A program made the position numbers and the translations under genes. Positions 1-64,000 of a DNA stretch of 64,000 nt are shown here, in pieces. How positions within the stretch are numbered: the first letter of the stretch is position 1; the number at the start of each line of letters is the position of its first letter. This DNA comes from Paraphysomonas bandaiensis (lineage: Eukaryota; Protista; Chrysophyceae), in contig CBFFRP010000201.1 of the NCBI GenBank assembly GCA_965644295.1, forward strand, positions 6,840-70,839, read 5' to 3'. The notes below the pieces were generated by a model, which saw nothing but the letters and a program-made list of their open reading frames with translations, made no database searches and had not been told where the DNA came from.

Positions 1-2
1 AG

Positions 3-1445
3 AACCCCACCGATACCACGCTTTGTCTTGGAAGCATCCAGGTGAATGACAAACGGTTTAGAATTATCAATGTAACGAAGCACAGGAGCCTTCCGCAGCG
101 CCTCTTTAAGCCTCTCCATGGCATGGCCGTGTATCTCTGGGCGCCAGAGTTTCTTCACGTTGACATTTTTCTTCGTCAAGTCATACAGAGGCAACGCAAC
201 GTCTGCGTATTGAGGAATATACTGACGATAGAATGAAGTACTTCCTAAAAAACATCGAACAGCCGTAACGTCCTCTGGGTCTGCAAGATTTGTAATCGCC
301 TCAACCTTCTTCGGATCAGGGCATCGGCCGTTTCTGGACAGAATATGTCCAAGGAACCGCAGCTCCCGATAATTAATATGAGTCTTTTCAATTTTAAATG
401 TAAGATGACGATTTCGAAGTCTATCGTATATGGACTGCTGTGTCAGGAAATGTGCACGAAAACCCCCAGTATGGTTAAGCACATCGTCCAGGTATGCAGA
501 GACTTGAAACCGATCCATGTCTTCAAAAGTCTGGGCAATGACTCTACTAAAGTGTGAAGGTGCATTGACCCAGCCTTGTAACATCACCGTATACTGTAAA
601 TGAGCGTTATGAGTGCGGAATGCCGTTTTAAATCGACTATCAGCGTCAAGCTCCACACAGAAAAATGCATCAGCAATATCGCCCGCTGAAAACCGGTCAG
701 TTCCCACAGGAATGCTATCTAGCAAGTCATCAATCCTGGGAAGTGGAAAAATATCTACCTTAGTTTTCTGATTGAGCGATCGGACATCTGAACACATCCG
801 AAAAAATGTGGCCACTTCAGGCCAGTTAACCTTTTTGAAGATTTCTAAATGTGCCGTGTCTCCCCATTTATCTAAAAATTTCTGAATACGGTCATGATAA
901 GGAACCAGAACTAAACCATGGCTCCAATCACTGTTTGAGGGTTGAAGCTTTTTCTGACGAAGCATCATACCAGTTTTAGCCTCTAAAAATGCTTGTTGCA
1001 ATAAAGAATATTTCCGAGGTCGCGCCCGAACCGGAACTTCATCAGTAGTTTCAATACTCACTTTATAATCCTTAATCCGTGGAGGGTTATCGGGATCAGG
1101 AAAACAGAAAACATCAATATTGGCCAAAGCTTGAGCCAAAAAATAATCACGTTCATTATGATGTGAAGCTATAGTATCCGCGTCGATAGAAATCTCCCCT
1201 TGCAACGAGACTGCTTCATCATCCTTATATATATCCAGCTTAGTTAAAATCAGTTCAATACACTCTTGAAGACGGTCAGGAGTGTACTTGTCAAATCGTG
1301 GTTGAACTGAATTTCGCTGACACAAATCCACTAAATTCCATAATTCCACAGGGAATGACTCCGGTCGTGGACAATCCGAAGTCGTATCGGCTATGTTAAC
1401 AGGCGGTGGCTCCGGAGGTGGCCGATTCACCTCTTTGCCGTCAAC
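3..1445 (-). CDS. Reverse transcriptase and start of RNase H (pol), in frame with the upstream ORF after a single TGA; absent from the ORF track because it has no stop inside the window
   Basis: Hand translation: VDGKEVNRPPPEP...PVRARPRKYS...SDWSHGLVLVP...FRMCSDVRSLN...FPLPRIDDLL...GDIADAFF...MLQGWVNAP...AYLDDVL...FLGHILS...FVIHLDASKTKRGIGGV; 481 codons, no stop seen. Confidence 0.92.
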
Positions 1446-1448
1446 TCA
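1386..1448 (-). promoter_or_regulatory. Candidate stop-codon readthrough signal: UGA + 12-nt spacer + H-type pseudoknot
   Basis: UGA GUUGACGGCAAA [GAGGUG] A (AUCGGC) [CACCUC] 23 nt (GCCGAU): two perfect 6-bp Watson-Crick stems. Confidence 0.6.
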
Positions 1449-4400
1449 TTTCGATGAGGACACCAGCCTAGTGACATTTTCGTGATTCTCTTCAGATAAC
1501 ATAGAAATATCTGAATGCTGGAATTTGTCATCAGTAGGCATGATAGTGGTATCCTCCGTCTCGACACTGCCTTTCATAGCAGATTCCACCGTCTCCTGAT
1601 TATGAACCTGCATCCCCAATAATATGGGTTGAAGTCGTACAACTAAACGCGGTCTACCCGGTAGATGGATCCAATCATCGGTATGATTAGAAGCCCATAT
1701 ATAAGGTCTGTTCGCCGTACAAATAGCATCTTCAAATTGTAAGACGGGCTCATTAGCATCATCACCTGAATTAATCCTTGCAACCTCTGGCTGAGTCTGT
1801 ATCCATCCACCTAACGGAGCACCCTTGCCCACTTGAACAGGAATCCGCATCTTAGAATGCGGTGGGATATGTTTCGATATGCAGACTGCAGCCTTGTGAG
1901 GTTGAGGTTTGTTTTCACGGAGATGGCGTGCAACACATTTCTGTACCACAGGGTCCTGAGCTGATGCCATTTGCGTAACAGTCTCATTCCAGTTGAATTG
2001 AGGCATTGCATACTGAATACCATTAGTTTGGAACAACAGCAGTTTATGATCAAACAAGTCAATCATTTTGATACGTCGTAATGCATGCCCTCCAAAGATT
2101 ACATTCATGGAACAATTCGGGATAATTGGTATCCATGCTTTCAACTGAACTTGTTCTTTTGCATTGTTCAAAAGTGGTGCCTCTCCCGGCAACACTGCCA
2201 CAGGTAAGACCCGTTGTGCAGTAACAGTGTAGGTAAGACAAGCTCTCCAACTCACAGCGATATCCTGTGAACCTATTCCCCGAATAATGTACCGGTCTCT
2301 CTTTGGGATTCGTACTCGCTTAAGATTCAAGAGGGCTGCACACTCTTCGTCGATCAAGGACTCCATAGAGCCATGATCCACCTGGTGCCAACCGACTCTC
2401 TGTACTGGTTTACCAGTTTCATCAACTGTATCATATAGAACACGAAACATGGATAATGTATCTTGAGATTCATCCCTAGGTGTCACAGTGTGCACTAAGT
2501 ATCGAACTTTTTGTGCAGCATGAACCTTTCGTTTGGGTTTTGATTTTGACTTAGTAGATCGTGAACCGGAAAGTGAGTCTGTACTGTGAGCAGGTATAGA
2601 GTCATCCAGTGTAGAGAAAGAAGAGTCATCATCACTATCCGCCCAATGTACTTGTGGTGTACTAGAAACACTTGATGCTATGGAATTGGATTTCTTCCGT
2701 TCGCCACCAATGAATGTCGTATGCAAAGCACTCCCTCCATCCCACCGGCTAGTCAAATCCCGAAATGCTGCCTGAAATTCCTCCTTCTGAGCCGTAGGCA
2801 ACTGAGACCAAGGTTGGCTATACTTATTCAATCTGGACAACCAAAAATTGTATATTCGATTCCTTTCAATGTTACGTGGTGTCTCAGACACAAATCCAAG
2901 TGGGTCAAATTTCCCATTCGTGATGCGTCGGCATTGAGCGTTGTTAATACTATGTCGAAGGCCACATCGTGAACATGTAAGCTTCGCAATCTCAATCGGT
3001 GTGAGAGATGGTTTGGGTTCCTCGCGTATGCCGGCATGAACTTTGTGATGTCGTCGTAAGCCTCCCTCACCCTTAGTTGTGTCTGGTTGTTTACTAGATT
3101 GGACATCAGGACGTATAATGTATAGCAGCGTTCCCTGCTGGAATTCTTCCTGAATCTCTCGCCAGATTGATTCTACCTCCTCCCATGATAGACTCCAATT
3201 TTCAGTCGACTTCGCCCTTTCAATTTTTGTGATCTTATTGTCGTACGCTGCAACCAACGATTTACCCCAAACAGGCTCTTTTCCTACCACTCGGCGCATA
3301 GATTCTTCCATCACCTGTGCCGTCTGGCGATCCGGCGTATTATGTTCAACTACCTCTTTTAGTTCATAATATAGTTGCATAACTGCTGTAGGCGTAGCGA
3401 GATCAGGAGCAGCCCAGTCCTCAATCTGTTTGGCACGCTGTTCATTGGTCTGTACGGGACAATAATTACGGATAGCCCAATGGCAGAAATGCACCCAACG
3501 ACGCATCCAAAATTCATATTCAGTGGCTAATTGGCTATCCTCCTGGTCATCCCATATCTCTGGCACACGATTCAAAGACAACCGTTGCAGTTCCTCTTTA
3601 AAGCCGCCCTTAAAACACCAACCATTCTTTGTCTGTATGACCAAATCTTTCAGCCCCATCTTGGCCTGACGTGCCTTCTGGACAGCAAAACGGAGTCCTC
3701 TTTCAATGGGGTATCGATTAGAATGATCTTTCTCTAGACGCATCTTGTCATCAGTCTTCATGTAGAGAGTAGGCTCCTTGACTTCTCTTCTCCATGGAGT
3801 AGCTTTGGGCAATGCTTTAGACATTAACCGCATGGCTCTAGACGATCGCATTTGGTTACAGAGCAGTGACCAGTGTTGCTCTCCAATTTGTTGAAGGTGA
3901 CACCCGAATGCTTGTGCGTCTAGCAGTCTGCCATCTTCAGTTGGATAAATACGGGAATTCGATCTTGAACCCCTAGAACTCAACACTCGGGATGTACTTG
4001 ATCTGGTATCCGCTGACCGACTTCCTCTGCTGACAAAGGAACCCCGACTACCATTGCTGACGAAGGAGTGGTATGACTCATCGTCAGAGTCAACGGTCCT
4101 CTCTTCCCAAGATCCAAATTTTTTATTTTGCTGACTGAGTTGTTTGCTGAGGAGGTTGCAGCGCATCATTAGTTGGCTATCGGCCTCCTCCCACATAGTT
4201 TCAGCCATGTCTCTTATATCAAGGTATTGGTTCAGCACCATACACAATTCCGCTGTTTCGTAAATGTGCTCTTCAGCCACTAACTCATGTACATTGTCAA
4301 GAACTGTCAGCCTACTTAACCACTCGCGAACATTTGATGGTAATTGCAAGCCGTTTCCTCGATTTAAGACTAGTTGGGCAAGCTGAGAAATATCTTCCGC

Positions 4401-5516
4401 AGAACTCTCTCTTGCTATTTTCATTTGCTCAAAAAAGTGGTCCTGTAAACGATCAGTGACCTCAGTAGCTGTACAAGCCATGTAAATCTGCTGCTCCCAA
4501 TGCTGCAGTGGCTCTGCTATATGAGCGGTGTATCGCTGTCTTGACCATCTGGTGGTATGTACCCTCCGTCGATCTGCGTACTGTTGCAGGATGTTAAGAG
4601 AAATCTTTAGGTCCATAGGGTCTCTAGCCCCACGATCCAGGTACAAATGCTCCATATATGTGTCCTCGTTTAGGTCTGGCCGAGGACGCAATCTTCTATG
4701 GCCCAATATTATGCACTTCTCTAATGTGTCTGTGGTGGGTCTCTTTGATCTGAGTATCCCCCTTCTTACTCGGCATCGATAACATAGACCACCCTGAATT
4801 TCCATTGAATTTACCTGGTCCTTACAATCGATACATTGATTTTCCGAGCAATAATAACATATTCCTCCTGCGGTGAGACGCTTGGGATCTGTGAGTCGCT
4901 GACAGATTTGACACCTATCCGCATCTCTACCTAGTTGGTCTGGTCTGCTGGTGTTATATACACCTTGCAATCCAGAGGTGGAATGTAGCACATTGTGTGC
5001 CTCATCCCCTGCGTGAGGTAAGGGTGTATAATGACACTCCTTTGCCTCAGCCTCCTTGTTACTTTGTTCCTTGAATGGCAAGGGGTCCATATGCAATGGA
5101 CTATCTCCTGTCGCATCTGCATCAAACGAACAAAAATCATCCTGAGCCCTCAATGGTTGAATAGCGTCCTTACCGAATGCGAGAGGTTTTCGGGCTGACA
5201 AGGGTACCTCCTCCGGACTACTAAGACGATCCACCAGTTCTGGAACAGTCGTTGCTTGACTGTCTGCTTCATGAGTTTCTGTCTCTCTAAAGTCGTCACT
5301 TTGTTTATTGAGAGATGAAATTTCCTTAAAAAATTGAGACACCAACGTCTCTGATTCGATCTCAGACAACCCAAATGCCAAGCCTATATCCCGGATTTGA
5401 TCCTCACTGGCATTGGCAATGGAAGGGTCTAACCCTCCAAGCATAAGCCTGAGGGTCCTTCTCACTGACTCGAATTTAGTAGACTCTTGTGCGCTATCAA
5501 GAGTCTCCTCCTCCAT
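1446..5516 (-). CDS. Gag-protease polyprotein (1356 aa) of the Gypsy-like element
   Basis: Long intronless ORF; N-terminal 4x CxxC cluster, knuckle CSRCGLRHSINNAQC, protease-like QVDHGSMESLID...VIFGGHAL. Confidence 0.85.
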   Translation of the reverse strand: MEEETLDSAQESTKFESVRRTLRLMLGGLDPSIANASEDQIRDIGLAFGLSEIESETLVSQFFKEISSLNKQSDDFRETETHEADSQATTVPELVDRLSSPEEVPLSARKPLAFGKDAIQPLRAQDDFCSFDADATGDSPLHMDPLPFKEQSNKEAEAKECHYTPLPHAGDEAHNVLHSTSGLQGVYNTSRPDQLGRDADRCQICQRLTDPKRLTAGGICYYCSENQCIDCKDQVNSMEIQGGLCYRCRVRRGILRSKRPTTDTLEKCIILGHRRLRPRPDLNEDTYMEHLYLDRGARDPMDLKISLNILQQYADRRRVHTTRWSRQRYTAHIAEPLQHWEQQIYMACTATEVTDRLQDHFFEQMKIARESSAEDISQLAQLVLNRGNGLQLPSNVREWLSRLTVLDNVHELVAEEHIYETAELCMVLNQYLDIRDMAETMWEEADSQLMMRCNLLSKQLSQQNKKFGSWEERTVDSDDESYHSFVSNGSRGSFVSRGSRSADTRSSTSRVLSSRGSRSNSRIYPTEDGRLLDAQAFGCHLQQIGEQHWSLLCNQMRSSRAMRLMSKALPKATPWRREVKEPTLYMKTDDKMRLEKDHSNRYPIERGLRFAVQKARQAKMGLKDLVIQTKNGWCFKGGFKEELQRLSLNRVPEIWDDQEDSQLATEYEFWMRRWVHFCHWAIRNYCPVQTNEQRAKQIEDWAAPDLATPTAVMQLYYELKEVVEHNTPDRQTAQVMEESMRRVVGKEPVWGKSLVAAYDNKITKIERAKSTENWSLSWEEVESIWREIQEEFQQGTLLYIIRPDVQSSKQPDTTKGEGGLRRHHKVHAGIREEPKPSLTPIEIAKLTCSRCGLRHSINNAQCRRITNGKFDPLGFVSETPRNIERNRIYNFWLSRLNKYSQPWSQLPTAQKEEFQAAFRDLTSRWDGGSALHTTFIGGERKKSNSIASSVSSTPQVHWADSDDDSSFSTLDDSIPAHSTDSLSGSRSTKSKSKPKRKVHAAQKVRYLVHTVTPRDESQDTLSMFRVLYDTVDETGKPVQRVGWHQVDHGSMESLIDEECAALLNLKRVRIPKRDRYIIRGIGSQDIAVSWRACLTYTVTAQRVLPVAVLPGEAPLLNNAKEQVQLKAWIPIIPNCSMNVIFGGHALRRIKMIDLFDHKLLLFQTNGIQYAMPQFNWNETVTQMASAQDPVVQKCVARHLRENKPQPHKAAVCISKHIPPHSKMRIPVQVGKGAPLGGWIQTQPEVARINSGDDANEPVLQFEDAICTANRPYIWASNHTDDWIHLPGRPRLVVRLQPILLGMQVHNQETVESAMKGSVETEDTTIMPTDDKFQHSDISMLSEENHENVTRLVSSSK

Positions 5517-7366
5517 AATAATAACAATATAATCAAATCACAATGAACAAATATATGTCTACAACTACAATGCTATCTACCAGCAATTTCAAGAGTAAGG
5601 AAATTGCATCTTATTATCAATAATATAAATATGTCTACCTACGATTCCGTGATCAATGGAATGAACATCATTCATATTCAATACCAAACACATCAGTCTA
5701 ACACAGTTGATCATAATAACTCATCACAACTGTATAAGGGAAGATACATTCAGTATTCTCTTTGTAGTTGAAGCCTGGTATTCGTACTCCTTAGTACAAT
5801 CAATCCCCAATAAGCACTGAAGGAAATACGTAATGTATAACTGTATTACTGGATAATCTGGCAATACACATCTATCAGCGTGGATATCAAACCCGGAATT
5901 CTCCAGTAAACTTCTCCAGCCTTAAAGTCAATATATATATATAATAAGAACATATATATATATCATCCATCATCAGTATCATCATTATGTCTCATTATTG
6001 ATAATCATGTCTCTCTTTGTCTTTTGAATGATTATGTAAATATCAATAATAAGCATGAATTGTCATAGTCATAATACATCATATATCTCAGTGTGAGTTA
6101 TGGTAATAATAATAATATTCAATCTATGTTTGCACAGATAGTATGTACAAACTTAAGCATATACAATAGAGAGCTTGTAGAATAGAATAACCTGATAGCT
6201 GGTTATTACACTAGTACTCTAAGTGTTCCAACTCTTCGTCACTGTCGTCTTCATTCTTATAATCGGACAGTCCATCATCGATGACCTGTGAGCCCACTGA
6301 AGTATACTGTCAAAGTAAGAAGAACAAACTGTTTCGTCGTCTGTTCACATGCATATTGTACGTAATAAATATGAAAGAGATGATGGCCGAATAGTTTGGA
6401 CCGTATACTGTACAGTGATAGTTTAGTGTAATAGTTTGGGTAGATATGGCGATCATTCTACTGGCATCTTACTTTTATTCACTGTTTAGACTGGCTTGCT
6501 CTTACAGATTACAAGAAAAACATGTTTGTATGAGAATGACAGATGACAGCATCAATTTAAGCAGTTTGGAGTTTACTATTTGGTGAGTAGCTTGGCAGAG
6601 ACAGACAGTACGATTTGAAATATTGAACATGAATTGTGTTCTTCGTTGCAGGTATGTATCATAATTGTTCGATGTTTAAATAGTATACCAAATTGCAATA
6701 TATTTCCATCGCCCCATGATAGTAGATAGAAGATGAGTTAGGTGATTATGAAGAGTAGTTTATGATTAATCAAGTATATATTATAAGACACACTAGCATG
6801 AGCAATACATATCAATTATCAATATATTGCGAGGCCAGTTTTTTCTAAAATAATAATCAATATATTGTAGCAAGCAGGAATAAATAATTACAATATTTAT
6901 ATTGCAATCCAATATATTTCTGACTGCCCCTGATAATTGATGTTGCTTTGAAATTGGAAGTGTGTAAATGATTATTCTGTGATGAAATAAACCTAAATAA
7001 TATTCCTCTTTATGCATTTATTAGATAATGATTTGGATGCAATTTCTACCGAGATTTTAACTTTTCAATTTCGAGGAGTTCAACTATAATCAACACTCTA
7101 ACCCTATTATTTTCAACCAATCTTAATGTATGAAGCAATCCGGACACAATCAAAACGCCTATTTTTTTAGTCGCCACCACATAGCAGATACTAAACTTTC
7201 TAATCTCAAATTTTTGTATGGTCGCCGTTGTGGTCATTTTCAACTTTCCTTGTGTGAATATTCACAGAGGTTGCAATACCACAATATCCCCAGGCACCCG
7301 ATACAAAACTTCTGCAGCACGAGGAACATCCTATCGATAGGAGATACGCAAGCATAGACACAAACG

Positions 7367-8635
7367 TCACTCCGTACATCCTGTAGCACATGCTGTACCT
7401 AGAGAACTTTCAAGTGAAAAGCAAGCCATGGTACAGGAAAGGTCAGCCTCAACAATACTGGATGACACCGACGTGCGCACATAAATGCCAGCACGAGGAA
7501 CCTGGATGCGACGAAGAGAGACCGGGGTTTCGATCAGAGTACTTAAGGCAGGCTCATCAGCGAACATAGTCAAAACAAAGCGCTTTGGTCTAAAGCAGTG
7601 TAGCACATTTCTCACGAGGGGGGTGTAACTTGGGAGACTAGCGTTGGTCTCAAAGGATGCGTAGGAGCATTGGGGCTCCGGGGTGACGTGGATAGTGGAG
7701 TACGCGTCATGTAGTATAGCATTCATGGAGTACCCACAGGGTGTGAAAGCGCACGCATCAATCGTTGCACCAGGTACCAGCTGGTGAATTCCAGACATTA
7801 GCGTCATTTCTTTTCCTGTAATTGTGTCCCTACTTTTGTAAAAAATTGAAGCCACTGCTCTATCCATGTCAAACATCATCATGTTAATGGTGATACCTTC
7901 CATGGAAGCGGGCAGTGGGAAACTGGGATTTTGTGAGTTTATATCGGGTCTTCTTGAAGAAATGCCAGGTACGGACAGGGCCCCATGAGGACTAGGAAGA
8001 TGATTCGTAGCAGTGCCGTGTGGAAGGTCCGCCACATATACAAACCAGTGATCATCGGTGACAGGCCCAAGGATATGTCCAGATCCATTTAGACGGGCCT
8101 GCAGCTTCGAGTGAGAGTCCAGGAATTTTATCTCGTCACCGAAATTAGAATGTGGCCATTTCTGAGCACTGGGGTTATTAAGATTTTTCCGCGAGTATCC
8201 TACCCATCGAAGCTCCATGTTTAGGTCGTCGGCGTATTTCAACAGTGAATCTAAACAGTGAAGCAGTGTCGTGGTTCCACATGTCTTCATAATATAGCGA
8301 TGCTTGTACACAAAGAGCGATGACTCAGATAAAACGTAAGCATCCACATAGCTACTTGATATTTTACTTAGAATGCTACATTTAGCTTCCGTACATAGGA
8401 AATCAAGCTGCTGACGGGAAAGTGCGCGGAGGCCACGTTCGTGGCCGACGCCGGGTTGAAAGCACACCTCCATCGTCTTCTCCGGTCCCTCAAAGCACTC
8501 CTGGGAACTGTATTGGCCTTCAGAAGATACAATGATTTGACCCTCATCGTCCGAGCAAGACGTAGCACACTCAGGGATTGGACTATATGTGCGATCATAT
8601 ATCTCAATTACATCATTTCTGTTAGTTATACTCAT
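7367..8635 (-). CDS. AMD1: S-adenosylmethionine decarboxylase proenzyme (eukaryotic type), intronless CDS; ATG at 8635
   Basis: FEGPEK, self-cleavage motif YVLSESSLFV, MKTCGTT, FTPCGYSMN, STIHVTPE, YASFETN. Confidence 0.96.
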   Translation of the reverse strand: MSITNRNDVIEIYDRTYSPIPECATSCSDDEGQIIVSSEGQYSSQECFEGPEKTMEVCFQPGVGHERGLRALSRQQLDFLCTEAKCSILSKISSSYVDAYVLSESSLFVYKHRYIMKTCGTTTLLHCLDSLLKYADDLNMELRWVGYSRKNLNNPSAQKWPHSNFGDEIKFLDSHSKLQARLNGSGHILGPVTDDHWFVYVADLPHGTATNHLPSPHGALSVPGISSRRPDINSQNPSFPLPASMEGITINMMMFDMDRAVASIFYKSRDTITGKEMTLMSGIHQLVPGATIDACAFTPCGYSMNAILHDAYSTIHVTPEPQCSYASFETNASLPSYTPLVRNVLHCFRPKRFVLTMFADEPALSTLIETPVSLRRIQVPRAGIYVRTSVSSSIVEADLSCTMACFSLESSLGTACATGCTE

Positions 8636-8946
8636 TCGAGGGGATGCAACTCGCGTCTCTGTTAGAAATACCAGTAAACCCAAGTCGTTAGCCCAGCCAG
8701 TTGACCTGCAAGGCAAGAGAATACCGTTAGACAATGTTAAATGCAAACTTTGATGTGTATCTCACCTATACACAACAATCAATGGCTATTGCAAGCACTT
8801 CTTTTCAATCGATCGCTAGTAACCTAAAGCACAATATGCATCATCCCAATACAAAACAATTCATAAGCAACATCACAACTCACCGACAGTAAAAGAACTT
8901 CAGTATTTCAATGCATTCGTTGATTTACTATTGCACTTTAAGACAT
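8636..8946 (-). promoter_or_regulatory. AdoMetDC 5' leader with two predicted 60-nt introns (8883-8824, 8765-8706) and two 2-codon uORFs (8946-8938 MS*, 8916-8908 MH*)
   Basis: Both introns start GTGAG and end in a pyrimidine-rich TAG/CAG, with length matching other introns in the window. Confidence 0.65.
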
Positions 8947-9528
8947 ATGCACTTGGCAGTTGAATCCGGCGTTACTGATTGGATGGATGGGTCACGAGCT
9001 GTATACGGGGACCGTATCTTCAGTGGATACAATGTATTCAGTTCAATTGAGGGGTTTAGAGCCATAGAATACATATAGAAATACGTACGTGTGTATGTAG
9101 ATAGAAGGTGTAAACGTACCTGTCGATAGAGTACTATTATACAGTAACGTACACACCACATCATGTGCGCGTACCTACAGAGTATGTACAATCTAGACGT
9201 ACAACTCATAAATACCGTATATGGTACGCCATATACATACATACTCCACAAGTACATACCTCACATACATCCATCCTATAGGCATTCCGCATCGTGCTGT
9301 ACATACACACCACCATAAACCATACATACCTCATATACAGTACATACAGCAGTACATCCTATTCCACTATACTGCAGTACATCCCCACCACCTCCCCATA
9401 TATATGTGTATGGTATACGGTATACATGCATCGCATATGCACACCTCACTGTTGGTCATAAGAAACATTAACATAACATGCAATAACCACACCTCATAGC
9501 CTCCCCCTCTCATGACCGATACACCCTA

Positions 9529-11314
9529 ATGTCTTATCTATATCGCATTAATCTTAAGAGAGTTATAAGTAGTCACATAGGGACTCTACGAGTAGCTAGT
9601 CGCAGTCGCTCTACTCGCCATAGATTCAATATCCCTCTAACCTCTGCTGCTATATCTCATGCTGTACTCTACTTCACATATAATCAACACACTGGTAATA
9701 GTGATGTAGCTCTATGTCAACCTCAGACTGTATCAGCCTCACCATCAGCAGTTAAGGCTCCTGTTAACTCAAGTGTATTGGAAGCTATAAAGAAATCAAT
9801 TGCTTGGATTGTGGATCTGATTCGACTGCTCATTAGATTAGGTTTACTTGCTTTTCATTTTAGTCCTGCTGCAGTTACTGCTCCGGCATTACTTATAAAC
9901 TCTGAGCGCTTTGAGCAGTTCTGGTGGGAACTTGTTCGATCAGGAATTTTTGCTAGTGGTCCATGCTTGACTAAATTTGCGCAATGGGCAGCGACACGAC
10001 CAGATATATTTCATCCTCGATTCTGCAAAGAGTTAGAGCATCTTCAGGCACATTCTTACCAGCACAGTTGGAGAGATACTGTTCGAACTCTGAATGCTGT
10101 TTACGGTGAAGACTGGCAAGATGCTCTGCATTTGGATCAACGTAGTGTTACGGGGTCAGGCTTGATTGCCCAGGTGTACAAAGGAAAATATGTAGACTCT
10201 GAGACTGGAGAACACAAAGAAGTTGCTGTGAAAGTTCTCCATCCAGGGGTGCGTAAAGCTATGGAAGCAGACCTGGTCGTGATGAGATTTCTCGCGGAGT
10301 CCATTGAGACCACAGCCGCATTGATGGCTTGGGTAGGCCGTCTTGGCAGCTCCAACGAGAAGGAAAATCGTTTAAGCATTTTGGAGACGACTCTTTCCTT
10401 GTCTGACAGTGTGGAAGAGTTCAGGGAGATGATGCTTTCACAGCTGGACCTTAGCAATGAAGGCGACGCCATGTTGAGGTTTAGGCGGAATTTCAGCCAA
10501 AGCAAGTGGAAGGACAGGGTCATTTTTGCTGAACCCATTGATTTGAAAAATAGTAAATACGCAAAGCGCCACCCAGATGTTCTTATTGAAAGCTATCAAC
10601 ATGGACAGCCGATGGCTGATTATTTAACACAACGCGCGGCTGAAGGAATGCGGACGAATCCTGGATGTGTTACGCCATCTACCAGTTGCGATAAAAGCAT
10701 TGCTGCTCTTGGTCTGGATATTATTCTTAAAATGGTATGTATGATATTTGCTGTTCCGATTAATGTGTTCTCACTCTTTACTTCAGATTTTTGAAGACAA
10801 CTTTATTCATGGTGACCTACACCCTGGCAATCTCTTACTAGCAACGTCTTGTGCTCCAAAGAAGTCACCAGGTCTTGTTGTGCTAGACACCGGTCTTTGT
10901 ACAGAACTGCGACCACAGGATCGACAAAATCTTATTTTGTTGTTCAAGGCAGTCCTTGATCGTGATGGTGCTCGAGTTGGCCGTCTAATGATAGAAAAGT
11001 CTCGTTACAAGGATGCCAAGCACAACGTCATTGATGCCGCAGGATTTGAGAAGAGTATGCAGCAGGTCATTGACGATGCTTTTTGTAATGGCTTGAAGCT
11101 CCGTGATCGGGGTGTGAGTGATCTTTTGTCACGAGTACTGAGATTGTGCTATAAACATCGAGTTAGGTTAGAGAGTGGATTTGCATCTGTTGTCCTCTCT
11201 ATAGGAGTCGTGGAAGGACTTGGAATGCAATTGGATCCTGAAGTAGATGTTATATCACGTGCAGCGCCGTTTATTCTTCGAGCAGCGGCGAATGACTGTT
11301 TAGCTAGTTCATAA
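9529..11314 (+). CDS. ADCK2: ABC1/UbiB atypical kinase, ADCK2/Cqd1-like; 2 exons (intron 10735-10786)
   Basis: GPCLTKFAQWAATRPDIF, GSGLIAQVY, VAVKVLHP, DNFIHGDLHPGN, LDTGL; N-terminus resembles a mitochondrial transit peptide. Confidence 0.85.
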
Positions 11315-12704
11315 CTAGACATATTCTAAGTTGTAAACAATGTTGTACCGCAGTCATGCCGTCATAGCAGTATAACGAGTAGCATATGATAAGGAGCGGA
11401 CGGTGTGACTGGAGAATATTATAAATGAGTAGTGTCAATAATAATGAATCGTGTTGTATATCAACAAGCAACTGCTGAAAACGTGCTGTATTCTTTCAAA
11501 ACTAGGTTTACTATTTTATATTTTCTCTCGCTTCGCACTAGTCAGGATGCCAGTATATATTAAATATTGCTAGTTAGAAAAAACATATACATGCTTTGTT
11601 TAGCAGCACTATCTACTCTAGAAAAGCCAGCGTTCATCATCAAGTGATATAATGATATTTATTCATTATATGTAGTAGGGGTCAATGTAAAATGTTGCAA
11701 TATAGAATATGTGGGTTTGATGTTTGAAATTGATATATAGAATATTGCAATATGAATCACTAAATGTTGTGACATTGCACAAAGAGCGCTCGATTACAGT
11801 TGTATGCAGTGATATATATAACACTGATCTATGACGTATGACGGTGTACAGCATGTTAGATAGCAGTGCATCAAGCTATTTATATACATGTATGCATGTA
11901 TACGTACATGAAGCGAACTACATCATGTCTCTATATATGATACACTAGGCAGAATCTTATCGAGAAACCGAGGCGACATACATACAATGCATGGATATCT
12001 ATGTACCTCTCCACCATACCTCTCCATATATGGATGCACCTCTACGTGCATATACAGTGTATGTGTATCATACATGTATACCGCATACACTTGACACATC
12101 TGCTGCTGATATCCCTCATCGCTCTTCGCAGAAACCATAAGAAAGTAGAGCTCTGCATGAACACTTGAATAGGAATGAGTGGAATCTTGAATTCCGTATA
12201 TGGATATATGGATATATGGATATGTGAAGCGTCCAAAAAAGAGGAGTATTTGACATACAGGTTGGGAAAAAACGCAATACACACAAAAAGCCACTCTTTT
12301 CGATCAAAAAATGTGCTTATTTACTTATTTGGCGTATATAAACCCATATAAAATGAACCCCTAACTGTATTCTGCCTCTGTGTACGTGAACTGAGCAAGT
12401 ACATAGACACATCTATATGTACAGCAGTACACTATACCAGTACACCTGCATAGACATGGTACGGAGGTCCACCAGATTCCATTCCTGATTGGCTGACAGT
12501 ATGCTCCCTATATATACCATACGTATGTATATGTACAATACACTCCCCTCTCCCTCTATATATACATGTACATGTACAGCTATATATATGGCTCATCATG
12601 CACCCATACCATAACATACACCTATATATACACATATCTCAATCACCAGTGCTGTACACCTTAACACTACACCACTTCCCCTCCATCTCTACCTCACTAT
12701 AATC

Positions 12705-13781
12705 ATGGCATTACGCAGAGAGGTCAGACTGCGCAAAGAGTTTCTATTAAGAAAGGAACACGAGTCTCATACCACTCAAACACTACAAAAGAAACGACAA
12801 TTACAGGAAGCTATTAATGAAGGTCGCATAACTAACGTGTTTTTCATAGTTAAGGTGATGAGTGGTGTGATTAGGTAAGCCCATCCCTACTGAGATAAGG
12901 AGTCAAGCACGGAAGTTAGAGGTACAGTCGTATACATGCAGTCATTCGATAACATGATGTGATATATTATGTATTATGTAGCATGATATGGCCCTTGATG
13001 TATGCCCGATTGATGAAGACAGAAATATTGATGATGAATATGCGAATGCTGCCCAAAGAGAACCGAAGGTCTGCGTATCAACCTCACGAGATCCAAGCAG
13101 TCGTTTGAAGCAATTCGCAAAGTAGTACATACATTTTCTCTCGCTTGTGATTATCTCATAGTTTGAATACAGAGAAGTCAAAGTTTGTATTCCTAACTCC
13201 CAAGCGGTTAACCGAGGCAATCACAGATTGGATGAGCTCGTAGATGCTGCTAAAAAGGCCGATTTCACCGATATTGTACTGTTGAATGAAACCAGGGGAC
13301 AGCCTGATGGCATGATCATATCGCATCTACCATTTGGCCCAACTGCCTATTTCACTTTATCTAATTGCGTTCTTAGACACGATATTCCAGAATGTACTCC
13401 AGCATCTCAGGCTTATCCCAATATCATTGTTGACAACATGAGTACTAAAATGGGTGCTAGAATTGGTCGAATATTACAGGCTTTATATCCTGCAGCGAAA
13501 TTGGACTGCAAGAGAGTAATTACTTATGCCAATAGAAATGACTTTATCTCTTTCCGCCACCACATGTATGTTAAAGATCGCGGTAATATACAACTGAAGG
13601 AAGCAGGTCCACGTTTCGAAATGCAGCCGTATGAAGTATGTAAAACATATGTGGTCGTACTATGCTGACTTTAGTTGTTGTTTGTTAGGTTAAGCTTGGT
13701 ACATTAGATCAAGAGCATGCGGAATCTGAGTGGGTACTAAGACCGTATATGAATACTTCTCGTAAAAAGCAAACCCTGTAG
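12705..13781 (+). CDS. IMP4: U3 snoRNP protein IMP4 (Brix domain), multi-exon
   Basis: MALRREVRLRKEFL, IDDEYA, STSRDPSSRLKQFAKE, ETRGQPDGMIISHLPFGPTAYF, NDFISFRHH, GPRFEM, EWVLRPYMNT. Confidence 0.96.
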
Positions 13782-14447
13782 CAGCCTAGCTTTTTATTGG
13801 ATAATAATTAGATTCAGTGCAGTGTATGTGCTTCTACGTTTCGGCTTATTAATTGCTACGAAGTTTTTGCCCTTTCCCAGTTCTACGAATTTGCACTCCA
13901 CTACTGTGGATTTTCACTTCAATACTGTGGTAAGAGTATAGCTATACCACAAGCTATAAGATAATAGACCGAGAATTGAATATCGCCAAGTAAAACAAAG
14001 TTATTGAATAGAGGGAAAAGCGATATGCAGCTTAATTAGTTATTTGGAAACTTATTTTCAATTAATGTAATAGGCTAATATATGTATTAAGCTTTACTGG
14101 TTTGTTCGCTAAATGCTGTGTATAGTGTGTAAAACAGAGAGGGAGATAAAAATATTTGCATTGCAACGTTTGTGGGATGCTCAAATAATAATAAATAAGC
14201 TTCTACACTTGGTTGTTTCAGCGAAGTGTCAATGAACAAGAGAGTGCAGATACAAGTAGTAGGTTGTATAGATTGCTAATCCAGTGAGCCAAACGTCTAA
14301 AAACGAAATTCATATTATTGAATACATACTTAAGGTTTGCTTTTGCACTACAAAAATACCGGTGTCCGCTACATGTTCACTAAATATCAACGCAATTTAT
14401 TATGGAGATTACATGCACCACAATACCGATAGTTCATTACCGATATC

Positions 14448-15878
14448 TCATTTTCGGCTTGAGAATCCATTAGCTCGCAACCACTCATCTCCACTTCCTG
14501 TCTCATCGGCATACAGGTAATCATTCATCACAACTCTATACTGATGCACAGAACATCCCCCCTGGCCTTGACTGGCAATATCATAAATAAAGGCCGCAAT
14601 ATCTGACGGAAGACTGTATCCAATTGCTTTGAAAGTATTTATAATTTTCTCCAGCGCCATAGGAGTGTGAAAGACGCTGGGATCAATGGACAAATTGGAG
14701 AAATCTTCAGGTGAAATTAGCTCTCGCGCAGATACATCGTCTCCGTAATTCATTGGATCGGCCATCGACCTTTTGTTGATGGGTATTCGCGGTAAATCAC
14801 TCCGAATACTTGGAACCCCAAATGCGCGAGTCTGGGGACAATACGGTTATGCATAAAATTGTTAAGCGAGTTCACATACCTCAGTTGTAATGTTGCGAAA
14901 TCCCGGTGTTATTGACCTGCCCAGATCTCCAACCGTGACGCCATCATCTCTATCACATCCATACTCCCCAGTAATTGTTTCAGCAGCACCCCATAAATTA
15001 ACTTCGTTTGCAGAAACCGACGGCTTTCCAAACACTGTGCCTTCAGGGATCTTGTCAGCACCAATTCCAAGATTTCTGGGTCTTCCAAGAACATCACCAA
15101 GGTCTTTGAAGTTTTCGACATTTCTTGTCGTTACTAGGGGACCTTGGTCGGCATCAGCGGTTGAAAGAACATCGGCTATATTCTTTGAAACTCCATTGAA
15201 CGCAACATCCTTGCTCTTTGCACCAAAGGTTGCCTGAGTCGGGTCAAATTTCCAATCATAGTTTCTCTTCTTTTGCTCTCCAACACCATACAAGCCATGA
15301 CTCTTTTTATAAATTTCATCCGCATATTCTTGAGATTCACAAAGACGGGGGAAAATTAAATTTTTAGCTGCTTCATCCTTTGTAGTTGGGACCTGACCAA
15401 AGGGTTGCCCTGATACATATATTAGACGCTGCGGTGGGTAGGTCATTTACATACCATCAATATATTTCTGTGGAAGCTGATGATTTCTACAATAAGTTTT
15501 CCCAAGAGGCTCTCTCGTCGTCGTGTGATAAACTTTTTCCGCTTTTATGAAATTTAGTTTACCCACTACGCCGGACTGAGATTTTTGAGAGAGCAGCTCA
15601 GCTGTAGTAGCTTCAGATGTCTTGGAAGTAACGCCAAATGTTCTCTGATCCAGTTTTAGAGTCTGGATATCTGCAATCGTCTTCGGATTCTGATATCTCT
15701 TTCCTGGCTCTAAATTAGCAGATCGTCGAAATTTTTTAACATCTTCAGGAGTTGCTGGCCGCTCTTGAAATAACATACACTCCTGTGCACTTCCACGAGC
15801 TTCATGCTTTGCAGTCAAACCTGCAGGTGGCATTAATTTCGCCTCCATTTCCCTTTTTGTCTTGTACATTGTGGTCAT
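14448..15878 (-). CDS. EFHB: EFHB/FAP21-like axonemal microtubule inner protein; 3 exons; central EF-hand pair not evident
   Basis: RPATPEDVKKFR, REPLGK, YKKSHG..GEQKKRNYDW, FGVPSIRSD, ADPMNYGDD. Confidence 0.8.
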
Positions 15879-16768
15879 TGTCCGCTTGATTTATTATATG
15901 ATATATGTCTAACAGACTGGCAGACAAATAGAGTGATATACAATTGCCGTACAGGTTATGATAAGGAAAAGACGTAAGAGAATAACAGATATGTTATTCC
16001 TCTGGTATTCCTTCGACTATAAAGTGTTACTTGATGCCTATAACTTTATTAGTTCGTGCAGTTAGTAAGTGTCTCAACAGATATGTGCATGTATATATAT
16101 GTGTGTGTGTGTGTATGTGTATATGAGCGTTTGAACGCGCAGTTATTGTCAGTTACTCTCTCGACTATATCATAATACATTGGAATACAGTGAGAATACG
16201 GTGTCAGAGAGATGCGGTTGTGGTGATCTGGAGATCGGGCTGTATTCTTGTATTCTGCGGTATTCCTGCCCCCAACAGATTCGTTCATATGAGTGTGGAG
16301 ATTCCTCTTCATCCTCACCAGCAGCAGATGGTGATGGAAGGGTTACATATCATCGAGAAGGTCAAGAGAGTGGCGTCGACTGCTGTAGTGTGTGTATGTA
16401 TTGTGTATGGTGTAGACAGGTGTACAAAGCAACTTCTACTGGTATTGGATGATGCATATGAAAGATAACATACACATGCAGTGAAGTCGAAGTCGAAGTC
16501 ATCTATCTCATACTATCCAATCATATCATGCATACAATCCCCCTGTAAGAGGATCTATAGTTAGATTACTGTAAACTACCATACAATACACTATAGAGAC
16601 ATGGTTCATATGTATAAACTATAGGCTCCAGCTCTCATATAGAACCTTATCGTATACTCGATATATAATTACTGCATTGTGTATACTGTAGTGATTAGAT
16701 CCATCATACTATAGTCTCATAGCTATGAACCCCTCTATTACACACTGCATAGCATGTATATAAATCAA

Positions 16769-18413
16769 ATGGAAGATCGTATGAATACTAATCATCAGAC
16801 TGTGTGTCGTGTGGGATATGCTCTTAATGCGAAGAAGCTTCGTAAAGGTGGAGGTGATCGTAAGCTAGGTGAGAATAAGAGGGGGGTATGGAGAGGAGGG
16901 GGGCTGGCAGATATACTAACAGATGATGTGGATGGGGGGGTGTCGTTTGAACCAATTGATTTTGATAAACCTGATTACGAGCAGGTGTGATATGTGTATA
17001 TGTGTGTATATATAATCTAATCATGTTATACAGCCGGTATACAATGTAATTATACACAAAATAACTGAAGATATTCGAAGCGATGATGAGGACTCAAAGG
17101 CGAAAGTGAAATTATTGCAAAGCTACTTAGCAAGAAATCCAAAAACAGTTATTGTTGACCCTCTTTCTTGTGTAGAAAACGTTATCACTCGGTCACGTGT
17201 ATGTCGTGTGCTGGAAAAAATTATTAATTCTACAACAAGCGCCCGTGGATTCTGTCCGTTTACACAGCCGAAATATTTAATAGTGGACGATGTGAATTCA
17301 CTGGTGAGCAAGGTGAAAGCATCGTCACTACAATTTCCATTAATATGCAAACCCATCGAAGCATGTGGAACGCCGAACTCTCATTCAATGGTGAGTTGTA
17401 TTTTGAATTTAGCTCATCTGTAATATTTCCACCTGGCCAGGTTATTGCGGTATCACCAGATGGCCTCGAACTTGTCAACAGTCCATGTGTCATTCAGGAA
17501 TACCGGGACCACTCAGCCTCATTTTTTAAAGTGTATGTAATTGACGAAGAGGTAATGGTGTACCAACGCCCTTCCTTACCGGATTTGGAGCAGTTGCGAG
17601 CTGGGGGAAGTCATAGTCGCAATCGTAGCGGTTGTGATCTACACTTACGAAGTATTGCTTTCGACAGTCGATATGCGTATCCTACGATTGAAGATTTTAT
17701 TGATTCTACATACACTGGAGCAACTTGCTCTTCCAATGTGTCAGTCTCTCCCATTCCATCAGAAGACGAGTCGATTCCCGGATGTGGCTCTCCATCTGAA
17801 GATCCAGTTTTGGTCTCGTCTTCTTCTGGTCTTGCTGAATTTCCCACATTCAGTGATGTGCTATCACATGATCATACCAAACACAAATCAAACAATATTT
17901 TGACGGACAATTTTGTAACCAAATTACAGACTCCCAATTCCCCTAATACACTGTGGTGTGAATCACCCCAATTACCACAGTGCGAAGTGGGACACCTGCC
18001 ACGTTTAGATGACGACCTGGTATCGACTCTGAAATCATATAACAGATTCAGAAAGCCCAGTGCAGCGGATCTTGAGAGCGCTGATTTAGGGGGACGTTTC
18101 AATGTTGAGAAATTTCCTCACAAAGGTACTCAATACTGGTATGCATGTTACTTTCCTAATGTACATATGTCGAGCAGAAAGATTCGAAAGAATTGCAGAA
18201 GATTTGCGAGAAGGTTTCGGATTAACCCTCTTTGGATTCGACGTAATATTACCGAAAACTTATCATCGCAGCTCAGATGATGCCCTTGACTTCGTTGTAA
18301 TAGATGTAAATTTCTTTCCCAGTTACAAGGAAGTGGAAGACTTTCCCTCCCGGTTGAGGCAATTTTTGAGAAGACGCGCGGGCCTACAACCGTATATAGA
18401 TGATGAACACTGA
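16769..18413 (+). CDS. ITPK1: Inositol 1,3,4-trisphosphate 5/6-kinase (ATP-grasp); introns 16985-17033, 17391-17440, 18126-18177; long Ser/Pro-rich insertion
   Basis: VGYALNAKK, VIIHKITE, FPLICKP..ACG...SHSM, QEY.DH..FFKVYVI, RPSLPD, GLTLFGFDV, VIDVNFFPSY. Confidence 0.93.
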
Positions 18414-19327
18414 TCTAATATCTAACTTATTAATAAGAATAGTGCTGTTTTATTAAAGTATATGTCTGCCAACAGTCAACTACTTCGTATGACTTGAGTA
18501 CGCTGTCGTGTATTACTGGATAAGAATACAGTTAAATATACTAAGGACAAGATAAATAGCAAAGTAACGAAATAGCATGTTATAAGATATCAGAATAACA
18601 AAAAGGAAAATGATAGCTACATGGCTGCGTGGCGTGGGAGTTCATCCCTCACTCGGTCAGTTGTTAAGTTGAGGTCTCCTTCCAAAACTGATATTTGGAT
18701 GATAGAAAGTAATCAATAACCAACTACCAACTGAACTTGTAAACTTACACAATAATCCATTAAACTCACAACTAATATCAATCCGTATTATTAGATCATA
18801 GATAGACACGAACTTATACCGTCAACATATTTAAATTTGTCTTAACTACCTCAATACTCACAATTACGCCCGAACACCTGACCCGGTAGCCGGTAGGGGG
18901 AATGAAACCCCACTCTGACATCTATTATTTCGTATAGTTTTACAAGCAATTATTTTAGTAGTTTTCTAGAGTATTAGAAATCATTGAAAGTCACGATGAT
19001 TTCATTGGCTACTACGTAAAGTCAGAGTGCTACCACGTAAAGTCATAAAGTCATGCATGATTAATGCCATGTGAACAGTCTTCTGATGACATTCGATTAA
19101 CTAGCACATTAAAAATGCGTAATCTATTTATTCGCGACATAGTCTTCTACCAGCTATATATAGATACATTGTTCGAGTACAATTTATTGTCGAGTGAAGC
19201 TCTATTCTTATTTCACAATATGATATTTCACAATACTGTTTACTTGTTACCTATGACTATCCACGTAATTTTCAGCATACACATGGCAAGCAACAATAAA
19301 AACCAATAAAAAACTAGACACTATGAA

Positions 19328-19779
19328 TTACTCGAAATCCCATTCTAACTTATCATCACCCTCAGAATACTCAGCTAGGTCTTCCGGTTGTATTTTTTCC
19401 AACTTCATATCATTCGCCTCTCGCACTGAGTCCAAATCCCCCACAAGCACAATATTATCCCCACGAACAATGTATACACCAAGTGGAATATCGCAATATT
19501 TACCTACAAAGACATTAGAGTAATACCATATGACAAAGTATCGTACCAGGTAATAAAATTCGCTCCGAGGTATCCTCCAAAACTAAATTCAAGAACTGAT
19601 CAAAGCTTCGAAGCGTTCCAACTGAAATAACAGCAGCGGTTACATGTGTCTGTGTATGTTAAGGTATGGACTGCACCTATATGACGACCATCACGAAGAA
19701 TAATAAGCACACGTTGATCTAGTTGGTCAAGTAGAGAGGCTGCACCCGGCAGGTAGATATCACTAGACAGCTCACTCAT
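19328..19779 (-). CDS. LSM1: Sm-like protein LSm1; 3 exons; not in the ORF track
   Basis: Spliced translation MSELSSDIYLPGAASLLDQLDQRVLIILRDGRHIVGTLRSFDQFLNLVLEDTSERILLPGKYCDIPLGVYIVRGDNIVLVG...EWDFE*. Confidence 0.93.
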
Positions 19780-20510
19780 TAATATTATAGGATGATATAA
19801 CTAACTGTGGAGTGAGAGGAAGAGGATGTCAGATAGATTGGTGTTGAGTGATGATCGATCCTTGCTGTATATATATCACCTTGAGATATGCTGATATATA
19901 CATATATATATATATATATGGCCTTGTGGAGTATAGTGCAGTATGAGAGGGAATAGCTACATACACATACACATATATACCTATACACTCCTATGCCCAC
20001 TGCTGTACCTATATACTCCTATGTACATATGTACATACTCCTACTGTATATATGTACATACTCCTACTGTACATAAGTACATATGTACATCTCCTGCACT
20101 CCGTACTGTACGAGTACTATGACTACAAGCCTGTATGAAAATAAATTTATTTCAAATTCGTCATACGTTTCATTGTACACTCTGCGATCGTAGTACACAC
20201 ACAACTGCATCCTGCATACTTCGATCACACACCTCAACAGAATAAAATGGTCATCAAAATCGATGATTTTCAAAGAAACTAACAATATTAGCTACATAAA
20301 TACCCCCCTTTTCTTCATAAAACCCCCGATTATAGAAATTCCAGTAATATTTTTGAAAAGTTCAGAATAGTTTCTTCCAATCCTCGTTTTTAAATATGAA
20401 CTCAGTCACAGATACATACATACATACAGAGTGGGTCAGATCTCTCTATGGGCTGTCGATACCATACAAGATCAAGTTTAATATAGAAGTTATTACAGTA
20501 TTATTGAGTG

Positions 20511-23500
20511 ATGGAGATCGACTTATCTACACAACAAATATCAGAATCTGTTCATTACTCGTTAAGAAACATCGTCTCACTGGTATGTCACTCTATCCCC
20601 TTATATACCTCTATATACACTAATATTAACACAGGAGGAGGTTCTTAAACTATGGCATACACTTGGATTAGTTGTGAGAGAACAACTTATACAAAAGAAA
20701 GGCGTAAGACTTGAAAAACTTGGATATTTTGGTTTTGATGTGATGGGATGTCCGTGTTTTAATGTCGCTAATGAGTTTATGAGAACATATAAAGTACGAC
20801 ATGTTCCTACACCAACTAGTGATAATATTCCGATATCAAAATTAAATTTTACTCAATTGAGTCGAATGTGTGGGGTTGATAGATCACGTGCTGAAAAGAT
20901 ATATGCAAAGTATGTGGAGTTATTTGGTGCTGGTGTCCGAACAGGTCAGAATGCTCTGTTGTCCATTCATCGAGTGGCTGAAGTATTTGTTAACAACGAC
21001 TCTGTTAAATGTTCTTTTCTTCCTGAGTTTGTTGATATGATGTCAACTAAGTCGAAGGTGGCTAATCGAAAAAGACCCAGCTCTGCACCCCGCACACGGG
21101 TGAATCCTCGTGATACTATAAACGCCGCATCTTCACCTAGCGTGCCTGTGAGGTCTCACGGGGCAGTTGTGCGAGGGAAACGCAATGATGTCGTGAAAAA
21201 GAATGCGGTCAGAGGTAAGAAGCGGATTGAGGCACCTGGCAACTTCCACGGTCATAACCCCATAGTTGGTGATGATGATGATGATAACTTTGAAAACATC
21301 AGTAGACCGAATGTTAACAGAGGTAAGAAGGCGGTTGCAGGAGGTGCCAATCAGAGGCATCGCAACCCTATCCTTGAAGGTGACGACTACGTAAGTATTG
21401 CTAGTAGTGACCAGGGTTTTGGATATTCGCCGCGTCCGATGAGTGCAGGAAGCAGGTCTACAACGTCAAGGGCCAGCAGCGCCAGTACGCATAGTATAGA
21501 TACTAATAGTCTGCTGCACTCTCCTAGAGGCAGAATTCCTGATGGAAGGCGTGGTGTGTCGCGTGGAACGGGTGGGCTCAGGAAGGAGACACTAGCGAGA
21601 CACAACTCGTCTGCCCCTAGAGGAACAAGGAAAGAAGCAGCGCCCGCTGTCCGTCCGAGTACCCCAGCATCGTCAGTTGCGGTTGATGCCAGAGCCCTAG
21701 CAGCACGGGCTATGGGACCTGGAGACATTGTGGAGAAGATAAAGCAAAAAATAGTCGCTCGTGGAGGAGTGAATGGTATAAAAGGCTTCGCTCGTCTTCT
21801 AAAAATTATGGACGACAATGGAGACAAACGTTTAACGAAAGATGAACTGATGTACGGTATGCGTGACTATGGCATAAATTTAACAAAAACTGAAGTAGAA
21901 CAACTGTTCTTGCTCTTTGACCGAGATCGTAACGGGTTCATTGACATAGATGAATTCCTTATTGGAATTCGTGGTGACCTCAATGACCGGAGGAAGAAAC
22001 TCGTGCGAATGGCTTTCGATATTCTCGATACAGATGGGTCCGGATTAATCACAGTGGATGAATTAAGTGCAGTGTACGACGTGTCATGGAATCCTGCTGT
22101 ACAGGCAGGAAAAATGACGGAGGCGGAAGCCATGAAAGAGTTCATGCGTCAATGGGACAGACTTGATGGTGACGGTATGGTGTCTATAGAAGAATTTGAA
22201 GACTACTACAAGGGGGTGAGCTCATCGATTGATGATGACGATTATTTTGAATTGATGATACGGAATGCGTGGAGAATCCCCGGAGGCAAAGGAATGGCCG
22301 CCAACACGGCTAACAAGCGAGTCCTTGTCACGAACAAAGATGGTTCACAGTCTATTGCTACAGTCCATAATGAGCTGGGCATGAAACCTGGGGACAGGGA
22401 TGCCGTTCGGTCACGTTTGGCGCAGCAGGGCATAGACGCGGCAAATGTGGAGCTTCATGGTGGTATCGATACAACAGAGAAACCCAAGAAGGTAGAGTTA
22501 TTGCTGTGTTTTGTACATCTGTGTCACGGATTCTATTTATATTCAGAATCGTCGTGGAGACGTTCGGAGAGAAGCTTGGTCAGAACCTGGCGGTGGCGAT
22601 CATTCTGCCCCCCCAGAAAGACATTTTCGTGGTGATCAGCGTAGTAGTGGTCCTGGGAGAAGCGACCGTCGTGAAGGTGGTAATAGACTCGAGGCAAGTA
22701 GTTCTGCCCAGACTGGTACTACTGTGAACATTTCGGAAATTCTGCGCCAATGTCTGTACAATCCTCCGTTGTCGTTAGAGCAACTTGCCATGAAGCTCAA
22801 GATATCACTGGTGGGTGAGAATCCTCAGATATCGCGGGCTGTATTTTGTCAGAGGTAGTGTACCTTATTGGATACTTTTGTATATAATTATATTCAATGC
22901 AGAATTAGCCAAATTGCACCTGAAACGGACAAGCGTACATTGGCCCACATTTGGGAATCTGTTGCTGAGTCTTGTGCTGGTAAAAAGACAGCACCATCTA
23001 TTGGTATCAATGATCTTCATAAATATTTTTGCAATAAGTATGGCAAGGACAAGTCTAGTAAATCACATAGTGTGGTTGACAGAGCAATAGCAAAAATTAT
23101 TGAGCGATCAGGTGGTGGTTTCAAAGGATTACAAAGGTAAGAAGCAATTTGAAATCATACTTCCAATACATAATTACAGTCCATCTATAGGACATTATCA
23201 ATAATGGATGATAATGGCGATAAAAGATTAAATAAAGAGGAATTGAAGTAAGCTTTTGAATTATTACAGTCACTGAAATAATTTTGGGATGCAAGGAACG
23301 GGTTAAGCGATTACGGAATCAATTTAAATCACAGAGAGATCGATGACATTTTCCTAGTTTTTGACAGAGACCACAATGGCTTCATCGACGTGGATGAATT
23401 CCTTATTGGAATTCGTGGTGACCTCAATGACCGGAGGAAGAAACTCGTGCGAATGGCTTTCGATATTCTCGATACAGATGGGTCCGGATTAATCACAGTG

Positions 23501-24220
23501 GATGAATTAAGTGCAGTGTACGACGTGTCATGGAATCCTGCTGTACAGGCAGGAAAAATGACGGAGGCGGAAGCCATGAAAGAGTTCATGCGTCAATGGG
23601 ACAGACTTGATGGCGATGGTATGGTGTCTATAGAAGAATTTGAAGACTACTACAAGGGGGTGAGCTCATCGATTGATGGTGACGATTATTTTGAATTGAT
23701 GATACGGAATGCGTGGAGAATCCCCGGAGGCGAAGGAATGGCCGCCAACACGGCTAACAAGCGAGTCCTTGTCACGAACAAAGATGGTTCACAGTCTATT
23801 GCTACAGTCCATAATGAGCTGGGCATGAAACCTGGGGACAGGGATGCCGTTCGGTCACGTTTGGCTCAGCAGGGCATAGACGCGGCAAATGTGGAGCTTC
23901 ATGGTGGTATCGATACAACAGAGAAACCCAAGAAGGTAGAGTTATTGCTGTGTTTGTACATCTGTGTTATTGATTCTTCTTAATAGACACGCCAGGATTC
24001 TTCTAATCAGCAGAACATTGCTCCTAAACACGTACGCCATCGTGCTGCTGAGAAGCTTGGAGCCGCCTTCCGTGGCCATAAAGGGAGGAAAGAAGTTAGT
24101 AAAGTGCGTAGTAATGTTGAAGCTGCGATGCGACGTGAACAGGATCGTGAAGAGGAAATACGTAAAGAAAAGGCGAGGCATATTTATCGGCCTAAGGGCA
24201 AGTCATACATTGGGTTTTAG
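20511..24220 (+). CDS. Multi-exon fusion protein: N-terminal CCDC81-type HU domains, low-complexity linker, two calcyphosin-like EF-hand modules, C-terminal IQ-like motif
   Basis: ATG 20511, intron 20583-20634; W..LG..VREQL..KKGV.LEKLGYF, KLNFTQLS; MDDNGDKRL, FDRDRNGFID, AFDILDTDGSG, DGMVSIEEFEDYY, DDYFELMIRNAW (x2); AAEKLGAAFRGHKGRK. Confidence 0.85.
21949..22524 (+). repeat. Copy 1 of a ~576 bp near-identical intragenic direct repeat
   Basis: Matches 23393-23967; 5 substitutions and 1 indel counted by eye. Confidence 0.95.
23393..23967 (+). repeat. Copy 2 of the ~576 bp intragenic direct repeat
   Basis: Matches 21949-22524, including the first ~30 nt of the following intron. Confidence 0.95.
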
Positions 24221-24930
24221 ATCAGTTTCTAGAAAGATAATGACCTACATTCGAATTTCTATGACTTTGATGTAGATAGTATATGTTTGGGCATACAACC
24301 ACTGAAATATGACTGAATTGAAATTACCGTCACTGATAAAACTGACATGACCATTGGTTAATTAAGAAAACTATTTAATTTCTTGCTAGGATATACATAC
24401 AACATCTATTGAGTTTAAAAGCTCTATTTCTGAGGTATTGGGATTATGACAACTCCTTAGAAACACAGTGTTGCAACCTGTAGTTCATGACTTAATGACA
24501 ATATAATAAGAATGATGTTAGGTAACTGGTATTTGATATTTGAATACCTTGACTATTTGAGGTTGTGATTATCTAAGATCTAAGCGATGTATGGATTGAT
24601 AGTAGAGAGTAAAAAATATAACTTCACTGAATGATAAGAGATATTGATCATAACCTGCATAAATTGATTATATTGAGTGGTGAGTGGTTACTTCACGTAA
24701 AATTACTGATTCATTATTTTGCTAGTACTTGGAGTGTAAGTGAAACATACGTCAAATGCGTAGGTGACTGTATAATAGGTACGATATAAAATACAATCAA
24801 AATTTACTTGGCGACTTGCCATTGCACGTGATTAATGCACCATATACCTTATAGCACATGACACTGTTGTAATTAGATTATGTTAGATTTGTACACATCA
24901 CACTCTGCAGTTAGCCTTGCTCAATACATT

Positions 24931-25469
24931 TTGAAAGTCTTATTATGAGCAATAGGCGTTAAGAATCAGCACCACTTAGTTACTAGTAGATGAAAACTAG
25001 TCAAGCATGATAGAGACGTCTACCTGTAACTAACTAGTACAAACTCTATTATCCTACTATTTGTGCGAAAGCTGCTTGTGCGTCATCGCAAGCATCAAAG
25101 GGCAACCACCTCTGCTATATCACTTAAAGTAAGCAGAAATTTTATATAACTTCAGAATTTTTAAGTCCTTTAGGAGAACATCCCGGATGCTTGACTGCAT
25201 CAGCTGCCCTATACCCCGGATATCCTTCAAGTGGGCCCTGTGCCCTGTCCCGAATGTCTTCGATGTGGGCTCATTTCCTGATGCCAGTTTATCCGCAGGG
25301 CCCAAAGACGTCAACACAAATAATACTTATTAGTGTCCCTTGTACCACACAAGTATTTGGCTGTGAGTGGGCAGAAAAATATCTGAATATGTTTTCGGCT
25401 CACGTTAGTTTCCCAGAGAGTTATCCGCCAGAACACCACGAAAAGGTGCGAGTCCAACTTTGTTGAGGG
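24931..25469 (-). repeat. Dispersed ~540 bp non-coding repeat (parts Y 25469-25307 and X 25306-24931), contiguous copy
   Basis: Y matches 39157-39338 in the same orientation; X matches the reverse complement of 39667-39967. Confidence 0.85.
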
Positions 25470-25780
25470 TATGTTTTGCACATAACGAACTTTTTATCAC
25501 ATGATTACCAGTCACTCCTACATCTTTTAGTCCCACATCAGTAAATATTGTAATTACATAGTATAATTCTACTCAATATTCACCCGTTTCCCCAATTGCA
25601 CACAGAAAAGCAATAAATTGATATGCAGCATATACATAAAATAACATTTTAATTACATAGTATCACTTTCTTTCATGATTAAACTACAGATACAATTTTA
25701 ATACAGATAAAACAGTGGGAAAAAGCGAGTATATACGTGAATGGAAATTGTCGAAGAGAGAAGCCCCGTTGGGGTGAAAC

Positions 25781-27620
25781 CTACGTAGTTTTTGTATCAC
25801 TGCGTCCAGAAACCTTGCGTGAACGATTTCTCATGCTTGAATTGGATAGTTTGGAATCCTTAGATGCAGTTGAAGAAGCGGGGTGTATCTTATCTACGTT
25901 CGATTGAGTAGAAGTATGAGATACCCTTCGCAGAACTTTGCCAACTCCTATTCATTAATTTACCTCTACATATAATTATAATCAAGGTATTCTCGGGCGT
26001 ACCTTTAGCTCTACCCTCTCTAAAGAGAAACGTATCTCCAGGTAAGATATACTCGTCAAAATAAACAAATTTGAACCTCACAATAGCTCCTGCATCGGGG
26101 TATTTCATTTAGCGAAAGCAGATAAAAAATAGTGCACTCACTCTCTCCGGTTTTCAACCTCTTTTCTTCTCCTTCAATATCAATTATCTCAGCGGATTGC
26201 CTTAGTACACCACAATGAATGACTGGTTGGTAGCCACAGGTTATAGTTGTGGAGTGGTGAAGTATCATAACGCTGGCATAAAATTCTCTGATGACGATAT
26301 CATTATATAGGATTGTAATAACGCACAAGATATACCTGACACCCCGAGGAGATATATCGCCAGTCTCTTTTACGACAACCATTCCTTTCTTGAACCAGCT
26401 TCTCCGAACTGTGAATTTTCTGCTGTTCACACATTTTATCGAAAGAGTCGCACTCTGGCCAATCTTGACCTCAGTAAACGGCACTCGTCTACATTCAATA
26501 CTTCGAACAACAACGGGGTAAAAATGACCCGATCTATCGGGTCCAACATGAAGTGTTTGACCAACTGATATAGTCCCACGAAGCACTGTGCCTCCAACAA
26601 TAACTCCTACTCCTCTGACTTCATAAACGCCATCTATGGGGAAAAGTACCTCAGGCATGTCACCATATACAACATCAGGATCACTGTCCACTCCACTGTA
26701 TCGAATATGTGATCGTCGAATACGAGATATAAAGGATCGGAGGAGGTCCACTCCTTGTCCAGTAACACTCGATATTGCAAATACTGGAGTAATCCTGTTG
26801 GAGGAAACTGACTCCGCGGCGATTGTAACGGCCTCCATATCTTTAACGGGATATGGCATCTTACCGTAGGAACGAAGAATTTTTGCTAAAGTCCTCCTGG
26901 TGTGCTGGAGTACATCTCGGGGACATATATCAACTTTGGTGACAGCAACAAACATAGGTAGGTTCAGAGCACTTGCAATTGATATGTGCTCTCTGGTCAT
27001 CACTTGTACTCCCATGTTGCTTCCAACAATTAGTAATGCAAAGTCCGGCATTAGCCCTGTCAGTCCAAATAGGGTAGTTTTTAAATATTTTTCATGGCCG
27101 CATAAATCAATTAGTGTTAGAGTATAATCACTTCTGTCCATGATTTCCACCCAACGCTGAACATGACTGCGAGCAGATGGCACAACTTGCACCTCATCTT
27201 TGAATCCCAGTATTTCAACAGTAACAGCTGATGTACGTCCGTTATCTTGTTCATGACGATGTTTTAAAACAGCTGAACGAGCTGACCCACGCCCATCATC
27301 AAGAGACGCGTTAGTTAACACACCCACCAGAGTGCTCTTCCCTGAATCAACGTTTCCGATCTAAATGAACAGATCATTCACCACTTTAACAAACTGTTGT
27401 CAATACAAACCATTGCAATACGTGTGTCATTCGCTTCAAAGTCTTCGAGTGTTCTGTGTTCGATTAGAGCGGCATAGTCTCTCAGTGTATCGACAGGCTC
27501 ACTGCTAGATTTCTCACACGTCTCTTGCATATGATGCATATGAGCCAATCAGATGCATGAGAGAGATATGTGTGTACCTTCATTGGATGCTTGGAATACA
27601 TGCAGGACTTCGTCTTCCAT
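25781..27620 (-). CDS. Translational GTPase of the GTPBP1/GTPBP2 family, multi-exon
   Basis: [84 protein letters not shown]. Confidence 0.93.
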
Positions 27621-27814
27621 TACCAGCTCAGTGCGTGTGTATGTGTGTGTGTGTGTGTGTGAGGGGTGTGAGATACACAGACAAGAGGGGTGAGAAGATC
27701 TTTAATAGAAACACAAATCGATGTCTATTCTAGTGGTGAAGAGATTGATTGAGATCTGAGTCTGTTGAACGATATGGCTACATATACATACATCACTGAG
27801 ATCTGCCTGTCTGT

Positions 27815-27892
27815 GTATGTATGTATGTATGTGTATGTATATGCATGTATGTATGTATGTATGTATGTATGTATGTATATGTATATGTATGT
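27815..27892. repeat. (GTAT)n-type microsatellite in a divergent promoter
   Basis: gtatgtatgtatg... tract read directly. Confidence 0.9.
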
Positions 27893-28428
27893 GTACTGCG
27901 GTACATATCCATAACGAGGTTTCTCATAAGGGAAGATCACAACCAAATAACTACAAGAAAAATTCCTTGAGGATATGATTGGCTGGGCTATAATTCCATG
28001 GTTTATGTTAAAATCAAAGGTTTTATTTATTAAAAAGCAGGGTTTATATTAAAGTTGTAAATTATTATACAATGGCGGTATACGGTAGACTACAGAAGAA
28101 GAAGACAATAATTTTCTTGTGTGTTTATGGTATGTATGTATGTTCTATAGATCGTTCCATACATACATATACAGTACATACACCATACAGCAGCAGCCGT
28201 ATATATACATACTACTGTACATATATACCGCCATCATACGTCCAGTACATACGTGCATATACATATACATATACATAGACATACGTGTGCTGTATATGCA
28301 GACCTAACCACAGCAGTGTACAGAGCCGAGCCCAGCAGTCTCATCACAGTGTTGTGACATCGAAGAAGAGAAGAGAACACTATCATCAACCCTGTCGACA
28401 ACCACCGTCACTCCCTATCTATCTAACA

Positions 28429-28480
28429 CCATCATCTCCTCCTCCTCCTCCTCATCATCATCATCAGCAGCAGCAGCAGC
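28429..28480 (+). repeat. Compound trinucleotide run (CCT)n(CAT)n(CAG)n ending at the ATG of the UFD1-UBX gene
   Basis: ...cctcctcctcctcctcatcatcatcatcagcagcagcagcagcATG. Confidence 0.9.
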
Positions 28481-29650
28481 ATGGAGTTCGATCGAAGCAT
28501 CTCCAAACTCGAGAAAGAACAAGAAAAACGACGTCAATTAGCTAAAAAAAAGCTTGAGAGGGAGCAGAGAGCTCAAGCTCAGCACCATAAGATGGAGCAC
28601 ACCTTACAGTTACTAGCTAAACAACGTGCAGAGGAACATGAAGCACTTGAAAGAGACCGTCAGATACAGCAAGAGATACAGCAGAGATTGACATGCGGTG
28701 TGGATATTGTATTACAGTTACATGTAAAGGAATATGATCATGCAGAGGATGATAAAGTTGCATTACCAGCGAGTGTATTGGAGTCATTAACTACCAAGAA
28801 TGCGTTTGCAAATGGCCCCGTGATGTTTCAGATAGTGAATCCTGTGAATTCACGTATAAGTCATTGCGGTGTCAGAGAGTTCACAGCTGATGAGGGGACT
28901 GTGAAGATCCCTAAAAAGGTTTGTGATTGTTTGCAACTGACGGATACTGAGTCATCTTCTGTACAATTGAAGTATATTGTACTTCCGCCAATCAGTTCCG
29001 TTACATTTCAGCCGAAACTGAATGCTTTTACTAATGTTGGTCCCGTGAAACAAGTTCTTGAAGAGAATTTGGTACATCATACGACATTGACGAAGGGTGA
29101 TGTGATAACAATATGGTATCGTGGAAAATCATATGAGCTCACTGTCACAAACATAGTACCCGATGATCCGCTGTATTCTCACGGAACCACTTTGATTAAC
29201 ACAGATGTTGTTGTTGACATAGACTTATCAGAAGAGTACACACGTGTTTCTGGAACTAATAGGACGGGGCAAGAAGATCCAAGCAAGCTTGAGAATAGCA
29301 CAATTGTCAATCATCCCTCTACGTCCTCTCCGAATACTAGTGAAACTGTATCCAAGAAACCAACACTCACACTTCCAGATGAACCCACTGCTGATGCGGA
29401 TGGTATAATAGCTTGCAAATTAAAGTTGCCCGATGGTACGACTTTGACTCGAAGGTTTCTGTTAGCTGATAGTATGAGTTGTTTATTCACGTTCCTCCAC
29501 GCATCCAGAGAAGATTTTGGTGTGGATAAGACACTCCAGGTATCTACCCGATTTCCACCACGAAAATTCCTTGAAACCAACGAACACCAGTCGTTTCTAG
29601 ATGCTGGAATCAATTCCTCTCACGAAGTTTTTTTCGTTGAGCATGTGTAG
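28481..29650 (+). CDS. UFD1-domain protein with N-terminal coiled coil and C-terminal UBX domain (p97/Cdc48 adaptor), intronless
   Basis: DDKVALPASVL, SHCGVREFTADEG, KQVLEENL.HHTTLT.GD, INTDVVVD; UBX LKLPDG.TLTRRF...TRFPPRKF. Confidence 0.88.
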   Translation: MEFDRSISKLEKEQEKRRQLAKKKLEREQRAQAQHHKMEHTLQLLAKQRAEEHEALERDRQIQQEIQQRLTCGVDIVLQLHVKEYDHAEDDKVALPASVLESLTTKNAFANGPVMFQIVNPVNSRISHCGVREFTADEGTVKIPKKVCDCLQLTDTESSSVQLKYIVLPPISSVTFQPKLNAFTNVGPVKQVLEENLVHHTTLTKGDVITIWYRGKSYELTVTNIVPDDPLYSHGTTLINTDVVVDIDLSEEYTRVSGTNRTGQEDPSKLENSTIVNHPSTSSPNTSETVSKKPTLTLPDEPTADADGIIACKLKLPDGTTLTRRFLLADSMSCLFTFLHASREDFGVDKTLQVSTRFPPRKFLETNEHQSFLDAGINSSHEVFFVEHV

Positions 29651-30273
29651 TACTACTTGTAGGATAGTCGAAAACTTGAATTAAAATGGTTATACTTACA
29701 TTGAAGAATTCATAATAGTTAACACAGTAATTTAATTTTTATATACGGTAGCAACTGTGGTAAATGAGAAGGATCCAAATTGACAATGAATTGCAACGCA
29801 GCCCTTCAAGTAGATAAATTAGTGCAAGTGGAATTGTTTGTATCGTAACACTCGTTCATTGATGATCAGTACTTATCCAGAGGTAGTGTTCGGAATACAG
29901 TTGGTTTCACTAAACCGTCATTAAATAAATACACCCTACTACATTGCACTACAATATTTACTAATGTATATGAGTTTCCATCTATTTTCTTAATATTAAT
30001 TAGGGAATACCATTTTTTCTTACAGCAAGCAAGCAACAAAATATAGGTATACAACATCATGAGGATAAGGTACAATTTACTCTAGGAATAAGGAGAATCG
30101 TCCCTTGTCTAAATATTCAAAACACGAGCATTTCGCCGTAGTAAAACAGAAAATGGATTTAGGTATATATTATTAGATACAGAATCTCTGTTCATCAAAT
30201 CACACAAATCAAATTATTAACGGCAAAGCTCACTCATTCCCACGACGCAATGCCTCATTTAACCGGGAGCAAG

Positions 30274-33200
30274 TTACTTGCGAATCACTTTGTACTGAAT
30301 TATACCTCTAGAACTGGCATCTAGAACAATAAGGTATTTTCCGTCCGCAGAAAATCGTAGCGCGGGCGAAAAACTTGACACACCATCTACTTTTATACTC
30401 ACACCCTGCAACAAAATACGGTCAGAACAAATACTTCCAGATACAAATCTTACCCCAATATTTTGACACGGATAATTAAAAATTCGAACTTCTCCATTGT
30501 CGTACGCTGCTGCAACTAATCCTCGCTTACCATTCGTCGTGGAAAGATACACATCCATCGCACTTATATCGATATTTTCGGTCGGAGATTTCCATACACC
30601 TATCAATAGATTAGACGACAATACAACATCATACTAAGATGGCTAACCTTTGACCATCCATCCGTAAGGAACATTTGTTGAGCTAAACGTCTCGTCCCTT
30701 ACAGTGGTCGCCAATGGAATCGCTTGAACGTCACCATAGGGATATTCGTTCAGAGCATAATGCAGCAAATCGAATGTTATTGTGCTCACTCGAATTATTG
30801 AGGAGTCTACATTAAAGTCAATATGGGTAGCAAAAGATTCTTTTAAGGGCATGTCTACAGTAGTCAGCAGCTTGTACTGCTGCAACCCTTCACTCTGACA
30901 ATCGTGGATGTAGAGCTTGCCATCTCTGCTTGCAACCACTAAAATTGCACCAGATGGAGAATATTTGATATCAGATATAGTAAATTTTGCTTTCCGGTCT
31001 TCAAATATTACATCCAAAGTGCCAGCAGCTAGTATCATGATCGCACCGTCTTTCGTATTCATGGCAGGATCACCGCCAATTCCAACTGCTATGTGCTGCC
31101 CATTGGGAGACCACGATATTCCACGGCCAGCTACTTCCAACGAGGTTCGTCTGGTGCACTTGCGCTGAGATATACTCCATACTCTCACCGCCCCATCGTC
31201 ACCTACAGTAGCATACTCATCGCTATTGCAAGGGTTGGTACACAAGCCATGTAACTGCCGATGACTGTGACTCTCTAGCAGCAACATTGAGCTGTGAGTA
31301 CTCAGAGTTATCTCATAAACTTCTCCACTTCTAAGACCTGAACCCAAATCAAATTAACATACATAATATACTTTTGATAGGGACTTACCTACTGCAAGCT
31401 TTGTCGATACACTGTTGACAGCTAAAGAATGGCAGGATAGGCCATAAGGGGCAGGAGAAAATGTTTGAACATTATAGGAATGTACGAGTTGTAGGGCAGT
31501 AGACCAAGTCTTGATGAGCCCATCTTTTCCGCCAGTGGCAAATTTCGCACCAGAAAAATCATTCACTGCACAAATCGAAAACACAGGCGCATCATGAGCA
31601 GTTAAAGTAGATTTAACTTTCTGTTTTTCCCATATATACACATGCCCCGTAACAGTACCGGTCAACAACATTTTGGCATGCTCATCACCGGCATTTCCAG
31701 TCGGAAATTCAACTTCTACACCACATAATATTGCTTGCACTTTTCTTTTCCTTCCAAATGTACCTCGGGCACGTTCAAGTGTCTTACCCACTGTCTTGAA
31801 AAAGTAGATACAACGATTTCCACCTGACACTATTGGATATTGTGAGTGTTCATCGGAATATAACACCCACAGCATTTTCGAGCTCGACACATTGACAGAG
31901 GACTCAATCATAACATCAGATATCCACCTCTTACTACAAGAACGTAACACAACCACACTGTGCATAGTATCTTGTCCAAGAGTTGCAATTGCGTAACCAG
32001 AGGGCGAAAAACTCACACTTATTATTCCATTGCGATGGATATCACGAACAACAGACAGCTGTGTGGCAGTTCGTGCATCCCAAAAATGCAACTGTGGGTT
32101 AAAACCTAGTTCCCCCGTGGCAGCAATCTTACCGTCAACTCCAACATCAAGCGATATAATAGACTGCGAATGTCCTTGATAAATCCTTTGGGAGTGAACC
32201 TTGCGATCATAAACAATCCCTAAACGTGACGAAAAGAATACAGCGTTGCCATCATTATTAAACTTTAACCCTTGACGACAGTCCCCACTTCTAATTCCAT
32301 GCACATGCTCTGGCTCGACAACTATCGCGGGCTTGCTACTGTCGTCATCACGTACATGAGAGGGCGGAGCAACATTAGCCATCCAAGACTGCTGCTGAGC
32401 TCCTGATGCAGTTGTACAGTCTTCCCGTGCAACTTTAGTAAGAGAATCATTTCCACCATCTCGCTCCAATTCGCTGTCATCACAGCTCAGACCTCCCTCG
32501 TCTCCAGACTCTCGTGCAACGTCATAAGAGAGTTTCCATTGTAATATAGCGTAATCCATCGAACCAATAGATATTAGCGAGCTATCACCTGCAATCCATG
32601 CAATGTTCGATATAGGTCCGGAGTGTCCTCCATCACCAACAAATCCAGCAATATCTTGGCATGGATTATGCGCTAGAAAGAGGCGCCCAGATGTATTTCC
32701 ACATGCAAGTAATTGCCCTCCCCACGACCTCTGAACAGCGCAAGGTTCAGCACCACGAGGTTGAAATGTCCACAGACCTTTCACTGGCCAACCAACAGGT
32801 GAGCTCCAAGTGGCCCACTTTTGGTCTCGCAATGCGTTCGGTGATGGAATGTGCGTTCCAGATGTAGTATCGCTGTAGCAAATTCGCTTTGTGATATCGA
32901 TACTCATTAGAAATGAATTGTCCAAAGAAAAGTCAGCGCTCATAAGCGGGGCTCTGTGACAATTGATTGTGCAGCGACGACTATAATGATCTCTAACATT
33001 GTACAAATAAACTTTACTATCCTCCGAACCAACAGCCAGTATTTTTGAGTCACCACTGAATTTTATAAATCGAATGGCTTCATTCGAATCTTTACCTTCA
33101 TGGACGAGTTTTAAATCATTCGCACTCAGAACGACGAAAGCGCCGTCCTTGGCGGTTGCTCTACCACGGGATCGCTTTCCACCGCAGCCAAACCCAACAG

Positions 33201-36200
33201 CTACTAACCTACCATCAGGTGAATATGATATCGATCGCGATGGGGCATCCATTCTGATACATTTCATCTGAGTGTAAGATTTAGAATCCCACAGTCGAAT
33301 AGTACAATCATCACTCGAGGTCACAAATTCCTCTTTAGTAGGGTGTGTTGTAAGTCCCCAAAGTTCTCGGCACCCGTGCGACTGCATTAACGGTTTCGCG
33401 CCAACCATTGAGCCATTATTTACGCGAACTTCGAATATTTCAGCGCCTCTAGTACCCACGAGTAAAAACTTTCCATCCTTACTGAAACAGACACTGCGTA
33501 CTCTTGGACAAATGGAAGGGAACAGTACAGGAAGAATTGCTTCGACAGACATTTCCCGGATACAATCTAACGATGTATTCCATATTTTTATCAGTCCATC
33601 TTTGCCACCGCTCACCATCTGGTCACCAGAGAGGGACACATCTATAGCATGCACACCACCTGTGTGAGCTTTGATAGCATGATGTAAGGCGTTGTTTTCG
33701 AACATATAGAAATGGCCATCTACAGTGCCGACAGTTGGGTACCCTGCAAAATAAATACAGCACATGAATGGTTGGGGACGTCCGCCATCTCCTATAGTTT
33801 GATTGCGACTTGACAACGACCACGTTGATATATTCCACAATTTGACCTGCTTAATGCCGCATGTAAGAAGTTGACAGTCATCCTCTGAGAAACAAATGTC
33901 TATTATTCTGCGGGAGCTCCCGTACCCCCGGCATAGTAGCATGCTGCTTTTCCAGTGATATACGCTAACAGTGTGATCACTGTCCAGTCCCACGACTGCG
34001 AGAAGGTCTGAAGAATTTGAGAATGTCATACACACCACGGATTTCACTTGCTTGTCTGGAAGGATTCGCAACGTCGCACACGTTCTTGAGTCCCATATAC
34101 AGACCTTCGGGGCATGTCCAAGTTCCCCAGTTGCTACGAATTTCCCATTTTTCGAACAACAAAATGCTGATATCGCCTGGGAATGGCCCTAATTAACAAC
34201 ACGAATGTTAAATTATTAACAACACCGCGCAAGAACTCTACCTGAAAAAACTTTTGAGTTTTGTTCACTCGATCCATTACAACTCCAACAGATGAACACA
34301 CATACACTACTTGCTCCTTGTCGGTGTACCGAATATTATTCCTCATTTCTTGGCAGCGATATCCATATACATATTCTAACTTCATAGTCACATCGGGGGC
34401 TGCGGTGTGTTGTGGGGCTGGATTATTCGGTTCAACAGAACATTCAAGCCATACACTCATCGCTTCTGTGGAAGTATTGCCAGCACGAGTTGAATCCCCT
34501 CCGGATACCGGGACAAATTCGTCCTCATTAGACGCGGACTCTGGGACGACATTGTTCAGTAGACCAGCTACCACCGCACAATCTTCAACCATAAAATCTT
34601 CACCTATATCTGACCCACCCCTCATTTCTAAACCATAATCTTCGCTTTCCTGGTACTCAACTTGCGGGATTTCGTTAGCCTTGACAGCTGATCCACCTGC
34701 CTCATCTTCGTCAGGCTTGGGCTCTTCAACACGAGGGTAATGCACACTGCATTTCCATTGAATCAAACATCTGTCGTATTTTCCACTCGAGTAAAAGTAC
34801 TGCGAGTCATTAGAAAAACGTACTTCAGAAACAGCTCCAGCATGAGCGCACGTTCTGTGATACTCAGCATTACGTGGTATACATGGAAAAGGATGAAGGC
34901 AGACAAATCCCATACTAGTACCGGCAACTAAGTACTCGTAAGGACTCGATTCTTTAACAGGAGTAGTCATTACTTCGCCTGCAGCATCATCCGTGCTGAG
35001 TACACTAGGAGGAACACTGCAGGTTGTTACATATTCATTGATGAAGTTGTTGTCGTGGATGGAGGAACTTTGCCAGCTATAAATACAAGACGCAGTAGAC
35101 CACCTCACATCACGCATTGCAGCAGCATTCGATTGAAGGCTCGCGTCATCTGAATTGAAAAACAAGAAATCGCCATTCTTGCCATTAGTTCGAATCCACT
35201 CGCCATCAACGGAAAAATCCAACTGCAGAACAGGAGATGTATGCCGGATACAACGTCCAACTAACTCATAATCGTCATGAACAGCATACAAAAATATGGC
35301 ACCATCTTCTGCGGCCACGGCCAACGTTTCTCCCTCAGGAGAGAAAACAGAAAGTGTAATCGGCGTGTTTGAATCCTTCGCCTCATGGACAACTGACAGG
35401 TCTTCTTCATTTAGGATAACATAGGCACCATCCTTGGGATGGGCAACACCAGACTTGTCCCCACCAAGTCCAACTACAATGACATCTCCGAGAGGACTGT
35501 ACGACACCGACCTATTGACACTGTGACATAGATAAATGAAGATATGAGATATGTTACCTTGCATTGCAATCAAAATTCGCAAGCTTTAACAAGCTTCGAG
35601 TTGTAGCGTCCCATATCCGAAGGCATTTGTCGTCACCAACACTTGCAAACTCAAGTCGGCTCGGGTGTACTGGAGACACTATCAGTTCATACAGAAATAG
35701 GGCGGGAGGTTAGGTACCTGCAACGCTACGTAAAACTCCAGTGCTATGGCCAGAAGCAATCGCGCCGCCGCGAAGATCAGATCCATCAACAGCAGAAACC
35801 TGTCCCATAAAATAAATCAACGTATCCTTAAGAGTGTGACATATACCTCATATATTTCAGCACCAAGAGTTCCAAGCAGTATGCTAGACCCATCAACAGA
35901 TAAACACACGCTCCGAATGGAAGGAAGAAGGCCGAAGTGCGACATATCAAAAGTTGCACCAGGCTCCAATTTGTGTGTCCACAAGCGGACGCGGTGGTCC
36001 TTGCCTCCAGATATCACTCCATGGAGACAAGAGTATATGACATTGACAGATCCCTGCATCACACCCAGTTATTAGATTTCAATACAGGAAAAATACATAC
36101 TTGGTGGCCTTTAATGTGACGAACACAATTTCTATCCGTCCAGAGCAACAGAAGACCAGACACGGTACCAGATACGAAGCTATCGTTGAGATCAAGCGGA

Positions 36201-38064
36201 GCAATGCATGTCACTGGTTGCAATTTAGTGTGCTTTGAAAAGTTGGCTCTCCTCTTGACATATCCCTCAGATGATTTACTGCGGTTACATAAAATTGTTA
36301 GTGTATACTCGGCTGGGAAACACTCTCCAAACCTCCACAAGTAGACGTAAGAGTCTCCACCCACAGCAAGTGTGCATCCAACATCAGACAAAAAACTACA
36401 CGCAAGGCATTTACCCTGTCGCGATATATTAAAATACATAATACATGAAGTATAAAAAAAACCTTATCGATCTGACTGGTGTACAATAGCTGATTTTCTT
36501 TCCACTGATGTACAGCTACACTATGAAATACATCTAAACCCACAGATGCCAATAGTACACCATCCGAAGAAAAAGCTGTGTGTATGACACCTCGTCTGTG
36601 GAACCCTCTGCATAGAACATATCACAAAGTTGATTCTCCAAAGATATGTACCATTACCGTTCTGTAAATAATATAGATTTCGTAACTGAGCTCCACACAA
36701 TAAGCCTTGGGAGAGGGCCTGAATCACCAGTTGCAACCATCTCTCCCTCCTAAGGATACAGTCAAAATGACAATTCCATGACACATATTTCGAAGTACCG
36801 GGTGAATAGATAGCGAAATGATCTCATCCTGATGTCCAGCAAATATCGATTGCTTGTGTGCATCAAAACTGTAGACGACACCATATCGCCCAATATGGTA
36901 CACAATGCAATGGCCTTTCGCCGAAGTATACCGAAGATTGTTCTTACTCTTCTCTGCTTGGTACCCATACACCCATGATATTTCGGCCGAAGCCTCTGGT
37001 GCCTCCTTTCTCATCGTAGCATTAGCATAAGCACTTGGGGTCAATATTGACACTACATCGCGCCATGGAGAAGATTCCAGTTGCTTTTCAGCGCACTTGC
37101 TGTCTACCCTCCACTCATTTATGTGCGCTTGATTCTCATCATCAATCATAGGAGTCTGGTCAATTAGACGTAAACAGCTTCAAGTAAAATTAACTATAGT
37201 TTCATTTACCGGATTCTCATGCTGGTAGTCAACTTCTTGTATCAAAACCTCGTGAATCTGAAGATCAGTTTGTGCTGGTTCACCAAATGAATTGTACCAG
37301 CTACAGATATCGGGATGTGATATTAAATGATCAGCTAAAACACTTATGCGAAATAGAGTAGACTCCGATGCTTCAGTACCCGCTATGCTCCGAAAAAGCT
37401 AAGTATAACAAATTAGCTATAGCACAATTAACTTGCTGGCATCAACCTCAGAGACCAACAGTTCAATCAACTCCTCTCTGGGGAAACGTTTACCGTACAC
37501 TTTGCAGATTCCTGTCGACGTGGATTTTAATGCTAAAGTTACTTCGTCAATGGACAGTTGTTGAGTTCCATCAAAATCATAGCTGGTAAGAATAACTAAA
37601 ACACACACTGTTAATTTAGAATTCTTAGAGCTGATGCTTACATTCCACAATTTCGCGCAATCTCATTCCCGAAATAGCAGCTAGACAGCTTGTGAACTCC
37701 AACGCATCAATTAATCCATTCTAGCACCCAAACAGTTACAACGACACAACATATTACACAATAACATGTTTACACCTTATCTGTATCGAAAACAGTGAAT
37801 AATGCCCCGGCTTTTTCAACCATCGCCAATCTTGATACGTTCAACTCATCCTTCAAATCAGAGCAAATTTCTTCCATTTCTTCTTTTGATATTCCGAATC
37901 CATCGGCGATATCATTGAATATTCTCCATATTAACGTTATAGCTTTCCTTGAGACTGTTTAATTGATATAAACTATAGTTTATACGTGTGTTTATATGGA
38001 ACTTACGGTTTGAGAAAGGTTCAGCCTCTGGAACGAGTTTGGCTCTTCCCAACTTCTGTCCCAT
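30274..38064 (-). CDS. EML5/EML6-like microtubule-associated protein (three HELP/TAPE WD40 units) with N-terminal MG and EF-hands; many introns
   Basis: HELP motifs SWVYGYQ..KNNLRY, LEYVYGYRCQEMRNNIRY, PEHVHGIRSGDCRQGL; WD repeats; N-terminus MGQKLGRA..., FDTDKNGLIDALEF, YDFDGTQQLSIDEV. Confidence 0.9.
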
Positions 38065-38371
38065 TGGTTAGAAGATTGATGGGTATGTTCGAAAGATCCT
38101 TATCTAATGACAGTTGCAATGGTACAGAGAGTGTGGGTATATTCCCTCTACCAGAGATCTCTTGTGACTATGAGATAGAGAGATAGAGAGATGGGCCTCT
38201 ATGTGTGCTGGACGTATATACATATATACACGATACAAGGCACTGCTGTACGCTCTATGGCCTATATACATACATATACACATACATATACATATACTTC
38301 TATTTTTTTTTGGCAGTTTCGCATATTTGAATAAAAAGAAATGCGTGTATGCGTTAACACTGTACAGCAGT

Positions 38372-38465
38372 ACATACGTACCTACCTACATACATACATA
38401 CATACATACATACATACATACATACATACATACGTACCTACCTACCTACCTGCATACATACATAC
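38372..38465. repeat. (TACA)n microsatellite upstream of the EML gene
   Basis: tacatacatacatac... tract read directly. Confidence 0.9.
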
Positions 38466-39156
38466 TGCGATGTGATTGGTCAATCCCCGCTCTGTCTTGA
38501 CGTGCAGCTCCATATGAAGGATATGGATGGGTGTGTCGACTTAATCGGCAAGATCTTGCAGAATCTTTTATATAAGATCTTAACTAGACAGTGTTGAGTG
38601 CATCTACATTATCTCCAGCATGTGAATGATTGTTTAGGAGTTGAATAGTGTTCAGCTATACAGTCTCTTCTATTCTATATGCAGAGGAGTGTGTCTATAG
38701 AATGAGCAGAGTAGACATTGTCGAATGATTTCTTGACTTATTGACTCACGTGTCAGTACACTCTACAGATTTTATCGCGCTTTTGTCAGTAAAATTGCTA
38801 TCAAACACTTACATACAGCAGGTGCTGCACGAACTGGTGCTCATTAGAAATACTTGGAGGTAGGATCTAAGCAAATTTGTAGGCGTTGTGTACTACGAGA
38901 AGTATCATACGGAACCATTACGTCAGAAATATATGTTCTCCATAAGACTTACTGATTCCTATCTATAATAGTTAGGCTGACAGAACCAATGTCATATACT
39001 TAAACATAGCGCAGGAACTGTACCAAGATAGGTTTCAAAGCACCAAATATAAGTAGCTGACTCGTGTTTAGCTGAACAGTGTTACAGCTATATCATATCT
39101 TAAAGTATTACGGTTATTATAATTACCAATCATATATGTCACGATTATATATGGCC

Positions 39157-39338
39157 GACGTTTTACACAAGTGACACTTGTTGGTGTCCCTTGTACCACA
39201 CATGCATTCGGCTATGAGTGGGCAGAAGAATATCTGCTGACTATATTTGCGGCTCACGTTAGTTTCCCAGAGAGAATCTCTCCGGTACTTATCCCCCAGA
39301 ACACCACGAAAAGGTGCGAGTCCGACTTCGTTGAGGGG
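39157..39338 (-). repeat. Part Y of the dispersed repeat (second copy), containing the HDV-ribozyme-like core
   Basis: Shared blocks gtgtcccttgtaccacac, cggctcacgttagtttcccagagag and ccagaacaccacgaaaaggtgcgagtcc with 25307-25469. Confidence 0.85.
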
Positions 39339-39666
39339 TTATTAATGTGGATTTCTTGGTTCTTGGGTATCTCATATCGTGATATATACGAGAAATTTTA
39401 ATGAAGGTGATATTTACACAAATTTAGGAGTTATATCAGCACTCAGTCAACATTACTTGTGTGACGACTATGGTTCCGACATATACCCCTACTACTTCAT
39501 TGACGTTATAGTATTACATACTCTTGAGTTTTGCTGTTTGAAAGCAATTAAAGCTGTAGTTTTTAAGGTATTTTTTATAATTGTTAATGGATGAATACAG
39601 AAGTGGCTAACTGTTAACTGTATTGTGAAAACTAATGTCATGGTAGTAATTATAGTAGTTATATTA

Positions 39667-39967
39667 TTTGGGCCCTGACGAATAAACAGGCATCCGGGAG
39701 TGGGCCCACCTCAAGGGTAATCGGGGTATTGGGCTGCCTGCTGAAGTCAAGCATCCGGGATATTCACCTTACGAACTCAGAGCGGAAGTGGTCGCACCTT
39801 GGTGCTTGCGGCAACGCACAAGCAGCTTCCGTAGCGCTAAATAGTAGGATAAAAAAAGTGCGTACTGATTAGTTACAGGTAGAGGTCTAACTAGTTTGTC
39901 TAGCATTCATCTAGCTACTAAGTTGGTGCAGGTTTTTAACGCCTATTGCTAATAATAAGACTTTCAA
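39667..39967 (+). repeat. Part X of the dispersed repeat (second copy), inverted relative to part Y
   Basis: Reverse complement of 24931-25306: tttgggccctg, agtcaagcatccgggat, cgcacaagcagctt, ttaacgcctattgct, aataagactttcaa. Confidence 0.85.
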
Positions 39968-40185
39968 TATCACATTATGCGCTGTCAACAATCCTAACTA
40001 TTAAATTATATTCGTAGTAGCACAGTACTGACTGAATTACGTTAAGAGAGATAGTGAAATTATGATGTTGTAGCACTGTGATTGAGGAAACACACCAGTC
40101 ATAACACCAACATTCTGTTATACAAATCGTATCTCTAACAGCTACTATACTTTTAGTTTATTTGTATACTTCGAATAGCTACTCT

Positions 40186-40284
40186 CAGGGCCTGGTAACC
40201 GTTAATGGTAATGGCATTAATGGCCATTATAATTTCCGGGAATCGGACTACCATTAATGGACCATTAACGGATACCAGGCCCTG
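40186..40284. mobile_element. 99 bp MITE, hAT-type
   Basis: 24-bp TIRs CAGGGCCTGGTA(A/T)CCGTTAATGGT with 1 mismatch; flanks GCTACTCT / GCTAC(C)TCT form a near-perfect 8-bp TSD. Confidence 0.8.
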
Positions 40285-40583
40285 GCTACCTCTATAGTGT
40301 AGTCCTGTATATTCGGTATTTCATTGCTACATAGAATACTGGATAGCTACTAGCAATAGGCGTCAACAAGCTTCAAGTACGCAAGTAGGAGTTGGTTGTA
40401 ATACTAACTCTTCATGACGATTAATTATTATATCAGGTCTAAAAGAACATTTTCTGTCCAGTACCCTATCCTACATGCAACTTTTACACACTCAAATTGG
40501 AGTTTTACAGCGTCTAAAATTGCGCTATTCAAAATTAACTTCGCACGCAATAGTAAACACTGTACATATCATGAGGCGTCATG

Positions 40584-43500
40584 TTATTCCTCCTCCTCCT
40601 CATCATCATCATCCATTATTCTTCTCTGCTTGAAAGGAGGTGCGGTAGTTGCCGCCCGCTCGCCATTGCTATCTCCAACTTCGAACTCTAGTTCTTCGTC
40701 TCCATCATCAGATGATCTTTCAGATCGTTTGATCCCTCCAGATACCATGAGCTTGGGTTTTGATTGCATGTCAGCGATATCCATTTCCCCCTCACTATCC
40801 GAATCAAACAATTCCTTCTCTTCATCAGGATTCGTGGTTTCCTTGGCTCTTTTATTATCTGACGAGGAATAATCATCATCATCATCAGAGCTTCCTAAAA
40901 TGTCATTTATGCTGTCTTGACCAGCAACAGTCGCATTGGACTTTTTATCCCCACTGTCACTTTCCAAATAACCAAGATCATCGTCGACGAAATCATCCGT
41001 GGGCAAATCGTCATCACCCTTGTTTTGTTTTCCTTTCTTTTTCTTTTTAGTTTTCTTTTCACCCGCAGCTCCAGATGTTTTGCTTTCGGTGGCAGTCCAT
41101 GACTCCTTCAGACGCTCAAATTCCTTATGCTTCTGTCTCGCCTTCTCCTGTTGCTCTTCACGAGCTCGTTGTTGGCGTTCCAATTCTTCAGCTCGCTCTT
41201 TCTGTCTTTGTGCCTGCCGTAAGTTGTGCTCTTCCTGCTGCTTAGCTCTCAACTCAAGAGCTTTGTTTTCTTCACTCTGAGCTCGACTCATGTATACTCT
41301 AGCCTTATCAATATTTTCCTGTCGTATATTGTTACATATATCGGAATCTTCGTAAGTGGTGTCTTACCAGGCAAAATTTTTCATGGTCCTCAGCCTTAGA
41401 AGGCTTATACTTACTTTCCTTAGAGGACGCAGACAGTAGAGCAGGCTGCTTCAGTGCTCGGAATAGTCCAATGGCTTGTTCCAATTCATCAATTGCATGT
41501 GAAATATCGGCAACTGATTTGTGCTGGCGACATAGTTTAACTGCGTACTCTTCTTTTGCACAAGCAATGTTAAACCAGTTATGAGTTTGAGATGGGTCAC
41601 GGTAAAGTGCTTTCAACAAAACACGAACAGTATCATCATACTGCTCGTTTTTGAAATGCGATAGCGCCAAACACTCACTGACTGCGACAAAATTATGGCA
41701 CTGGGATTGTACTGCAGGTGACACCAGAATGGACTTCAGAACTGAGTGGTATATGTATGTTGCATCGACCAACTTGCCCTGTATCATGTGCATGTGGCCG
41801 AGGTTGAGACTAATTTCATGCGTCATAGGCATATGAGCTTCTCGGGCCTATGGTACAGGGTTAATTTCAGGGCCCTATCTTAAGCAAATATTATGCCATT
41901 ACCCTTGAAAATATTTCGCGAGCAATGTCGTTTTGCTCTTGCGCAGCGCATACCATACCGAGACCATTAGCCGCAAATACATTTCGAGGGTCTTCTCTGA
42001 GAACGAGGTGATAAAATTTAAAACTGTCTTTGAGGAAGCTCTTCTTCGTTGAAATGTTAGAAAAGTATAAATTTCCTGCAGTAATCTTCAGAAATTCATG
42101 TTGAAAAACACATACACGGCATACCTAACGAGAGCAACGACCTAGCGTCATGATGGCGTTGACGACATATCGTTTCATACTTCTTCTTTGCAGGCTCCCA
42201 TTTCTCCATCAGACCTAGTAAATCTCCTATAAACAATTAACATCAGCGCATGCATATAAAGTGCACGCCACATCCTACCATGCACGACATTGGCATCAGC
42301 ACTTTCAGGATCACACTGCAGTGCTTTGGATATCCAGTACAACGCTTCATCCAGCCTCCCGATTTCTTTCGCCATTAAACTCAAGCGAATATAGCCTTCA
42401 AACATTATTAGAATAATAGTAATATGACGTGACGAACGATACATTCTAGAAATGCTGGATGCATCTTCGATAGTTCAACGTATATTTCTCTGGCAGCATG
42501 ATAATACCCGAAATCTTCCTGAATGCGAGCCAGGTTAAAGCAGTTGGATATTGTGTCCATATTGAAATTGTTCCCCGGGATTTTCTTCCGTAAAGTGCAT
42601 GTGCGTCCTGCGGGAAAGGGAAACGAGCAGCGACACTTTATGAAATCTGCGTGGACTTCAGTTACTGTCAGCAACACTTCTCCAGCTAGAATATCATCGT
42701 CGACATGAAATGTTTCAGATAAATCTGAATTATCATTGGTGGAGTGGTGAACCCTCATAACGCATCCTAAAGGAGATGATTCATCACATCTTTCACTTGT
42801 TGCTTCACATAACTCTTGAGACCATGAGTAAAATATATCGTTTTCTGGTCGTCGAAATAAAGGGTTCAGTGGCTTGCTAGAATCCGTGTCAGATACTGCA
42901 TTTTGCTGCAGCGAGCGCCGCATGTAATCATTCGCTACAGACAACTTCCCGAGACTATGGTAGAGCACCCCCATATTTAACAACACATGACTGTGTGGAA
43001 CGAGACCCTGCTTGTTCATACAATCAAGAGCCATTTCGTAACACTTCAAAGCAGTTGGATATTCCCCAGGGCCTTTTAGCTGCATCGTATGGCCCTGGGA
43101 GAGCCACAGATCCGCTTCAAATGCGAATCCCGGTGCTACTTCACGCAACTTGTCGAAAGATGTTGACTCCTTCAGGTGAATAGATTTCAACAAAATAGTA
43201 TACGCCTGAGTGTCTCGATCATCGGGATAAGCTCTCAACACCTGCCAATAAACTGTGTAACTTAACATCCATACACAAAACAGAACCAATACCTCTCCAA
43301 ACTTCTCCAAAGCATTAGAAAAGTCTTCTCGTGCAATGTAAAGTTGCCCCATCCCAAAGGCAGCTAGAGACATGTCAGGTTGTATTTTAAGGGCTTCTTC
43401 GTACAGCCTGAACGCCAGGTTAAATTCTCTCAGCATATGATACAGTCGGCCCAATATGTACAAACTCTCAGCTCGAATGCCGGGTACATTGGTCGAGCGC

Positions 43501-44960
43501 AAAGCTTTAGTGGCATGATTCTTAACTTCATTTATCTTAGAAAATCCTTTGCTCTCAACTAGGCAAGACTGACCAATCCATTCGTGGGGCATTTCAGTTT
43601 CTAGAGTAATGTCAGCATATGAGGCACCCTCCAGTTGGTCATCATCACTCTTCACGATGCTCTCCACAGTAGTGATGAACGCCTTCCTGATTTGCAGCAC
43701 ATCTCGCACACGAAGGGAGTCGACGTAAGAGTTCGTAGTAACTCGAATTTGATTTGTTGATATCACTTCAGCTTGTTTGCTCAGGGGTCGCCACGTGTAA
43801 AAACAGTGATTGGCCATGTGATTCAGTGCCATAGAACAGGTGGGGTCAATCTCAGCCGCAAGAAGACACAAGTCGTACGCTATCTCTCTACACTCAGCCT
43901 TGCGCTTTTTATCTGCTTTCTGGGATTCCATGCGCTCAAGTAGAGCCAGCATAACAAGTGCATCAACATTAGCAGGCTGTGGAGTAATATAAATTATATG
44001 TAACACAATCTGCGATACACAATCCACATTATACGTACATTCGCCGCCAGTGCTCGGTCTAAGGCCGCTCGTGTTTCATCAAATTGCTCCAGACGAAACG
44101 TACATGTCGCAATTGCCACCCAGACATTCGAGCCACATTTAGAGTTGTGGTGTAGAGCCTTCGTGAAGTAATTTAGTGCAGAAGAATACTTCTTATTCGT
44201 AAACGCGACACACCCCTGAAAAAATATAAGCGCAAATATTCGCCTCTAAGCACAGGACATACCAAGCCAAGCAGAGATCCATATAGGTATACCCTCTTAT
44301 CTTTATTCCCCGGTTTGTTTGCCGCTTCATGGGCACTCTTTAGCCAGTACTCGGCATTCTTCAATGTTCCTGGATGCACTCCATCACAACCATAAAAATT
44401 TCATGATAATCTAACCGTATGCCAGCTCGTAGAATGCTTTGATTAACCAGGTATATTCGTTTAAGGGGTTCACAATTTCGGCTTTCTTTATATATTGCTC
44501 AATCTCTTTCCCCCGATCAATTTCAGAAGAAGGATCATCTACGTTCTGAGTGCAATATAGCGAATAGGCCGCTAATGCATCCAATATTTCAACGATACCA
44601 TCCTTATACTCTCCTTTCTTAACATAATACTCTTCCGCCTCTGTAAGATTACACAGTCATATACATGATCTGTGAGTTGATAAGCATACTGCACCTGGAT
44701 CACTGGCTATCTCAGTGAGCACCTTCTCAAAATTCGATCTCTGTCCCTGTCTATAGTACTCCACCTGCACAGTATCACACTGTATTCACAGTAATACATA
44801 AGCATCTTACAGCAACAGATCTCCATATTTTAAGTGGTGCAAATTCAGCTCGTAGTACATCGAGTATATCATCGATATCATGAGGCAGTTCATCGGGGAA
44901 GATCTCCACACATTCAGAGCTATTGGCTATAGGGATACGCAGGGATTTAGATGAGGTCAT
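40584..44960 (-). CDS. CTR9: PAF1 complex subunit CTR9 (TPR array plus acidic/basic tail), multi-exon
   Basis: SLRIPI..SSECVEIFPDELP.DIDDILDVLRAEFAPL.IW, ALNHMANH, FNLARIQE, PRNVFAANGLGMV, WFNIA, KKKKK/DDDD tail. Confidence 0.92.
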
Positions 44961-45499
44961 ATGCGTAATAATGAGGGGAGAATGAAGGGAGGGATGTTTT
45001 CCAGTGCAGTGTTTAGCACTGTGCTGTGGTCAGATATATGATGAGGCTGTATGTCTATGTATGTATGTAGAGTCGTGTGTGAGTGTGATGCATTGATGCA
45101 TATGCTGTACGAGAGGTACAGCAGTGTAGTACTCCTGTACGTGTATTACGACTATACAACTATACCATAGACGTACTCGTATACCTATAAGCTATACGTA
45201 CTACTACACATACATATGAAGTACCCGTGCAGAACAAGCACTGTATACGCTCTGTATATACCGCCGTATACAGTTTGAATTTTGGAATATACAGACAGTC
45301 CCAGCTGCATACTGTGTATGGTATGCTATGTACAGCAGTATGTACTGTGTGTGTATGTGTGTATGTATGATATGAAGTAGGAGTGAAGTGTGTGTATGTT
45401 CTCATATTGATTCTCATTCGAGTCATAGACCTCCATATGCTCTCATTATACATACCCATCCATTGGTACTAACACCCACACCTCCCCCCACTATCCTCC

Positions 45500-50150
<4,651 letters not shown>

Positions 50151-51613
50151 AAATACTGTGGATTTTGCGGTGTGCATATATTGTTTAGTTTTCGCCAGTA
50201 TTAGCACTTTTTTCTGTATTGAATTGACTATAGATGTGGGCATGTATATACTGTGAATGACTTTTTTAGTGTGTAGAATGATATAAAACGCGTTATCATT
50301 AAGTTACGTCATCATTTTGAAGTCCGGGGGCTTTAGAAACTTGTCAAAATATATTGCACAGTACCCGCGTAAATTTGAAGTGTTTTCGGCACTTAACTCT
50401 TCCCAATATAGCTCCGCGAAGACGATGTCACTTTTAGCAGTGTATTGGCACTGCAGTATACTCGCAACTAACAGCATACGATATAACGAAGTATTATACA
50501 ATAGTCATGTAAGACGATGTACATATGGGATCATTATCGGATTGACTGAATAAATTCTTCCCCATAGCCAATCAACTGTTTGAGCTGGCGATACATCAAG
50601 TATAGGTTCCTATCTTATTTTCCGGAATGTTATATACATGGACTTATATTTTGCACCCTACAGATAAAAAGCTGTCGGTTTATGACTATCAAAATATTGA
50701 TTGCACTAAATGAATCACATTTGCTGTGTAACACAAAATTAAAGCTGCCTAAAATACGCAATATCAGCTACATTGTTCAATTATTAACTTAAAATATATA
50801 ATATTAAAAAGTTTATAACCACCGAAAAAGAAGTTATACGTACATAAATAAAACACACGTTCATAAAGATCAATAGTTTATATTGCAGTATACCTGACCA
50901 CGTACAGACAAGAGTTTTGATGTTGTTGTTGTGAGTTAATGGCACTTGCGGCCCCAGTGAACCTCACGCTATTATCATATAGGGATATGTCATATATATC
51001 TATATGATAGTGTTGCATGTACACACGGGCTCACATATCGCCGCCCATGTGCACTAGTGTGAAGACTAGCAGAACATGAGTTGCATTATATGCGTAGCTA
51101 TGAGAAGGCCAACACGGGTGGGCAGCAAAGATGGTGATGTGATGGCTGTGTTGTTATGATTCAACTCTGTGATCATTCTGTCTGAATGGGGCGATATCTT
51201 CATATCAACTGCTGTGTGGCCATATGCTGGACATGCACATCCATATCTCCATATGCACCTACAGGTACCAGTGCATACAACAGTACTGTGAGGAGACAGG
51301 AGTATACACAGCACAAGATATAGAAAATCTTTGTTTTCATGAAAAGCTGCAGTTTTGATGTGTGAATATGTGAATATACTCTATTTTCAACGGGTATTCC
51401 ACGATGATACGGTTCCTGTACTCTACCCACATGTACTGCTCTATAAAATGTACTGCTGTATGTAGAGGGTACAGACATAGTGCTGTACATGTATACCGTA
51501 TACGCGTACAGCATATATGTACTGTACAGCAGTACACACAGCGGTACACATGAGCCGCTTAACACTCACATCCTCATCACATACAACACACCCTCCACAC
51601 CTCCCCATCCTCC

Positions 51614-54600
51614 ATGTCACCTCTCCATCTCCTTATCCTTCTATCCTCCATCCTCTCAGACAGTGTCGGATGGTCCTCCTATCCCCCATTAATGGATATA
51701 AGCCCCTCCAATCCCTCTGACTCATATGACAATCATACACATCATAACAACACATACATATGCCTCTATACATGCGAGAAGGCAAGATTAAATTATATAT
51801 ATGGATTCAAACTTCAAGCATTGCAGATCATTCAACTTCAACTTGATGTTGTGACGGATATGTGTCGTGATTACTGCTTATCACAACTCGCACACATACT
51901 CTGCAAAGAGAATATCACTCTGAGACAATCATCTGATGAGATTACTTATAACACGACTGAGTATGATGTGACTGTCTCACTAGATCAAAGTGATATTGTT
52001 TCATTAACCGAAGTGTGTCCTAGGTGTGTTGATTCTCTCATCCATAACAGTGAGGCAGATAGAGTGGATGTACAGTTAGTACCTCCTTCTGGCAGTAGTT
52101 TATGCACTCAGTGTACTTACAAGATGTATGAGGATGCATCTGATTGCACCACTGCTATAGTGCCTTCTCTGACGAGTCCTATGGATTGTTTGGTGGAGGG
52201 GTACCCCCTGTCTCTTGTGGAAGAAGGATTCCGGCGAAGCTTGCAGTGTCGCGAGACTGATTACCGCCATTTCAAAGTAGCAGTTCCTGTAGTTGACCCT
52301 CGTGCAATGTCACACGAGGACGGATTCTGGCCTCCCCGATTGAGAATTGGTTTTTTTTCAGGATTACGATGTGACAGTAGTGAGTTTGATAGGATACGTA
52401 TTACGGCTTCTATGATTGACAGCAAGTTTTTTTCCGTATACTTATTGTGCAGAGGGAGAAACAGGCATGATGGATCCACACCTGAACTGGGACTACAGTC
52501 TCACAGTGATAAATCTGAATCACGACTTTGTGATTCTGTTGTAAATATTTTGAAAGACAATGCAGATGCCGTGGTAAATCTGAAACTAGATGTACTTGTG
52601 GTGATCGTAGCTGGTATGAAAGAAACGGGTATTGAATCTTACGGAGACTGCCCGAAGATGAGAAGTATTGCTCCTTCCTTTGCACGGAGGAGTGCTATTT
52701 ACATTCCACACCCCATTGATCCCACAGTGCTGTATCAACAACCTGTCGTTGGTATTTTCGACTACGTATTTTCTCCGGAGAAGGTCGTTGTTAAAATTGA
52801 TGTAAACAGTGAATGCAACAACAATACTGCTTTTCAGTATGACTATAGTTTGGATATGCACGTGTTTTCTGTACGTGATTTGGAGAGCCGGGCACAGGTA
52901 GCTGCACCGCTCAGGAAAACACAACCTACTATTCTTTCATCCAGGTATCTGCACTCTTTACTGCCTCCCGTGAAGCCGTATAGTATGCGTGATATTTTGT
53001 CGATTTCGTTCAGAACAGAGGATGGGCATTCTATCTCTGATCTTGATCAGTGTGGTACTTCCTGGTCAGGTCATCCCCCTCTTTCCGTATTACTACGCTG
53101 TATCGGAAAGGAAAAGTCCTTGCGCAAGGACAACTACTGGTCTGATATTGCTACACCTTGCATTCGAGTGAGCAAACCGTCTTTCCTCGTTCGTGCAGCT
53201 TCATCCTTCGTCCTGAGGTCTGTCGTAAAAGCTTTGCGCAAACGAGATGCAGCATGTTTGATTGTGGTGTATGCGGACTTTCACCTTACAGGCATCGACA
53301 GGAAATTACTGAATGTGTGCTCCAACGAATCTGATTTATTTGATGATTGCACGTATATTCTAAATAGTGAAAACTTAAGCTATCGCATGCGAGCAACAGT
53401 TTTCTCCTCGGCTGATGTCATTATTCACATACCTGACACTCGGGTTCAAATTACGGATACAACAGTTTACGATATTCATGAAATGCTTTCTTCTGGTACT
53501 GCAGTATTGTCCCTTCAGATGGAAAGTGAAACGCGAACGGTTCATACTCATGGGCTATATGAAATGTTAGGCCTCCAATCGTCAAAGTTCATTGCAGCAA
53601 ATGTAAATGATGTGGTGTGTATGGCATACAACGTGGCGGTAAATGCTTCAGAGAAGGAACTCCATAGACGAGCTGTTGCAGATATACTATCGAATAAAGA
53701 TAGTCTTCGTGTAAATCTTGCTTGGAAAAAACTGCTATTATTTGCTGCCTTGACTCCCTTGCACCGCCAATTCACCATTGGCGGTCATTATTCCGTCGTC
53801 GATATTGAAAAGGTGGGCCTCTTAAGCCCCAGGGAATTCTTTCCCAGTCACCCAGTGGACGTTTACAGTCGCCAGAGTTATGGGTGGGTTCCTGTTCTCA
53901 TATTTTTACTGATATATATGTTCACTAGTTTTATGTAGGTGGGAGCGGATTCATTACTCTTATGATATTCCGTTAGATGATTATAACTTTTTGGTATTGC
54001 GTATTCCTGCTGCGTACCTACACCAGGTCGCATGTGATGAAAATATTCAAGGAGGCTGGGTGGTGTCTGCAGAAAAACGTTTTTCAAACTCAACATTCAC
54101 AGGTTTTTCGAGATCACTGGCATTCAATGAAATTGCCGGGTTCAACCAACAGCCCATCGAGTCGCATACTGATCTGCAGTATACGAAAAGTTTCACTTCA
54201 TACTCTGCGCATTCCACTATGGTGCTCCAGATTTGGAAGGAGGATGATTGGAAGCGGTGTGTGATAGCAATGACGGAATACATGGAGCGCATTGATAGAT
54301 TTTATATCGGAACACTAGGTATGATATGTATTATTTCAATAATATTAGTAACATGTATCAAAGTTGGGCGATGGATGGCTCGTGACAAATTTCCCGTTAC
54401 GTCACAACACCAGTATACTTTCGTAACACAACCTTCGGATAATGTACATTGGCGACCTGGAATTGGTTCGCTGGATTATGTTGTCTCTTTGCGCGACGGA
54501 CCACTGATACCCGAAGTAGTAGCTGTTGATCATCTCAACTCGCGAATGCTTCTTTATGTAAACGAAAGCTGGGATACTGGTGGTTTTGAAATATCTTACT

Positions 54601-56095
54601 CTAATCTGCAACTCGAGTTTCCCGTGTTGTTATTGGAAGGAGACGACCCGGGGCAGGTTCAAGAGTGGTATCAGATGAAATATGGATGGGATGATGAATT
54701 CAAGCTCTCACTTTCGAAACAACTCATTATGGCTGGAGTAAACGAAGATTTTGTTGGGAGTAAAACAGCTTTACAACTTCGCCGGGAGGGAATGATCCTA
54801 TTTAGTTTTCCAACTGGCAACTCTTCTATGCGAACAGCACTTTCGGGCGGTGATCCAGATTCTAGCAGTCTTTTTGACGATGTCGGAGAGCTGACCTGCT
54901 CTGAAGATACTAGCCGAGAAATTCATGATTCTCGTATGGCCTTTGCTGCGGATCCTACTAGTGAAGCTGACAATTCAATCTCGATTGTTCTTACGACATG
55001 CAGGCGACTCTCGCACTTCATACGCGTTGCGAGCTCGCTTCATTCATTGTTAGAAACGTTTCCAAGTGACTTTGTTCTCCAAGTAGTTGTTGTGGATGAT
55101 GCATCCTCAGGTATATTGTTTTTAACGTCGAATACCTAGTCTAATCTGTTGTCAGTCGATGACCGAATAAGGATGCTGACCATGTTTGAGAGTTTTACAT
55201 TCTTATTTAAAAGTAGTGATTCACGAGGGCACGCAAGTAGCCTTAACCTAATGATGAGAATAGTGACGTCCAGGTTTTTGTTGTACTTAGAGGATGACTG
55301 GCTACCCCTGGCCGTCCCTTTGATGGATCATGATTTCGCATCCGGATTACAAGCTCGAAGTGATTGTTCCGGAAATAGTTATTGCTCGTTTTATTGGATT
55401 TTGAAAGCTGCAGTGGATGTGATTAACAACAGTTTATATGGTAACTCGACTACTCTCGAACCTGTTGCTCAGGTATTGCTCAACGAACAGGCGACAAGTG
55501 GCTGCGCTAGAGGCCTGCTTCCCATACAATACAGCAACCAAGACACTGATTTTATACTACGTCAGCGATTATCGCTGCGGTGCGATGTGAGTGTTATAGG
55601 TAAAGGAGGATGGAGCCGGATGGCCGAAGCGCAGTCGTCATGTCTCAATGAAGGTTCTATTGGCAATGAAGATAGAATTGTATACAGAATCCATGAGTTC
55701 GGATTGGCCGGGGGAATTTTGGTATGTGTGCGATAAACCGGGGAACGTTCATCCTTACTCTGTAGCAGGCGTATGACCAGCGCGTACATGGACATACAGT
55801 GTGGCCAGGCCTTAGTTTAAATCCAGGCACACTTCCCTCTATTGTGCTGATTCTAATATCTGATTATTGTTTTGCAGGGGTTTGGGACTTGGCACAAATG
55901 CGCTATGCTTTTCATAGTTGCTTTGCAAGAAATAGCATCTTTGATGAACAGGATGAGGCATTTGAACATAGATTTACACTAATCGGAAGTATTGTGGGGT
56001 TAAACGTAGCGTTTTTTCCAATTGTATCGTTTATTCACACTGGAGAAGATATATCAGCCTATGTACTTAACAACTTCTCTCGCCCTTGGCAATAG
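51614..56095 (+). CDS. Large secreted/lumenal glycosyltransferase-like protein: signal peptide, Cys-rich N-terminus, GT41/SPY-like C-lobe fragment, C-terminal GT-A (GT2-like) domain; multi-exon, exon boundaries approximate
   Basis: MSPLHLLILLSSIL signal; GTAVLSL...GLYEMLGL...IAANVNDVV..A..VA.N; ISIVLTTCRR, VVVVDDASS, GHASSLN, YLEDDW, WPGLSLNPG, FEHRF, FIHTG. Confidence 0.65.
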
Positions 56096-56929
56096 GTTTA
56101 TAAATTTGGTATAGTGATTATTGTGAAATAGTTACTATTTTCTTATTTTTACAGTTTTTGTTGTGTTAAGTGAGAAGAAATTTTAGTTAATCTTCTCCGG
56201 TGTATAATTGATTTTTTTACGTAGTTCTGTCATATTTGAACTTATCAATCTAACTATTCGATTAGGGTTAGGGTTATCAATATCTCATATTGACATATTT
56301 TATGTCATAGAATGAAATGATTGTGATTTATTTAATATCAGTTATTTGAATTGGATGCGATGTGCACGCTATAATCTGGCCTGGGGGGCTGATGAATTGA
56401 GGAAGGCGATAGCGGTAACCCATCAGCATATCATCCTACAGGATGCCCACTGTTATTTTCTTTACCCCTCTGGCCTCTTCATTGAACTTGATAATACCTT
56501 TCTCAGACTTGAAGCAAGTCTAGAGCAAGATCCCGCCTTAGATGGCCCCGGTAGCAGTGCATTGCCTATAAGCCTAAAACACTAAAAATGCATCTATGAC
56601 CTACCAAATGTCTCTTAGGTCCTCAACACCACACCAGCCATCACCCAACTACCTCCTCCCCGTCACTCTCGCAGCAGACTACAACAGGACCAGATCTATA
56701 CCATCCCAGCTTACTGAAAGAACTCCCAAACCCCAGGACGTCAAAATCCACACAACCACTGCACCTCGTACTAAGAGTGAAAAACAAAATAATGTCCCTC
56801 TCCAGCACTATATAACAAACCCCTTCTGTACTTCAAGGACTCACGTCCATAGAGAGCTTCTCCCTCACATACAAGAACAAAAAACGAAGAGAGGAGGACA
56901 AGGGCAAGCCTTTTTTTCTACCCCCCAAC

Positions 56930-56987
56930 GCCCCTGCAAGGGGCTCTTCTCTTCGAGAGTTTCAAATTACAACCTTCGGTTGTAATT
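56930..56987. repeat. Three adjacent perfect hairpins with 3-nt loops
   Basis: GCCCCT-gca-AGGGGC; TCTC-ttc-GAGA; AATTACAACC-ttc-GGTTGTAATT. Confidence 0.85.
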
Positions 56988-57006
56988 CCTTCTCTTTGCT
57001 AATTTA

Positions 57007-57157
57007 ACTTTATATATTATTAATAACTTAATTACTTTATATATTATTAATAACTTTTAATTACTTTATATATTATTTATATTCTTAAATAAAATTAATT
57101 ACTTTATATATTATTTATATTCTTAAATAAAATTAATTACTTTATATATTATTTATA
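57007..57157 (+). repeat. AT-rich direct-repeat array, 5x ACTTTATATATTATT (spacing 27, 29, 38, 38)
   Basis: Copies start at 57007, 57034, 57063, 57101, 57139. Confidence 0.9.
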
Positions 57158-57161
57158 ATGT

Positions 57162-57344
57162 TTATAATAAAAAGTAATATAGATAGTAAAGTAGATTTAA
57201 TAAGTAGATTTAATAGTAGATATAGGGGGAGGGAAAAATTAAAATGAAAAATAATTTAATTTGTAAGGTTTGTAAAAACCCCGGGATTCTACCATAAAAA
57301 CTACTTATTAAATCTACTTTGTTATCTATATGACTTTTTTATAA
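57162..57344. repeat. Imperfect inverted repeat with ~45 bp arms (57162-57207 / 57301-57344)
   Basis: ttataataaaaagtaatatagatagtaaagtagatttaataagtag vs reverse complement of ctacttattaaatctactttgttatctatatgacttttttataa. Confidence 0.85.
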
Positions 57345-57604
57345 TAATGTATAATGGCAATGCTTAAAGCTCTGGAATGTAGTTGTAGTGATATAATGGC
57401 GAAGCTTTAAGCAAAAACTCATAAAACCTTGAATTCTAATTTAAATATAGAATATAATAATGTAATGCTATATTATATATAGATGTCAATTTATACAAAG
57501 CCCAAAACAAGCAATAATGCCATTTTCAATGCAGAAAATCATAAACAGATTGAAAATATATATAAAATGGTTTAAAAAGAAATTATTATATATATATTAT
57601 TACT

Positions 57605-58126
57605 ATGATTGAAGAATGGAAAGTGATTGATGGATACAACAATAACTATAGTGTATCAAATAAAGGAAATGTAAAGAATAACAATACGGAAAGAATATTA
57701 AAGCAAACTATAAATAGAGATGGTTACCATAGACTCAGTCTTTATGTTGATAGAAAGCAAAAAACAGTTGAGATTCATCGATTAGTTGCAATAGCGTTTA
57801 TACCAAATCCAGAAAATAAGCCTTGTGTAGATCATATAAATAATAACACATTAGACAACAATGTTAATAATTTGAGATGGGCAACCGCAAAAGAGAATCA
57901 ATATAACCAAAAATTAAGCAAAGCAAACAAATGTGGAGTAAAAGGCGTATGTTATAACAAAAGAGATAAGAAATGGCGAGCGTCAATAAAATTAGACGGC
58001 ATTAAAATCCACATTGGAAACTTCTCCACAATAGAAGAAGCAAAACAAGCAAGAATAAAAAGAGCGAATAAAGCATTCGGAGTCTTCATAAATGCCTGTG
58101 AAAAAGAAGAAGAACCCCTTACATAA
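57605..58126 (+). CDS. NUMOD4-HNH-AP2 homing-endonuclease-like protein (173 aa), intronless, AT-rich
   Basis: EEWKVIDGY..YSVSNKGNV (NUMOD4); IHRLVAIAFIPNPENKPCVDHINNNTLDNNVNNLRWATAKEN (HNH); GVKGVCYNKRDKKWRASI..DG.KIHIGNFSTIEEA..AR (AP2). Confidence 0.93.
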   Translation: MIEEWKVIDGYNNNYSVSNKGNVKNNNTERILKQTINRDGYHRLSLYVDRKQKTVEIHRLVAIAFIPNPENKPCVDHINNNTLDNNVNNLRWATAKENQYNQKLSKANKCGVKGVCYNKRDKKWRASIKLDGIKIHIGNFSTIEEAKQARIKRANKAFGVFINACEKEEEPLT

Positions 58127-58405
58127 CAATAACAATGAATATAACGAATACGATACATACAACCAAACAAAGACAACATACCTGAAATGCACTCATAATG
58201 ACATCATCATATTTCCTTTATTATATCACAATGATATATACACAATGACAATGAATATATATATATGCATATCACTGAGTGGGTGGTTTGTACACTATAG
58301 TAGTAAATGAATGGTGTTGAACACATCGAACACAACTTAGGTTCTTTATCATGTAATGTTTATAATTTCATCTTATCAGTTGAGAATAGTAAACCTTAGC
58401 AAATA

Positions 58406-61400
58406 ATGTCAACTTCTGTTATGGTAGCGAATGCTAGTTGTAGGGATGGGGAAGATGACAAGAAGCTACGGTTTGACAAGAACCAAGCAGACTATTCAGC
58501 GAGAAAAATCAAGATGCATCTAATGAAGAAAAACCGAAACCATCTTGGCTTGGAGGACCCGCCAGCCGGAGGAAGAAATTTAGAGTCATGGAGAGAGCGT
58601 AATGATACCTGTGTTAGTACTATTTGGGAGGCTTGCGAGCATGACCCTGATGTGTTGGAGGTAGCCAATCAATATTTGGAGGAAGGCAATTTTACCTGCT
58701 GATGATCCTGCTAAGGAGGTGTTATCCAGTGAGCTCCTTCAGACACTGGTTGATAGGTTCAGAGGCGAGATTGGGACTGTATTGGAGAAGACTACGGCAG
58801 AATACCATTCGTTCAAAATAAGGCCGGGGGAAAAAGGTGTCTGTTGGGGTAGATCGACTGAACGGTATAATCCAGAAGCTCATAAAATTGGGACAACCGC
58901 AGACAGAGGCAAGTAAATTAGCAAAGATAAAAGCAGCGCTGCAGATAGAGGAATTACATGATTTATGGATGTCGGTAGCGATGATGCCTAAAGCAACAAC
59001 TACATTTGATTCGGTGAAAGAGGCTTGTGAAGAGTATGGCAGGCTATGACGCAGCTGAAGAAACTAAAGGGAGACAAATCTGAAGAGATCAATTTTACGG
59101 CGTCGAAGGAGCCAGTGGTTTGTTCATTTTGTCGGAAGAAGGGACATGTAGCAGCGAATTGTTATGCTAAGGAACGACAAAGAAAAATGGATAAGTTCAA
59201 AAGAAAAGGGAAGACAAAGGAAAAGGCTTCGAAGAGTGTGCAGCAGCCAGGATCAAAGGATTATACTGGTTGTCATATCTGTGGAGATTTTAGTCATAAA
59301 GCCCGACAGTGCAAGTCGAAAAAACGGAAGAACATAAAAAACCCGGATAATGAGAATCCTCGAAAATCGAACAGGAAATTCGAGACAGAATGGAAGAAAT
59401 ACGTCAACGACGGAGAGTCGTCGGATGATGAAGGAGATATGTTTGGAGAAGAGGTTTTGCTATCGGTGGATACGTCGGAAGAACCTCGTGTATATCTGGA
59501 CAGTTGTGCAAGTAAAAGACTGTTTATAGTAAAGGATAAAATTGCACTGGAGTCATTTACTCCTGAGTTTGGGGCAATCCAACTAACTAGAAGGGGTTCT
59601 CAATTGGAGACACAGGGGGCTGGTACATTCGGGGAATGGAGAGACATCAGAGTTAGTGAAGAAGCGGTGAAGAACATTGTGTCAGGAGGGATGCTGAGAT
59701 CAATGGGATACGGATTACAACTGCTTCGAAAGCCTAAAATCGTGGAATTGGACTCTGGAAACGAGGTGTTGACTGGAGAGTACGATGAGCATGGAGGGAT
59801 GCCGTATGTGGACTTGATGGAGGTGTTAAATCTGCCAAATGTGTCTATGTGCAATCAGATGGAGGAGGTAAATTTGTCGGATAATACAGGACAAGATGCG
59901 TTGGATCGCTTACATGAGCGTACTGGACATGTCTCGAAATCGAAGTTAATAGAAGCTCACCGACACATGTTATTCAGAGGATCAGGACTACAACGACATC
60001 ACCTTTCGAAGGCAAAAGGAGAAGAGTTGCAAGAAACCCCTGTGTAAATGGTGTGCCAAGGTGAAGATAACCAGGCATTCGTTCAAATCACGGGACAACG
60101 AAGAGCTAAGCGCAGTCAGGTTCCTGGAAAGAGTAACAGCGGACATCTCCGTCTATCTCAATTGTGAATCCAGACAAGGGTATAAGTACGTGCTCCTATT
60201 TACGGACTTAGCAACAAAGATGATATGGGAATATGGATTGAGGACTCGAAGCGGAGAGGAGGTGTTCAAATGTCTACGACACTTGTGCGAGGTCCACTTA
60301 GTGAAGTACGAGGGGTGGAACCGTATAGTGGAGTATCATGCCGATGGAGGATCCGAACTTATTAGTCAGCAAATAAGAGAGTATCTGTTGCAGCGATATG
60401 GGACTCGTGTGCCACATACAACACGAGACACGCCAGAGCTCAACGCGGTGTCTGAGAGGAAATTCCGAACAATTGGGGAGATGACACTGACGATGTTGAC
60501 GGCATCTGGACTTCCAAAGTCGTACTGGTTTGATGCTTATCAAACTGCATGTTACATTGTGCGACGAATGCCAACTCGGACGTGGCAAGGATGGATGTCT
60601 CCATATGAGTGTGTCCCAGGGGGAGCGTTCCCAGCCTATCGTGGCTACGGAAATGGGGGTGCAAAGCATATGTGCTAACACCCAAGGCCGACAGGAGGAA
60701 GGACTGGGAGGACAAAGCAATGACAGGTTATTTCATAGGGTATCCAGCTGATCGAGAAAGGATACAAGGTGCTAGTGGGGGACACCGTAGTACACTCTGT
60801 ACATGTATTATTTGATGAATCGGTACCTGAGAGGTCTCAGGATTATTATAGAGAGCTGGAGGAGGCTCAAGTGGCTATAGATCCCGAGGCTCGTCAACCG
60901 GGTGAGTTTGAGTATCTTATCGGAAAGCACCATGAGGATGGTGGTCTGCTATACAAGACTAACAGAGTGGTGATAAGGAAGGGACTTATTGTGGGATACC
61001 GGTCGTTGGTTACTGGTAACCAGGTTCAAGTGGAGGATAAAACTCCTATTCATATTGCTGACATCAAGAAGATGACAGAGGATCTTGCGCAGAGGGTGGT
61101 TAGGGCCAGAGTTACTGACAACCGTGACGGCGGTATCAGCGGAGTGGTGCCACAGCAGTCGGAAAGTGGGCAGGTGCAGCCCCAGGCTGACTCAGCATTA
61201 CCTTCGGGGGAAGGGACCCCTGCCGAGAATCATCCGCACGGCAAACGCGCAAGAACTCCAAGGACGGTAACGAATGTGTCGGTGTTAGGACAAATCCATC
61301 ATTTGAGTGATGAGAGTGATGTGAGTGACCTCTTACAGGAGGCAGACTCAGTGTGGATGTCAGCGGAAGAGTCGACAGTGCCTCAGACACATCGTGAGTC

Positions 61401-63010
61401 CTTGGAGAGTGCCGAGCACAGTGGAGTGGAGACGAGCTCGCCGTGTAGAGCGAGAGGGTTTGGCGAAGCGAGATACCATGGAGGTGACTCGTATACCGGA
61501 CGGAGTCGTCCCACTGCACTCCAAGTACGTCTATGGAAAGAAGTACGATAAGGAGGAGAGGTCCGCCGATATAAGGCTCGTCTTGTAGCAATCGGTTGTG
61601 GACAGCAGTCGAGTGGTTGGGCGAACCATTTCGCACCCGTTGTTAAGGGGGTAACAGTGCGACTGTTAATCGCCATAGCTTTCGTGATGAACATGGTAAT
61701 TCATCAACTGGATGTGTCTAACGCATTTCTATATGCAGATATAGAGGGGGATGTATATATGAAGGCAACTCCGGACTTTCAGCTGCCTGAGGGGTACTGC
61801 TTTAAGTTGAAGAAGTCGTTATACGGGCTTCGGAGTTCCCCGCGGTCGTGGTGGAAAACATTGGATAAATTCATACGATCTATGCATTTTAAACCATGTG
61901 TATTAGACCCGTGTTTGTATTATGTAGTATAAGGGCGATGAATTGATATTATTAACGATATATGTGGATGATATCCTAGTGTTAGGTCGTGATGTCAACA
62001 TAGTGAAGGATATTAAAGCTCAACTGTGTGCCCGGTTTGATATGAAGGATATGGGCGAGATGGAACATTTTCTGAATGTTCGAGTCACAAGAACGCCAGA
62101 GTATATTCGTCTTGACCAATCAGTATATGCGGCTAAGATCTTAGAAAAGTTTGAAAAGTATCTTGGGTCACCGCGAAAGGTACGGAAGAGTCCTCTACCG
62201 GCGGAAGCAATGGATTTAGTGGCAAAAGGGGCGCGGCATGAGCATACCGAGGAGGAACAGCTTATAGTAGATAACTTTCCATATCGGCCGCTGATAGGTG
62301 CATTACTATATCTATCGATGAACACGAGGCCGGATATTGCCTATGCAGTGGGAGTACTGTCTCGGTTCAGTAATAAGGTGAATATTGAAGTATGCAAGCT
62401 ATTAACACACGTATGGCAATATATTCGTGGTTCTATTGACAAAGGGATTCAATATGGGAGTAGACGGTTCGACTTCCATATGTTTACTGACGCGGATTGG
62501 GCGGGAGACCAGATCTCCAGGAAGTCCACGTCGGGGTACGTTGGGTTTGCAGCGGGAGGGCCTATAGTCTGGCAGTCCAAACTGCAGACGACAGTGGCAA
62601 CGTCAAGCATGCAGTCTGAGTATCAATGTATTTACTCGGGTCTCCAAGAAGTGCTATGGGTTCGGGGGGTGACGGGTGAGATTAAGTTGAGGCTCATCAA
62701 ACCCACACCATTCTTCATCGACAGTCAGAGTGCCCAGGATTTGGCCGAAAACCCAGTATTTCACAAGAAGTCGAAGCACATTGAGATTAAGTATCACATG
62801 GTGAGAGAGCACGTGGATCCCAATCAGTTCAATACGATTAAGTTAGTGCATGTGCATACATCGCAACAAGCAGCAGATATTTATACAAAGTCATTGGTTG
62901 GTTTATCCATATGGAGCAGAGAAAGAGAAATCTTGGAGAGAAAATTAAGAGTTCCACTGAAGTGATTAATGAGGGACCAAGGGATAAAAGAAGACGCAAG
63001 TAGGTACTGA
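58406..63010 (+). pseudogene. Copia gag-pol polyprotein broken by roughly ten frameshifts (real decay or consensus errors)
   Basis: CSFCRKKGHVAANC and CHICGDFSHKARQC knuckles; YLDSCAS protease; LHERTGH; HADGGSE, PELNAVSERKFRT; QLDVSNAFL, LKKSLYGL, YVDD; FTDADWAGD, KHIEIKYH, ADIYTK spread over successive frames. Confidence 0.88.
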
Positions 63011-63806
63011 GTTTTGTAGACAGAGGTTTAGACTTAGAGATGAGTCTATTTTACTGTCAAGAATTTTTTTATCTCAGGCATTCAATAGCTGGGAGGCGTC
63101 ATAGTACAACACTCAATTGAGGGAGTGTTGAGATCTGAAGATTCTATATACTTGCAATTGAGTGCAGTATTATGTGAGATGCAAGGATCGAAAGATATGT
63201 ATGTAATTAGTACATTATATTGTGTAGTATGAAACTGAAGTAGAAGTGGGTGACTATACAGGATACGATCACTGAGTGTGTGGTTTGTACACTATAGTAG
63301 TAAATGAATGGTGTTGAACACATCGAACACAACTTAGGTTCTTTATCATGTAATGTTTATAATTTCATCTTATCAGTTGAGAATAGTAAACCTTAGCAAA
63401 TAAGGTACTGAGTTTTTTAGACAGAGGTTTAGACTTAGAGATGAGTCTATTTTACTGTCAAGAATTTTTTTATCTCAGGCATTCAATAGCTGGGAGGCGT
63501 CATAAGTACAACACTCAATTGAGGGGGAGTGTTGAGATCTGAAGATTCTATATACTTGCAATTGAGTGCAGTATTATGTGAGATGCAAGGATCGAAAGAT
63601 ATATATGTAATTAGTACATTATATTATGTAGTATGAAACTGAAGTAGAAGTGGATGACTATACAGGATACGATCACTGAGTGGGTGGTTTGTACACTATA
63701 GTAGTAAATGAATGGTGTTGAACACATCGAACACAACTTAGGTTCTTTATCATGTAATGTTTATAATTTCATCTTATCAGTTGAGAATAGTAAACCTTAG
63801 CAAATA
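63002..63806 (+). repeat. Two tandem ~400 bp units (63002-63402, 63403-63806), each 3'UTR + PPT + LTR + 5' leader
   Basis: aggtactgagtttt...ccttagcaaata repeated with few differences. Confidence 0.95.
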
Positions 63807-63820
63807 ATGTCAACTTCTGT

Positions 63821-64000
63821 TATTATTAATAACTTTTAATTACTTTATATATTATTTATATTCTTAAATAAAATTAATTACTTTATATATTATTTATATT
63901 CTTAAATAAAATTAATTACTTTATATATTATTTATAATGTTTATAATAAAAAGTAATATAGATAGTAAAGTAGATTTAATAAGTAGATTTAATAGTAGAT
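63821..64000 (+). repeat. Second copy of the AT-rich island start (= 57042-57221); runs off the window edge
   Basis: Identical by eye over 180 bp; offset 6779 bp. Confidence 0.93.

Follow-up and report, generated by a model that had tools for sequence, protein, structure and literature searches.

Introduction

The position of the break in a retroelement sets the ratio of capsid, protease and polymerase. In plant Retand elements, the prevailing layout consists of GAG-PROT, a single stop codon and RT-RH-INT (351 elements, 49%), and the same layout accounts for 14% of Ogre elements (PMC6317226). Ogre elements remove a spacer of some 274 bp, located between GAG-PROT and RT, by partial splicing (PMC6317226). 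A literature search found neither a mechanism nor a knot for the Retand stop codon.

In the gammaretrovirus MuLV, a UAG codon placed before most of the protease is followed by an 8-nt purine-rich spacer and an H-type pseudoknot, with readthrough of approximately 5% (PMC8310308, PMC3159437); spacers of 7-12 nt are described there for readthrough structures (PMC3159437). The Candida albicans element Tca2 has a UGA codon with a predicted 3' pseudoknot, and its Pol is made from full-length RNA; the Tca2 junction gave 0.3% readthrough in budding yeast, along with weak promoter activity (PMC2194720). The in-frame stop codon of the fission-yeast element Tj1 is needed for transposition (PMC4600332), while Tosmo1-3 and Tcry1 have a TGA-CT context in common, the permissive +4 base being C (10.1101/2022.12.06.519325).

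Here we report the analysis of a 64,000-nt stretch of DNA from Paraphysomonas bandaiensis (GCA_965644295.1, contig CBFFRP010000201.1, positions 6,840-70,839 of the forward strand), hereafter the window, which carries an LTR retrotransposon with a single in-frame TGA between protease and reverse transcriptase (RT). The feature is real, conserved and expressed. With moderate confidence, we interpret it as a probable programmed readthrough of UGA helped by a pseudoknot, in a conserved expression break of a transcribed Ty3/Gypsy family. The initial annotation regarded the stop after the protease as an unusual recoding strategy for a protist Gypsy lineage; among Ty3/Gypsy elements, a single stop after the protease is not unusual, the same layout being the prevailing one in plant Retand (PMC6317226). 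What is new is the knot at the protease/RT position, together with a stop that appears to have moved within a Gypsy clade bearing a SET domain; a literature search covering few subscription papers found none that described Gypsy elements with SET or a knot following a stop between protease and RT.

Like Retand, the window's element belongs to Ty3/Gypsy and has a single stop codon between GAG-PROT and RT. Retand elements differ in that tRNA primer sites are present and 98% have an additional archaeal-type RNase H (PMC6317226), whereas the window's element has a SET domain between RNase H and integrase and resides in a marine protist. A Pfam scan of the related proteins P0125 and P0134 detected RT_RNaseH, SET and integrase domains and no second (archaeal-type) RNase H. 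Since it has SET instead of an extra RNase H, we do not file the element as Tat. The stop-after-protease layout was probably reached independently of plants.

With MuLV, the junction shares an in-frame stop codon, a short spacer and a compact H-type pseudoknot, and a minority Pol fusion, shown in MuLV, is proposed here. The MuLV-like geometry suggested in the initial annotation thus stands as regards an in-frame stop with a predicted H-type knot nearby on its 3' side; it departs from MuLV in the stop codon (UGA), the spacer (12 nt) and the location after the protease, and the knot, which has no Rfam match, is a prediction from the sequence. The junction may therefore be seen as working like a gammaretrovirus-type signal without being a member of that class. 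Tca2 shares UGA and a predicted knot with the window's element, its stop being located between gag and pol, and the Tca2 result is a caution for the junction described here. Tj1, Tosmo1-3 and Tcry1 are likewise Ty3/Gypsy elements with one in-frame TGA, but their stop precedes the protease, the context is TGA-CT and no knot is mentioned in the passages covered.

Results and discussion

Element structure and the in-frame stop codon

The following features of the element were located in the window:

5834..6210, minus strand: 5' LTR of 377 bp, TG...CA, from the sequence ends, with numerous loose ends of contigs at 6210/6211 and a single one at 5835
1449..5516, minus strand: ORF1, 1356 aa, starting at ATG 5516, with a Gag-like region, zinc knuckle, aspartic protease, beta-rich domain and 58-aa tail
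2931..2975, minus strand: CCHC-type zinc knuckle, aa 848-862, from a pattern match, with a comparable Cys/His stretch in P0147
2001..2453, minus strand: retropepsin-type protease domain, approximately aa 1022-1172, with Asp 1047 in D-H-G-S, from the structure model and Foldseek
1623..1892, minus strand: beta-rich domain downstream of the protease, approximately aa 1209-1298, all-strand in the model
1446..1448, minus strand: single in-frame TGA in the context AAA-TGA-GT(T/A), from the sequence and unchanged across the run contigs
3..1445, minus strand: ORF2, in the frame of ORF1, with RT and the start of RNase H (Pfam RVT_1, RT_RNaseH_2), running past the window edge
1392..1400, minus strand: V-N-I, putative protease cleavage site before RT, aa 1373-1375, 16 residues past the stop, from V[HN] at domain borders

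The PR-RT-RH-IN order and the Gypsy-type RT identify the element as a Ty3/Gypsy LTR retrotransposon, the RH-SET-IN part being taken from the sister copy P0125 (1494 aa), which has an unbroken RT-RNase H-SET-integrase frame. The window covers the 5' LTR, and the 3' end of the element lies beyond it. No TGG-type tRNA primer site was found directly after the 5' LTR (window 5833-5800, minus strand).

A Pfam scan of ORF1 found neither Gag nor protease. The Gag likeness of ORF1 is based on atlas features (0.90-0.91 to Retrotrans_gag and zf-CCHC clusters) together with the zinc knuckle; the single-sequence structure model of the Gag region had a pLDDT of 39.9 and was unusable. A structure model of aa 1013-1299 built from a 20-sequence alignment (pLDDT 84.7) matched Ddi1 retroviral-like proteases best in Foldseek (E 1e-5), followed by retroviral proteases. 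It is this fold match that places the stop after the protease, as the initial annotation had it. The beta-rich domain at aa 1209-1298 may be dUTPase-like; no dUTPase was present among the listed Foldseek matches of the same model.

ORF1 ends at the TGA (1448-1446), and translation together with the Pfam RVT_1 and RT_RNaseH_2 matches bore out that the frame stays open for 481 more codons, up to the window edge. The two other frames of the minus strand are closed across the junction, which rejects a frameshift, and inspection agreed with the earlier observation that a slippery heptamer is absent, none being present 5-9 nt upstream of stem 1 of the pseudoknot described below. A stop-start arrangement (AUGA) was also rejected: the overlapping AUG is out of frame, and in the window's allele its reading frame ends 2 codons later. 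The first in-frame Met after the stop is aa 1517, 161 codons downstream and within RT sequence conserved across the clade, and the 160 codons after the stop contain no in-frame AUG. With the other frames closed and no early in-frame AUG, RT must be reached by in-frame passage of the stop or by a non-AUG start. The stop reads UGA-GU(U/A), and thus lacks the CARYYA context, as previously noted, and likewise C at +4; G at +4 is a poor context, so that help for readthrough seems needed. In the fold predicted for 1350-1470, the stop codon can itself be buried in a small hairpin that has a CGAA loop (window 1459-1446, minus strand).

V-H and V-N pairs are enriched in the element (14 versus 7.6 expected) and lie at domain borders; they presumably resemble Ty3 cleavage sites. 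Proteins P0134 and P0003 have V[NQ] at residue 10, a place comparable to that of V-N-I in the window. Such a V-N site just after the stop would suit a fusion protein that is cut to release RT.

Conservation of the stop codon among copies

The stretch, or part of it, is present in 20 of the 24 listed runs, and the junction was examined in eight of them, one of which may be the source of the window. In seven of the eight, the main contig across the junction has the window's letters at the stop and throughout the 48 bases of the knot; the listed differences cover all non-window letters of these contigs (X1, 3; X3, 7; X8, 1; X14, 9; X9, 7; X11, 22; X12, 1). The eighth run, X6, is fragmented and has no change at the stop among the rows listed. 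Three database ORF1 proteins reach the C-terminus, P0254 (92% identical), P0256 and P0137, and all end at the same residue as the window. The sister copies proposed as a check on the TGA thus agree with it, and a private nonsense mutation or a read error is excluded, the stop being common to the runs and the database ORF1 copies.

Near-identical copies differ elsewhere by approximately 1 in 100-200 nt, and the identity of the knot among them therefore says little. Of 40 differences inside the ORFs, taken from the best-supported rows among 534 and 53, 29 are synonymous, and so are all 4 that lie beyond the stop. Element pieces have depths of 299-377 in X6, compared with 27-35 for host genes, and 14.3 in X12, compared with 2.3-6.4; as contig depth is a rough guide, this suggests several to about ten copies, and the family is probably multi-copy. 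A more diverged family in the same runs aligns over parts of RT. Protein P0254 differs from the window at 6 of 15 residues in 1304-1318 and at none of the last 38 before the stop, a pattern that may reflect either constraint or recombination near the junction.

The stop could also be an old nonsense mutation in a non-autonomous family that borrows RT from another element, and several database copies do have Pol frames broken further on (1046-, 769- and 868-aa forms, P0001 cluster). We consider this very unlikely, since the listed differences after the stop are all synonymous, an unbroken 1494-aa Pol exists, the ORF1 end is the same in the 92% relative and similar in four other lineages, and no member of the 12-member RT cluster or the 7-member ORF1 cluster crosses the stop.

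Predicted pseudoknot downstream of the stop codon

Three RNA features were defined downstream of the UGA:

1434..1445, minus strand: 12-nt spacer; position 1443 is polymorphic (synonymous, Val), from the sequence and run contigs
1386..1433, minus strand: predicted H-type pseudoknot, with stem 1 at 1433-1428/1420-1415, loop at 1427, stem 2 at 1426-1421/1391-1386 and a 23-nt loop at 1414-1392
1395..1445, minus strand: doubtful alternative third helix, 1445-1437 with 1404-1395, partly in the ViennaRNA fold

Both perfect 6-bp stems, the 1-nt loop and the 23-nt loop are present exactly as claimed in the initial annotation. Among 5000 dinucleotide shuffles of the approximately 100 nt that follow the stop, 4 contained a 6+6 Watson-Crick H-type knot; among 5000 synonymous recodings of this stretch, 20 did. 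Under a looser definition (at least 11 pairs, start within 20 nt), knots were found in 15 of 3000 shuffles and at 3 of 271 steps along the element. The 6+6 test was positive at two further sites in the element, 4092 and 2174; knots of this type are thus uncommon, not unique. ViennaRNA, which is unable to form knots, placed stem 1 in the minimum-energy fold of each of the three stretches examined (z from -1.2 to -2.0). Searched up to an E of 5, Rfam had no match to the junction. Among back-translated N-termini of related proteins, those of P0134, P0003 and P0004 are compatible with the knot and that of P0005 is not; with a null of 22/367 and loop sizes picked post hoc, this compatibility is a hint only.

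The window's allele contains the third helix, previously put forward as a possible switch that sequesters the spacer. In five of the eight runs, and at about half the depth of X6 (157/304), a synonymous change at 1443 breaks one pair of this helix while leaving the knot intact, and the switch is not supported.

Among the points that speak against the favoured knot-aided readthrough are the +4 base, which is G and not the permissive C, and the 12-nt spacer, compared with 8 nt in MuLV. At 63 nt, the junction makes a compact candidate, from a protist, for UGA readthrough driven by RNA structure in the poor context of a +4 G.

Transcripts, splicing and the genetic code

Runs X9 and X11 are RNA runs: between them, the host introns 8703-8764, 8821-8882 and 10733-10786 are skipped, and an intergenic bin is uncovered. 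The check for splicing across the stop proposed in the initial annotation was answered by contigs of X9 (700-1710) and X11 (700-4041), which bridge the stop unspliced and unchanged. Ogre-type splicing was accordingly seen in neither of the two RNA runs examined, rare forms being invisible in contigs. Ogre has the same break position and the protease at the Gag level; here the break is one codon, and the contigs are unspliced.

A minor spliced RNA that removes the stop, or RNA editing that alters it, is highly improbable. Six in-frame GT..AG pairs, 33-117 nt in length, enclose the stop, plant Ogre is described as partially spliced at this point (PMC6317226), and contigs drop rare variants, which leaves room for a minor spliced or edited RNA. 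However, both RNA runs cross the stop unspliced and unchanged while host introns are spliced, and the candidate pairs are unlike the host introns, which are 52-60 nt, AT-rich and have pyrimidine-rich ends. A lone in-frame stop without a spacer ORF break also differs from the Ogre intron layout.

Some protists reassign UGA, and a sense reading (Trp, Cys or Sec) in the host would remove the stop altogether. The probability of this is next to negligible: the 1838 codons of the element contain one TGA and 34 TGG, nine host frames of 236-944 codons contain 54 TGG and no TGA (a partly circular count, the frames being defined as open), and the host SAM decarboxylase frame ends at a TGA beyond its Pfam match.

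Separate production of RT is unlikely. Ribosomes could reinitiate or initiate internally at a GUG that lies within stem 1, six codons past the stop, or a short RNA could begin near the junction. The called starts of P0126 (the window's ORF2) and of P0002 and P0134 are at Val and that of P0003 is at Met, all at nearly the same offset, but such calls are V or M by construction. The RT-side contig of X9 has a depth of 349 versus 174 upstream, a difference in contig depth that cannot rank the parts, and in X11 the depth is flat on one contig from 700 to 4041. The weak junction promoter of Tca2 (PMC2194720) is a precedent for a short RNA. Against separate production, the region past the stop is devoid of in-frame AUG codons over those 160 codons and the AUG overlapping the stop is out of frame; a free Pol would need a route into the particle, and the putative cleavage site right after the stop suits a fusion better. 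All explanations other than knot-aided readthrough, unaided readthrough and a separate start are, taken together, quite unlikely.

Stop codon position in the SET-bearing clade

An RT search among longer proteins gave 153 matches, approximately 40 of which form a clade at 38-58% identity, most with a SET domain; in P0125, P0134 and their relatives, this domain lies between RNase H and integrase. In a midpoint-rooted tree of 101 rows, built by a quick method with no rows dropped, the window grouped with P0002-P0006, P0134, P0136 and P0138 (98) in a 9-row clade, the sister of which is a 35-row group (100). The protease region and RT are in one frame in 18 proteins of the sister group. None of its 14 proteins with a complete protease N-terminus has a zinc knuckle upstream, so that Gag appears to be a separate frame there. 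Many members of the sister group have an endonuclease/phosphatase domain (PF03372) between protease and RT.

RT proteins of the window's group start 21-33 aa before the conserved RT N-terminal motif, except for P0006 and P0136, which start after it. ORF1-like proteins from four other lineages (24-32% identical) end 13-22 aa past the beta domain; for two of the four, the end falls on one and the same residue in a pair of assemblies. These nearest lineages are known from called proteins only, with ORF1 and RT not linked to the same elements, and the break could be a frameshift there. P0147 has a knuckle-like stretch joined to the protease, like the window. P0138, from the window's own 9-row clade, runs from the beta domain into RT without a break; P0047, P0199 and P0237 appear to be single Gag-Pol frames; and P0146 ends 40 aa past the beta domain on a short contig and is uninformative.

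A locus scan with a broad alignment gave 147 loci (10 of 64 parts in the case of metagenomes), nearly all of them generic Gypsy, and scans with RT alone or with a near alignment gave no matches. Searches for ORF1 homologs found none, or the sister copy only. All three distant members with gag junction DNA (L014, L022 and L119) have an in-frame TGA after the zinc-knuckle region, while L006 begins inside Pol and L007 is interrupted upstream. In L014, TGA-CAA is followed by a 2360-codon frame from protease to integrase; in L022, a broken copy, TGA-CTA lies upstream of the protease. The UGA-C(UA)/CARYYA context is thus found in L022 and partly in L014, and both are nearer to the fission-yeast layout than the window's element. 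In L119 (2848-2900, gapped contig), the TGA is followed by an 8-nt purine spacer and a 5+6 Watson-Crick knot seen in 1 of 3000 shuffles; L119 is on a long branch, its place in the tree is unsure, and it is counted in the clade through a match of the RT N-terminal region. Rfam gave one match on L119, by chance. The L119 knot is closer to the MuLV geometry than the window's own, and its contig lies within a bacterial genome bin.

Readthrough by basal UGA leak or by a distant signal, with the local knot incidental, is rather unlikely. Two more 6+6 knots occur within the element, no such knot follows the stops of L014 and L022, the junction matches no Rfam family, and Tca2 offers a precedent. These points are opposed by the nulls at the exact place (4/5000 and 20/5000) and by L119, which shows that the clade can use a knot. 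We retain knot-aided readthrough as the preferred explanation for the window's junction.

The clade appears to hold three layouts, i.e., one frame, a stop before the protease and a stop after the protease, which allows asking what changes when the protease is made at the Gag level. On the simplest reading, the clade would use stop readthrough, and the window's lineage would have shifted the stop past the protease; the direction of this move, from before to after, we infer from the midpoint-rooted tree.

A single in-frame TAG with G as the next base was seen in seven other Gypsy loci. It separates an ORF1 of 450-650 codons from Pol and is 360-610 codons upstream of the RT motif; a strict knot after the TAG was found in none of the seven:

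L013:1852, L020:3723, L021:3286, L048:1802, L065:4430, L084:2272, L141:2186: TAG-G loci

Proposed expression mechanism

In the favoured model of knot-aided readthrough, most ribosomes would likely stop at the UGA and release Gag-protease, while a minority would likely insert a residue and read on to produce a Gag-PR-RT-RNase H-SET-integrase fusion. The predicted knot 12 nt downstream probably helps by slowing termination, and the protease would then free RT at the V-N site just past the stop. A stop after the protease would set the protease at the Gag level and ration only RT, SET and integrase.

Regarding its evolution, we tentatively propose, at somewhat less than even confidence, a shift of the stop in a SET Gypsy clade of marine protists: from the Gag/protease border, i.e., from before the protease as in the sister group and distant relatives, to the protease/RT border, where it would have gained its own pseudoknot and converged on Retand. 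If true, UGA readthrough driven by a pseudoknot would here be shown for the first time between protease and RT, and one clade would offer a natural comparison of three ways to ration retroelement enzymes. The junction also suggests a mechanism to test in plant Retand, where hundreds of elements carry a stop at this position.

Other features of the window

A 619-bp duplication (97%) lies at 21916-22534 and 23360-23977 (plus strand), within an EF-hand and CCDC81-like gene. One-base indels relative to the window occur in host genes at 7618, 7840, 9503 and 10424 in run X6 only, and are possibly run errors or strain differences. A broken Copia-type element (rve, RVT_2) occupies 59000-63810 (plus strand). 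Direct repeats of 405 bp adjoin each other there, at 63002-63406 and 63403-63810, and related pieces lie at 57042-58422.
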